Shown here in pieces: positions 1 to 64,000 of a DNA stretch of 64,000 nucleotides. The stretch comes from the human T2T-CHM13v2.0 reference genome, Homo sapiens. Within the stretch, counting starts at the first letter, position 1. Every line of letters starts with the position of its first letter. Under the pieces are notes generated by a model that had not been told where the DNA came from, ran no database searches, and was given only the letters and a program-made list of their open reading frames with translations. Where the stretch lies: the NCBI RefSeq assembly GCF_009914755.1, contig NC_060944.1; one strand, 5' to 3'. The translations under genes were made by a program, and so were the position numbers.

Positions 1-515
1 CTAAAATTTAAATACAAAAATATATTTACCTAAAAATCAGTAAGACTGCTTAAATAAATAAATTGCAAATTATTCTGAGAATACATGATTATGAAATATT
101 GTCAAGCCTAACAGAAATAAAGATAACAGTATAATCATTCTTGATAACCCCAAACTGAAGAGAACTCAAAGGCCCGCAAAATTTGAAAATGGGTTGTAAA
201 AGCTGTGATATAGTCAAATAATTGAAAATTACTCAAAAATGCTACCAAAAAAGACACCAAAAGTATGTATTATATGATCACATCCATATAAAGTTTCAGA
301 AAGGGCAAAATCAATCTGTAGTGATAGAAACAAGAATAATGGCTGGAGGGTGACGGGAATTGATTGTTAAGTGGCATGAGAAATTTCTGGGGGAATGTCA
401 ATGTTCTATGGGCTTTGGGTGGCTCAATCATGTATTTTTATCAAAAGTCATTGAATAATGACTTAAAAATTGTGCATTTCATCTTATCTAAAGTATACCA
501 AAATTAAAAACAAGG
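1..515 (+). mobile_element. Old L1M (L1MB/ME-like) 3' end fragment
   Basis: Typical mammalian L1 3'UTR motifs (ggcaaaatcaatctgtagtgatagaa; aatgttctat; ttgtgcatttca) ending in an A-rich tail. Boundaries approximate. Confidence 0.65.
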
Positions 516-761
516 AAAAATACTATCAAAAAATATGGAAAAGTAAACTTTCGCACATTAGTCTCAAAAACCAATGATTTCTGATGTTCTTTTTACTCTA
601 TCAATGTTTTTCATTTTGAATCATCTAGGTTTTTCTGTATTACTGTGCTTCAGCTCAGAGAGTGAATACTTAACAAAATGCAGAGTATGAATTTCAGTGA
701 ATTAATGGCCAAAAATAGGATATAAACAGATTATTGTGAGATTAGTATTTGCGGTATGCAC

Positions 762-1380
762 AGTAGCCTCCCAAAGATGTCCACATCCTCATTCCTGGAA
801 TCTGTGAATATGGCAAAATGGACTTTGTAGCTGTAACTAAGGTTACAAACCTTAAGATAGGGCAAGCAGCTTTAAGTATCCAGGTGAACCCAATCTAATC
901 ATATAAACCTTCAAAAGCAGAGAACATACTTCAGCTGGAGAAAGAGAGGCTTGGCAGAGGGAGAAATTAGAAAGATTCTGCCTGAGAAGTTTCGGAGGCG
1001 TCATTGCTGGTTTTGCGATGTAGAGGCTCACATAGGAAGACTGGAGACAGGTTACTAGGAGCTGACACCAGCAACCACCAGTTGACACACGCAAGAAAAC
1101 AATGACGTACAACTGTACAAGATACTGGGAATGGTGATACAACTGCAAACAACTAAATTCTGACAACAACCTTAATAAATCTGGAAATGTACTTTTACCA
1201 GAGCTTCCCAATAAGATCCCTGTTGATTGTCACCTTCGTTTGGACCTTGCCGGATGTTGAACAGGGGAGCTGGTTGAGCCCACTGAGACTTCAGACCTGC
1301 AGAAGTGTGAGATAATAATTTATGTTGCTGAAGCCATTAATTTAGTTGAAATTGTCATGGTGCCAATATAAAACAAATAC
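762..1380 (+). mobile_element. MaLR LTR, MLT1 family (MLT1E-like)
   Basis: cctcccaaagatgtccacatcct...cccaatctaatc...gtgagataataa...aagcca...aaacaaatac matches the MLT1 LTR layout. Confidence 0.75.
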
Positions 1381-1511
1381 TTTATTTTATAATGAGACTG
1401 GATAACGAAGGGCTTGTGTTGATTTTCAAGGAGATTGAAAAATATATCTCATAAATCTAGTGAAAACATGAAAGTTCTGGGGAGGATGAAATTGATAATA
1501 TCTTTTCTATT

Positions 1512-1853
1512 TGTATGAATCCGTTTTTGCACTGCTGTCAAGAACTGCCTGAGACTGGATAGTTTATAATGGAAAGAGGTTTAATTGACTCACAGCTCTG
1601 CATGTCTGGGGTGGCCTCAGGAAGCTGACAATCATGGCGGAAGGTGAAGAGGAAGCAGGCACCTTCTTCACAAGGTGACAGAAGAGAGGGAAGTAGGAGC
1701 ACAGGAAAAAACTGCCTCTTTTAAAACCAAAAGATTTCGTGAGACTCGCTATCACGAGAACAGCATGGGAGAAACCACCCACCCCCCCATAATCCTATCA
1801 CTTCCCTCCCTCAACACGTGATAATGGGTAGGGACACAGAACCAAAGCATAGC
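1512..1853 (-). mobile_element. MaLR LTR, THE1/MST family
   Basis: aaagaggtttaattgactcacag, acaatcatggcggaaggtgaagaggaagcaggcac and gagaacagcatgggagaaacc are diagnostic reverse-strand THE1/MST motifs. Confidence 0.85.
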
Positions 1854-3309
1854 AGCATTTATGTTAATTCTGCTACATCATTCCTGTTAGACCATCTCTC
1901 TCCGTTTTGTTTTCCTAGGATAGCCCATTGCTTGTATTAAAATCATTTCTAGGTATAAACTTTATTCTCAGTAAAACCTTGAAAATGTGAATATACTTGG
2001 CATTTTTACTTCATCAATATGTAGGAAAATTCTGTACAAAGCCAAAATTCTTCTTTTGATTACCCTCATAATATAGGAAAAAAAGATGGAAATATAAATA
2101 TTTTATATGAAAACTAAAATTTTCTGATATGGCCTCAAGGCATGTTGGTCAGCCTCATCCCTTTCACAAACTGGCATCAGTGACTGTTACTCTCAGTTTC
2201 CTTCCTTGTTTCCTCACATATACTCTCCCTATTCCTCCCCCAAAATCATTACTTCTAGTTAAAATAGATCTTTCTTTCCATTTTTCATTCTTGTCACCAT
2301 TTTCAGGAAAGAGCTATTACCCCTTTCTTTGATCAAAGGCAACTCCCCAAGTACAATGTTTTTTTCTTGCCTGAGGAAGGTTATTTTTTCATGTTGGAAA
2401 GAAATGAAAGATTAGAAACCAAACCGCACACAATCTTGCACACTACAGTCACCAAGGAGGTAATTTTCCACCATTACTTCAGACAAATGCGTGTGTGCGT
2501 TTTTAATCTAGTCTGACCTCAGAGCCTCTAAATAGATGAAGAAATACTTGTGTAATTGAAAAAAAAAAACTGTTCTCTCAGCCATTATTCAAAGGACACT
2601 AACTCAAATAACAAATCTTAAAACTCTTTAAAATGTAAAAACATTTTCTTGGTGACCTGAATTTATTGGCTTTAATTAAGCGTGTTTGTTCTAAACTGAT
2701 GTAATTTAGGCACCATCCATAGAAAAGAAAATATATTGTATATTCAGTACTGATTTGCCTGTCCATATTAGAATATTTACAGTCTAGTGAAAATTAGCCT
2801 GATGTTACATACAGAAAAGTATAAAACCTCTAATAACATTATTTTTTTCATTTAAAGGCAAAGGTTTAAAATAAACTTTATATATTATAAAGTCAGCTAA
2901 AGTTATTTTTATTTCTCTTAACTAAATACATTGAGATTTTAGAAGCAAAAATATAAATTTCTGAAATTGTATACATTATCAAAACAATTTCACTGAATAA
3001 TGGGGTTTCGATCAGGAATCAGAGTGTTTCTAAGAAGCCTATTGATTACTTTCCTCCACATATTATAAGTAAATAATAAACTATTTTTGCTACGTTTGAA
3101 ATATTAAACTAATATTAAACATAACTGAACCAACTCAATGGATGAACTCTAGCATTGAGGTAGGTCTATGTAACATATTTGTGATTATAGCAATAAAAGA
3201 AATGCATTTCAATTTTTTTTTAGTTTCTACTATATACTAGCTATGGATTAGCTTTGTAGTAGTAAGTTGAAGAATGGGAAGCAGAAATAGAGTTGAAAAG
3301 ATAAATGAG

Positions 3310-3510
3310 ATTTATTAAGTCCATGCTGTGGACTAGGTGTATGATGGACTTTCTGTACATATTTATTTATACAAGAATCTTATAAATTAAAAATTATCCT
3401 CACTTAATATATAAGAAAATTGAGACTCAGACAAGTAAAATAACTCATTCAAGGTTACATAAGTGGGTTTTCAATCCTTATTTGTCTAGTTCCAGTGCCC
3501 ATGACCTGGC
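3310..3510 (-). mobile_element. MIR fragment
   Basis: gaaaattgagactcagacaagtaaaataactcattcaaggttaca is the reverse of the MIR core. Confidence 0.6.
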
Positions 3511-5735
3511 TCTCTGGAATGGAAACAAACTGAGGAAGAGAAAAAGTAAAATAAGCAGTGAAGGCAGAAATTGCTAAACTCCGTAGTGCTATCAGGGGCA
3601 CATGGGCATCTTCCTGGAACTAGCACTACGAGAGTGTATCCCTCTCCCTACATCAACACCATTTCTTCGTGGTGAGCTATAGAGAAATTTAGAAGGCAAG
3701 ACCTCAACTGCCTAAGTGGACATAAATGTAAAATTTTTAGGTCTTGTGCAGGTCCTGACTCAGAGTGAAGAACATGATGCCCTTTCTGCCTCAGGTAAGG
3801 AACCTAAATGGATGTCAAATAAACTCAGTAATCAAGGTAAATGATAATGTAATATTTTATTAAATCAAAATTAATGCAGGAAATCCATGATGAACAACAT
3901 ATTAACATTTTAAATAAAGACAAAATATTACTGAGGTTTTCTTTTGCTTCATGCTTCCATGTGGCTTGGCAATGGTTCTGTGTTGTTACTGATCCTATCA
4001 GACCACTGAGCGTCTGCTAGAGATGATAACAATAGAGTCAAAGGGTGAGTCAAAGAGTGCATGCATTTAAAATTCAGATAATAATCATATTTAATGACTA
4101 CAGCTTGAGGTTTTAAAATTTCTTCATATCTGTAGGTGTAGTATCTTTATCTCTTTTAAAAATTTTCTTCTTTCTTTCTACTTTTCTTGGAAATTGTCAA
4201 AAGTGTATTGTATTAGCCTTTTCAGATATCATACTTTGAAAATATTTATCATGTACTCCTATTTTTTGTTTTTATTTAATAATTTTATGCTCATCAATTC
4301 CACCTATATCTTTCTGCTAGTCTACACATTAGTTTTCAACTAGAAGTCATTTTTTAAACGTCCAAGTCCTATCACATTTTGTATGCATATTATAGTTTTT
4401 CATATTCTATTTGTGTTGAAAATTCTTATTCCAAGAGCCTTTACTCAGTACTACTGGATGATGGATAAATTGTGTTGTCGGTGTTCCCATGGATTTTCTT
4501 TTGCATATGTGAGTTCCCTATTCCTCTGGGGGGAGTGTAGCTATGTATGTTAATAAACAAAAATGATTCAAGTCATTATAAACAAGATAATACGTGAAGA
4601 GTGCAGGCAATGATATCTTGAAAAAGAATAATTGGCACTGACATTGATAACTCAAATTGGAATAAAAGAGAATTAAACGTTCACTATCATGTAGTGATTC
4701 CTTAAATTAAGGAAGGATTTGGATGTAGATTTATAGGGGAAATATGTTACCAGGAAATTCTTAAGAAAATAAAAGAATGGCTGAAAAAATTATGTAAAAC
4801 CTGAAGGGTCATTCAAGCAACAAATAGACATAAGAGATCTCAGATAACATCACCCCAAAAATCTAGCCAAAGAATGAGCCAAAATAAGGAGAAAGTAAAA
4901 AGAGACATTTTATGAAATGACAGATGAAAAATAAGTCCTATAAATACAGCACATAGATTAAGCAACTAAAGAAAACTTCTTGCAGACTATAGAAAAAAAG
5001 GCATAAATTTTACTAAAACAAGAATAATGCAAGTTACAAAACTCCAGAGGTTGCAGAAGAGAATTAAAAAAAAAAACTGTCCTCACATGATCTCTTATAA
5101 AAAGATGTAGACTGGAGCAGTCTAAAAGTAAAATCTGAAGGTAAAATAGAAACCACAGGAACTTCTACCAGTAACTGCAGATTTGTAATTGATATCAACT
5201 CTCCCATGGAACTCAACAACAAAATTTTCTTCGAGACACTAAGTGTTAACAAAGCAATGGAAAATTGCAAAGCCCAGATCCAAGAGATGAGATTAGCATT
5301 GAGCATCACTTTTCAGCTCAAGATTTTTACTGATTCTAGGAAGTTAAAAAATAGATTGCAAAACTAAGGAATACTTTTGGCAGTGAAATGCATGTAACTG
5401 TGAGTGTGCAAGGGACTGTGGTGGGAAGAATTTGAGCACAGTACCCTCCAGGCTTTGAGTTGGGGGCAAGGACTACACTCGATAAAGAGCAGCCCACTCA
5501 AGGACATAAACCCAGTGTCTGATTATCTGTACACTTATGGATGCATTAAAGTAACCTGCTAGTGTCCTTAGCTTACTGCAAAGAGCAAATGTAATTCCTC
5601 TCTAGAGAATGTTAACATTTCCAGGGCCTCAAATTACTCTGTTTTTCATATATAATGCCTAGTACTCAATTTAAAAATACATGTAAATAAATACATGACG
5701 AGATATGATGAAGAAATTATTGAAAAAAATGAGGA

Positions 5736-6400
5736 TGATGTGGTTTGGCACTGTGTCCCTGCCCAAATCCCATCTTTAATTGTAATCTCCACGTGTTGAA
5801 GGAGGGACTTGGTGGGAGGTAATTGGATCATGGGGGTGGTTTCCTCCATGCTATCCGTGATAGTGAGGGAGTTGTCATGAGATCTGATGGTTTTAAAAGT
5901 GGCAGTTTTGTCCAGTGCAATGGATCACACCTGTAATCCCAGCACTTAGGGAGGCTGAGGTGGGTGGATCACTTCAGATCAGGAGTTCAAAACCAGCTGG
6001 CCCACATGGCAAAACCCCATCTCTACTAAAAATACAAAAAAAATTAGCTGAGTATAGTGGCACACACCTGTAATCTCAGCTACTCAGGAGGTTAAGACAG
6101 GGGAATCACTTGAACCTGGGAGGTGGAGGTTGCAGGGAGCCAAGATCACACCACTGCACTCCAGTCTGGGCTACACAGCAAGACTCTGTCTTAAAAAAAA
6201 AAAAAGTGGCAGTTTTTCCTGCTCTCTCTCCTGCTGCTGTGTAAGATGTGCATTGCTTCTCCTTTACCTTTGGTCATGATTGTATGTTTCCTGAGGCCTC
6301 CCCAGCCATGCAGAACTGTGAATCAAGTAAATCATTTTTATTTATAAATTACCCAGTCTCAGGTAGTATCTTTATAGTAATTTGAAAACTGACTAATACA
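5736..6400 (+). mobile_element. THE1/MST LTR split by an Alu
   Basis: Starts tgatgtggtttggcactgtgtccc and ends ttataaattacccagtctcagg...ctaataca; interrupted at 5910-6201. Confidence 0.85.
5910..6201 (+). mobile_element. AluS
   Basis: Dimeric Alu with poly(A); 15-bp TSD aaaagtggcagtttt at 5895-5909 and 6202-6216. Confidence 0.95.
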
Positions 6401-6487
6401 ACACACATATAAGAGAAAAAATCAACAAAAAAAAGTTTTGCCTGGAAAAAAATAATGAACCTCTTTATAATTGCATAATTAGAGTAC

Positions 6488-6808
6488 AGGTGTTCCTCAC
6501 CTTATGATAGGGTTACATCCTGATAAGCCCAATATAATTGAAAATATCATAAGTGGAAAATGCATTTAATATACCTAACCTGCCAAACATCATCGCTTAG
6601 CCTAACCTACCTTAAACATGCTCAGTGCACTAACATTAGCCTAAAATTGGGCAAAATTATCTAACAGAAAGCCTACTTTATCAGAAAGTGTTGAACGTCT
6701 CATGTAATGTATTGAATATGGTACATTATGTTGAAATTGTGATTGTTTTACAGTATTGTAAAGTCGAAAAATTGTAAGACAAACCATCATTAAGTCAAGG
6801 ACTATCCG
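6488..6808. mobile_element. MER47A-like Tigger-family non-autonomous DNA transposon
   Basis: TA-flanked; aaaatgcatttaatatacctaacctgccaaacatcatcgcttagcctaacctaccttaaacatgctcag matches the recalled MER47A consensus. Confidence 0.8.
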
Positions 6809-6919
6809 TATATTTAAATTCTTTTATACAGACACACACACACACATACATACACACGGAGAAAGAGGGGAAGAGAGTGACAGAAAGATAAACAGTGAGA
6901 CAGAAAGAAAGACCAGAAA

Positions 6920-7700
6920 TTACCAGTGTGAGAAATTAATAAAGGAGAGGACATCGCTACAGTTTCTATAGACATCAAAACAAGTATAAAAGATTTATAG
7001 TGGCCCCAGCTAGTGGGATAAGGCAATTAAAAGAAGTTAAATTTGTAAATATTGAAAAGGAAAGGTAAATGCTAATTTGGAGATGGCATGGTTATGTACA
7101 AATGTCAACAATTATCTACAAACAATTAGAAATAAAAGCCAGTTTGGTAAGGTGACTGGATTTATAACAAATGCACAAAAAGCAAAAATCAATTGTATAC
7201 CTGTTACACTTTTTGTTTGATAAAGTAGAAATAATTCATCACAAACAAGGACAGAAAGGAAAGGGATTAAACATGTCCTTAAATTGTGTACCCTAGATGC
7301 CTCTCTTGCTTCACCCAAGGCTCAGTCCAGATGAAAATGGCTCATTATTTGTTAGAGAAATTTAAATTAAAACTGTAGTGACATACCATTCTACACATAC
7401 TAGTTTGTCTAACATTAAAAGACTAAGAATAACTATTACAAATGAAGATACAGTACAAGGGAAATTCTCATAGACTGTTGGAGAAAAAGTAAATGGATGC
7501 AGCTACCCACTTACATATTTATACCACAAGATACAAGCAAGGATGTACATAGCAGCATTATTTGTTTAAAAAAAGATGAATTTTTAAAATTGCCTATTGA
7601 ATATTATTCAGCAATGAAAATGAACAAATTAGAACTACATGTAACAACATAGGTCAAACTCACAATGCATAATGTTATGCAATAAAAGAAAATAAATGAG
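6920..7700 (+). mobile_element. Fragmented old L1M ORF2/3' pieces
   Basis: gaggacatcgctacag, aaggtgactggatttataa and tattcagcaatgaaaatgaacaaattagaactaca are L1 motifs. Confidence 0.55.
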
Positions 7701-7701
7701 T

Positions 7702-8492
7702 GTGTATTTGTTTTCTGGGGCTGTTGTAACAACTTATCACAAACTTAGTGATTTTAAACAAGATAAATTTATTCTCTCTCAGTTAGAGAGACCAGAAGTA
7801 CATTTGTTTCACTGACCTAAAGTCAAGATGGTAGAAGGGCTAAATTCTCCATGAAGACTCCAAAAGATAATCCATTCATGGCCTCTTCCATCCTGTGGGC
7901 CTTCCTCTATTTTCAAAGCCAGCATCACAGCATCTTCAAACTTCTCCGTTTCTATTGTCCCATTGCCTTCTGCTCCCTCTGTCTCCTTTTTACAAGGACA
8001 CTTGTGATGGCATTTAGGGCTCACTCAGATAACCCAGGATGATCTCCTCTCAAATTTCTTTTTTCTTTCTTCTTTTATTTTTTGTTTTGTTTTGCTTTTT
8101 TGAGACAGAGTCTTGCTCTGCCACCCAGGCTGGAGTGCAATGGTGCAATCTTGGCTTACTGCAACCTCCGCCTCCTGTGTTCAAGTGATTCTCCCTGCCT
8201 CTGGCTCTCGAGTAGCTGGGATTACAGGTGCCGCCACCACCACACACAGCTAACGTTTGTATTTTTGGTAGATACGGGCTTTTCACCATGTTGGCCAGGC
8301 TGGTCTCGAACTCCTGACCTCAGGTGAATACACCTGCCTCAGCCTTTCAAAGTGCTGGGATTACAGACATGAGCCACTGTGCCCGGCCTCAAATATCTTA
8401 AATACATCTGCAAATGCCCTACTTCAAATAAAGTCAGGCTCCATGGATTAAGACATGGACATGCCTTTCAGAGGCATTATTGGCCTACCACA
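7702..8492 (-). mobile_element. MLT1 (MLT1C-like) LTR split by an Alu
   Basis: ggggctgttgtaacaac...aaatttattctctctcagtt...aaggacacttgtgatggcatttagggc; resumes after the Alu. Confidence 0.75.
8056..8387 (-). mobile_element. AluS
   Basis: Full reverse-strand Alu with T-rich tail; short TSD ctcaaat. Confidence 0.95.
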
Positions 8493-9269
8493 GAGTGGGT
8501 ATATAAATATCAAAACTTTAAGAAAAGTAAACTCCAAATAGTAGGTATCTTTCAAGACAAATGAAGGAGTAGTAATCTATTTTGCAAAAAAATGTTATTC
8601 TGAGTGTTAGTTATGGAGGTGTTTGTTTTGTGATAATTCCTTAAGGTGTATACATTTTCTTAGGATTTGACATTACATGTATATGTTTATGCATAAATTA
8701 TTCATAGATATACATATAATTAAAATTTAAGAAATAAATTATAATGATGCAATCTTCTAATATTTTTAAATTTTTTTTTAAAAATGTGACCTTTTAGGAA
8801 ATAATGCAGTCACATAAATAAATTTAATACTTCCAATTAAAAAAGCAGATATAGTATTCTTTTATTATAAAATTATTTTTTATCTATTCTGCTAGCTCTC
8901 TCTCTCTCACTATACATATAGTTATGTATCTTCCATCTATATCCAAACTTTTTGGAGTATGAAATTTGAAACACATATAACTATTTTACAGCTATTATAA
9001 TAATTGTATGTGCTTATTCCTTTTAAACTTGAAAAATACCAAAAAGTGCAAAGAAGAAACAAAAAAAATCACCCAAATGAATTCCACCAACTGTTAATAT
9101 TGGTTGTTTCTGAAAATTTGGGGTGATTTATTTTGTTTTCTTTGTACTCTTTGGCATGAAGTATTTTTATAAAATAAGCAAAGTCATTACTATAAAAATC
9201 ACTGAAATAAAACCTATGTAGAAATTGTAATAATGAAGATAACAAAGAGAGGAATCACTGCTTACATAG

Positions 9270-9500
9270 CCATTTATTTAGTGCTTCCCATCTACTATGC
9301 ATTATTCAGTGTGTATTACGTTTCGTTTTTCATCATCACAATAATTTTGCAAGATATATACATATATATAAAACAAAATATTGTATCTGTATTTATTACA
9401 GATGACAAAACAGAGGAGTTTTGTGAGTTTAAGTGACAGCCAGCAAACAATATTGCTGGGTTATGGTACCCAAGAGTTCTGGCTTCAGTGTGAAAAAAAT
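9270..9500 (-). mobile_element. MIR fragment
   Basis: ttacagatgacaaaacagagg...tttaagtgacagcc is a degenerate MIR core. Confidence 0.5.
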
Positions 9501-11271
9501 ATTCAATGTTTTCCACCGCAGCTCAGAATGATTCTAATTCAATTATCACTAAATCAGATGGATGTACTGACAATTCAGAAGTGCAGATTATTCAATGAAA
9601 CCATGTACGTGTGCATGTTTGTTTTCTCCTCAAATCTTGCTCCCCTTCCTCATTCTTTCAACCAACACCTAACACCTCCCTCAAAACACACAACACACAC
9701 AAACACAACTAATGCCTTGAGAGCTGAGGCCATAGCTGACACATATTTCAACACCAGAGTCTAGCACAGAATCTAGCACTAAAAGTCTCCCCCAGAGTGT
9801 TTACTATAAATAAAGTAGTGATAAGACTGTAGCTTAAATCCATGACTCTGCTCTTAAATCCATGACTCTTAAATCCAACTCTGCTGCCACACTTCCAAGC
9901 AAGAGTTAGGTCCGTCATTGAAGCTATGTAGTTGTGATTTATGCAGAAGCTTTGTAAAGAAAACCAGAGCTTGGGTAGTGGGTAGCAGTAATCTCTTCTC
10001 AATTTCCCCTATGAAGAGATAAACTCATTGCAGTCTATAGCTACCAAACACAGAGGTCACAAGATTTCTGTGACAAGAACTCCCACTGCTATGGTCTTCC
10101 ACAAATAATGCTAATGGAAACAGAGAGGAAAAACAATTATCAAACAATCAAATAAAGGTCTGACTGTAAGCTCTTTTTCAAGATTTTGCATCTGAAGATA
10201 TCAGAAAGGAAAGCAATTCAGAGGTGCAAATTGCCTAAAGTGCAAATCAATAACATGCTGATCTAATGCTCGATTTCATGAGATTGCTGTTATATAAATG
10301 TAGGGAAAAGCAAATAATCAGGAGCTAAAATTGTCTCTTATCAGAGAAAGTTCATAATTAGTTTGCATTTTCACAGAGTTCCAAATAGTACTGATTAATT
10401 AAGCCAATATGTATTCCAAGCAGCAACAGCTACGAATAGTCAGCCTGTGTGGGGAGAAGCACAAATCCAGTGAATTCAAATTTAATACCCCTAATTGTAC
10501 CAAAGTAAGTAACAGTCAATGACTGAGCATGCAGCCCTTTCCCTAGACAACCTCTAAAATAGTTTTTAACTGAATTTTGTGAACAGTATGTAGAGAAAAT
10601 CTAAGGAAAAGAACACAGTGAAGGCAAGAATTCCCAAAATGCAAATCAGAAAACATTAAAATAATACTATGAAAGTTTGGTTTTCACAATTAGGGTATTT
10701 TTCAAGTTCAATTCAGTTTCTCATTGTTGTATTTTTCTTTTAATTTTTCAATTTCTAGACATATTTATGCAATTATTTGTAAATCTGTCTAAATTCTAGA
10801 AAAAATTTTGCCCATTTGAATGTCATAGAAACAGAAATATAAAAGCAATTCTAAGGTATAAATATTCTTGAGGATTTATAACAAAATATTTTTATTCCTT
10901 ATTCAACTAAAACTATTCCCTCATATCTGTGCCCCAATTAAAATAAAATTGAATAAAATGAATATTTTAAGATACTGGTTTTCAGCACTTTCTTACTTTT
11001 TTTGTAAATCGTACAAAACTAAGTAACCAGTTCTCCTTTGCATAAAGAACTGCTCACCACTCTCCAAGAACAGCTGTTTAATTCAGACAAAGAAGAAAAT
11101 AATACAGATACACCTTTCTCTCCTCCAGAACAAAGCAAAGAGAAAGAGATCCAATTGGCAGAGAGTGGGAAGAGAGATGATTTGTTTTTGAAGACAGACA
11201 TGAAAGGTCAAGATAAGAATTTTAGATAGTGTAAGAACTTGACAAGTGAAAAAATAATCAACTTTGTGATC

Positions 11272-11512
11272 GAGGTCAGGAGATCGCGACCATCCTGGCT
11301 AATACGGTGAAACCCCGTCTCTACTGAAAAATAGAAAAAAAATAGCCAGGCGTGGTGGCGGGCGCCTGTAGTCCCAGCTACTCGGGAGGCTGAGGCAGGA
11401 GAATGGCGTGAAGCCTGGAGGCGGAGCTTGCAGTGAGGATCGTGCCACTACACTCCAGCCTGGGTGACAGAGCGAGACTCCCTCTCAAAAAAAAAAAAAA
11501 AAAAGAAAAAAA
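11272..11512 (+). mobile_element. 5'-truncated AluY
   Basis: AluY diagnostics (accatcctggctaa-acggtgaaaccccg; gaatggcgtg; ggagcttgcagtgag), CpG-rich; 12-bp TSD aactttgtgatc at 11260-11271 and 11513-11524. Confidence 0.95.
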
Positions 11513-12209
11513 AACTTTGTGATCTGTTATATACTTGTAATGTCAGAAAAAATAAGATATTATGCTTCAACTTCAAATCTTCGACTATAGTACTGTAGTT
11601 GATGCAAGGGATGTAGATTTTAGGAAGAACAAAGAGACCATGAGCTAGACTTGAGTGCCCTTCCTCCAGGAGTTTTTTTGTCATCTTAATCAAACTAAGG
11701 CTCCTGTATATTTGGGATTCATTGCTAGAAGTTTAATCTGCCCCGTTGTTGCCTTTCGTCTGCTTCTTTGTTGCCTGAGCAGTAGATTGATTTATTGATT
11801 TTGATTTTTAAGTTCAAGAAGGATATTTTAGTGCCAGGCAAAAGTACCTAATTTATAAGGTGCTGAAAATGGGTGAAGACGCCACCTCTCCACTGAGTTT
11901 CTAAAAAACTTAATTGGCCTACTAAAATAATAGGCTTGATTTTGAGGCCTGACTGCCAGGTTACAAAGTGCTAGCTGGCTCATCTGTCCCTTTCAAGCTT
12001 AATGAACAGTCTTTGTTCAACTTCCAAACATTCCATGTGGTTAGTTCTTGATGGAACACAATATTTTCACCAAGAAAGAGAAGTTCAATACATTTACTCA
12101 TAACTGCTAACTGAATAGCCTATAAGAGTCAAAATTTAGCCTATGTGTCTCTAATTTTTCTAATTAATTATATATATAGATTATATATATATGGAGAAGT
12201 TCTATGTTC

Positions 12210-12242
<33 letters not shown>

Positions 12243-12615
12243 TTTTTTTTGGAGAAGTTCTATGTTCACTAGCTACTCTACTCTGGGGAACTTATATAAA
12301 ATGGGCTGCCAGAACATGCATGATGGATTTGGTTTTGTCGCTGATACCCACAAAATCTTGATTTCCCTTGACTTTCTACTCAGCAAGCTAGTAAATAAAT
12401 TTATTAGTGGCAATATCATAGCACTTTTCTCTGATGAGCTCAAAGTATTTTCCAAGCATCTCCTCATTAATCCTTACAATATTTCTATGAAGTTAAGTAG
12501 CAGAAATATATCTATTTTAAGGTAGAGATCAAATTGTTTTATGGATAGGTGAGTTGTCCAGAATTGTATAGATTATTACTGGGGAAGAAGGAAGAAAATT
12601 AGGTTTCCCATATCT

Positions 12616-12730
12616 CAGATAACCATATAATTTATTCTGCAAACCAGGAAACTTGTGAAAGTGATAGGGACACTATTAATAATGATGCCAGGAGAACACT
12701 GACAAACTGAGAATACAAACATGCCACCTG
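12616..12730. mobile_element. MER96-like hAT MITE
   Basis: accatataatttattctgcaaaccagg...gaaagtgatagggacactattaataatgatgccagg resembles the recalled MER96/MER96B consensus. Confidence 0.6.
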
Positions 12731-13305
12731 TATCCTACTGAATGGAATAGTAAGAAAATCACAATACCTAGTTGAAAGTTGTAAGCCAGAGGATTTGTTT
12801 CATTATTTTGAGTTGTTGTAAAATAAAATTCTACTATGAATAGTTTGTTGCATTTACTTCCATTATTTTTATATGTAATTTTTCAAACACACTTGGAATT
12901 ATAACTTACATGTAATTTTGTATTCAGGATTTTTAATTTGACACTTCAAATTGTTTTGCTAATATACAAGAATGCTTTATAAACATTTACAAATTACCAC
13001 ATTATGTTAACAAACATATATGGATTTACCATAATCAACATAACCGTAGTTATTATTTACAATTATTTAGATTTATGAATAGTGCTCCAATGAGATTTTT
13101 AGCATACATTTTTCATATAGCTTTAACAATCTCCTTAGGATATATATGTTTTTGATTGTCTCCAGTTATATTTTTAATCTTTATTTACAATTTATTCTAA
13201 TTTTTAGGCTTTAAGTTTACCTTTTGGGGGAATTTATTCTTTAATCTTGTTAGAACTTGTTTTGGTGACTGGTAGATGGGAACAATCATGAATGGTGTCA
13301 TTATT

Positions 13306-13612
13306 TGTCTTAGTCTGCTCGAACTGTCATCACAAAATACCACAGACTGAGTGGTTTAAACAGAAATGTATTTTCTTACACATCTGGAGGCTGGAATGTC
13401 CAAGATCAGGATCTGTGAATGTTTGCTATCTGGTGAGCGTTCTCTTGCAGACAGTCAAGTTCTCTCACTCTGTCCTCACATTGCAGGGAAAGAGAGCAAG
13501 CTCTCTGGTGTCTATGTTATAAGGAAACTAATTCCATCATGAGAACCCTGCCCTCATGACATCATCTAAACCTTGTTACTTCCCAAAGGCCCTGTACCCA
13601 AACACCATCACA
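13306..13612 (-). mobile_element. MLT1A/MST-like LTR
   Basis: tgtcttagtctg...aaaataccacagactgagtggtttaaac...ctggaggctggaatgtccaagatcagg. Confidence 0.75.
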
Positions 13613-13619
13613 TAAATTC

Positions 13620-14060
13620 TGAATTTTGGATTAAATTGCATCTATCTCATTATAATACTATTCTATTAATATTATTTAGTTGGTAATATATGTTGAAGTT
13701 TCTGGAGATTATTGTTTTTCTATTAACATGATAAATTATAGTAAACTATTTCCTAATAGTCATCCATTCTTGCTTACTAACATGAACACTACTTGATTAT
13801 GAAGTATGGTTTTAATGGGATTGCAACTTTTAAGTGTAAAGTACAGCTTTAGAATATTTGCAGTAATATTTATTAGTAGAATAGGCCTGTATTTTATTTT
13901 GTGTAGTGTATATGAGAGAGACGAAGGGAAAGGGATGGGAAGAGAGCACATGTGTTCAGCTTTGGTCCAGTTTAGTATAAATACAATATTTATTCATAAA
14001 TATATTTGGAAGTATTTTTATTTTCTTTACATGGAAACATTTAAAGCTATGGATTTCTCC
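13620..14060 (-). mobile_element. Old L1M ORF2 fragment
   Basis: Minus-strand YRPILLINITANIL resembles L1 ORF2 FRPISLMNIDAKIL. Confidence 0.6.
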
Positions 14061-14999
14061 TCTCCCTCTCACTGTCACTCTCACTCTGTTTGTGTGTACA
14101 CGCACATGTGTGTGCATGCATCATTTAGCCCTGCTGACTGATATGCCTACTTATTTATGATCAAGAGCCAGACATTGACCTAAGAGAAAAAGTCTTTAGA
14201 TGGGATCTCCCTCCAAAGAAATTGTAGTTTTCTTCTCGCTTAGAGGTAGATCCTCTTGGTCCAATCAGGCTGAAATGCCTTGAGGCTAGATTTCAGTTTT
14301 TGTGGCAGCTGGTGCATTTCTAGTTTGCCTTTTCAGCTAGGGATTAGCTTTTTAGGGGTCTCAATGCCTAGGGAGATTTCTAGGTCCTCTGTTCCTTGTT
14401 GAACTCCAATTTTGTCTATCCTTTTGCTGAGAGGTCTGCTTAACTTCCTTTTAGTCAGGTAGCTCCATTTTATGCTAAGCTTCTTAGTTGCTCACCTTCT
14501 GCAACTAAAGAATCAGAAAATGCTGTGAAGGAAAAACAAAATGAAATTGTTTTGTTTCTACTGGCCCTTTATCAAGCCCTGGCCACCATGATAGTTATGA
14601 ATTCCAATTTTTGTCTATGCAGGCCTATCAGATTTCTAACATCTCTGAGCTACCATTTTCTTCTTAGCTATCTGCTCAGCAAATGTATCCAAATGAAAGG
14701 TTGTGGAGAATGTTGAAATCAATTCAATGTGTTTCTCTTCTTTCTGAGAGCTTACACACTCAAGTTCTGGATGCTTTGATTGCTATCAGAAGCCCTTAAA
14801 TAGCTACTTATTTTTAATTAATTTTATCCAGCTTTCATAATTGTTCTCGCCAGGTGGGATGGCCTAATACAAATTAATTTGTCATAGCTAGAATTAGAAG
14901 AAGAAAACTTTAAACAGCATTGAGTTATCAGTACTTTCATGTCTTGATACATTTCTTCTTGAAAATGTTCATGCCTGCTGATTTGTCTGTTTTTTTTTT

Positions 15000-15640
<641 letters not shown>

Positions 15641-15752
15641 TTTTCTTTAAAAGTTTTTACTTATTTATTATTATTATACTTTAAGTTTTAGGGTACATGT
15701 GCACAATGTGCAGGTTAGTTACATATGTATACATGTGCCATGCCAGTGCGCT
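15641..15752 (-). mobile_element. L1PA2/PA3-like 3' end with A-rich tail (non-inverted part)
   Basis: ttatactttaagttttagggtacatgtgcacaatgtgcaggttagttacatatgtatacatgtgccatg is the reverse of a young L1 3' terminus. Confidence 0.92.
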
Positions 15753-15754
15753 TT

Positions 15755-15824
15755 CTGTTGTGGGGTGAGGGGAGGGGGGATGGATAGCATTGGGAGATAT
15801 ACCTAATGCTAGATGACGAGTTGG
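15755..15824 (+). mobile_element. Inverted L1PA2/PA3 3'UTR segment (twin priming)
   Basis: ctgttgtgggg...gatagcattgggagatatacctaatgctagatgacgagtt is the L1 segment immediately upstream of the previous piece, in the opposite orientation. Confidence 0.9.
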
Positions 15825-17073
15825 TGTCTGTTTGTTGAGAGGAGAATGTTCAGAATTTTATATCCTCAACATCTTTTTCTGCATTAATAAGATACTGAGA
15901 TTTTATAACTTGTCATTTTGGTCACTTATATTTTCATATGGAAAAAATCATATAATCCAGGGTTTCCAATATATTTGTGTAAAATTAAGAAAATGATCTT
16001 ATCTAATTACTTGATCAATATCTGTGATTATATTTTCATTGCCTTCCAATTTTAATATTTGTTCTCTATTCCTTCTTAATCTGGATTGAGGTTCTGATTA
16101 ATTATTTTAATGTTGCAAATTGTTTTCACTTTTTCCATAAAATGAGTTCTTGAGTTTATTTCTTTACTGCATCATTCTATTTTCAAGTCATGAACTTCTG
16201 ACTCAATTAAAAAAAAAACCTCACCATTTCTATGAAATTGTTGTGTTCATATTTTATTTTTTATTTACTGTATAGTTCAGTATAGAACATATAATATTAT
16301 AAAATATGTAATAATAGGATAAAAAATAAGATACAAAAAGTAAGGGGTGTGAGTTTGGAAAATTATACTTGCTGATATGGTGAAATAACTCTGACCAAAT
16401 TAACCTTCCAGCAATAAAAACAAAATTGGAAAACTGGATAAAATATACATGGTAACATGTTAGGTCAGCTTTGTCTGTCTTCAAACAAATATAAATATTG
16501 TTCTACCCTTGTTACCTATTTATTCTTTTCCATTTTGTTTTGCTCGATTTTTTTCTTATACCCATTTATTTGAGTAAATTTTGAAAATATCTATTCTTCA
16601 TTTTTGCTGTTTCTAGTGTGGTATATATTTCTCAGATAAAAGGTATTTTCCCTTTTATCTTTCCCTAAACTCACACTACATATATTGCATTTATCTTATA
16701 TCTGCTTTAAAACCTATTTATGTCCTTTTAGGTCACTTACATCAGAGGAGTTGTATTGGTGCGGGAAGGGGAATTTGATTTAATGAAACAATGCATTAAA
16801 AATTTGTACTCACTTTGTGATTCAATGATAGTCAATGTGGCATATAATTTTTTTCTGTCTTTTAATATTATATTGTCTTTGTTGCTTTTCTCTAACATGA
16901 AATATATGTTACACAGGCACAGTGCTGGTGTCTTTTCTATTATTATCTTTGAATGGGACTCATTACTGTCTGAGCTATTTATTAAAATGGTGAAGGAAAA
17001 GATCAGTAAGGTAAATTATGTCAATAGGCAGTATCAATTTAGGTCTATTTTCCATGAATATTTTCTCAGCAAC

Positions 17074-17843
17074 TGTGGTGTTATGATGTATATTGGTTTT
17101 CATCCACAGTTCCTGGCTTATAACTCCCCTAGCACTTGTTACAATCTTTTGTTATAATATTGGATGTGTTAGGTCTCAGGAGCAGGCCTCTCACCTTCTC
17201 ATGGCCTTTTTTCATTTTTATGTTCCTGCCTTTCTGGTTGTGGGTCTTAAGACCATCTCAGGAGAGAGTCCCACCCTATACCCTGGAGGGAGGAATGCTG
17301 ATATCATGAAACTTCCATGAAAATCCAGGAGGACAGGGTTCAGTGAGCTTCTGGGCAGTTGAACACATGGATGTTCCTGGAGGGTGGCCCACCCAGGGAT
17401 GACATGGAAGCTCTGCTCCCTTCCCCCATGCATTGCTCTAAATGTCTCTTCATCTATGTCCTTTGCAATATCCTTTATAATACACCAGGAAATGTAAGTG
17501 TTTCCCTGAGTTCCGTGAGCCACTCCAACAAATTAATCAAACCCAAAGAGGGGGTCATGAGAACCCAACTTGAAGCCAGTAGGTCAGAAGTTCAGAGGCC
17601 TGGGCTTGTGGCTGGTAGGTTGAGGGTGGGCAGTCTTGGGGACTGACCTGTGAGACCTGACACTATCTCCAGGTAGACAGTGTAGTGTCAGAACTGAATT
17701 AGAGGACACTCAGCTGGTGTCTGCTCCTTGGTATATGTATGGAGGAAAAAACGCACACATTTGGTCACAGAAGTCTTCTGTGTTGCTGATTGATCTTTGT
17801 GGTGTGAGAGTAGAGGAAAAACATAGAGTGTTTTCTCTACACA
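17074..17843 (+). mobile_element. MER21-family solo LTR
   Basis: TG...CA ends with 5-bp TSD gcaac (17069-17073, 17844-17848); gtgtttccctgagttccgtgagccactccaacaaattaatcaaacccaa is typical of MER21. Confidence 0.85.
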
Positions 17844-19144
17844 GCAACTATATAATCTGTGGGAATATCTCCTTTTACACCTAGCCCTACATCTGTCTGG
17901 CTACAGTCATTTATCTGGCCTTGGGAAATGTGACCACAGAATCAGATATACACATGAGATTAAATAATACACGTGTATGTCATTTAAATATCCAGAAAAG
18001 TTATGACTTCACCAGGTATGAAGAATATAAAAAGAACTCTGTCAAGAATCATACAGTAAATAGATTTTTGAATTTAATCTAGTACCTAAACAATCAGAGT
18101 AGGGAGGTTAGATATTAAAATCAGGCTAAAGATATAGGCAACATGGATCTAGAAAACATGGATTGCATGGCCATTTCACTTAGAGTTCATGGGCTTGGAA
18201 TATCTATTAACATAACTTTTACAACGTTAGAATTTTTTCCCATATTAACGAGGGAAAAACAAACAATTACCCTGAGTATCTGAAGCTCCAGATCTCATTT
18301 TCCAGTCAAAATCTCTGATAGGTAAACAACCTGAAAAAATAGCCACAACTCACTGAGGTGATAACCCCATTTGCTTAAGATAATATAATTGTTTTTATGA
18401 AATTTTTTATCCCAGGAAAACATTGAAAAAAAGTTTAGAGATGATGAAGTATATGAAAACTATAATATTTATACTTTAGAGATGTGATATTTATTTATAA
18501 TTGTATTAGTATTTAAATATAGATTAGCATTTTACATTCCAATTTTAAATGTGTAACAGTGTATTTTAGATATTGGGTTTTTTTTTTTAGTTTAAATTAT
18601 AAGCGGCTTTACCGAGTTGCCAGTAATGGTTTAACATTGAAGATAATTTAAGATTCATGATTTTGTGGGTTTAATTTATTAGCTCTGTAAGGGTTGTTTA
18701 AGTACTCTGAAGGCTTTATTTGTTAGTCCGATAATTAAAATGTTCACAAAGATAATTGAACATATTAAATGTATAAATGTAGTTTAAAATCTTTAAGGGA
18801 GTTTAATTAACTAAGTTGTAAATGGACCAAACATTAATCAAAGTTCCCCTTAAAAATAATTTTTAATGTACTGGTTTTATAAATAGAACAATAAAATTTC
18901 TAATTTAAACTCAAAAATTTTTTAAATTCGTTAACAATTTAATATAATATGCTGCACATTAATTCAGAATATGAAATCTTATAAGCAGTCCTTTTTACAT
19001 TCAAGAATCACATTGATAAACATCACAAAATGCCCACTGGCAACCACTATGAAACTCTTTAAATGACAGGTCCTGTATGAATTTTACTCCTCATGATTTG
19101 AAGATTATGCATAAATTCCTTCTTCTTGTTATTTTGTTTCCAAT

Positions 19145-19367
19145 TTAGTCTTTACATAGACAAAACTCCTATAACAGAAAAACTGAAAACAAAGAGAGTG
19201 CATTCCTTCGCTTGCTTTCTGAGGATGCCCTACTCTAAAAGGCAGTAGCTTTCAATAAACTATGTCTTCTTCTCACTGTACTCTGTGACTCACCTTGAAT
19301 TCTTTCCTGTGTGAGGCCCAAGAACCCTCTCTTGAAGTGTGGATCAGGACCCCTTTTTGCAGTAACA
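19145..19367 (+). mobile_element. MER41-like ERV1 LTR, 3' part
   Basis: aataaac...gaattctttcctg...ccaagaaccctctcttg...ggatcaggacccctttt...gtaaca end. Confidence 0.7.
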
Positions 19368-19719
19368 CTAGTACTGTTATAATTAGGTAAATGTTACTCA
19401 CACCTGAAACATGGAGCATAAATGATTGAATTTCATTTCTACACGATATTTTTTTTCCCTTAAACTGACAATTTTTTAAAATTTTTGTTTTTTTCGTTTT
19501 TCTATGTATGTATCAAAGTACCAACTCCAAACCCTACCCCAGTTTTCTAATGAGTCTCATAATACATTCAGAAGCATTAGACATTTTATCAGATTTATCT
19601 TTTTGAATTTTTTTTCTAGATAGCTCTAATTTACACAGGTTGCTGTGTACATATACCACACATCTAACAACCAGGAGATTCCCTGTACTTTATACCCTAC
19701 CCTGTCTTCATTTACTTCC

Positions 19720-21820
19720 TCATTTTAGTGAAACTCTTCTCCAGTAAATTCCTGAGATAGGATGTATTGGATGTAGAGTTTTAGAATCTTGCCGTGCTGT
19801 AAATGCTTATTATTGTTTTCCTCCTATCTGATTTACAGTTTGGTTGGAGATACTATTCTGCATTAGAAATAATTTGTTTTTCAATTTATAAGGCTTTGCT
19901 TGTCTTCTAGTGACCACTTTTATTTCTCTTCTCTGGAAATTTGAAGTGTCTTCTTTTTTTTTTCCTGGAGTGTGCTGATTTGTGTGTGTGTGTCTGTGTG
20001 TGTGTGTTGGTCTAGGTCTATTTTCACCACTGATTTGAATTCTGGTGGACACATTCAATCTGAAATTCATACACTTTAACTCTTACCCATTTCAAAAAAT
20101 AATTTATATATATCATACTTCATTGTATTTTTTTCTTTTCCCAAATGCCTGTATTTTGTTGCTGGCCCTGTAGGACCAATTATTTAATTCATTAAACTTT
20201 CCATTTCTTATTCCCAACTCTGTTTACACTAACTTTTCTGGAGATGCAGTTAGCTTTACCTTCCAAATCTTCCATTAAGTTATATATTTCTGCAATAAAT
20301 TTCTTAATTTTTAAGAATTCTATTTTTTTGAATATCCATTTTATATCACATCTTGTTCTTGTTGTATCATCTTATCATCTTCCCTCTCTGAGGAAATTAA
20401 TAATTACTTTTTTCCCACACTGTATAGATTCTGTTTACTTTCAGTTGTTTTGTTTATTTTTTGTTTCCGTGTTTGTTATTGGCTGTACCTAGAATCTCTT
20501 GATTGTTGGTTATCTGTTTGTGTTCAAGAGCAATACAATAAACGTTTACGGTAAGCTCCAGGTTCTTAGGTAATAATTGTCAACTGTGGCTTCCAGCCAG
20601 GGCAATCAGGTCGAGAAGTTTTCCCAGAAAAGCCCCTCATGACATATCCACTGGACTATTACTTTGGGCTGATCATGATCTTCCAACTAGAGTCTTCCAG
20701 TCTTCTCTGAGGGTATAAGACTAATAGACTGTTATGTTTGAATCTAGATAGAGGTGAAAATTGGGGAGATCTAGCTTTCAGTAGTTTCTGTTCATTTTGC
20801 CCCCCTAATTTATGTATGACCAATGAAGATTATATTGCCAGTACTAAGATTCCCTGTTACCTCTCTAGACAGCAAATGTCTACTTTTCCACCAGCAGAAC
20901 CTAGAGGCATTTAAGAGGCTTGATGGAGTGGGCATTGGAAACAGTCTTTCAACCAATCTTCCTGGGTTTTAGCCCTACCTTTACTTCTACTTTCAGAGGT
21001 ATCCTGTGCAACCAATTTATGAACATTTTGTAGAATCAGATTTCCCCGCTACTTACAATTTTGCACTTTTTGGTAAGCTAAGTCAGTTACCAGCCATTTA
21101 TGGACATCCTATTTTCAAAAATGTTGCTGTTTTCTTTTTATATCACTTGAATGAGCCATTTGCCATCATGTTATAGCTTCAGGTGGGAAAATAAGTCTCT
21201 CTATGTGTTTAACATGCCATATTTGCTCAGGTGTCTGCATCTACTCTCACCATTTTTTGAAGAAAGGCTAAATTGTTATGGCACTGACAACTAGTCTTCA
21301 TAGTTTGGTTTATAATTTTTAATGGTGTTTATTTTTAACAAAATTGGTGGAGTTTTTTTCTTTGTACGTTGATTTTCTTTTGGTTTTCAGTTGTTTTAAG
21401 AAATAAATGGAGGGAGAGATATGCTTCCTTTGCTCCCATTAACCAAAAGAATAGTTTGAACAACACAGGAATTAACTTTTCCATTAAGTTTAAGAGGACC
21501 TGCTTGAGACACAGCTGGGCCTTGAGCTTTTAAAGGTGCTATAACTTTATACCAGTTTCATTTTTTTCTATTGTTGGTATCTTCAAATGTTCTCATTTTT
21601 CTAGATTTATTTTTATAGTTAAATTCTCCCTAAAAAATTAACCTCTTTATATATATTTTCAAATATAATGACCAAAAGGTACATATTAGATTCTTTTGAA
21701 ATTTTCAGTTATCCAGTTTTCCATTTTTCTTGTTATATTTTAATAGGCTCTCTCTTTTTTGTCATCTAATTTATTTGTCTTTTCAAAGAAATATTTTTTT
21801 GGATTTATTGAAAAATTCCA
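19720..21820 (-). mobile_element. Highly degenerate L1M fragments
   Basis: T-rich antisense L1 character; boundaries and subfamily uncertain. Confidence 0.4.
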
Positions 21821-21854
21821 TTGTTGTTGGGATGGGAGAAGATTAAATCCTTCA

Positions 21855-22195
<341 letters not shown>

Positions 22196-23621
22196 AACTT
22201 TAAATAATAGTATATTGTTTTGCAGATTATAAGATGAATAGATATTTATTGTAAAATGCACAAATAGTGCAACATTTCTTAAAGTAGACAGTGAAATACT
22301 TCATGTTGCCATGTTTCTCCAAGAGGTACTACAGGACTGTTTGTCTCAATGCACTGTTTGGCCCAGTGCATGCTGCATGTGATCTCTACCCTTTACTTGT
22401 AAGTGCTCTTCATGTCTCCGTCACTGATACAACCAAAAATAACCTACATTTCCAAAATCACTCCAAAGGAATGGTCCTGAGAAAGAGTTGAAAATTCTCA
22501 ACTCCTCAGATTAGATCTCTATTAAATAATTGAACAAGTGTGCTAACTAATATTTGCAAAGCTGTTCATTATACAAGTGTATAAAAAATGCAAAGATGGT
22601 AATGACAAATTTTCAATAGACATGTTTTATAAAAATATTGGTAAAAATTAACAATTTACAGTCATTTTAAATGATGGCAAGATATCCAATGTATTTTTGA
22701 ATGAAATATGAGGTCACTACAAATCATAATTAGCATAATCCCATTTTTTAAATAGTACACATATGCCTTTTTTGAGTGAAAGTATTTGAGTTCTAATTAA
22801 ATTGTTGTCGGTGGATTTCTAAGGAATAGAGGAAATGATGAGGCATGTGGGATTGTAGAGAGAGGGAGATTTCAATTTACATTTAATTCACTCCTGGAGT
22901 GTTTGAGTTTTTGTAATAAAACATTGTAAAACGTTATATCATTTACACTACAATCACTTATAAACTTTCATTTCAATTAAAAGGAAATTTTTAAAAAGAG
23001 GACTACCCAATAACTACTGCAGCCATTGTAGTTTCGTAAATGACTTTTTCCTTCCTTCATGTTGTGTTAATGTGTGCCTGCTAGGTCAAGACCCAGATTT
23101 GACACTGTGTGCAGTCAGGCTATAAGTATCAAAACAGAAGATTACCTATCTGGGTACCCAGCTTCCCCATTCCTGATCAAGTTGGGAAGCCATAGGGTCC
23201 AACTCTCTCAATATGTACTAATGAAACAGAGATTCTTTTGCCAAAGGATATTCTTCTTGATGGTAAAAATATTAGCTAACATTTGTTAGCTGAGAAAAAT
23301 GAAGTATATTAAATATGCTAAGGGAAACTGTGGTTCAAGTGATAGAGATTTTTAATTCTTTTTGAGATCATGTTATTATACCCATGACAAGGTAAGTTTG
23401 ATTCAGAATAATTTCTGCCAAAATAAAGGATGCTGTTGATGGCCTGCTTGTCCCCTGCCTATTGACTATTATTCTCAAACTCAAGCAAAATTAATTTTTA
23501 AATAACAGGATAAGAAATATAAGTAAGCTCTGCCTTTTGTGGGGCAGGTTGAAAGTATGGAAGAAATTCAGAAAGGACATAGTCGGGAATAGATAAGAAA
23601 AGAAAAATATATACTGGCCAT

Positions 23622-23992
23622 TGATATGGTTTTGCTCTGTGTCCCCACCTGAATCTCATCTCGAATTGTAATCCCCACATGTAAAGGAAGGAACCTGGTG
23701 GGAGGTGATTGGATCATGGCAGCAGCTTCCCCCATGCTGTTCTCATGATAATGAGTTAAGTTCTCAAGAGATCTGATGGGTTTATAAGTGTTTGACAGTT
23801 CCTCCTTCACATGCTTACTTTCTTCCTTGCCTGCCACCATAGAAGACATGTCTGCTTTCCTCCCACCATCATGGTAAGTTTCCTGAAGCCTCTCCAGCAT
23901 GCAGAACTGTGAGTCAATTAAACCTTTTTTCCTTTATAAATCACTCAGTCTCAGGAAAGTCTTTTATGACAGTGTGAAAACGGACTAATACA
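23622..23992 (+). mobile_element. THE1 (THE1D-like) solo LTR
   Basis: tgatatggttt...ggactaataca with 5-bp TSD gccat (23617-23621, 23993-23997). Confidence 0.9.
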
Positions 23993-25188
23993 GCCATGAA
24001 AAATGAATATTGGTTAAATGGTAGGAATAAGAAAGAACATTCTTGGCCTAGAGAGTACAAAAGGAAAGCCATGGGGTTGGACCTAAAAAGAATACAAAGG
24101 AAGAGGAGAGAAGAGTACTCATTGTGCTATGGAGTTGAATTGGGAAATTTTTTACAAAACCAAGAAATACCAAACTTAGTGAACTATTGTGGGACCAGTG
24201 AATAAAGAAATATTAAAGCAATGGAAAATAATTTAAGTAAATATGAGAAGAAAAATTAAGAATATCTGTATATTTTTGATCAAAGGATGTAATGATTAAA
24301 GTTACATTATAAATTATTCTATCTATGGAATTAATTATGGATTAAAAGAATAAAAGTCAGACAAACTATAAACTTCTCTCATTCTTTATTTTGGAACTTA
24401 AAGAACTTATGTATCTAAGTTAATCAGATATTTTTATGTTATTTTTACAAAAATAATTTACAAAATTAATTTTACAAAATTAATTTAGAAATATTTTTAT
24501 TGTCTGTTTTCTATAAAAATAAAGTGTAAGATTTTACTACTTCAGATATCTTTTGCTATAAGTCAATCTATGTCTTCCAAGAAAATCTCTTGGTCAGGGC
24601 TCATACTTCTCCACCATGTTTCAGATTTGATTTCTTTTCAGTGAGCTAAGATTTGTTACTGTGTCCCCTTAAATTGAAATAGACATAATTAATGTGGCTA
24701 TAGTGAGATTCATCTTCAATATAGTAATTGTATTCTGAAACATTCATCTTAAAATGAAATATTTTCTCCTCTAACTGGAGTCTTTCATTTACAATTAACT
24801 TAAACTTTTAATCTTTACACTGGAAACTCTTCTTTAAAGAAGATATGACTATTTTGTTCTCATAAAAGCTAGACTCTTGCAGAAGACAGAAACTGCAACG
24901 GCAGGAAGATTAATGTGGATCCTGGAATCTAGAAAGTTGTCTACAGACTATTTAAAATGGTTACTGTAAGAAAGCTCAAAAGGAGAATAATCATTCAGAA
25001 TAGGAAGAGATAGAAACCCTTAAACAATTAAAATAACATTACCAGGTGTGTATAGTCAGAGGGAGAGAATTTGCCTATATTATTCTGGGGAAAAAATAAA
25101 ATATTTCTGTATAACATCATAGAACTGTAAATGGAGATGTTAAACTTCTCTGATGGGTACTTTGAGAAAAATTTTAAAAATTGAAAAG

Positions 25189-25484
25189 TTTTTTTTTTTT
25201 GAGACGGAGTCTCGCTGTGTCATCCAGGCTGGAGTGCAGTGGCGCCACCTCGTCTCACTGCGAGCTCAGCCTCCCGGGATCATGCCATTCTCCTGCCTCA
25301 GCCTCTTGAGTGGCGGGACTACAGGTGCCCGCCACCACGCCCGGCTAATTTTTTTTTTGTATTTTTAGTAGAGACGGGGTTTCACCGTGTTAGCCAGGAT
25401 GATCTCAATCTTCTGACCTCGTGATCCGCCTGCCTCGACCTCCCAAAGTGCTGGGAATACAGGTACAAGCCACCGTGCAGGGCC
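25189..25484 (-). mobile_element. AluY
   Basis: catgccattctcctgcc and ttcaccgtgttagccaggat are AluY diagnostics. Confidence 0.93.
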
Positions 25485-25745
25485 AAGATTATTGTTTTAA
25501 AGTGTAAAAATTAATATTGAATTCTTGTGTTTATATAATATGATGTCCTATAATTTCTGTTTGGAATATAAAATCAGCAACTAATATGTATTTTCAAAGC
25601 ATTATAAATACAGAGTGCTAAGTTACTTCACTGTGAAATGTAGTCATATAAAGAATATAATAATTATACTGGATTCTTTTTAAATGGGCTGTCTAACATT
25701 ATATTAAAAGGTTTCCCCAGTAACTCATTATATCCAAATGCTCTT

Positions 25746-26043
25746 GGCCGGGTGTTGTGGCTTACACCATAATCCCAGCACTTTGGGAGTTCGAGGTGGG
25801 CGGATCCCTTGAGGTGGGGAGTTGGAGACCAGCCTGACCAACATGGTGAAATCCCATCTCTAATAAAATAAAACAAAAAATTAGCTGGGTGTGGTGGTGG
25901 GCAACTGTAATCTCAGCTAATCAGGAGGCTGAGACAGGAGAATTGCTTGAACTTGGAAGGAAGAGGTTGCAGTGTGCCAAGATCACACCACCCCACTTCA
26001 GCCTGGGTGATAGAGCAAGACTCAGTCTCAAGGAAAAAAAAAA
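25746..26043 (+). mobile_element. AluS
   Basis: Full dimeric Alu with A tail. Confidence 0.93.
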
Positions 26044-29000
26044 GCTCGAAAAATGTTTGCTTATTTTGGTAAAATTATTCATTGACTATGCTCAGAAATC
26101 AAGCAAACTGTCCATATTTCATTTTTAGAAATTACATATTAAAGATCTGAAACAAAGGATAAAATATATGCAAAAATATTTGTATGTCTGGATAAATTAG
26201 TTTCCTGAGTTAACTCCTTGACTGTTGACATTGAATCTATTTTAAATTAAACAAGGTGCTGATAAAACAAAAGACAAAGAAAGAAATTCAAAATAAAATT
26301 GAAGGATGAAATCAGAGCTTACCAGAGGTAAAATTTCTTCTGACAGTGTAAAAGAGATCTTCATACAAAAAGCAGAATTTATATAGTCTCTTTCCAAAAG
26401 ACCATAAAACCAATCAGTTAATAGTTGATTTTTATGTGAAAAAGGAGAGTGTAAAAGAAAAAATAATGACACCAAAATCCCTTTTAAATTCAGTCATAAA
26501 GTTTCAAAAATGTAATTCAGATAAGAAATTAATGTCAGCCACATTCCACCACAGTAAAGGTTTGCATCAACTTTTCACCTAATATTTTTAGCATTCATTA
26601 GGAAACTTGTTTCAACCATTATTTTACTAGGTGTTATAAGAGGGTACTACATTCTTTCATTTTTTTCTTCATTTATTAGCTAGAATAATTTCTAAGAGAA
26701 CATTTCCTCCCAAATGTGTATTGATTACACCAAAACACAGTTTGGACAGGAAAACAAGATAAGTAGACAAATGCTTGATTTTTATTCCCCTCCCCATTTT
26801 TCACAGTAATGAAGTAGTGCTTCAACAAACTTTAGTAGTGATTGAAAACTTATTTCCCATAATAAAAATTTTAAATATTTGTAAGTAAATGATAAATAAT
26901 AATTTATCCAGTATTTCATGAGTACTTATAATCAGCCAGGATCCATTCTCCCACACTGCGGGGAAAGGAGCCCAGTTTAAAATTCCTGTCAGGACACCAG
27001 CAAGATGATGAAATAGAAAGCCTCAAAGCCCCTCCACACTCCTCTCCAAGGAGACACCAGCTCGATAATAATACACAGATAAATCCCGTTTGTGAAAAGT
27101 ACAGAGGCAAATTTAAAGACTCTGGATTCCCTGGTAGGCTTCAAGCCAGGCACATCTAAACCAGCAGGTAAATTTGTTGCACTCACTCATCCTCCCTCAG
27201 GAGTACAACGCAATGGAGAGAAAGCTCCAAACTCCCAGCTCATCTCTAGGGAGAGAAAGAAAATTCTAGACCATATGTCCAACATTTTGACTTTTTGGGA
27301 AGGCACTAGAACCTATCTACCCTGAATCTAAGTGCTAACAGGAAAGGATGCCAGATTGCATGCCTGCTGATAAAGCCACAGTTTGGACTGTCACTCAATC
27401 ACCATCATTCCTCCTGTGACTCAGTATAACAAGATTGGGAGAATACTCTACAGTTCCTGATTCCCCCACAGAAGTGAAAGAGAATACAGAGGCACACATT
27501 CAGTGTTCAGACTTCAGGGGAGTTGCCAAGTGATTGTTTTCTGTCTTGCCTGAATTTAAGTGCTAACAGGAAAGCTTTCCAGGTTGTGGATATTAAGAAC
27601 AAATGAGTTGAGGCAGTTTGGGTTAGCATACATTCACTTATCATACTATCCTTCCCTGGATCAATATGCAATGAGTGGGAGAAAACCCTCAACTCCTGGC
27701 TTCCCCTTGGAGAAGGAAAAAGCTGGAGTGTGCATCCAGAATTCCAACTTTTCCCAGTCAGCCTGATGGACTGTTTTCTGTCTGACCGAATACTCTTGAT
27801 GTCTGAGGACTGCTGAGAACAAAAGAGAGCTAGGGGGTTATAGCAACTCCAGATAATCTACAGTACTACAGATAGATAACAAAGAGAGCAAGAGATTACA
27901 CGCTCCTGAAGAAAGACCTGCAAATTTTTCTAAGAATTTACACACAATTCCAGAGACAATACATTCATGGAAAGATTTGACACACTTCAGAATCTCTAGC
28001 TGGGCTGACTGGTGAAAGGATTTCCCAGTGCAAAACCAGTCTGTAAAGACAGAGAGAAGTGGTTATTTTTTTCAAATCCTAGAATCGCAGCACAAAATTA
28101 AAAGGTACAAAAGGAAACAGGGGAAAATGACCCAATAAAAGGAACAAAATAAGTTTCAAATATCAACCCTTCAAAAATGGAAGTATATAAATTATCTGGC
28201 AAAGTGACATATCCTGACATATTCTCCAGGATAGATCACATGTTAGGTCACAAAACAAATTTTAACAAATTTAAGACAAAGGAAATCAAGAACCTGTTTT
28301 GACCAAAAGTAGGATGAAGCAAAAATTCAATAGTAGAAGGAAAACTGAAACATTTACAAATATATGGAAATTAAACAACATACAATTGAACAACCAATGA
28401 GTCAAAGAAGAAATCAAAAAGAATATTAGAAAACAAGCTGACAAAAAAAAAATAAAAAACACAACATAACAAAACTTAGAAATGCAGCAAAGGCAGGACT
28501 AAAGAGGGAAATTTATAGCAATAAATGCCTACCTTAAGAAAGAAGAAGGATCTCAAGTAAACAACCTAACTTTACAACTCAAGGAACTAAAAAAGGAGAA
28601 CTAAGCCCAAACCCAGCAAAAGGAAGGAAATAATAAAGATTAATGCAAATAAAGGATATTTTCACACACATATTTTCATTATAACCAGAAAGTAGAACCA
28701 ATGCAAGTGAATAGATTTTAAAAAACTGTGGTATTACTATACAATGGAATATGGCAATTAAAAAGAAAAAAGACTCAACCAAATAAAATAAAAAATGAAA
28801 AAGTAGACATTGCAATTGATACCACAGAAATAAGAAAAGATTATAAGAGACTGCTGTGAATGATTATGGTAGTAACTGGATAACCTAGAAAAAAATCAAA
28901 TTACTGGAAATATACAACCCACAACACTGAATCAAGAAGAAATAAAAATATGAACAAATCTGTAGCTAGTAAGGTGTTTAAATTAGTAATCAAAAATCTT

Positions 29001-30285
29001 CCAGCAAAGAAAATCTCAGGCACAGGTGACTTTACTAGAGAATTCTGTCAACATTTAAGGAAGAATTAATGCCAATATTTCTCAAACATTCCTAAAAAAT
29101 TAAAGAAGAAAGAACAATTCTAAACTCCTGCTGTGAAGCTAGCACAACCCTAATATCAAAGCCAGACAATGGCGCTACAAGAAAAAAAAGTTAAATATTC
29201 CTAATGAATGTAGATGCAAAATCCTCAACAAATACCAGCAAATTGAATTCAACAGCACTATAAAGTATCATCCACCATAATTATGATGGATTTATTCCTG
29301 GAATGCAAGAAGGGTTCAACATGTGCAAATCAATATAATATGCCACATTAACAAAACAATTAAAATAACATGTTCATCTCTGTAGATGGAGAAAGAGCAT
29401 TTGACAAAATTCAACATTCTGTCGTTAGAAAAACACTTGAAAAAATAGGAATAGAAGGAAATTATTCCAACAGAATAAAGGCCATATGTAAAAACCCACA
29501 GCTCACATCATATTAATGAAGAAAAACTGAAATCTCTTCTTCTAAGATCAGGATCAGGAACAAGGCAAGGATGACTTTATGAAGTACATAAAGTCCTAGC
29601 TAAAATAATTAAGCAAGAAAAAGATATAAAAGGCATCCAAATTGGAAAGGAAGAAGTAAAATTTTCTCTATTCACAGAAAACATCATCTTATATATAAAA
29701 AAACCCCTAAAGATTCAACAAAAAGCTCTTAGAACTAATAAAATAAATTCAACAAAGTTGCAGGATTCAAAGTAAAGATTCAAAAAAACACAAAGAGCAA
29801 ACATTCTGAAAAGGAAATTAAGAAAACAATCCATTTGCCATGGCATCAAAATGAATAAAATACTTAGGAATAAACTTAGCTGGTGGGGGAAAGACTTGTA
29901 CACTGAATACTGCAAAATATTGCTGAAAGAAATTAAGGAAGACACAAGTAAATGGAAAGCCATCTAATTTTCATGAATTGAAAGAATATTTACAAATTCT
30001 AATACTAGCCAAAGCAATTTACAGATTTGATGTAATCCCTATAAAAATTCCAATGCTAATTTTAGAGAAATAGAAAGGACAATTTTAAAATCCATATGGA
30101 ACCACAACGGACCCTGAATATCCAAAACAATCATAAGAAAGAAAAACAAAGTTAGAGGCCTCACATTTTCTGACTTTGAAATATACTACAAAGCTACAGC
30201 AATCCCAATAGTGTGATATTAATGTAAAACTAATCATATAGATGAATGGAAGATAATGGATTAGTGGAACAGAATAGAAAGCCCA

Positions 30286-30547
<262 letters not shown>

Positions 30548-31527
30548 AGAAAGCCCAGAAATAAACCCACTTGCATATAGTCAAATGATCTTTGACGAGG
30601 GTGCCAAAACTTTACAATGCAGAAAGGATAATTTCTTCAACAAATATTGTTGGGAAAACTGGATATCCATATGCAAAAGAATGAAAGTGAACCCTTATCT
30701 TACACTGTTCACAAATGTTAACTCCAAATGGATTGAACACTTAAATGTAAGAACTAAAGCTGTAAAGCTCCTACAAGAAAACATAAAGAAAGGCTTTATC
30801 ACTTTGGTCGTGGCAATAATTCCTTGGATTTGACACCAAAAGCACAGGCAACCAAAGCAAAAATAGGTTAGGGTGATTACATCAAGATAAAATGCTTCTG
30901 TGCAAAAAAGGAAACAATGGAGTGAACAGGCAGCCTACAGAATTGGAGAAAATATTTGAAAACTGTATATGTGCTAAGGGCTTAATATCCAAAATATATA
31001 AGAAACACCTATAACTCAAAAGCAAATAAACACATAACCCAATTTAAAAATGGCTAAATTCTTAAATAGATATTTTTCAGGAAGACATGCAAATGACCAA
31101 CAGGGATATAAAAAGATACTCAACATCATTAATCATCAGGGAAATGCTAATTAAAATCACAAAAGGATTTATCACCTCATAACTGTATGACCATTTTTTA
31201 AAAAAGGAAAATAGCAAGTGTTGATGAAGATGTGGAGAAATTGAATTAGAACCCTATGTACTGTCAGTAGGAATGTAAAATGGTAGAGCCACTATGGAAA
31301 ACAGTATGGAGGGCCCTCAAAACATTAAAAAAATAGACCTACCATATGATACAGCAATCCCACTTGTGGGCATTTTTCCAAAATAATTGAATAATTCCAA
31401 AATAATTGAAAACAAGATCTTGAAGTGATATTTGCATTCCCATATTCATTATAGAATTACTCACAACAGCCAAAAAGTAGAAACAATCTAAAAGTCCATC
31501 ATCAAATGAACAGATGAAGAAAATATG

Positions 31528-31528
<1 letters not shown>

Positions 31529-31559
<31 letters not shown>

Positions 31560-31621
31560 GTATGATATATATACATGTATGATATATATAGTATGGTATA
31601 TATATATGTATGGTATATATA

Positions 31622-31667
<46 letters not shown>
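31529..31667. repeat. Compound (TA)n/(TG)n/(CA)n microsatellite
   Basis: Directly visible, within the L1. Confidence 0.95.
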
Positions 31668-32059
31668 ATGGAATATTATTCAGCCTTGAAAAGGGAAATT
31701 CTGTCATATTTCAACATGTGTCAATCTTAAGGATATTGTGCTAAGTGAAATAAGCCAGACACAAAGACAAATATATCGTGATTCCATTTATACGAGGTAT
31801 TGAAAGTAGCCAAACACATGGAAACAGAAGATAAAATGGTAGTTGTCAGGGCCTGGAGGAAACAGGAAATCTGGAGTTGCTGTTCACCAGGTGTGGAGTT
31901 TCAGTCAAGCAAGATAAAAACATTCTAGATTTCTGCTGTACAACAACGTGTATATCATTAACAAAATGTTCTGCAAACTTAAAATTTTGTTAAGATGGTA
32001 GATTTTTTTGTTATGTGTTCTTTAATTACAAAAATTTCTGTCTGTATTTAGTTTACATT

Positions 32060-32640
32060 TTAGTAAGGAAAGACAAATAAGCTAATAAGTGGTAATGATA
32101 AATGCTGTAAGGATATCTAGAGCAATAAAAGAAGTTATGGATATGGGAGTATAATTTTAGATAGTGAAGATTTCTGTATTCAAATGCCACATGGAAAAAG
32201 GACTAAGGGGAATGAGGAGATGAGTCATATGGAATGCCCAATACATAGAAGAAGGCAGGCAGAGAAAATAACAAGGATAAAGACACTGAAGTAAAATCAT
32301 GCTTTCTATATTTCAAAACAGCAGCAAGGACACTGGTGTGACAGAGAAGGAGTGATCAATGGGAGGTTGCAGATTTTGTCAGAGATATTGTCAAGGCTCA
32401 GGATCATACAGGGACTTGTAAACCTGGAAAGCACTTTGAATTTTATTCAGAATGAGATGAGAAGCCATTGAAAAGTTTTTAAGCAGATAAGTAAAATAAT
32501 ATACCTTGTATTTTAAGAGGAGCATTCTACTTTCTCTGTGGGATAGAGAGGTGGAAGGGCAAAGCTTGAAGCAGAGAGAGCAGTGAAGAGTGTACTGTAT
32601 ATTCTTATGTGAGAAATAGTGGAGGGAATGAGAGGTGGTC
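32060..32640 (-). mobile_element. L2 fragment
   Basis: ctttgaattttattcagaatgagatgagaagccattgaaaagtttttaagcag is a typical antisense L2 motif. Confidence 0.65.
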
Positions 32641-34150
32641 AGCCTTAAACTGCCATTTGCTCTCTGTATCAGGGCTCAGGGACTTTCAGACTCTCCAGGG
32701 ATTCCTTACGGTTTTTACATTCGTTTCTCAGTTGCAAACATAATTTCTTCACTCTATGAGAACTCTAGATCTGAATCCTTGTTATGAGTCAGGAGTCCAC
32801 TCTAGTTTACTCTGTTGTCAGTAACTAGACTTGAAATGTTTTGATATTAATTGATGTAGTAATACGATTGGTTAGAGAAATAGCAAAGAGCGAGCGTCCC
32901 CATCCTATGACCATATCAGCACCAGAAGAGAAAAACACATCTACACAGTTTTTCCCTTGGCATAGGCCCTGGTATTCTGTTAGGGAACAGGTTATAAAGG
33001 AAATACAAAGGGTCTTTGTACTTACTTTCAGAATGTATTTTCTTTAACATGAAAAGAATCCAAGGCCTTATTGCTTCTAATTGCTTTTTGTATATCTACT
33101 ACCATCCCTTGCTAAATTATTGATACTTTTCCTCAAATCTCGGCATGATGTCCTACATTCCAAATTTTCAATAGCTGAGAATTTCACCTTTTCAGTACCT
33201 TCATGTTTATCTTAGTAAAAATTTGAGAAAGACTGTAATAGAGTTATTTAATCAGATTTTTTATCTACCATAATTTTTGAATAAGGAAAAACATCAACAC
33301 TTTTTCTCCTTATTTGGCAAATAATTTCCATAGAGAGGAAAAAAACAATCAAAACAGGTACAAAATGTAACAAAACCAAAGGACCATGTGAGTTGAAATT
33401 TAAAATGAGAAAAATGTCCACATTACTTTGGGCAATGCAACTCCTGGGAAATAGTAACTCAGAACCTGAGAGCTAAATCATTCTATAGGACTAAATATAT
33501 ATTCTGGTACCCAAGGGGAAAATGACATCATAGAGAGGTTAGGTCTATTAAAACATATTTGTAGATGAGTAGGTATAAAAATGCTTTTAGAGATGGGAAG
33601 AGAAAAAACTCATTTATTTAACAAGTTCTGTTGGGTGCTTTTAACTAAAAGTGAAACATCACATGTTTATAACACTGAGGATGTAAATTGCAGTACATTT
33701 CAAATTACATGAGAAAATAAAGAAAATATCTGTTTCAAGTCACTGAATAATTCATCCTTATTTAGTGTTTGTCCCTAATTTCTGTGATTTTATGAATAAT
33801 TCAGAGCAATGATTTTACCTTTCTCTACAGCTGTATTTGGCAAAGGTCCACATTATTTTTGTTGCAAAGATGCAGCCAAGTTTCTTAGAATAGGAACAAT
33901 GTTTAGAATGTCTTTTTCCGTAATGAAAAATATTATGAAAGGGGCAACTAACATATAGCTTACAGGGTTCTCTATTGTGATAACTAAAACAGACTTAGCC
34001 TCAAGTAAAATTGACATCTTGCTAACTGTTGGTGGTGAAGGAGAAAGAAGACAACATTGAACCAGACTGGGGAAAGATGAATTCAAATTAGTTAGAGATT
34101 TGTCACCCAAAGCAAAACAAATTCAAACTTGAACTGAGTTGACATTGATA

Positions 34151-34502
34151 GTTATTATGAACTGCAAATCCCTCAAATTCATACGTTGAAATCCTAACTC
34201 TCAATGTATTGGCATTAGGAGGTAAACCTTTGGGAGGTAATTAGGTCATGAAGAGGAAACCCTCATCAAAGGAAAGTAGTGCCCTTCTAAGAAGATATAC
34301 CAGAGAGATTTTTCTCTCCTCCATGTGAGGATAAAATAAGAGAGCCATCTGTAAGTCAGGAAGACAGCCTTCACCAAGAACCCAACCATGCTGACTCCCT
34401 GATTTCAGATTTACAGCCTACAGATCTGTGAAAAACAAATGTTTGTTGTTTTAGCCACTCAATCTGTGTTTTCTGTTATAGCAGCCCACATTGACTAAGA
34501 AA
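34151..34502 (+). mobile_element. MLT1A/MSTD-like LTR
   Basis: aaattcatacgttgaaatcctaac...ttgggaggtaattaggtcatga...tgttatagcagccc...gactaaga. Confidence 0.8.
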
Positions 34503-35060
34503 ATACTAAAACCTTTATTTGATAGATGAAGATAGTATCAGACAAGGTATCATATGAGTAAAAACCTAAGATTTATGTGTGATCATTTTACATTGGAGCA
34601 GCTACTGAAACTTAAGACCAAAACCACTAGCTAACATCAGTATGTCAACCCAAAACATTTGGGACAGTAATGAAGTTACAGCAAATGAATTGTTTAAATA
34701 TATAATCCAGGCAAAGTTATCAGCAGAAATATAGGAAAAGAATCCACTAAATTTCGTTTATGAGAAATTCATGATTCATTGTATACCTTGATACTGGGCT
34801 TAAAGCAGCAATCCTAATTCCAGATCTACCTTCAAGTCTGGGTCAGTGTTCTCAAATGCTGCCAGTTTCATGTCAGGACCGGCTTAATATTGAAGGTAAC
34901 TGAGAATTGCTAATGTCTGACTGGAGCTGAAAGAGGCCAAAAGCAGGGTTATAACTTTCAGAAAACTGACCTGGTGTTAACTTCCATCCCTTCCATTTCA
35001 AACGGGAAGGTATCGCAATTAGAAACTATTAGCAGTCTTATCTAATAACTTGTGGATAAT

Positions 35061-36579
35061 TCTTTTTTTTTTTTCTTTTTTTAAGAGTCAGGGTCTCACT
35101 CTATCACCTAGGCTGGAGTGCAGTGGTGCAATTGTTATGGAATCTTTGGGGTGTCGATTTTCTTGTTGGAAAACTGTGGTTGGTGGCATCTTTGCCCGAG
35201 TTCTTGTCCTGCATCCAGGAAGAATGGTGTAGGTAGACAAGTGAAGGGTTAAAGGAGAGGAGATTTATTAAGTGCCAGAACAGCTCAGAGGAGACCCATA
35301 GTGGGTAGCTCCTCTCTAGGTTGTTCTGTCAAGTGTTCAGCTCTCAGCAGAAAGGGAAGCCCTGGAGAGGGTTGCTTCCATCTGCAGCTGTTAGTTCCCA
35401 GACATCTCTGTAGGTCTCTGAAGCATTCCGCAGAGAAAGTAGCTGGCCCTCCCATTGTCTCCAGCTATCAGCAGAAAGGATAACTCCTTCCTGCCTCTAG
35501 TCTTCCCTCCTCTGTCTTCTGCCCTGTTCTGGCTCAGTCCTGGGCTTTTATGGATGTCAGAGGGGAGGAAGTGTATGCCCATTGGTCCATGGGCAGCCAT
35601 GGGCGGGCCCAGGAAAAAGCACCATGAGTTTTGCCTCCAATCTGCAGGACTGGCAGCCTAGCCTGCAGGTGGGGCTTCACTGGGGACCCATTCCCTTCCA
35701 CCCAGGAGCCTGTCTGCCTCCCACAGCCATCCATGGCACCCAGGCTTCTGGCATCAAAGGGCACTTGCAGGCCAGTGCCCAGCCACCCTCGGACCCCCTC
35801 AGCTTCCCCTCCCATGTTCCTGCTCCTCGGTGTCCAAAGTCCAGAGGGGGCTGAGGTGGCAGGGGACTGGCATGTCAGCACTGCTTCCAATGTGTGCACA
35901 CCTGGCTGGGCTGTGACAGCACCCTGCTGGGTCCCAAACCCACTCTGAGATCAGAGCACAGAGCCAGGAGGTGGGAGAGACCAGGCAGCAGGAGGAGGAG
36001 CCTCCAAGCCTGCAAGGGGCAAGGGGGTCATTCCCAGCCTCCCCAAGAGTGCAGGGTTGCCTGAGTCTGCAGCATTGGTTTGGGTGGCTGGGTGGTGGGC
36101 TGGGGTGGGGACAGAGTAGGGGAGTTGGATAAACTCCTGTCTGCTCCATGGAGTGGGAGGTCCAGCTCTACAGCTACAGCTGCAGTTTGGGCAGCTGCAG
36201 CAGCACCCAGGGAGCTCCCATTCCAACTCAGAAAGGGCAGGGCTCCCACTTGTCCCCATCCTGCCAACTCCAGGGAGCATACAACCCCGGCCACACCTCT
36301 CCCCTGCAGCTGGCATGTTGGCAGCAGCCGCTGCCATCACAATCATAGCTTACTGTAGCCTCAAACTCCTGGTCCCAAGTGATCTTTTTACCACAGTCTC
36401 CCCAATAGCTGGGGCCACAGGCATGTGCCACAATGCCCATCTAATTGTTTTTTATTTTTTGTAGAGAAGGTGGTCTGGCTATATTGCCCAGGTTAATCTC
36501 TAATTCCTGGACTTAAGCCGTCTTCCTGCCTCATCCTCCTACATGGCTGGGATTACAGGCATGAGCGACTGTGCCCAGC
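35061..36579 (-). mobile_element. AluJ split by an LTR (pieces 35061-35132 and 36340-36579)
   Basis: ggagtgcagtggtgcaat | caatcatagcttactgtagcctcaaactcctgg rejoins into a contiguous AluJ. Confidence 0.88.
35133..36339 (-). mobile_element. MER52-family GC-rich ERV1 solo LTR
   Basis: TG...CA ends (tgttatggaatctttggggtgtcg ... gccgctgccatca) with 4-bp TSD caat; matches recalled MER52 termini. Confidence 0.85.
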
Positions 36580-37628
36580 TCCTGATAAATCCTTTCTTAA
36601 TCAAAGTCTTCATCAGCAGCCTTACTTACCACAGTCTTCCCAGATGATCTCAGGTATCCAAATAAATTAAAAGTAGCTACTGCTGACAAAACTGTTGGGT
36701 TCTCTGATATTGTGCAAGAATAAAATTATGCTAGGTCTTCCGTTAGCTAGCTCTTCTTCTGTAACAGTCTCTTTCTATGTATTAATCAAAACTGATGCAA
36801 CTTTTTAAAGAACTATTCCTAGAAACTTTCTTCCTTCCCAGTTAGATTTAATGTATTATTTATCCATTTAAAGGACTATATAAGTAGGACATGGTTTGGG
36901 TATATAACAGCACTTACGGCCATTTACTTTGTGGTTCAGTGATTTCTGTGTGCTTCTGACTTGTATATACTTTCAGCCCTTGTAGATGTAGTGGTGGTAG
37001 TTTTCCCAACTTAAATTTATCTTTATCATCCACCTTTATCCACAGTCCTCCTCATGATTAGCACATTGTCAATAAATATTTACTAAGCTGAACTGAAAGT
37101 TTTTATTATGCATAAATACTAAGATGTACATGTCCATGGTCATGCAGGACAGCAGAAGTCCTATTTTTTTTTACAAGTGTATCTATTGCTAACAATTGCT
37201 TCAAGGTCAGGAGCCAACTCATGTATTAGACATGTAAATCTTGTGAAAATATTCATATTGGAAACAGCATGTAGCAAGTGCAAACAGAACTAAATATATC
37301 CTTAAATTTATCACAGTCCCTTCAAAGTATGAATTCTTCTTCTAGCATTACATCAAATTTGATAAAATCCAAAAATATTTTATCTCAATGTTTCAAAAGT
37401 GTTGATGCTGTATACATTGAGTTGTTGTACAATTGAATGGAACCCACATTCAAAGTTTTTCCTCAATGTTAAAATTAGATGGTTCTCTCTGTGATTCTTT
37501 CTGTTTGCAGTTCTTCTCATTTCATTGTTAGAATTTGCCTCTACTAATGTAATTCATTTGACGTTGCAGACATTCTGATCTTTTCAAATGTGTATTTTGA
37601 CAGGTGCCTCAAACATTCATCCTTTGTT

Positions 37629-38001
37629 TGTGCTGTGGGCTGAAAGTTTAAATCTCTCCAAATTTCATGTATTGAAATCTAATTCCCAATATGTTGGTGT
37701 TAAGATGTGAGGCCAGGCTGGACACAGTGGCTCACACCTGTAATCCCAGCACTTTAGGAGGCCAAAGTGGACAGATCATGAGGTCAGGAGTTCAAGACCA
37801 GCCTGGCCAACATGGTAAAACACCATCTCTACTAAAAATACAAAAATTAACCAGGTGTGGTGGCACATGACTGTAATCCCAGCTACTCAGGAGGCTGAGG
37901 CAGGAGAATTGCTTGAAGCTGGGAAGCAGAAGTTGCAGTGAGCTGAGATTGTGCCACTGCACTCCAGCCTGGGCAACACAGCAAGACTCCATCTCAAAAA
38001 A

Positions 38002-38044
<43 letters not shown>

Positions 38045-38329
38045 AGAGGGGAGGTCTTTGGGATGTGAGTAGGTTAAGGGGGTTGGGGAGCCATCATGAA
38101 TGGCTTAGTCCCCTTATAAAAGAACCCATAGGGAGCTACTTTGCCCCTTTTGCCCTTATGCCATGTGAAGATGTAGCAGTAAGTTTGAGAAACAAACCTC
38201 ACCAGGTAACAACTCTGCAGGCACCTAGATCTTGGACTTCCCAACGCCCAGAACTGAGAATAATAAATTTGGTTTATAAGTTACCCAGTCTAAGGTAATT
38301 TATTACAGCAGTCCAAATGGACTCAAACA
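37629..38329 (+). mobile_element. MLT1A/MST-like LTR split by an Alu
   Basis: aatttcatgtattgaaatctaattcccaat...tcttggacttccca...cagaactgagaataataaattt...ttacccagtct. Confidence 0.75.
37716..38045 (+). mobile_element. AluS with (TAAA)n tail
   Basis: Full Alu whose tail has become a tetranucleotide repeat. Confidence 0.95.
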
Positions 38330-41300
38330 GGTTGTAAACAGTTGAAAAATGAGTATCTGTATTGAATCGCATATTTTAGCCAAAGTTTGCTTGTAGGAAT
38401 ACAGCCTATGACCAAAGAATTAATAGCTGACTCTCATTTGAATGGCCAAGATTTGCTCTCTATTTCCAGTATTTTATTTTTTTGCTTGTATGTTGGATAT
38501 AGGCAAATTTTTACACAACAAACCAGAAAAGTTCAATAGTCTTTCATTCTCTGCTTTCACTAACTTCTTTTAAGTATATTTCAACAATTATCTTAATAAT
38601 GTCACCAGTATATTAAGCATACCATTATAAACACTCTATTTCTATTTATTCAAAACTTGAATTGAGCTAGTCGCTAATAACATTTTTTAATTAGCATTGC
38701 AACCATATTCACCTACCATATTTTTCCCTCTCCTTTGATTTCTGGGTCATTACTCACTTTCACAATTTGTGTGTGACTCACCATTCTATACCCACTTTTG
38801 CCTTACCGTAAAATATTTTTCGATTTAATACATTTACATTTTTTCTCCTTTTGCTTTTAGAATTGTATTACTATCATGGAGAGTTTTCTTTTCCTTTTTC
38901 AAGAGTTTCTCAAAATTCTTGACTAAAGCCCTATCCCCTGAAGTGAGTAATATTCTTCACTATATTACTGCATCACATGTTTACATCTGGCTAAAGTAAG
39001 AAACACTACTCGTGTTCTGTAGCTAATTGATAATTGTTAAAATAAACTTAACAATTGATAACAAATTATAGAAAATGATTATTTTAAGGTTCTTTATACT
39101 TGTAATATTTGTAAATAATATGAGTTATCACCTCTTTCTGTAGCTAATTGTATGGGGAGCACATGCAGTTAGTAGCATGTTTCTTAACACATTTCTCATA
39201 TCAAGAATAACAAATACAATGCAGTGGGGAGTGGAGAAAAGAAATTAAATGTGGCTACATCTGTAAGTAACAATTGCAGCCACTTTGTCAAGGGTAAAAC
39301 AATCGTCCATGAGCTATACAGATTTTGTCACCAGAATAACTGAATCAAGAGGTTCCAACTCATTAATTTGTTTCATTCCCATATACCTGAACATCTGGGA
39401 CATGAAGAAATAGTGTGTATGTGTTAATAGGCAAAGCTGTAGTAATGACTTCTACCTACTAGAAGCAGTTATCTATTTTCCTGTTACTATCTAATTTTTA
39501 CACAAAAATACTTGAGATGAATATTGACAGAAACTCAGAAAGAAGTATGGCATAAATTAATATGAAGGTAATGTAGTAATGGCAGAAATTTACAGCTTAA
39601 AAGTTTTTACAGTGGGAAGATTATTGTAATAGTGAGAGCCATGTATAAGTTTGTTTTGAAATGATAATGTACAGCTAAAGAGTACAATGCTCAAATTTTT
39701 GTATATGTAGTTTTTGTAATTCAACAAGTAGGGTTAAGAGACACTAAGAATTATACAGAATGTTGGATTTTATTTCACGTCTGTTCCTCTTGTGAGACAT
39801 TGCCATCTTTCCCATGTTTCATCAGGTGTTCAGTAAGTTAACAACATTCACTCTGTGAAAAGTACCACATGATTTATTGTATAAATATAGTTGGAAATAC
39901 ACTGTGGTTCCTCATATCCTCAAGCTTATAATTCAGTTTGGAGACTACACTATATAAATGTAGAAATGCCATAATTATGCTTATAAATTGACTTTTTAAA
40001 ACATGCAAATTAATATGGTAGAAACTGAATACATAAGTATGGGGGTGCCATATAAAATAATGATCAATGCCAGTGGGATTAATCAAGGAAAGTTTCTTGG
40101 GGAAGTGAATTCTAAACAGAATTTGGTATATTTGTTTGTTTAGCACTCATTTTATGTTTTCTGATTATAAATACAATGTATTCTCATATTCTCAAGGTAA
40201 TAAATTTGCAAATTTTAAATTAGTAGGAAGAGTAAAAGGAACTAAGATCCCACTGTCCAAAGGTAATCATTATTCAGGTTCTGCTCTTTTCCTTCCATTT
40301 GGTTCTCTGATATTTTCTTCATGGTTGCCATTATATCACATATTCAATATTATAACCCACTTTGTGTTTCAGTCAGTGTCTATACATACAACTTTGAATG
40401 ATACAAATGTCTCATAGAAACTAAGTTTAATCAAATCAAGAAACTAAGTTTAATGCCAGTCTATATCAATGTACCGTTTCCTTCTAGCTAAATATTTAGG
40501 CTTTTCCAAATTTTGTTAACATAAATAACTCCAAAGATATTTTTGTTAACATTTTCTCTTAGTGTTATTTTCCTAAGGTAGACTTTAACAATTTACTATA
40601 ATAAATTATAGAAAATGATCATTTTAAGGTTCCTTTTACTTGTAATATTTGTAAATAATATGTTATCACCTCTTTCAAATTAATTATTTCTGCTTGATAT
40701 TTTATTGCATTGATCAGAATTCCCAGAATTGTAATATAATGCTAATTATTAAATCTTACATTCCTTCTCATGTTAATAGTTATTATTTTGTAAATATGAT
40801 GCTATTAGCAAATTTTAGATTGACATCCTTAATATATTAGTTAGATGTTAGTAATTCTACTTTTCCTTATAACTGTATTTTTCTTTTTAATCAGAAATCA
40901 ATCTTGAGTTTTGTTCAATAATTTTATGATATTTATTCTGATTTTCATATTACTTCCTATTAACATATTGGTAAGTTTTTCTAAGATTTTCCATGTTTAT
41001 CTGAAAGAAGTTCTGTAATTTTCTTCACTGTTGCCATTATCAGATTATATATCCGATTTACAAAAGTTTTGTTAAAAATTTGGATCCCCCCATTTTTGTA
41101 TGTCATTGAACATTTTGTTGACGTTTCACATTTCTTGATTATTGAAGGAAATCTGTAAGTCCATTGCTTGCAAAAGTTTTTTTGGAGAAAAGTTACTCTT
41201 TTTTAGTATATACTACTTTGTTATTGCTATGTTCACCTATTAAAGTTAAATTATCTACTTTATTAAGACTTAAAATATTAATATATCATAGTATCAACTT

Positions 41301-41795
41301 TAAATATCTTCACGTCTGTTGTCATATGCTTTATTTCTAATTTTTAAATGTGTACTTTATCTTGATTAAATTTTATTGAAACATCTATTTTCTTATTGTT
41401 TCTTTTTTAAACAATCCAGTCAGGATTTTGCAATTATATTTTTTATGATTTATGATTTTATTGTTATTGTTACCCTCATATATCTTGCTTTTTAAAATAA
41501 ATTTGTATAACTTCTTAAATTTGATGCTGTTTATTTTCTTTTTTTTAAGTAGACCTTTACCTATTCTTTCTTCACCCACTTACGTTTGAGTCACCTGCAA
41601 TGTGTCAGCTTCTACTTTCCCTGATCTTCCTTGTTGCTTTCCCTTATTTCTTCCTATAATCCAGGTATGATGATCTTCCAATTGGCTCTCATGGCACCCT
41701 ACACTTCTGTTATCACAGCACATGCTATTCCATTGTGCAAATGGATGGGCAACTAAGAGCACTTTCAGGACTTTATCATAATGTTTCAAAGTCAT

Positions 41796-42097
<302 letters not shown>

Positions 42098-42639
42098 TGA
42101 AAATTCTTAAATCCACTCATGGGCTATCTTCTAACTGTTCCCTTCCTCTATTTATGTCTCCAGTAAATTTCAACTCGTTCTTCAAATCTGGCTTCTGAGT
42201 GACCTTTTCAGAGATTCTCCAATGTATTCAAGTAAATAAAATAACTGACTTCTATGTTTTTTCATTTTATTTTATGATTAAATATCAAAATATTGAAATA
42301 AACAATATGTCCTAAGTAGGTTTTCTTTCTATTTCAAGTTCTAGATTTTGAGGCCTTTAAAGATAGAAACAACGGAATCAGGTCCTTGAACACAGGAGTT
42401 AATCAGTAAGCACTTGTTGAATAAACAATAACAGGACATCTTTCCAATTTCCTAAAACTCATCAAAGAATTCTTACTCATTCTAATCCATCTTTCTTTAT
42501 GATGAGACCAAACCACTCACTGTGGTCAACGGCATTAAAAAATAAAAAGTGGGGAATTTCCAGAGGTTAAAAAATGTGGACAAAACTATTTGAAATATTC
42601 ATGTACTTATGAACTGATTCATTAAAAAATTTTCACTAT

Positions 42640-43185
42640 TAATATTTGTTAAATGCCTACACATCATTAGGGACCATAAGTATAACAGGGAACAAAACAG
42701 AAAAATTTTCTGGCCACATGAAATCTATATTCTAGAGGACAGAAGAAATGGTCTGATAAGAATCAGGAAAGAACAAGATACGTCCAGATTAAATCATAAC
42801 CTTTTTGCAGAATAAGAGTGAAATCACTGTAAGCTATGTTGATATTTGACCAGGCTACTTGAACACTTTTAGATAAGTGCTTTAAAGCTATTGGTGGCTT
42901 TTGAACAAGGAACTACTGTGGTCATTGAATTTCATGAAAGAGTGCAATAGAAGTGGAAAATGTACATATAAATATTCTCAGGCCACAATGTGCCATATCA
43001 TGGAAACTTTGCAATTTTCCAGATGACAGAGAATAGAAATATGAGACATGACAATGGAAATGATAGTGAAAGGATGAATGTTAAATACACTGCAGAGGAG
43101 TAAGAACTGGCAAGAATTGACAAATGATGAGTTAAGCAAGGAAAATGAAAAAATGAGGAGTCAGGTGAGTAAGAAGGGAGGCGGA
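42640..43185 (-). mobile_element. L2 fragment
   Basis: atttgttaaatgcctac...gggaacaaaacag...aaagctattggtggcttttgaacaagg. Confidence 0.5.
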
Positions 43186-43187
43186 AT

Positions 43188-43537
43188 AAAATCATGCATC
43201 GCTTAATAACAGAGAAACTTTCTGAAAAATGCGTTGTTAGGCAATTTCATTTTCCTGCAAACATCATAGAGTGTACTTACACTAACCTAAATTGCAGCCC
43301 ACTACTGCACAACTAGGCAATATGGTATAGCCTATTGCTCCTAGGCTACAAAACTTTATAGCATGTTACTTTACTCAATACTGTAGGCAATTGTAACACA
43401 ATGGTAGATATTTGTGTTTCTAAACAAGCAACAACATAGAAAAGGTACAGTAAAATACAATAAGATAGTCTTATGGGTCTACCATCTTATATACAAGTCT
43501 GTCCTTGACCAAACATTGTTATGGGGCGCATGACTGT
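43188..43537. mobile_element. Tigger3a-like DNA transposon
   Basis: aacatcatagagtgtacttacac...ggtatagcctattgctcctaggctacaaa...cgcatgactg|ta. Confidence 0.8.
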
Positions 43538-44539
43538 AATATGGTATCATGTTGAGCAGAAACTCTCAACCTTCCCTGTTGAGGTACACTGATAAAAACT
43601 ATAATAAGAAATGTATTACTGATTGCAAAATCTCATAATTATGAGCAATTTGTTCTTTCATAAATTTAAGAGAATTTCTCCAGAATAACAACACTCACTT
43701 TCATTGCTGTATGCTTGTCTTTAAAAGTAGAAGGAAAAGTTGATGAAAGTATGGCTAAAGTTGGAACTTCTCTCTCTTCTACCCTGGCTGCAGCATTAGT
43801 GAATAAGTATAATTTTTATGACTGTAACAATGAAATATTTCTCTTTCTGGACTTTATTTTCCAGAAAGAGAATCTTTGGAGGAAAAGCTGATCTGTGAGG
43901 CAGTAAAGGAAAAGTGTTAATGTTAATGCCATATGAACCTTTAGAAGAAAGTCATTTTTTGATGGAAGCTTGCTTGTATCAATACATGCATGCATGGAAA
44001 CAAATACTCTCTTCTTCCCCATGTCTTTTGTATGCTATCCTATTCCACTAGTCCTGAATTAGTACTTATGCTCTGCAGCGAACTCTCTCAAGTTCGTCTT
44101 TCTGAAGTCCGAATCTCTCTCTTGAATGTTTCTGGCCTTAGTACCTACCCTGTAAACGGACTAAACCTGATCCATTTACAGACTAGATAGTTTTATCCAA
44201 AAGATAATTCATGGAATTTCCCTAATAAATGTGTATTAATTTATATTACTTTAACAATTGATTTTCATTGATCCTGATGAGGATTGGCTATTAGTTGATT
44301 ACTATGTGTATTTTGTAAAGATATACATGGCTGTCAGAAAAGAAGCTATTTTATGCCATAAAATATTATGAGACAATTTTTTAAAAATGAGACTATGTTT
44401 TTCCTGAAACAAGCTATTTCTACAAACATATGCTTTCATGAAATTTTATTTCTCATGTTACCTTTATGATTACCTTGTTGTATGCTGACTATATTAATAA
44501 AGTTAGAGATTCTATGAAGTTTTAAGAGATTTTCTCTCT

Positions 44540-46950
<2,411 letters not shown>

Positions 46951-48044
46951 GCAATAAGTGTTTATTGTGTTGAAGTTTTGTGAAAATAGTAGATTAGGTT
47001 TTTCTACCAGTTGGGTACCTTAAAAAATCCTTTAGTACTCAGTTTTTAAGTTTTAAGTAAAAAAGATCACAAGTGACTAATTAAAATAATAATGAGAGTA
47101 CTATAAGTATTCCAAAATAGTTGTTGCTAGTGGTGATATTTAGGGTGTATATTTGGTTCGGATTTTGTGCATATGTATTTCTAAGTTACCTACAGTGAAT
47201 ACATTTGTGGACATCAAACACTCTATGTTTCTTTTTTTGTGATAGCTTGTGCCTGACCTAATTCTACATTAGCGAACAGATTGAAGAAGTGAGGAGACAT
47301 CAGATAGATGTAGACACTTCACCAAGGAGTCCCCCTGCAGTGCCACAGGGGCAGTAGGCTCACTTATTCCATATCCTTGGCATTTGCAGGGATAGACATA
47401 CACAGGGAGGCACGGGGAGCTCCTGAGGAGCAAGGGCAGATGGTCAATGATGGGAAAAAGTTGCAGTGCCATAGACCATCTTTCTTTTAATGGAAACTCA
47501 GGGATGGATGGTCTGGCCATAAACTATTAATAGTACCTCTGGGAAATAATAATACTCAATACAGGGCCCATCAAAACTGTTTCTCAAATTTAAAAGAGCC
47601 ACAGGGTTGCAGAACAGGGACTTAGAAATAGTAGAGACAATTATATTTAAAATGGATGGTCACAAAACCATGATTCTGGGTTAGTATGGTTTGCCTCCTC
47701 AGTAATAAGACAAGCAATCTTAACAGTAAAAGTACTTTGAGTCTGGCATTTTACACATAGAAATGTGAATCCATTTTTACATTTAAAAAATGCAAATCAA
47801 TAGAAAATATGTGGTTTTATACATAGGATTTTTGTTTAAGGACTATATTTTAGTGCACAGTCTTCTACTTAACAAAATATATCTGCATTCAAAATAAATT
47901 ATTTGCTATGAAGCAGAGAGTGAAATTTATCAGGATCTTAATATTATAAGTTAAATTTTATATTTTGAGGTTATTAACCTGGTTTGGATTTTGTACATTT
48001 ACACAACACCTTACAGAAGAGGTTTTCAAACCACATTCCACAGA

Positions 48045-48265
48045 ATGTCCCTTTTTAAGGCTAAGTAATATTCCACTGTATATCTGTACCACATTTTGTT
48101 TATCCATTCTTCTGTCAATGAATGCTTCCACCTTTTGGCTATCATGAATAAAATTGCTATGCACCTGAATTTGCAAATATCTGTTGAAGTCCCTGCTTTC
48201 AATTTTTGTGGGTTTAAACCCAGAAGTGGACTTGGTGACTGATATAGTAATTCTATGTTTCATTT

Positions 48266-48304
<39 letters not shown>

Positions 48305-49050
48305 TTTTTGAGATGGAGTCTGACTCTCTTGGATCACTGCAACTTCCACCTCCAAGATTCAAGTGATTCTGCTGTCTCAGCCTCCTGAGTAGCTGGGATT
48401 ACAGGCACTCAGCACCACGCCCAGTTAATTTTTGTATTTTTAGTTGAGACAGGTTTTCACCATGTTGGTCAGGCTGGTCTTGAACTCCTGACTTCGTAAT
48501 CTGGCCACCTCGGTGCCCTAAAGTGCTGGGATAACAGGCATGAGCCACTGAGTCCAGCCTATGTTCCATTTATTTTTAATTTTGGAAGCACTGTACTCTT
48601 TTCCACCATGACTATACCACTGTAGAGTCCACTGCCAATGTACAAGAGTTTCGATTTGGCTACATCCTCACCAACACTTGTTATTCCCTGCTTTTTTGAT
48701 GATTGCCATCTTAATGTGTATGAAGTGCTATCTTACTATGGTTTTGATGTGCATTTCCTTAGTAATCAGTGATGTTGAGCATCTTTCATGTGCTTGATGG
48801 CCACTTGTATATCTTTTTTGGGAAATTTTCTATGTAAGTCCTTTGCCTACTTTTTAATAGGGTTGTTTATTTATTGTTGTGTTGCAGGAATTCTTTATAT
48901 ATTCTGCATATTGATCCCTTATCAAATATATTATTTGAAATATTTTCTTCCATTCTGCCAGTTGTTCTCTGATTGTACAAAAGTTTTAAATTTTGGTGAA
49001 GTCCAATTTACTTGTTTTTTTCCCTTGTTACTTATGCTTTTGGTGTCAGA
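48045..49050 (-). mobile_element. L1MB-like ORF2 end/3'UTR, split by an Alu
   Basis: tttttaaggctaagtaatattccactgt...taccacattttgtttatccattc; catcctcaccaacacttgttatt. Confidence 0.8.
48263..48558 (-). mobile_element. AluS with (TTTA)n tail and internal deletion
   Basis: TSD ctatgttttcattt/ctatgttccattt. Confidence 0.92.
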
Positions 49051-49529
49051 AAGCTTTTAGTTTATAATTTTAACTATATCATGTCTCCTGCCTCATATGT
49101 ACCACTGGACAAGATATCTTTTATGTGCTCTGCTTCTGTCAGAGGTAAATGTATTTTGAAGTGGAGAACGAAGATAATTGCAAAATTGGCCTGGAGAACT
49201 AAGGTAATTATGAAAGTTCTAGATACAAGGAAAGAGGGCTTAATATGCCAGCAGTTCTCTACCAATCCATCCTAGCGGTCTTCTTTTAGGATTGCCTAAA
49301 TAATGCAGGGGATGGGTGCAAGACACACAAGTGTTCCAGAAGCATGTAAACAAGGTACAGAGAAAAGGATAAGATAAAATAAGATGAGCTAAGAATATTA
49401 GGAAAGCCCTGTTCAGAAGATTGCCTACAGAGGCAAAAGGGACAGTTTCATTTTGCTGAGGGAAAGAGGGTGGAAAGAAGCCTCGTGGGGAAGATCTGCG
49501 CTTACGCTGTTACAGAGAGGTGTAAAATA

Positions 49530-50017
49530 ACGTAATGGGAGAGCATTAGGCTGAGATAGCTCCCATGGCCAGGGTTCCTACGTAGACAAAATGAAACAAG
49601 CTTAGCCCACCAACAAGTGGACCGCTGAGTATTAGCTGTGTAATGAGAGACCTACCACCAGGATAGTTCCAATAATGCAACTGCCCAAATTTTTGCCAAA
49701 CAAATAATTTCTCTACTCTACTTCTACATTCACCCTATAAAAGCCTTCCCTACAAATGCCTCCAGTAGATCCTCCAACCACTTTCAGTTTGGAGCTGGCT
49801 GATCCATGAATCTCTGTTTGCTTAAACTCTTTAAAATGTTAATATGCTTACGTTTATCTATTTTTTTCTCATTTTTAAAAATTGAGATGGGATCTTCCTA
49901 TGTTGTCCAGGCTGGTCTTAAACTCCTGAACTCAAGGGATCCTCCTGCCTCAGCCTCCTGAGTAGCTGGAATTATAGACGGGTGCCTCCACACCCAGCTT
50001 ACATTTATCTTTAAACA
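49530..50017 (+). mobile_element. ERV1-type LTR (LTR47-like) interrupted by an Alu monomer
   Basis: TATA-like cctataaaag and 3' end aaactctttaaaatgttaat...tttatctttaaaca; subfamily uncertain. Confidence 0.6.
49861..49998 (-). mobile_element. FLAM/free Alu monomer
   Basis: Single left-type arm; TSD gcttacgtttatct/gcttacatttatct. Confidence 0.85.
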
Positions 50018-50239
50018 AGGGTTTGACCCCTTTCTGAAATGTATTTGTGTTAAAACCTGTACCCTAAGTGATATGGCAGACTCATTTTAGACCATTGGAC
50101 ACTTTTGTCTCTGGACCACAATTTGCCCTTTGTGACCTGCTCTCCTAAGAAATTCAAGTGTAATTCAAGTTAGTTTACCCTCTGCTGATCAGGGGAGATT
50201 GCTCTGGGTGCAAACTCAAGACAGGCACTCACACCTTCA

Positions 50240-50328
50240 TTCACACCCCAAATCTCAACATCACACAATACACCCATGTAATAAACCTGCACAGGTACCC
50301 TCCAGAATCTAAAATGAAAATTGAAATT
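50240..50328 (+). mobile_element. L1PB/L1PA16-like 3' end
   Basis: catcacacaatacacccatgtaataaacctgcacaggtaccc...aatctaaaatgaaa. Confidence 0.65.
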
Positions 50329-50984
50329 CCCTAAAATTTTAATTTCATCTTACTAAAAAACAAAGATAAATTTACTTCTTTCAAATTTTTATATACATTA
50401 TACTGACATACACACTATATTCTATGGTGAATTATGTTGATTGAATTTCACATTTTAAACTAACACTGAGTTACTTTGAAAAACTCTATTGGGTCATAAT
50501 ATATTATGTTTTTAATATATTTTAATACAATTTGCAAATATTCTGTTTTAAAATTACATCTATGTTCCATAAATAAAGAAATATGTAAAAATAATAAATG
50601 TTTATATTATTCAAGTGAAGATTACAGCAATCTTTTTGAATATCTACTTAACCTCAGCTGGCTTTAAATTCAGAAGTAGCAACTCCATAGAAATTCAACT
50701 TATTTCTACCTTATTACTCATAGTTGTCTCCTTGAAGAAGCTTCATTGCTATCATCCAGTTTAGACTGGGATGTCACAGATCTCTAGACTGAGTAGTATA
50801 ATACTCACTGTTCAAATAAAATCAAATTATTATAACGTTATGACACCTCCAAATACAAAAAATGAAGCCCATGGATGTTAGGTTAAGGTATAGAGACAAG
50901 TATTCCTACTTACTATCTTTTAGGGCAGACATATCCCAGCTAAGGTGATTGCAAAATGAAATGGAAACCATATTGTGGAAGGGG

Positions 50985-51175
50985 ACTTGAGACTCAGATT
51001 GGATTTTCATTCCAACTCTTATATACACAAGCTGCATGACTCTGGGTAAATTGCATATTCTCTTAGAGTTTCAATTTCTTCATCTGTACAATGGAGGTTA
51101 ATGCCTATGGGTTACTGCTGATGTGGGGATAAAAGAACCAACAGGGATGCACGTGCAGGACCTGGTCCATAAAGC
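50985..51175 (+). mobile_element. MIR
   Basis: gctgcatgactctgggtaaattgc...tcaatttcttcatctgtacaatggag is the MIR core. Confidence 0.7.
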
Positions 51176-51898
51176 AGCTGGCATCAACCAATGGAAGCCC
51201 CCTTCCCATCTTGTCTTTGCATGCACTACAAAATCTGGAATATGTGGGTATAAAAAATACTCTTATAAGAGACAGAATTGGAAACTTTTGCAAAAAGAGA
51301 TTGGAAAGGTGTCACATCTTGTGGCATGAGGAGTTGTGGGCATACACTTGAATTTTGCGCTGTGAGATACCCACAGAACTTCATAGCTTAAGAGAACAGT
51401 TTAGATGTCATCTTATTCATCTACCATAGAACTTCCTCTTCTTTTCCGAGACTTCTAGACAGTAACTTTTACAGCTCTAATAATACAGTTCTCTCCCAAT
51501 TGTTTGGACTATTCTAATAGATGCCAAGCAGTATTTCACCAGCAGATGCTACTGCAGTTCATATGATGATTTCAAACTGAAAATCCATTTACAGTTATGC
51601 AATACATATTTTTTGGAAATAGGGTGAAAGTACTTTAAGATTAAAATTCTATGAAATAGGTTTACAGTAAATAATTATTTGTTGCAATGTCTATCTTACT
51701 ATCTTATATTCACATGTATCGGTGTCCTAATAAATATATGTGGTGAGTGAAAGTTACTTGAAGGCAGAGACTGTGCCATATGTTCTCTGCACCGCTGATG
51801 CCTATATCAGCACGTGATATACAGTAGATGCTCAGTAAATACTTTAACTTAAAAAACGCACTAAGAATAAATCTTAGAAGATATCAAAGTACATATGA

Positions 51899-52247
<349 letters not shown>

Positions 52248-52349
52248 CCACAAAATGTTTTAATGTAGCTTCAAAACCCCTTTGCAAATAGGCGTATTCA
52301 TAACAAGATGAAAACAAGGAAACATTGAGCTTCATATAACAGAAGGGTT

Positions 52350-52600
52350 CTGCCTGGATTTGCATGTGGCCCCATCATTAGTTTGCTGTTGGGCCATGGT
52401 CAGGTTACTTAGCTGCTCTCTGCCTCCACATAGGCTTTATGCCTGTGCATCCCTCATCTACAAAATGGGAATAATAAGAATATCTAACAGTTAGAAGTGG
52501 AGAAAACATATATAAAGGCCTTTGAAAAGATCTTGTCAAAGCTCAATAATTGTCCTCAATAATTGCTCTCAATAATTGTCAGCTATTATTCAATAATAAT
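52350..52600 (+). mobile_element. MIR (degenerate) containing a short tandem (ctcaataattg)x3
   Basis: ggttacttagct...cctcatctacaaaatgggaataata; tandem at 52542-52579. Confidence 0.6.
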
Positions 52601-52877
52601 TATAATCATGAAAATGTATGACTCAAAGAAAAATTCCTACTTCATATCCAGCTTGCCAAAAGAATATCAGACATTGGACCTGTGAAAGGAATGACATTGA
52701 GATTTATTTTCACATCGCTAAGTTGGTTTTTTCTTTGCCATTCAATTTCTGCAGTCCCCACTCTAAGTCCATGGTCCACCTTTTTATTTTTCCTTCTAAG
52801 ATGTCTTCCCTTCTTGTAAGATTTTCTTTGCCTTAAGAAGGGCCCTTTTCATCCACCCACTCTTTTACCCTTCCTAG

Positions 52878-53162
52878 AAGTTGGTTAATGGGCACAAAAA
52901 TACAGTTAGATGGAAGGAACAGAAGAAGTTCTAGTGTTCAATAGCACAATAGGGTGATGATCGTCAACAACAACTTATTATACATTTCAAAATGGCTAGA
53001 GGAAAGATGTGGAATTTTCCTAACACAAATAAATGATAAATATTTGAGGTGATGGATATGCAAATTATCTTGATTTGATCAGTGCACATTGTATACATGT
53101 ATCAAAATATCACATGTACCCTAGAAATAATTATAATTGTCATGTATCAATAAAAACAAAAA
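52878..53162 (+). mobile_element. L1MA 3' end
   Basis: aagttctagtgttcaatagcacaatagggtga...aatatttgaggtgatggatatgc...cacatgtaccc. Confidence 0.85.
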
Positions 53163-54199
53163 GGGCTTATTTCTCTTTCCTTCCTCCCAGCATTCCCTCC
53201 TATCCCAGATATGTGTTGCTCCTGGGGCTCTCCTTCTCCACGTTCAGTCAGCACTGAGCCAGCAGGAAGGATTTCACAGGTCATATCCTGAGATCAACCC
53301 TCCACCCCTTCAGGTAATGATCCTCCTGCTCTTAGTCATTTATATCCTTTGCTTCATAGATATTTTGAGTCAAGTGCCTTCTAACCGCTGAGCTACATAA
53401 TATCCCTTGGTTTTTAAAGATAATACAAAGTGGATTTTAGCAATAATCTTGAGTCTTCACAGAAGCTAATGAAGTTGGGGATTCCATGAAGCCATCCAAG
53501 CACATAAAGCCCATTTCCTGGGTCCCTTTTCCCTATCTCAAGGCCACAAAAATCAGAACATGAATTCCAGCCCATATTTGCATTATGTCTAAATAATTAT
53601 GAATTATAAATGAAGCTAAAAAATAGCTAAATATGTTCTATTCTTCTACTTCAATAACTATACCGCCATAATATCCCACAAGGTCAAAGTCCAGTGTAGA
53701 ATTCTCTGAGTTCTTGGTGCTCTGCATGGGAATGTGGTAGTAAAGGGAGAGCTTATCCTCAGCCCCAGGCTAAATTTTTTTCTTTCATCATAGCTAGCCC
53801 TGTCCTTACTTGAGAAGCCTTGCTTTCTCCTGTGTGGGGGACTCCCTAGGCCCCATGCAAGCTCCATCCACAATTCTCACCCCTTCAGACAGTAGAGCCT
53901 TGGGCACCATTTGGACAAGCATAGTTTTCACTTTGAAATAGACCCAGGGAAGAGGCCATGCAGGCTCAGGTACATTTGGCCAGGGGCCTGAGTGCCCAGC
54001 GTATGCCCTAGAAGAGAGGGTGAGAGCTCTGGGTGGACCGGGGTACAGTCAGTGGAGGGCCAGAGAGACACCTTCTCAAGCGCGGGATTCAGGACGGGGG
54101 TCCTCTTGCCAAGATCGATGGCTATGATTCCTCCGTGCAATGACGACTGCGTCACGTCTTCTCAGCGCACCTTTCTTTCAGTCTCAGCCACCGTGAGGA

Positions 54200-54600
54200 G
54201 TTCCATGGAAGCACATGCTTCCCTTGTGCTGCCAGCAAACTCAAGCTACACTTTCCGCCCCGGGACATCTCCACTATTGCAGGGTTTTGCCTAAGCACAA
54301 ATACAGCCCAGAAACACTTGCAGGTTAACAGCCTCAGGGGAAGACCTCAACCAGTGTGGGACAGGTGGGCAAATGCTCGAGGCTCATGTTTCAGGTGGAC
54401 AGTCCTGGATAACTTTCCAGAGCCTCTCGGGAGGTCCCACATAAAAAAAGTCCATGGGAGCAGCCTCAATGGCATTCTATTATTTTGGCTTTTTTTTCTT
54501 GCCTGGCGCACTCTTCCCACATCTCACTCTTGCTTCTTGGAATCACTTCCCAAATAAATCATCCACACCCAAGTCTTTACTCCAGCTCTGCTTTCAGGGG
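54200..54600 (+). mobile_element. ERVL LTR16-like fragment
   Basis: cttcttggaatcacttcccaaataaatcatccacacccaagtc...ctctgctttcagggg; left boundary uncertain. Confidence 0.55.
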
Positions 54601-54699
54601 TACAGGCACACCTTGGATATATTGCATGTTTGGTTCTAGGTCACCACAATAAGGCGAATATCACAATAGAGCAAGTCACATGAAATTTTTTGCGAGTCA

Positions 54700-55010
<311 letters not shown>

Positions 55011-55548
55011 AAAGTTGTGTTTAAACTACTGTAGTCAATTAAGTGTGCAATAGCATTATGTCTAAAATATAATGTATATACCTTACTTTGAAAATACTTG
55101 ATTGCCAAAAAATGCTAACCATCATCTGGGCCTTCAGCAAGTCATAATCATTTTGCTGGTGGATGGTCTCGTCTCAGTGTTGATAGCTACTGACTGATCA
55201 GGGTGATGGTTGCTGAGGGCTGGAGAAGGTGTGGCAATTTCTTAAAATAACATGACAGGGAAGTTTGCCGGGTTGACTGACTCTTGCTTTCACAAAAGAT
55301 TTCACTGTAGCATGCTACGCAGTTTGGTAGCATTTTACCCACAGTAGAATTTATATCAAAACTGGAAGCAATCTTCTCAAACCCTGCCACTCCTCTGTCA
55401 ACTAAGTTTATGGAATATTCTAAGTCCTTTGTCGTTCTTTCCACAATGTTCACGGCATCTTCACCAGGAGTAGATTCCATCCCAAGAAACCACTTTCTTT
55501 GCTCATTCATAATAAGCAACTCCTCATCCATTAAGATTGCAGCAATCT

Positions 55549-55864
<316 letters not shown>

Positions 55865-56186
55865 TCACATCTTCACGCTCCACTTTTCATACTAGTCCTC
55901 TTGCTATCTTCACCACATCTGTGGTTACTTCCTCTGCTATGGTCTCAAACCCCTCAAAGTCATTTATGGGAGTTAGAATCAACTTCTTCCAAACTCCCAT
56001 TAATGCTGCTATTTTTACCTCCTCTGGTGAATCATGAATGTTCTTAGTGGCATCTACAATAGTGAATCCATTTATAGAGCACGGGTAGAGTAGATTTAGC
56101 ATAATTCTTAAGAGGTTCCCTAGGATTTATGGAATGGCAAATGAGCATTGGCTTGTAATAAGAGAGTCAGTCTGTCCTTTAAATCA

Positions 56187-56476
56187 TTTTTTTTTTTCTT
56201 GAGATAAGGTCTCACTCTGTTGCCCAGGCTGGATTGCAGTGGCATGATCTTGGCCCACTTCAGACTTGACCTCCTTGACTCAAGCAATCCTCCCACCTCA
56301 GACTCCTGAGTAGCTGGACTAGTAGCATGCACCACCATACATGGCTTTTTTTTTTATTCATTTATTTTTGGTTAAAGACAGGGTTTCACCATGTTGCCCA
56401 GGCTGGCCTCAAACTCCTAAGCTCAAGCTATTCTCCCACTTCAGTCTCCCAGAGACATGAGCCACCCTGCCTGGCC
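56187..56476 (-). mobile_element. AluJ in Tigger1
   Basis: J-type diagnostics. Confidence 0.88.
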
Positions 56477-56934
56477 TCTAAATTCGTGTTATGTAGACTG
56501 ACTTTCATGGTTAAAATGTCCTGAATTGACTGTGGCCTGTTGGGAGGTGGGATGGAGGAAACTACTTATGGAAATTGAAGAAGAAAGGGAAGCACACCGG
56601 AGCAAGAAAGTGTCATTCAATTTTTACATCAAGGACTCCATGGTAAAGAGAAAGAACAGGTAGCCTGTTTTTGTGGCTGACCATTGGACTGCAGACTGCA
56701 CCTGCATCTACCAGGTTCTTCTGGATAGTCCCAGTTTTAAATTTTTGACCTGGCATTCATGAACACAGTGCTACTGGTCAGACCTTTGTCCAGGTTTAAG
56801 CTTCAGAAAATAAGGTCTTCACGCAGTGGGAGGCCTGGTTAGGGTTATGATTCTGCCCTGGGGCATCTGACCCTTCTGACCTGGAGGTAAACTTGGCATC
56901 TACAATTTACCTCCACATTTGAACAGCCAAGGAT

Positions 56935-57095
56935 GGGCTGAGCACAAAGGCTCGCATCTGTAACTCCAACACTTTGGGAGGCCAAGGTGGGAGTATTGCT
57001 TGAGGCCAGGAGTTGTAGACCAGCCTGGGCAATATAGTGAGACCTTGTCTCTATAAAAACAAACAAACAAACAAACAAACAAACAAACAAGCAAA
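56935..57095 (+). mobile_element. FLAM/Alu left monomer with (CAAA)n tail
   Basis: ccaaggatg repeated on both sides. Confidence 0.85.
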
Positions 57096-57309
57096 ACCAA
57101 GGATGCGTGGGTGGCAGGGAGCAGTTCAACATGGGAAACCATTAATCTGAGAGCTGGAAGGACCCTTAGACCAGCCCCCTATTAACAGATGAGACTGCCC
57201 TGGGATTATAGCCTAAGGTAATTCATTGAACTTTTCTAGAGATTTGAAAATCAACATTCCTAAAACCCCCAAGCATACTGCTACTGTTTGCTATTGAATA
57301 GTGTTTTCT

Positions 57310-57701
<392 letters not shown>

Positions 57702-57844
57702 TTATTTCCAGATCATGGAAGTGGGAATACTTGTTGATCATCTTCTATGTTCTTTGTTATATTGATTGATTTTTTAAAAAAGCTAGCATTTTTATAACAA
57801 TAAAGTCATAAAAATAAGTAACTAAAATAAAGTAAAATAATCTA

Positions 57845-58148
<304 letters not shown>

Positions 58149-59115
58149 AAATCTAAATGTAATTGAGTTGAATATTTAAACTTTTAATTGACATTTCAAA
58201 TTAGGTTCTAATTCCATTTAAAAGAGCATCTTATAGAAGCAAATGTACTCATTTATGTTAACTCTGTGGTTTCATTTAAGCAATTTGTTTTGTGAAGGGA
58301 CACAAAGCCAACCAGATTTTAACAGTGTATAAATATGTATTTATTAATTTAATTACAATGACAATACTCTCAACTCCCCATTTGAATAAAGGAGAGCATC
58401 TGATCTGTGTTCTGGGACAGCGTGCACTGTAGGTGTGTGGAAATACCGATGCCCTCAGCTGTGTGGCAGGCTCAGAGGGACCTGGAGTGCAGGAGCCCCT
58501 GGGCCATTCACCTCTGGCCACAAAAGTCATTGTCCATTTACCCCCAACTGCTATAGAAATATTATTTTCAGTGGTTGTTATGATGCAAAAGAAAAGATGC
58601 AGGGAGATTTATTAAACCTTTACATATAAGATATGTTAGTAAATAAAGTCTACTTTCTTCTGGCTTAACTAAAAATCTTTACTAGTATTTATGCATTTTG
58701 GAAAATAAAGATGCCAATTTAAATATTATGAAGCAAAGCAATTGATTATTAGTTAAGACAGCCAAGTACAACTGCAGAATTGTAGAGGTTATGTGTTACA
58801 TGTATAAGACTATTTCATAGCAATAATCTTTTAAGACTCTGTGAAGACACTCCACAGTGAAGCAGAAATTAGAGCAGAATTAATAATACTGTGTATGCTC
58901 TCAGTTCACCAATTTATCAAAACTAGCTTTGTAATTCAGGAGGCTGTCTGTTCTTTTGCAACTGGAAGAAAAGAAATAACATTTTATTTTTCAGCTCTTT
59001 AGATTTTCTTCATTAAGAGTATTTCCAAAGCTAAGTATGGGAATTGCCAGTAGCACCAAGAGAAAAAAGCAGTCTTGAGCAGCTTTTAAAAAATGGTCTT
59101 AAAATATGGAAAATG

Positions 59116-59420
59116 GAGCCAGGTGTGGTGGCTCACTCTTGTGATCCCAGCACTTTGGGAGCTTGAGGTGGGAGGATTGCTTGAGGCCAAAAGCTTGAGA
59201 CCAGCCTGGGCAGCATAGCAAGATCCCCATCGTTACAAAAATAATATATTTTTTTAAAATTAGCTGGATGAGGTGGTGCATGCATTAGAGTCCCAGTTAC
59301 TTGGGAGGCTGAGGTAGGAGGAGTTCTTGAGCCCAGCAGTTCAAGTCTGCAGTGAGCTATGATTGCACCAGTCCTCAAGCCTGGGCAACAAAGTGAGACC
59401 TTGCCTCTCTCTCTCTAAAA
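59116..59420 (+). mobile_element. AluJ with TA-rich tail
   Basis: J-type; atatggaaaa on both sides. Confidence 0.88.
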
Positions 59421-59469
59421 ATATATATAAATATATATAAATAATATATATCCACATATATATGGAAAA

Positions 59470-60500
59470 GGGAAGGGGCCAAGAATATCAAAGACATTAT
59501 TGAAGAAGAGGAAAGATTTGTGCTGGCAAATATCAGAACTTTTATAAAGCTACAGCAGTTAAGACAGTGTGGTCCTCACTGATAAACTGACTAATGAAAC
59601 AGAATAGAGAGTTCCCAAACAAATCTCCACAAATTTAATCTTTGATATGTGATGTAGGTGACATGGCAGATCAGCAAGGAAAGAAAGGACTTTTCAATAA
59701 ATAGAATAGAAAAATAATGGTTATTGATATAAGAAACAAAATGAAATTATATTCCTGCCTCGCTCTATATACAAACATTAAATTCCTGAGGACCAAAGAC
59801 TTACATGTCAGAAACAAAACTTCAAAACTTTTAGTAGAAAATGTAAGTGAATGAGACACAAAAAGCCATTTAACCATTAAAAAAGATTAGACATTTTGAC
59901 TATCACAAAATTAAGAACTTTTTACACCAAAAACTGAAAAGATAGGCTGGGCACAGTGTCTCAATCCTGTAATCCCAACAGTACATCACCTGAGGTCAGG
60001 AGTTTGAGACCAGGCTGGCCAACATGGTGAAATGCCATCTCTCCTAAAAATACAAGAAATTAGCTTGGCATTGGTGGCAGACACCTGTAATCCCGGCTAC
60101 TTGGGAAGCTGAGGCACGAGAATCGTCTGAACCCAAGAGGTGGAGTGAGCCACTGCACTCCAGCCTGAATAACAGAGCTAGACTCTGTCTCAAAAAAAAA
60201 AAGAAATTAAAAAATAAAAGTAAAAAAGTGAAAAGATAAACTATAAATTAGAAGATATTTGCAGTACCTAAAACCTATGAAAGATTACAATCAGATCAAC
60301 TAAGTATAAGGAGCTCCTATGAATTAATTTTAAAAATAGCAACCCAACAGAAAATTCGGAAAAGACATCAATAGGGATTTCTCAAAAGATAAAGCATGCA
60401 AAATGTAAAAAAAATTCTCAACCTCATTAGTAATCAGGAAAATGCACAAGATACTACACATCTATTCTCCCCACAATTATTAAGAAATTTGACAATACCA
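59470..60500 (+). mobile_element. Old L1M (L1ME-like) ORF2 fragments
   Basis: tataaagctacagcagttaagacagtgtgg, gaaacagaatagagagt, ggacttttcaataaatag. Confidence 0.7.
59945..60230 (+). mobile_element. AluS with two internal deletions
   Basis: TSD gaaaagata. Confidence 0.88.
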
Positions 60501-60502
60501 AA

Positions 60503-60982
60503 TGTATTAGTCCACATTTGCACTGCTGATGAAGACATACCTGAGACAGGGAAGAAAAAGAGACTTAATTGGATTTAGGGTTTCACATGGTTGAGGAGGA
60601 CTCAGAGTTACGGCAGCGGGTGAACAGCACTTCTTACATGGCAGTGGCAAGAGAATATGAGACGGAGGCAAAAGAAGCAAAAGACAAAACCCCTAATAAT
60701 CCCATCAGATCTTGTGAGATTTATCCACTATCACAAGAATAGCATGGGAAAGACCGGCCCCAAAGATTCAACTACGTCCCCCTGGTTCCCTCCCCGAACA
60801 CGTAGGAATTCTGAGCAATACAATTCAAGTTGAGATGTGGGTAGGGACATAGTCAAACCATATTTTTCCACTCCTGGACCCTCCAAATCTCATGTCCTCA
60901 CATTTCAAAATTTATTACGCCTTCCCAACAGTCCCCCAAAGTCTTAACTCATTTCAGCATTAACCCAAAAGTGCACTGTCCA
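60503..60982 (-). mobile_element. THE1 LTR (60503-~60863) plus ~120 bp of internal sequence, truncated
   Basis: tgtattagtcc...acaattcaagttgagat...aaaccata, then ccctccaaatctcatgtcctcacatttcaaaa...agtcttaactcatttcagcattaac (THE1-int). Confidence 0.88.
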
Positions 60983-62420
60983 CCGGGCACAAGCATGAAC
61001 ACAACCGTTTGTTTCGCCGTCGCTCCATATGCCTCCGGTGACACACAATCACAGCATCTGCTCTGGGATATGCCAATACCATGCCTGGCCGCATGGTCTC
61101 CAGCTCGGATTAACCCCTGTTCCTGTTTGCTCGTGTCCTGTAAAGCACTCTCGGCTTTCTGGAGGCCCAGAGCTTTTAGAAGAAGGGCAGGCCCCTGCTC
61201 TTTCAAAGGAGGAGGGAGGCAGAGGGCTGATGGATCAGTGAATTTTCAGCTGACAACACGCCTTGAGACTCATGGGATCGACTTGTGCTGCAGCGAGGCC
61301 CTGCCTGCCTCATCAGGAGTGGTGAGCCCATCCTATCTCACTCGGAAGGGGCCAAAATCGCATCTGAAGGGGAGTCCCGAGAACACAGCAGGCGTCCTGA
61401 AGCTCCCCCTCCCTCGGTGGAAGTCCGCCCAAGGAGGTCCTGAGGACAGGACTCCTGGGAGTTTCGTGCTGGGACAGGACCCCCGCGGCCTCCTCTCAAA
61501 CGCCACCCCCAACTGGACCCCGGGTCCAGCCACCACCGTGGCTGCAGGAGGACACTCGCTGCTGACGCGTAGCTGTGGACTTATTTAAAGGGGATGCAGC
61601 CTGAGTCGGCGTAGCCAATGCGCATGCGCAAGGCGCGAGCGGCTTCTCACGTCACAGTGCTTCCCGCGGTTGTCTTAGAAACCAGTCCCTGAGGTTTGGC
61701 AGAGCAGGAGCCCTCCGTGGCACTGCTTGGGTGTCGGGGCTCTGAGGCTCCGGCCTGACCTCTCCACGGGGTCGACGGGAATGTCTCCGGATGCCAGGGG
61801 TCGCAAAGGGCCGACCAGGATGTGGAAACCCCAGGCGGAGTTCGCTGGAAGCAGCATGGCATCCCAGCCTCAGGCCTGCCCGGACCGTGTTGGGGAGTCT
61901 CCCCAAAAGTCGTGCCGCCGTGGTCTCGAGGACAGGTCGGCCTGCGTGCCCCTGGGCTGCTCTCTCACCCGAGGGTCGTTCTCGTGGAGAGCAGAACCCC
62001 GCAGCCTCAGGGGTTGCCTGGGGGTGTGTGTTTCAATGCCTCTGCTGTATGACTCCGTGTGTGTGTGTGTGTGAGTGTGAGTGTGTGTGTGAGTGTGTGT
62101 CTCCCTTTGTCTCTTCTCTTTGTCTCTCAGTCTCTGTGTGTTTCTTTCCCTCTCTCTGTCTGTGTGTGTGTGCCCGTGTGCGTGTGTGTCTTTGGCCGAA
62201 TGCGCCCAGTGCACCACAGAGCGATTTTTCGCATGTCGGCCTGTCTTTGGTGAGCCTCTTTCTGCGTCTCTGCCTGGGTCGTGCATCCGGTTGTCAATCG
62301 TCTTTGCCGTCGCGGTCCCGCTTTGGGTGTGTGAAGGCCTGGCCCACGTGAGGAGATGCGTCGGTCCCGGAGCAATTGTAATCTCATCCCCTTTCTGCGC
62401 GTCCTCTTTTCTAGGATCAA
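60983..62420. promoter_or_regulatory. CpG-island-like, probably bidirectional promoter region
   Basis: Abrupt rise in GC and CpG; TA-box-like tatttaaa 61582-61589, CCAAT 61615-61619, NRF1 palindrome TGCGCATGCGCA 61619-61630, CRE/ATF-like TCACGTCAC 61647-61655. Confidence 0.75.
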
Positions 62421-62881
62421 GATGAACACACTGCAGCCGAGGACAAGAGACCCACAGGAGCTCTTCGTCCTGCAGGAGAGGAGAGGACCCACGTCAGTGA
62501 AGATGGTTGTATCTTTTCACGGCTCTTCTCTGAGAAATGAAGCCACACCACGATACAGTCTGCAAGAGGAAGCCGGTAATGGGAGATGGCAACAACCCCT
62601 GTCACTGGAATGCTGGCATCTCTGGACAAGCCACCCTTTTGGAACCTTCCCCTTATGCCCGTGGCAGTGGCATGGTTCTGTATCCTGCCTGGGCTCTGGG
62701 CTCTGGCCTCTGCTCTGTCTTCCCTCTTGCTGTGCCTCCCCTGTTTCTCAGGGGCCTAGATGCCTCTCGCTCTGGCCAAATGTCTTCAACGAAGATGACT
62801 TCCAAGTCCTTCAGGGAGACACTTCCGGGAGATCAGTGTCATGATTGTTTCTCTCTCCAAACGTGTTTCTGCTTGAATGGG
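61650..62881 (+). pseudogene. FAM27: FAM27-family (FAM27B/C-like sense, FAM27D/E-like antisense) lncRNA or pseudogene copy, 3'-truncated
   Basis: Acceptor ctttt-ctag|62415 opens [41 protein letters not shown], matching the recalled FAM27B/C C-terminus. Minus-strand MRLQLLRDRRISSRGPGLHTPKA and RQPLRLRGSALHENDPRVREQPRGTQADLSSR match recalled FAM27D1/E hypothetical proteins but are split over three frames. Confidence 0.8.
62057..62190. repeat. Compound (GT)n/(CT)n microsatellite
   Basis: Directly visible in the FAM27 intron. Confidence 0.9.
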
Positions 62882-62883
62882 GA

Positions 62884-64000
62884 AGTTTTGAAACACTCCT
62901 TTTGTTTAATCTGCTATTGGATATTTGGAGCTCTGTGAGACATTCGATGGAATCAGGAATATCTTCACATAAAAACTAGACAGAAGCATTCTCAGAAACT
63001 GCATTGTGATGTGTGCATTCAACTCACAGAATTGAACCTTTCTTTCGATAGAGCAGTTTTGAAACAGTCTTTTTGTAGAATCTGCAAGTGGGTATTTGGA
63101 GCGATTTGAGGCCTATGGTGGATAAAGAAATATCTTCCCATAAAAACTAGACAGAAGCGTTCTCACGAACTTCTTTGTGATGTGTGCATTCAGCTAACCG
63201 AGTTGAAGCTTTCTTTTGATAGAGCACTTTTGATACACTCCTTTTGTAGAATCTGATAGTGGATATTTGGAGATTTTTGAAGCCTACGTTGGAAACCGCA
63301 ATATCTTCCCAGAAAAAGTAGACAGAAGCATTCTCAGAAACTTCTTTGTGATGTGTGCATTCAACTCACGGAGTTGAACCTTTCTTTGGATAGAGCAGTT
63401 TTGAAACACTCTTTTTGTAGAATCTACAATTGTTTATTTGGAGCGCTTTGAGGCCTATGGTGTAAAAGAAAATATGTTCATATAAAAACTAGATGGAAGG
63501 ATTCTCAGAAACTTCTTTGTGATGTTTGCATTCAACTCACAGAGTTGAACATAGCTTTTGATAAAGCAGTTTTGAGTCAGTCTTTTTGTAGATCTGCAAG
63601 TGGATATCTGGAGCAATTTGAGACCTAGGGTGGAAAAGGAAATATCTTCACACAAAAACCAGAGAGAAGGATTCTTAGAAACTTCTTTGTGATGTGTGCA
63701 TTCGACTCACAGAGTTGAACCTTTCTTTTGATAGAGCAGTTTTGAAACACTCCTTTTGTAGAATCTGCTGGTGGATATTTGGGGCTCTTTGTGGCCTTCG
63801 TTGGAAATGGGAATATCATCACATAAAAACTAGACAGAAGTATTCTCACAAACTTCTTTGTGATCTGTGCATTCAACTCACAGAGTTGAACCTTCCTTTT
63901 GATAGAGCAGTTTTGAAACATTCTTTTTGTAGAATCTGCAAGTGGATATTTAGAGCAATTTGAGGCCTATGGTGGAAAAGGAAATATCTCCACATAATAC
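62884..64000 (+). repeat. Alpha satellite, ~6.5 diverged monomers, continuing beyond the window
   Basis: The cattctcagaaact landmark recurs at 62987, 63158, 63329, 63500, 63670 and 63841 (171, 171, 171, 170, 171 bp). Confidence 0.99.

What the first reader, a model, noticed from the sequence alone, without database searches (positions are those of the whole stretch)
61560..64000. FAM27-type CpG promoter fused to alpha satellite: a candidate Pol II source of chimeric alpha-satellite RNA
Seen: an intact motif cluster (CCAAT overlapping a perfect NRF1 palindrome, CRE-like site) lies ~1.25 kb from the first alpha monomer. The FAM27 sense direction and its exon-2 acceptor (62415) point toward the satellite. 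The exon is cut at ~62883, and I see no AATAAA between the acceptor and the window end. Inference: transcripts would run into the array as FAM27-alpha chimeras, and the island might act as a chromatin boundary. NRF1 binding is methylation-sensitive, so this could be a germline or hypomethylation-dependent switch. Retained CpGs hint at germline hypomethylation or a recent duplication.
Basis: partly seen in the sequence, partly recalled or inferred. Interest (0 to 1): 0.7.

Follow-up and report, generated by a model that had tools for sequence, protein, structure and literature searches.

The report
FAM27-family CpG island abutting alpha satellite
An old copy of a repeated pericentromeric DNA unit, carrying a well-preserved CpG-island promoter, is cut off by and fused to alpha-satellite DNA; it could feed RNA polymerase into the satellite, but no transcription is shown, and similar satellite-entering RNA genes are already annotated elsewhere.

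Summary
The sequence features are real. A 1.1-kb CpG island (61451-62550) holds CCAAT (61615-61619), a perfect GCGCATGCGC palindrome (61620-61629) and a CGTCA half-site (61650). It belongs to a duplicon with at least 40 copies in chr1, 7, 9, 12, 13, 14, 17, 20 and 21 pericentromeres.

This copy is truncated at 62884-62887 by monomeric alpha satellite, where 24 of the 29 other full copies read on through a shared non-alpha sequence. The same junction occurs at two other chr20 sites, so it is old and no assembly artefact.

The FAM27 label holds: Pfam PF15832, E 2.8e-28. That ORF, and published FAM27E3 primers and siRNA, lie on the strand pointing away from the satellite. A family-conserved donor/acceptor pair does face the satellite, but this copy has lost the donor GT.

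The + strand has no AATAAA or ATTAAA before 64211.

New here: in the island core, CpG sites changed no faster than other sites (ratio 0.99, lowest of 30 copies; median 2.84). This argues for long-term germline hypomethylation, not recent duplication.

Transcription is untested, and RefSeq annotates no gene here. Precedents exist: LINC02002 in print, and LINC01597 by coordinates. Verdict: new member of a known kind, modest interest.

The parts
60979..61602 (+). Upstream part of the duplicon unit. It is contiguous with a segmental-duplication flank (about 55566-61605) shared with chr20:31.313 Mb and chr20:26.275 Mb.
   Evidence: The flank is 94-96% identical to the chr20:31.313 Mb locus and 93% to the 26.275 Mb locus. 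Within the unit, 60979-61605 is 93-94% identical to 'unit 1' of the 31.32 locus but only 84-85% to 'unit 2'.
61451..62550 (.). CpG island: 1100 bp, GC 0.60, observed/expected 0.69, 68 CpG.
   Evidence: In the core (61603-62414) CpG sites changed no faster than other sites: 8/113 against 50/697.
61582..61589 (.). TATA-like TATTTAAA. It or a one-base variant is present in the 23 other copies whose alignment reaches this region.
   Evidence: The strand it serves is undetermined.
61602..61603 (.). Copy-specific joint. Twenty bases present in other copies are missing just upstream of CCAAT, and paralog affinity switches here from unit-1-like to unit-2-like.
61615..61629 (.). CCAAT box (61615-61619) directly followed by the perfect GCGCATGCGC palindrome (NRF1-type, 61620-61629).
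   Evidence: The 15-mer is exact in 21 of 30 paralogs, the palindrome in 23 of 30 and CCAAT in 27 of 30. The 20-column conservation window ranks 142 of 1434.
61650..61654 (+). CGTCA, a CRE half-site.
   Evidence: Present in 15 of 30 paralogs; the full CRE is in 0 of 30.
61890..61899 (+). Position of the family's + strand 5' splice site (GTGAGT). The GT is deleted in this copy.
   Evidence: The donor GT is kept in 28 of 30 copies and lost here. It is a 2-base loss relative to the closest paralog.
62020..62200 (.). TG/CA-rich microsatellite zone inside the putative + strand intron. On the minus strand it encodes the His-Thr repeat of the FAM27 ORF.
62127..62387 (-). Remnant FAM27 (D and E) ORF on the minus strand: 86 codons from the ATG at 62387, with a frame shift relative to the intact chr9 form.
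   Evidence: Pfam PF15832: 98.6 bits, E 2.8e-28, profile 1-66 of 91. A second frame matches profile 51-89. An intact 140-aa chr9 ORF scores 129.7 bits on the same relative strand. ORF length.
62400..62414 (+).
   Evidence: The AG is kept in 28 of 30 paralogs.
62415..62886 (+). Exon-2-like segment, the best-conserved part of the unit, truncated at its 3' end. It carries a 140-codon + strand ORF (62422-62844) that is not conserved as open across copies.
   Evidence: Conservation peaks. ORF lengths vary from 11 to over 155 codons among 30 copies. No Pfam hit.
62884..62887 (.). Breakpoint between the duplicon and alpha satellite, with a 2-3 base overlap.
   Evidence: The identical junction occurs at chr20:31,322,08x and chr20:26,281,88x.
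62887..64000 (+). Monomeric alpha satellite. The block continues beyond the window to about 72,897, where an antisense L1 interrupts it.
   Evidence: The modal monomer spacing is 171 bp. Across 48 monomers the mean identity is 83.7% and the maximum 92.4%, with no higher-order period at offsets 1-24. L1 at about 72,897. Alpha-like samples continue to chr20:30.80 Mb.

Best explanation
STRUCTURE (shown). This is a copy of the FAM27-family pericentromeric duplicon. It comprises the upstream region, a CpG island carrying the family's conserved CCAAT plus NRF1-type palindrome, an exon-1-like segment, a TG-rich intron-like segment that carries the FAM27 D/E ORF on the opposite strand, and an exon-2-like segment. 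Its 3' side was replaced by monomeric alpha satellite through a non-homologous join with 2-3 bases of overlap at 62884-62887.

HISTORY (shown in outline). The join is old and was later copied by segmental duplication. Three chr20 loci (26.28, 30.63 and 31.32 Mb) share it. The window copy is itself a recombinant of two tandem units. It has two lesions of its own: 20 bases missing just upstream of CCAAT, and loss of the exon-1 donor GT.

FUNCTION (inferred). The island core has been kept unmethylated in the germline for most of this copy's history, most simply because transcription factors occupy the conserved CCAAT/NRF1 cluster. That makes it a competent and probably bidirectional CpG-island promoter. 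Polymerase leaving it on the + strand would produce mostly unspliced RNA that crosses 62886 and runs at least 1.3 kb into same-strand alpha before the first ATTAAA at 64211. I expect any such RNA to be low in abundance and restricted to germline or hypomethylated cells, a by-product rather than a dedicated centromere function.
For: FAMILY AND TRUNCATION
- 41 matches (40 of 935 candidates scored) lie on chr1, 7, 9, 12, 13, 14, 17, 20 and 21.
- Paralogs continue past 62886 with a shared non-alpha sequence.
- Pfam FAM27 matches at 98.6 bits.

JUNCTION AGE AND SPREAD
- The breakpoint is identical at three chr20 loci.
- The four to five monomers next to the junction are colinear with the 31.32 copy at 92-93%.
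- The junction copies group together on the tree, SH-aLRT 91, below the tool's 95 star level.
- The window is a mosaic: unit-1-like to the left of 61605 and unit-2-like to the right.

PROMOTER
- The 15-mer CCAAT plus palindrome is exact in 21 of 30 copies despite holding 3 CpGs.
- A + strand donor and acceptor are each kept in 28 of 30 copies.

CpG PRESERVATION
- In the core, CpG-site changes are 8/113 against 50/697 at other sites. The ratio of 0.99 is the lowest of 30 copies (median 2.84).
- The flanks of the same copy give 15/60 against 35/553, ratio 3.95, Fisher p 2e-5.
- A stricter test on private sites gives 2/52 against 42/671, ratio 0.61, again the lowest.
- No other full copy is more than 86.7% identical in the core, so recent gene conversion is unlikely.

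READ-THROUGH
- There is no AATAAA or ATTAAA on the + strand between 61600 and 64210.

PRECEDENTS
- By the hub's coordinates, LINC01597 spans FAM27-like units and ends at chr20:30,517,111, inside an alpha block (30,515,723-30,517,539), with AATAAA 31 nt upstream of its end.
Against: - No transcript, TSS, methylation or ChIP data could be consulted.
- RefSeq annotates no gene or functional element at the island (hub table).
- This copy lacks the exon-1 donor GT and 20 bases of the core promoter region. Either lesion may weaken the promoter or destabilise its RNA.
- The FAM27 D/E ORF and the FAM27E3 reagents lie on the strand that points away from alpha.
- Strand-composition skew around the cluster is weak once the microsatellite is left out.
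- PRO-seq signal over monomeric alpha is reported as lower than over active arrays (Hoyt preprint, passage read).
- The CpG test rests on a majority consensus in which 13 of 30 rows are chr9 copies, and on small counts in the strict version.
- Other alpha-adjacent copies show ordinary CpG decay: 31.32 Mb 2.68, chr12 4.02, chr1 4.34. The preservation is therefore a feature of this copy, and one copy can be a chance outlier.
Confidence: 0.55

Rival explanations
1. Silent relic. The island is methylated and transcriptionally dead in all tissues. The fusion is just one of many duplicon/satellite joins in a pericentromere, and the low CpG decay is a sampling or consensus artefact.
For: There is no RefSeq gene or functional element at the island (hub table). 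The copy has two private lesions in the promoter and exon-1 region. Both strands' ORFs are variably broken across the family, so there is no sign of coding constraint. The strict CpG test involves only 2 events. Sister junction copies have decayed: the 26.28 Mb copy has lost the palindrome and exon 1, and the 31.32 Mb copy has a ratio of 2.68.
Against: The core ratio of 0.99 is the lowest of 30 copies, although this copy has among the highest non-CpG divergence (50/697). Its own flanks decay at 3.95. The same ranking holds under the second method.
Confidence: 0.3
2. The promoter is active but fires mainly on the minus strand, away from the satellite. Little or no alpha-containing RNA results.
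For: The FAM27 D/E ORF and the FAM27E3 primers and siRNA lie on that strand. Read on the minus strand, the motif order (CGTCA, palindrome, inverted CCAAT, TATA-like) is the classical upstream-to-TSS order (this reading of the order is my inference). The + strand donor is lost here.
Against: The FAM27 ORF lies upstream of the cluster on the minus strand, so the cluster cannot be that ORF's promoter within a single unit. In the chr9 arrays, a minus-strand acceptor is kept in all 4 aligned copies that adjoin the FAM27E3 3' exon and lost in the 7 neighbouring sense-oriented chr9 copies of those arrays; one further chr9 copy, C9_48358404, which is neither, also keeps it. This fits a model in which exon 1 comes from the + (sense) side of an upstream unit's promoter. 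CpG-island promoters are commonly divergent (general knowledge).
Confidence: 0.2
3. CpG preservation reflects proximity to satellite DNA, not promoter occupancy. Sperm hypomethylation spreads from satellites into adjacent DNA ('centromeric hypomethylated extension domains', CHEDs).
For: PMC13308097 (passages and section 8 read) reports that sperm hypomethylation extends from satellites into neighbouring DNA. It also reports that duplication copies near satellites are less methylated than distal copies, with a distance effect. The island lies 0.3-1.4 kb from alpha.
Against: The segment nearest the satellite (62415-62886) and the far flank together decay at 3.95, while the core, which lies further from the satellite, is at 0.99. 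Three other alpha-adjacent paralogs show ratios of 2.68-4.34.
Confidence: 0.12
4. The junction is an assembly artefact.
For: None was found. Pericentromeric duplications are error-prone in general.
Against: The identical breakpoint is present at three loci that differ by 7-15% around it.
Confidence: 0.01

Closest known systems
FAM27 gene family (FAM27D/E; Pfam PF15832) pericentromeric duplicon
   Same: The Pfam domain matches above the curated cut-off. The unit is 82-90% identical at DNA level to at least 40 copies, including the chr9 units that adjoin the sequences targeted by published FAM27E3 primers and siRNA. It shares the CCAAT/palindrome cluster, the splice signals and the TG microsatellite.
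   Different: It is truncated by alpha at 62886. Its FAM27 ORF is frame-shifted to 86 codons. It lacks the exon-1 donor GT and 20 bases upstream of CCAAT. RefSeq does not annotate it as a gene (hub table).
[quoted passage not shown]
   Same: A non-alpha element with promoter potential sits directly against divergent or monomeric alpha, with its transcription direction running into the satellite.
   Different: That case is an annotated RNA. Here no RNA is annotated or shown, and the promoter is a CpG island of a duplicon rather than an SST1 element.
LINC01597 (chr20, about 110 kb upstream of this island)
   Same: By the hub's coordinates it spans FAM27-like unit pieces and ends inside a + oriented alpha block, with AATAAA 31 nt before its end. 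It is in the same pericentromere and involves the same duplicon family.
   Different: Its annotated start lies in unrelated AT-rich sequence, 162 bp before a promoter-less unit piece, not at a CCAAT/palindrome cluster. Its exon structure was not available to me.
Read-through from embedded transposable elements into alpha satellite (Hoyt et al. preprint 10.1101/2021.07.12.451456, passages read)
   Same: The idea is the same: Pol II starting at a non-satellite promoter spills into neighbouring alpha, mostly divergent or monomeric.
   Different: The promoter there is a retroelement, and that work has PRO-seq evidence. No such evidence was available here.
Centromeric transition-zone segmental duplications (She et al. 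2004, seen only as a reference entry; content recalled)
   Same: A mosaic of duplicons directly abuts monomeric alpha, and junctions are propagated by later duplications.
   Different: That is a general class. The specific junction and the CpG preservation of this copy were not found in the searches run.

Membership tests
FAM27 family (Pfam PF15832, 'FAM27 D and E protein family') | Protein-level match to the family profile above the curated gathering score | tested here: met
   window:62127-62516 minus strand scores 98.6 bits against a 30.8 cut-off, E 2.8e-28, profile 1-66 of 91. A second frame scores 26.2 bits for profile 51-89. An intact chr9 paralog ORF scores 129.7 bits.
   The ORF is on the minus strand. 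The FAM27E3 primers and siRNA targets map on the strand opposite to the adjoining unit's promoter-to-exon-2 direction at five chr9 loci. A 3-exon model could still place exon 1 on the + side of an upstream unit; that is inference.
FAM27 family (Pfam PF15832, 'FAM27 D and E protein family') | Annotated as a FAM27 gene at this locus | tested here: not met
   The hub's RefSeq table lists only CFTRP3 in the window.
CpG island (Gardiner-Garden and Frommer criteria; criteria recalled) | At least 200 bp, GC at least 0.5, CpG observed/expected at least 0.6 | tested here: met
   61451-62550: 1100 bp, GC 0.60, observed/expected 0.69.
NRF1/NF-Y-type CpG-island promoter | Consensus palindrome GCGCATGCGC and a CCAAT box | tested here: met
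   Conserved in 21-27 of 30 paralogs.
NRF1/NF-Y-type CpG-island promoter | Factor occupancy and a transcription start nearby | not testable with these tools
   No ChIP, CAGE or PRO-cap data are held. The indirect support is the lack of excess CpG decay in the core.
Monomeric (non-HOR) alpha satellite | Monomers of about 171 bp with no higher-order periodicity | tested here: met
   The modal spacing is 171 bp. Mean identity is 83.7% and the maximum 92.4% over 48 monomers, with no offset from 1 to 24 standing out. The suprachromosomal family was not assigned.
lncRNA running from a non-alpha promoter into alpha (LINC02002 / LINC01597 type) | An RNA that crosses the junction | not testable with these tools
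   No RNA data are held, and RefSeq has no model here (hub table).
Centromeric hypomethylated extension domain (CHED, PMC13308097) | Non-satellite DNA adjacent to peri/centromeric satellite | tested here: met
   The island lies 0.3-1.4 kb from an alpha domain that runs to at least chr20:30.80 Mb.
Centromeric hypomethylated extension domain (CHED, PMC13308097) | [quoted passage not shown] | not testable with these tools
   No methylation data are held. That paper's supplementary tables were not consulted.
CTCF-type chromatin boundary | CTCF core motif | tested here: not met
   There is no match to the exact or relaxed core pattern on either strand in 60900-63000. The consensus was recalled from memory, so this is a weak test.

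The most novel reading that the evidence does not exclude
FAM27-family CCAAT/NRF1 islands are a recurrent class of germline-unmethylated 'satellite-edge' promoters. At five loci from two independent junction events (chr20 x3; chr1 and chr12), the unit's promoter-to-exon-2 direction points into alpha satellite. The window copy, the one with no excess CpG decay, would be an active, methylation-gated Pol II entry point that produces defined-start alpha-satellite RNA in germ cells or hypomethylated cells.
Probability: 0.1. Interest if true: 0.55.

Novelty: new member of a known kind. Interest (0 to 1): 0.3.

Why it matters
Where alpha-satellite RNA starts is still poorly defined. A single-copy-resolvable CpG-island promoter lying 1.3 kb from, and pointing into, about 10 kb of same-strand monomeric alpha would give a concrete, testable start site. 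It would also be a natural experiment on methylation-gated satellite transcription.

The CpG-decay comparison across 30 paralogs is a sequence-only way to nominate which duplicon copies have stayed unmethylated in the germline. It singles out this copy.

The general phenomenon is already annotated elsewhere (LINC02002 in print; LINC01597 by coordinates). This copy carries lesions and has no annotated RNA. The value is therefore that of a good candidate locus, not a new principle.

Tried and rejected
- The FAM27E3 primers and siRNA targets from PMC12343231 were looked for in the window and loci L001-L015 with up to 2 mismatches. None matched. They were then located in the whole assembly.
- PMC9815527: the primer list in the passages shown was cut before any FAM27E3 entry, so it was not used.
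- Coding constraint: ORFs on both strands are variably interrupted among the 30 copies (+ strand 11 to over 155 codons, minus strand 8 to 207). Neither strand looks protein-constrained.
- Pfam on five + strand ORFs gave no FAM27 hit; the only + strand match was a sub-threshold NICE-1 hit, 14.3 bits against a cut-off of 27.
- Strand-composition skew as a TSS indicator: weak once the microsatellite is excluded, so inconclusive.
- CTCF-like motif: none. Rfam families in 58000-64000: none.
- LINC01597 as evidence for a + strand start at a homologous cluster: rejected. Its annotated start lies in unrelated sequence.
- Satellite proximity as a general cause of CpG preservation: not supported by the three other alpha-adjacent copies.
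- Higher-order repeat structure in the alpha block: none.
- Literature: 'FAM27' alone returned 142 papers, and those listed are biomarker studies. 'FAM27' plus 'satellite' returned 7 papers, none relevant by title. 'FAM27' together with alpha satellite, pericentromeric, segmental duplication or T2T: none of the 20 listed papers holds FAM27. A search on alpha-satellite read-through or chimeric transcripts listed nothing that held 'alpha satellite'.
- The splice-site scan used a position table recalled from memory and is heuristic only.
Full report
WHAT IS THERE

The window is T2T-CHM13 chr20:30,566,001-30,630,000 (hub note; confirmed). Between 61451 and 62550 lies the only sizeable CpG island of the 64-kb window: 1100 bp, GC 0.60, CpG observed/expected 0.69, 68 CpG.

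At its 5' edge sit three motifs:
- CCAAT at 61615-61619;
- a perfect GCGCATGCGC palindrome at 61620-61629, the only match in the window at up to 1 mismatch (0.04 expected; 4 of 100 shuffles gave one);
- a CGTCA half-site at 61650.

A TG-rich microsatellite zone follows at about 62020-62200. Next come a pyrimidine-tract AG ending at 62414 and a 472-bp exon-like segment. At 62884-62887 the sequence switches to alpha satellite.

On the + strand there is no AATAAA or ATTAAA from 61600 to the window end. The first ATTAAA is at 64211 and the first AATAAA at 67034.

- the 'CRE' is only a half-site;
- a common poly(A) hexamer variant lies 211 bases beyond the window;
- the junction 24-mer is not unique (see below).

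IT IS ONE COPY OF A LARGE DUPLICON FAMILY

A search of the window's own assembly with 61560-62900 gave 41 matches (40 of 935 first-look candidates were scored, so this is a lower bound). They are 76-100% identical and lie in the pericentromeres or short arms of chr1, 7, 9, 12, 13, 14, 17, 20 and 21. After fetching their surroundings I found 69 full or partial pieces and aligned 30 full-length copies.

Homology to the other copies ends at 62876-62886. The five non-alpha copies displayed continue with one shared non-alpha sequence. Of the 29 other full copies, 24 show GC 0.56-0.62 and no alpha match in the next 1.4 kb.

IS IT FAM27, AND WHICH WAY DOES FAM27 POINT?

Pfam gives a direct answer on identity. 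The ORF window:62127-62516 on the minus strand matches PF15832 ('FAM27 D and E protein family') at 98.6 bits (cut-off 30.8), E 2.8e-28, profile 1-66 of 91. A second minus-strand frame matches profile 51-89, so this copy is frame-shifted in the His-Thr repeat encoded by the microsatellite. An intact 140-codon ORF in a chr9 copy, on the same relative strand, scores 129.7 bits. No + strand ORF matched FAM27; the only + strand hit was a sub-threshold NICE-1 match (14.3 bits, cut-off 27).

Published reagents agree on orientation. The FAM27E3 qPCR primers and siRNA targets of PMC12343231 (methods passages read) map to five chr9 loci. There they lie 200-500 bp beyond the 5' edge of a unit, on the strand opposite to that unit's promoter-to-exon-2 direction. 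A canonical AATAAA follows.

The 'FAM27-type' label is therefore supported. The statement that FAM27 sense points toward the satellite is not supported by the evidence I could test.

The + strand is nevertheless not featureless:
- A textbook donor (GTGAGT at about 61893) keeps its GT in 28 of 30 copies.
- The acceptor at 62414 is also kept in 28 of 30 copies.

On the minus strand:
- A donor at about 61967 is kept in 28 of 30 copies.
- An acceptor at about 62560 is kept in 19 of 30 copies.

Within the chr9 arrays, that minus-strand acceptor is kept in all 4 aligned copies that adjoin the FAM27E3 3' exon. It is lost in the 7 neighbouring, oppositely oriented chr9 copies of those arrays. One further chr9 copy, C9_48358404, which is neither, also keeps it.

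This fits a three-exon model:
- exon 1 comes from the sense side of an upstream unit's CCAAT/palindrome promoter;
- exon 2 is the antisense read of an inverted unit and carries the Pfam ORF;
- exon 3 comes from a flank with the poly(A) signal.

The model is my inference. I could not check it against an exon table.

THE JUNCTION IS OLD, SHARED AND NOT AN ARTEFACT

The identical breakpoint occurs at chr20:31,322,08x and chr20:26,281,88x. It matches with 2 mismatches at chr20:26,281,866. Assays based on that k-mer alone cannot assign reads to this copy.

The four to five alpha monomers after the junction are colinear with the 31.32 Mb copy at 92-93%, with a one-monomer offset. Beyond 63741 the register is lost. 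On a tree of 32 rows the three junction copies fall together with one partial neighbour. Support is SH-aLRT 91, below the tool's 95 star level.

A four-way alignment shows that the window copy is a mosaic:
- left of 61605 it resembles 'unit 1' of the 31.32 Mb locus (93-94%);
- right of 61606 it resembles 'unit 2', the alpha-truncated one (90-95%).

The switch coincides with 20 bases missing just upstream of CCAAT. Unequal recombination between two tandem units explains this; that is inference.

Among the three junction copies:
- The 31.32 Mb copy keeps the motif cluster, donor and acceptor.
- The 26.28 Mb copy has a decayed palindrome and lacks the exon-1 region.
- The window copy keeps the cluster but has lost the donor GT, a 2-base loss relative to its closest paralog.

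A second, independent junction type is shared by chr1:126.82 Mb and chr12:37.37 Mb. There the unit runs about 270 bp further and then meets alpha in the opposite orientation. A third contact lies at chr20:30.5157 Mb.

THE SATELLITE

From 62887 the alpha is monomeric. The modal spacing is 171 bp. Across 48 monomers, mean pairwise identity is 83.7% and the maximum 92.4%. No offset from 1 to 24 monomers stands out. The block contains eight CENP-B-box-core matches in about 10 kb of alpha (motif recalled from memory).

The + oriented block runs about 10 kb, to roughly 72,897 in window coordinates, where an antisense L1 interrupts it. All 7 samples between chr20:30.645 and 30.80 Mb are alpha-like, in the opposite orientation; one of them matches over only 195 of 701 bases. 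The sample at 30.85 Mb and the 8 samples from 30.95 to 31.29 Mb are not alpha-like.

THE NEW RESULT: CpG DECAY

Each copy was compared with the majority consensus of the 30.

- In the window copy's island core (61603-62414), 8 of 113 CpG positions changed against 50 of 697 other positions. The ratio of 0.99 is the lowest of the 30 copies (family median 2.84).
- Its flanks (61450-61602 plus 62415-62886) changed at 15 of 60 against 35 of 553, ratio 3.95, Fisher p 2e-5.
- A stricter test used only sites where at least 80% of the other 29 copies agree. It gives 2 of 52 against 42 of 671, ratio 0.61, again the lowest, though on few events.
- The core is at most 86.7% identical to any other full copy, so recent duplication or conversion does not explain the retained CpGs.
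- The closest paralog (31.32 Mb) lost 16 of 111 CpG positions against 37 of 687 other positions.

The simplest reading is that the core, and only the core, has been unmethylated in the germline for most of this copy's separate history.

A 2026 preprint (PMC13308097; passages and section 8 read) reports that sperm hypomethylation spreads from satellites into adjacent DNA. Here, however, the stretch nearest the satellite decays normally. Three other alpha-adjacent paralogs show ratios of 2.68-4.34. Proximity alone is therefore not sufficient.

Caveats: the consensus is weighted toward chr9 copies (13 of 30 rows); there is no outgroup; and one copy in 30 can be an outlier by chance.

HOW IT MOST LIKELY WORKS

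Shown:
- the structure;
- the family membership;
- the age and spread of the junction;
- conservation of the motif cluster (the 15-mer is exact in 21 of 30 copies, the palindrome in 23 and CCAAT in 27; its conservation window ranks 142 of 1434);
- CpG preservation in the core;
- the absence of a strong poly(A) hexamer for 1.3 kb into alpha.

Inferred: the cluster is occupied in germ cells and the island is a competent, probably divergent promoter. + strand transcripts, now without their normal donor, would be mostly unspliced. They would cross 62886 into alpha and end at ATTAAA (64211 or 64382) or later.

I put the chance that junction-spanning RNA from this copy is detectable in some tissue at roughly one in three. 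I put the chance that it has a function of its own at a few per cent.

Points against:
- RefSeq has no model or functional element here (hub table).
- The copy carries two private lesions in the promoter and exon-1 region.
- Nascent-RNA signal over monomeric alpha is reported as lower than over active arrays (Hoyt preprint, passage read).

COMPARISON WITH WHAT IS KNOWN

The kind is known.
- Altemose et al. [quoted passage not shown]
- Hoyt et al. describe possible read-through from embedded retroelements into alpha.
- In this same pericentromere, the hub's coordinates place the 3' end of LINC01597 at chr20:30,517,111, inside an alpha block (30,515,723-30,517,539), with AATAAA 31 nt upstream. 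The gene spans several FAM27-like unit pieces. I did not have its exon structure.

I found no paper linking FAM27 to satellites. That holds only for the library searched.

VERDICT

The central functional idea remains an untested but reasonable hypothesis. It gains indirect support from CpG preservation and loses some from the missing donor and the missing annotation. It is a new member of a known kind, of modest interest. Its main use is as a well-defined candidate locus, alongside its better-preserved sister at chr20:31.32 Mb.

Noticed in passing
outside the window: chr20:30,509,480-30,517,111 (L030, L056): By the hub's coordinates, LINC01597 spans several FAM27-like unit pieces in both orientations. 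It ends inside an alpha-satellite block (30,515,723-30,517,539), with AATAAA 31 nt before the annotated end. It looks like an annotated lncRNA with an alpha-derived 3' end. The exon structure was not available.
   Followed up: partly
L014 (chr12:37.364-37.374 Mb) and L026 (chr1:126.8225-126.8305 Mb): A second, independent duplicon/alpha junction. The unit runs about 270 bp past the window's breakpoint and then meets alpha in the opposite orientation. The same breakpoint is found on chr1 and chr12.
   Followed up: partly
L016, L018, L020, L021, L022 (five chr9 loci) and chr12:54,041,926-54,042,147: The sequence targeted by published FAM27E3 primers and siRNA is a flank joined to units that lose family homology just upstream of the CCAAT/palindrome cluster (BLAST homology from 61603; by eye to about 61560). 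One siRNA target and the reverse primer also match a single site at chr12:54.04 Mb. The 3' exon may therefore derive from a chr12q13 duplication.
   Followed up: partly
alignment of 30 copies, window-equivalent ~62560 (minus strand): A minus-strand splice acceptor (CAG) is kept in all 4 aligned chr9 copies next to the FAM27E3 3' exon. It is changed to CTG in the 7 neighbouring sense-oriented chr9 copies of those arrays; one further chr9 copy (C9_48358404) also keeps it. This suggests exon 2 of FAM27E3 is the antisense read of an inverted unit.
   Followed up: partly
just beyond the window: ~72,897-74,000 in window numbering (L009 8897-10000): An antisense L1 3' end (T-run, then L1 sequence identified by eye) interrupts the + oriented alpha block. 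Samples from chr20:30.645 Mb onward are alpha in the opposite orientation, so the domain contains at least one strand switch.
   Followed up: no
window 55566-61605: A roughly 6-kb flank is 93-96% identical to chr20:31.313 Mb and chr20:26.275 Mb, showing one segmental duplication shared by the three junction loci. The 31.32 Mb locus carries two tandem units where the window has one recombinant unit.
   Followed up: partly
chr20q11.1-q11.21 (literature; hg38 coordinates): PMC13618840 (passages read) lists candidate imprint-control regions within or near LINC01597. It notes that the region is dense in correlated regions of interindividual methylation variation. Whether any of these is a FAM27-like island could not be mapped, because the coordinates are hg38.
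   Followed up: no
window 62422-62844 (+): A 140-codon + strand ORF starts 8 bases after the acceptor. It is open at 138-140 codons in 9 of the 30 copies (two more run to the end of the aligned segment) and broken in the rest, and has no Pfam match.
   Followed up: partly
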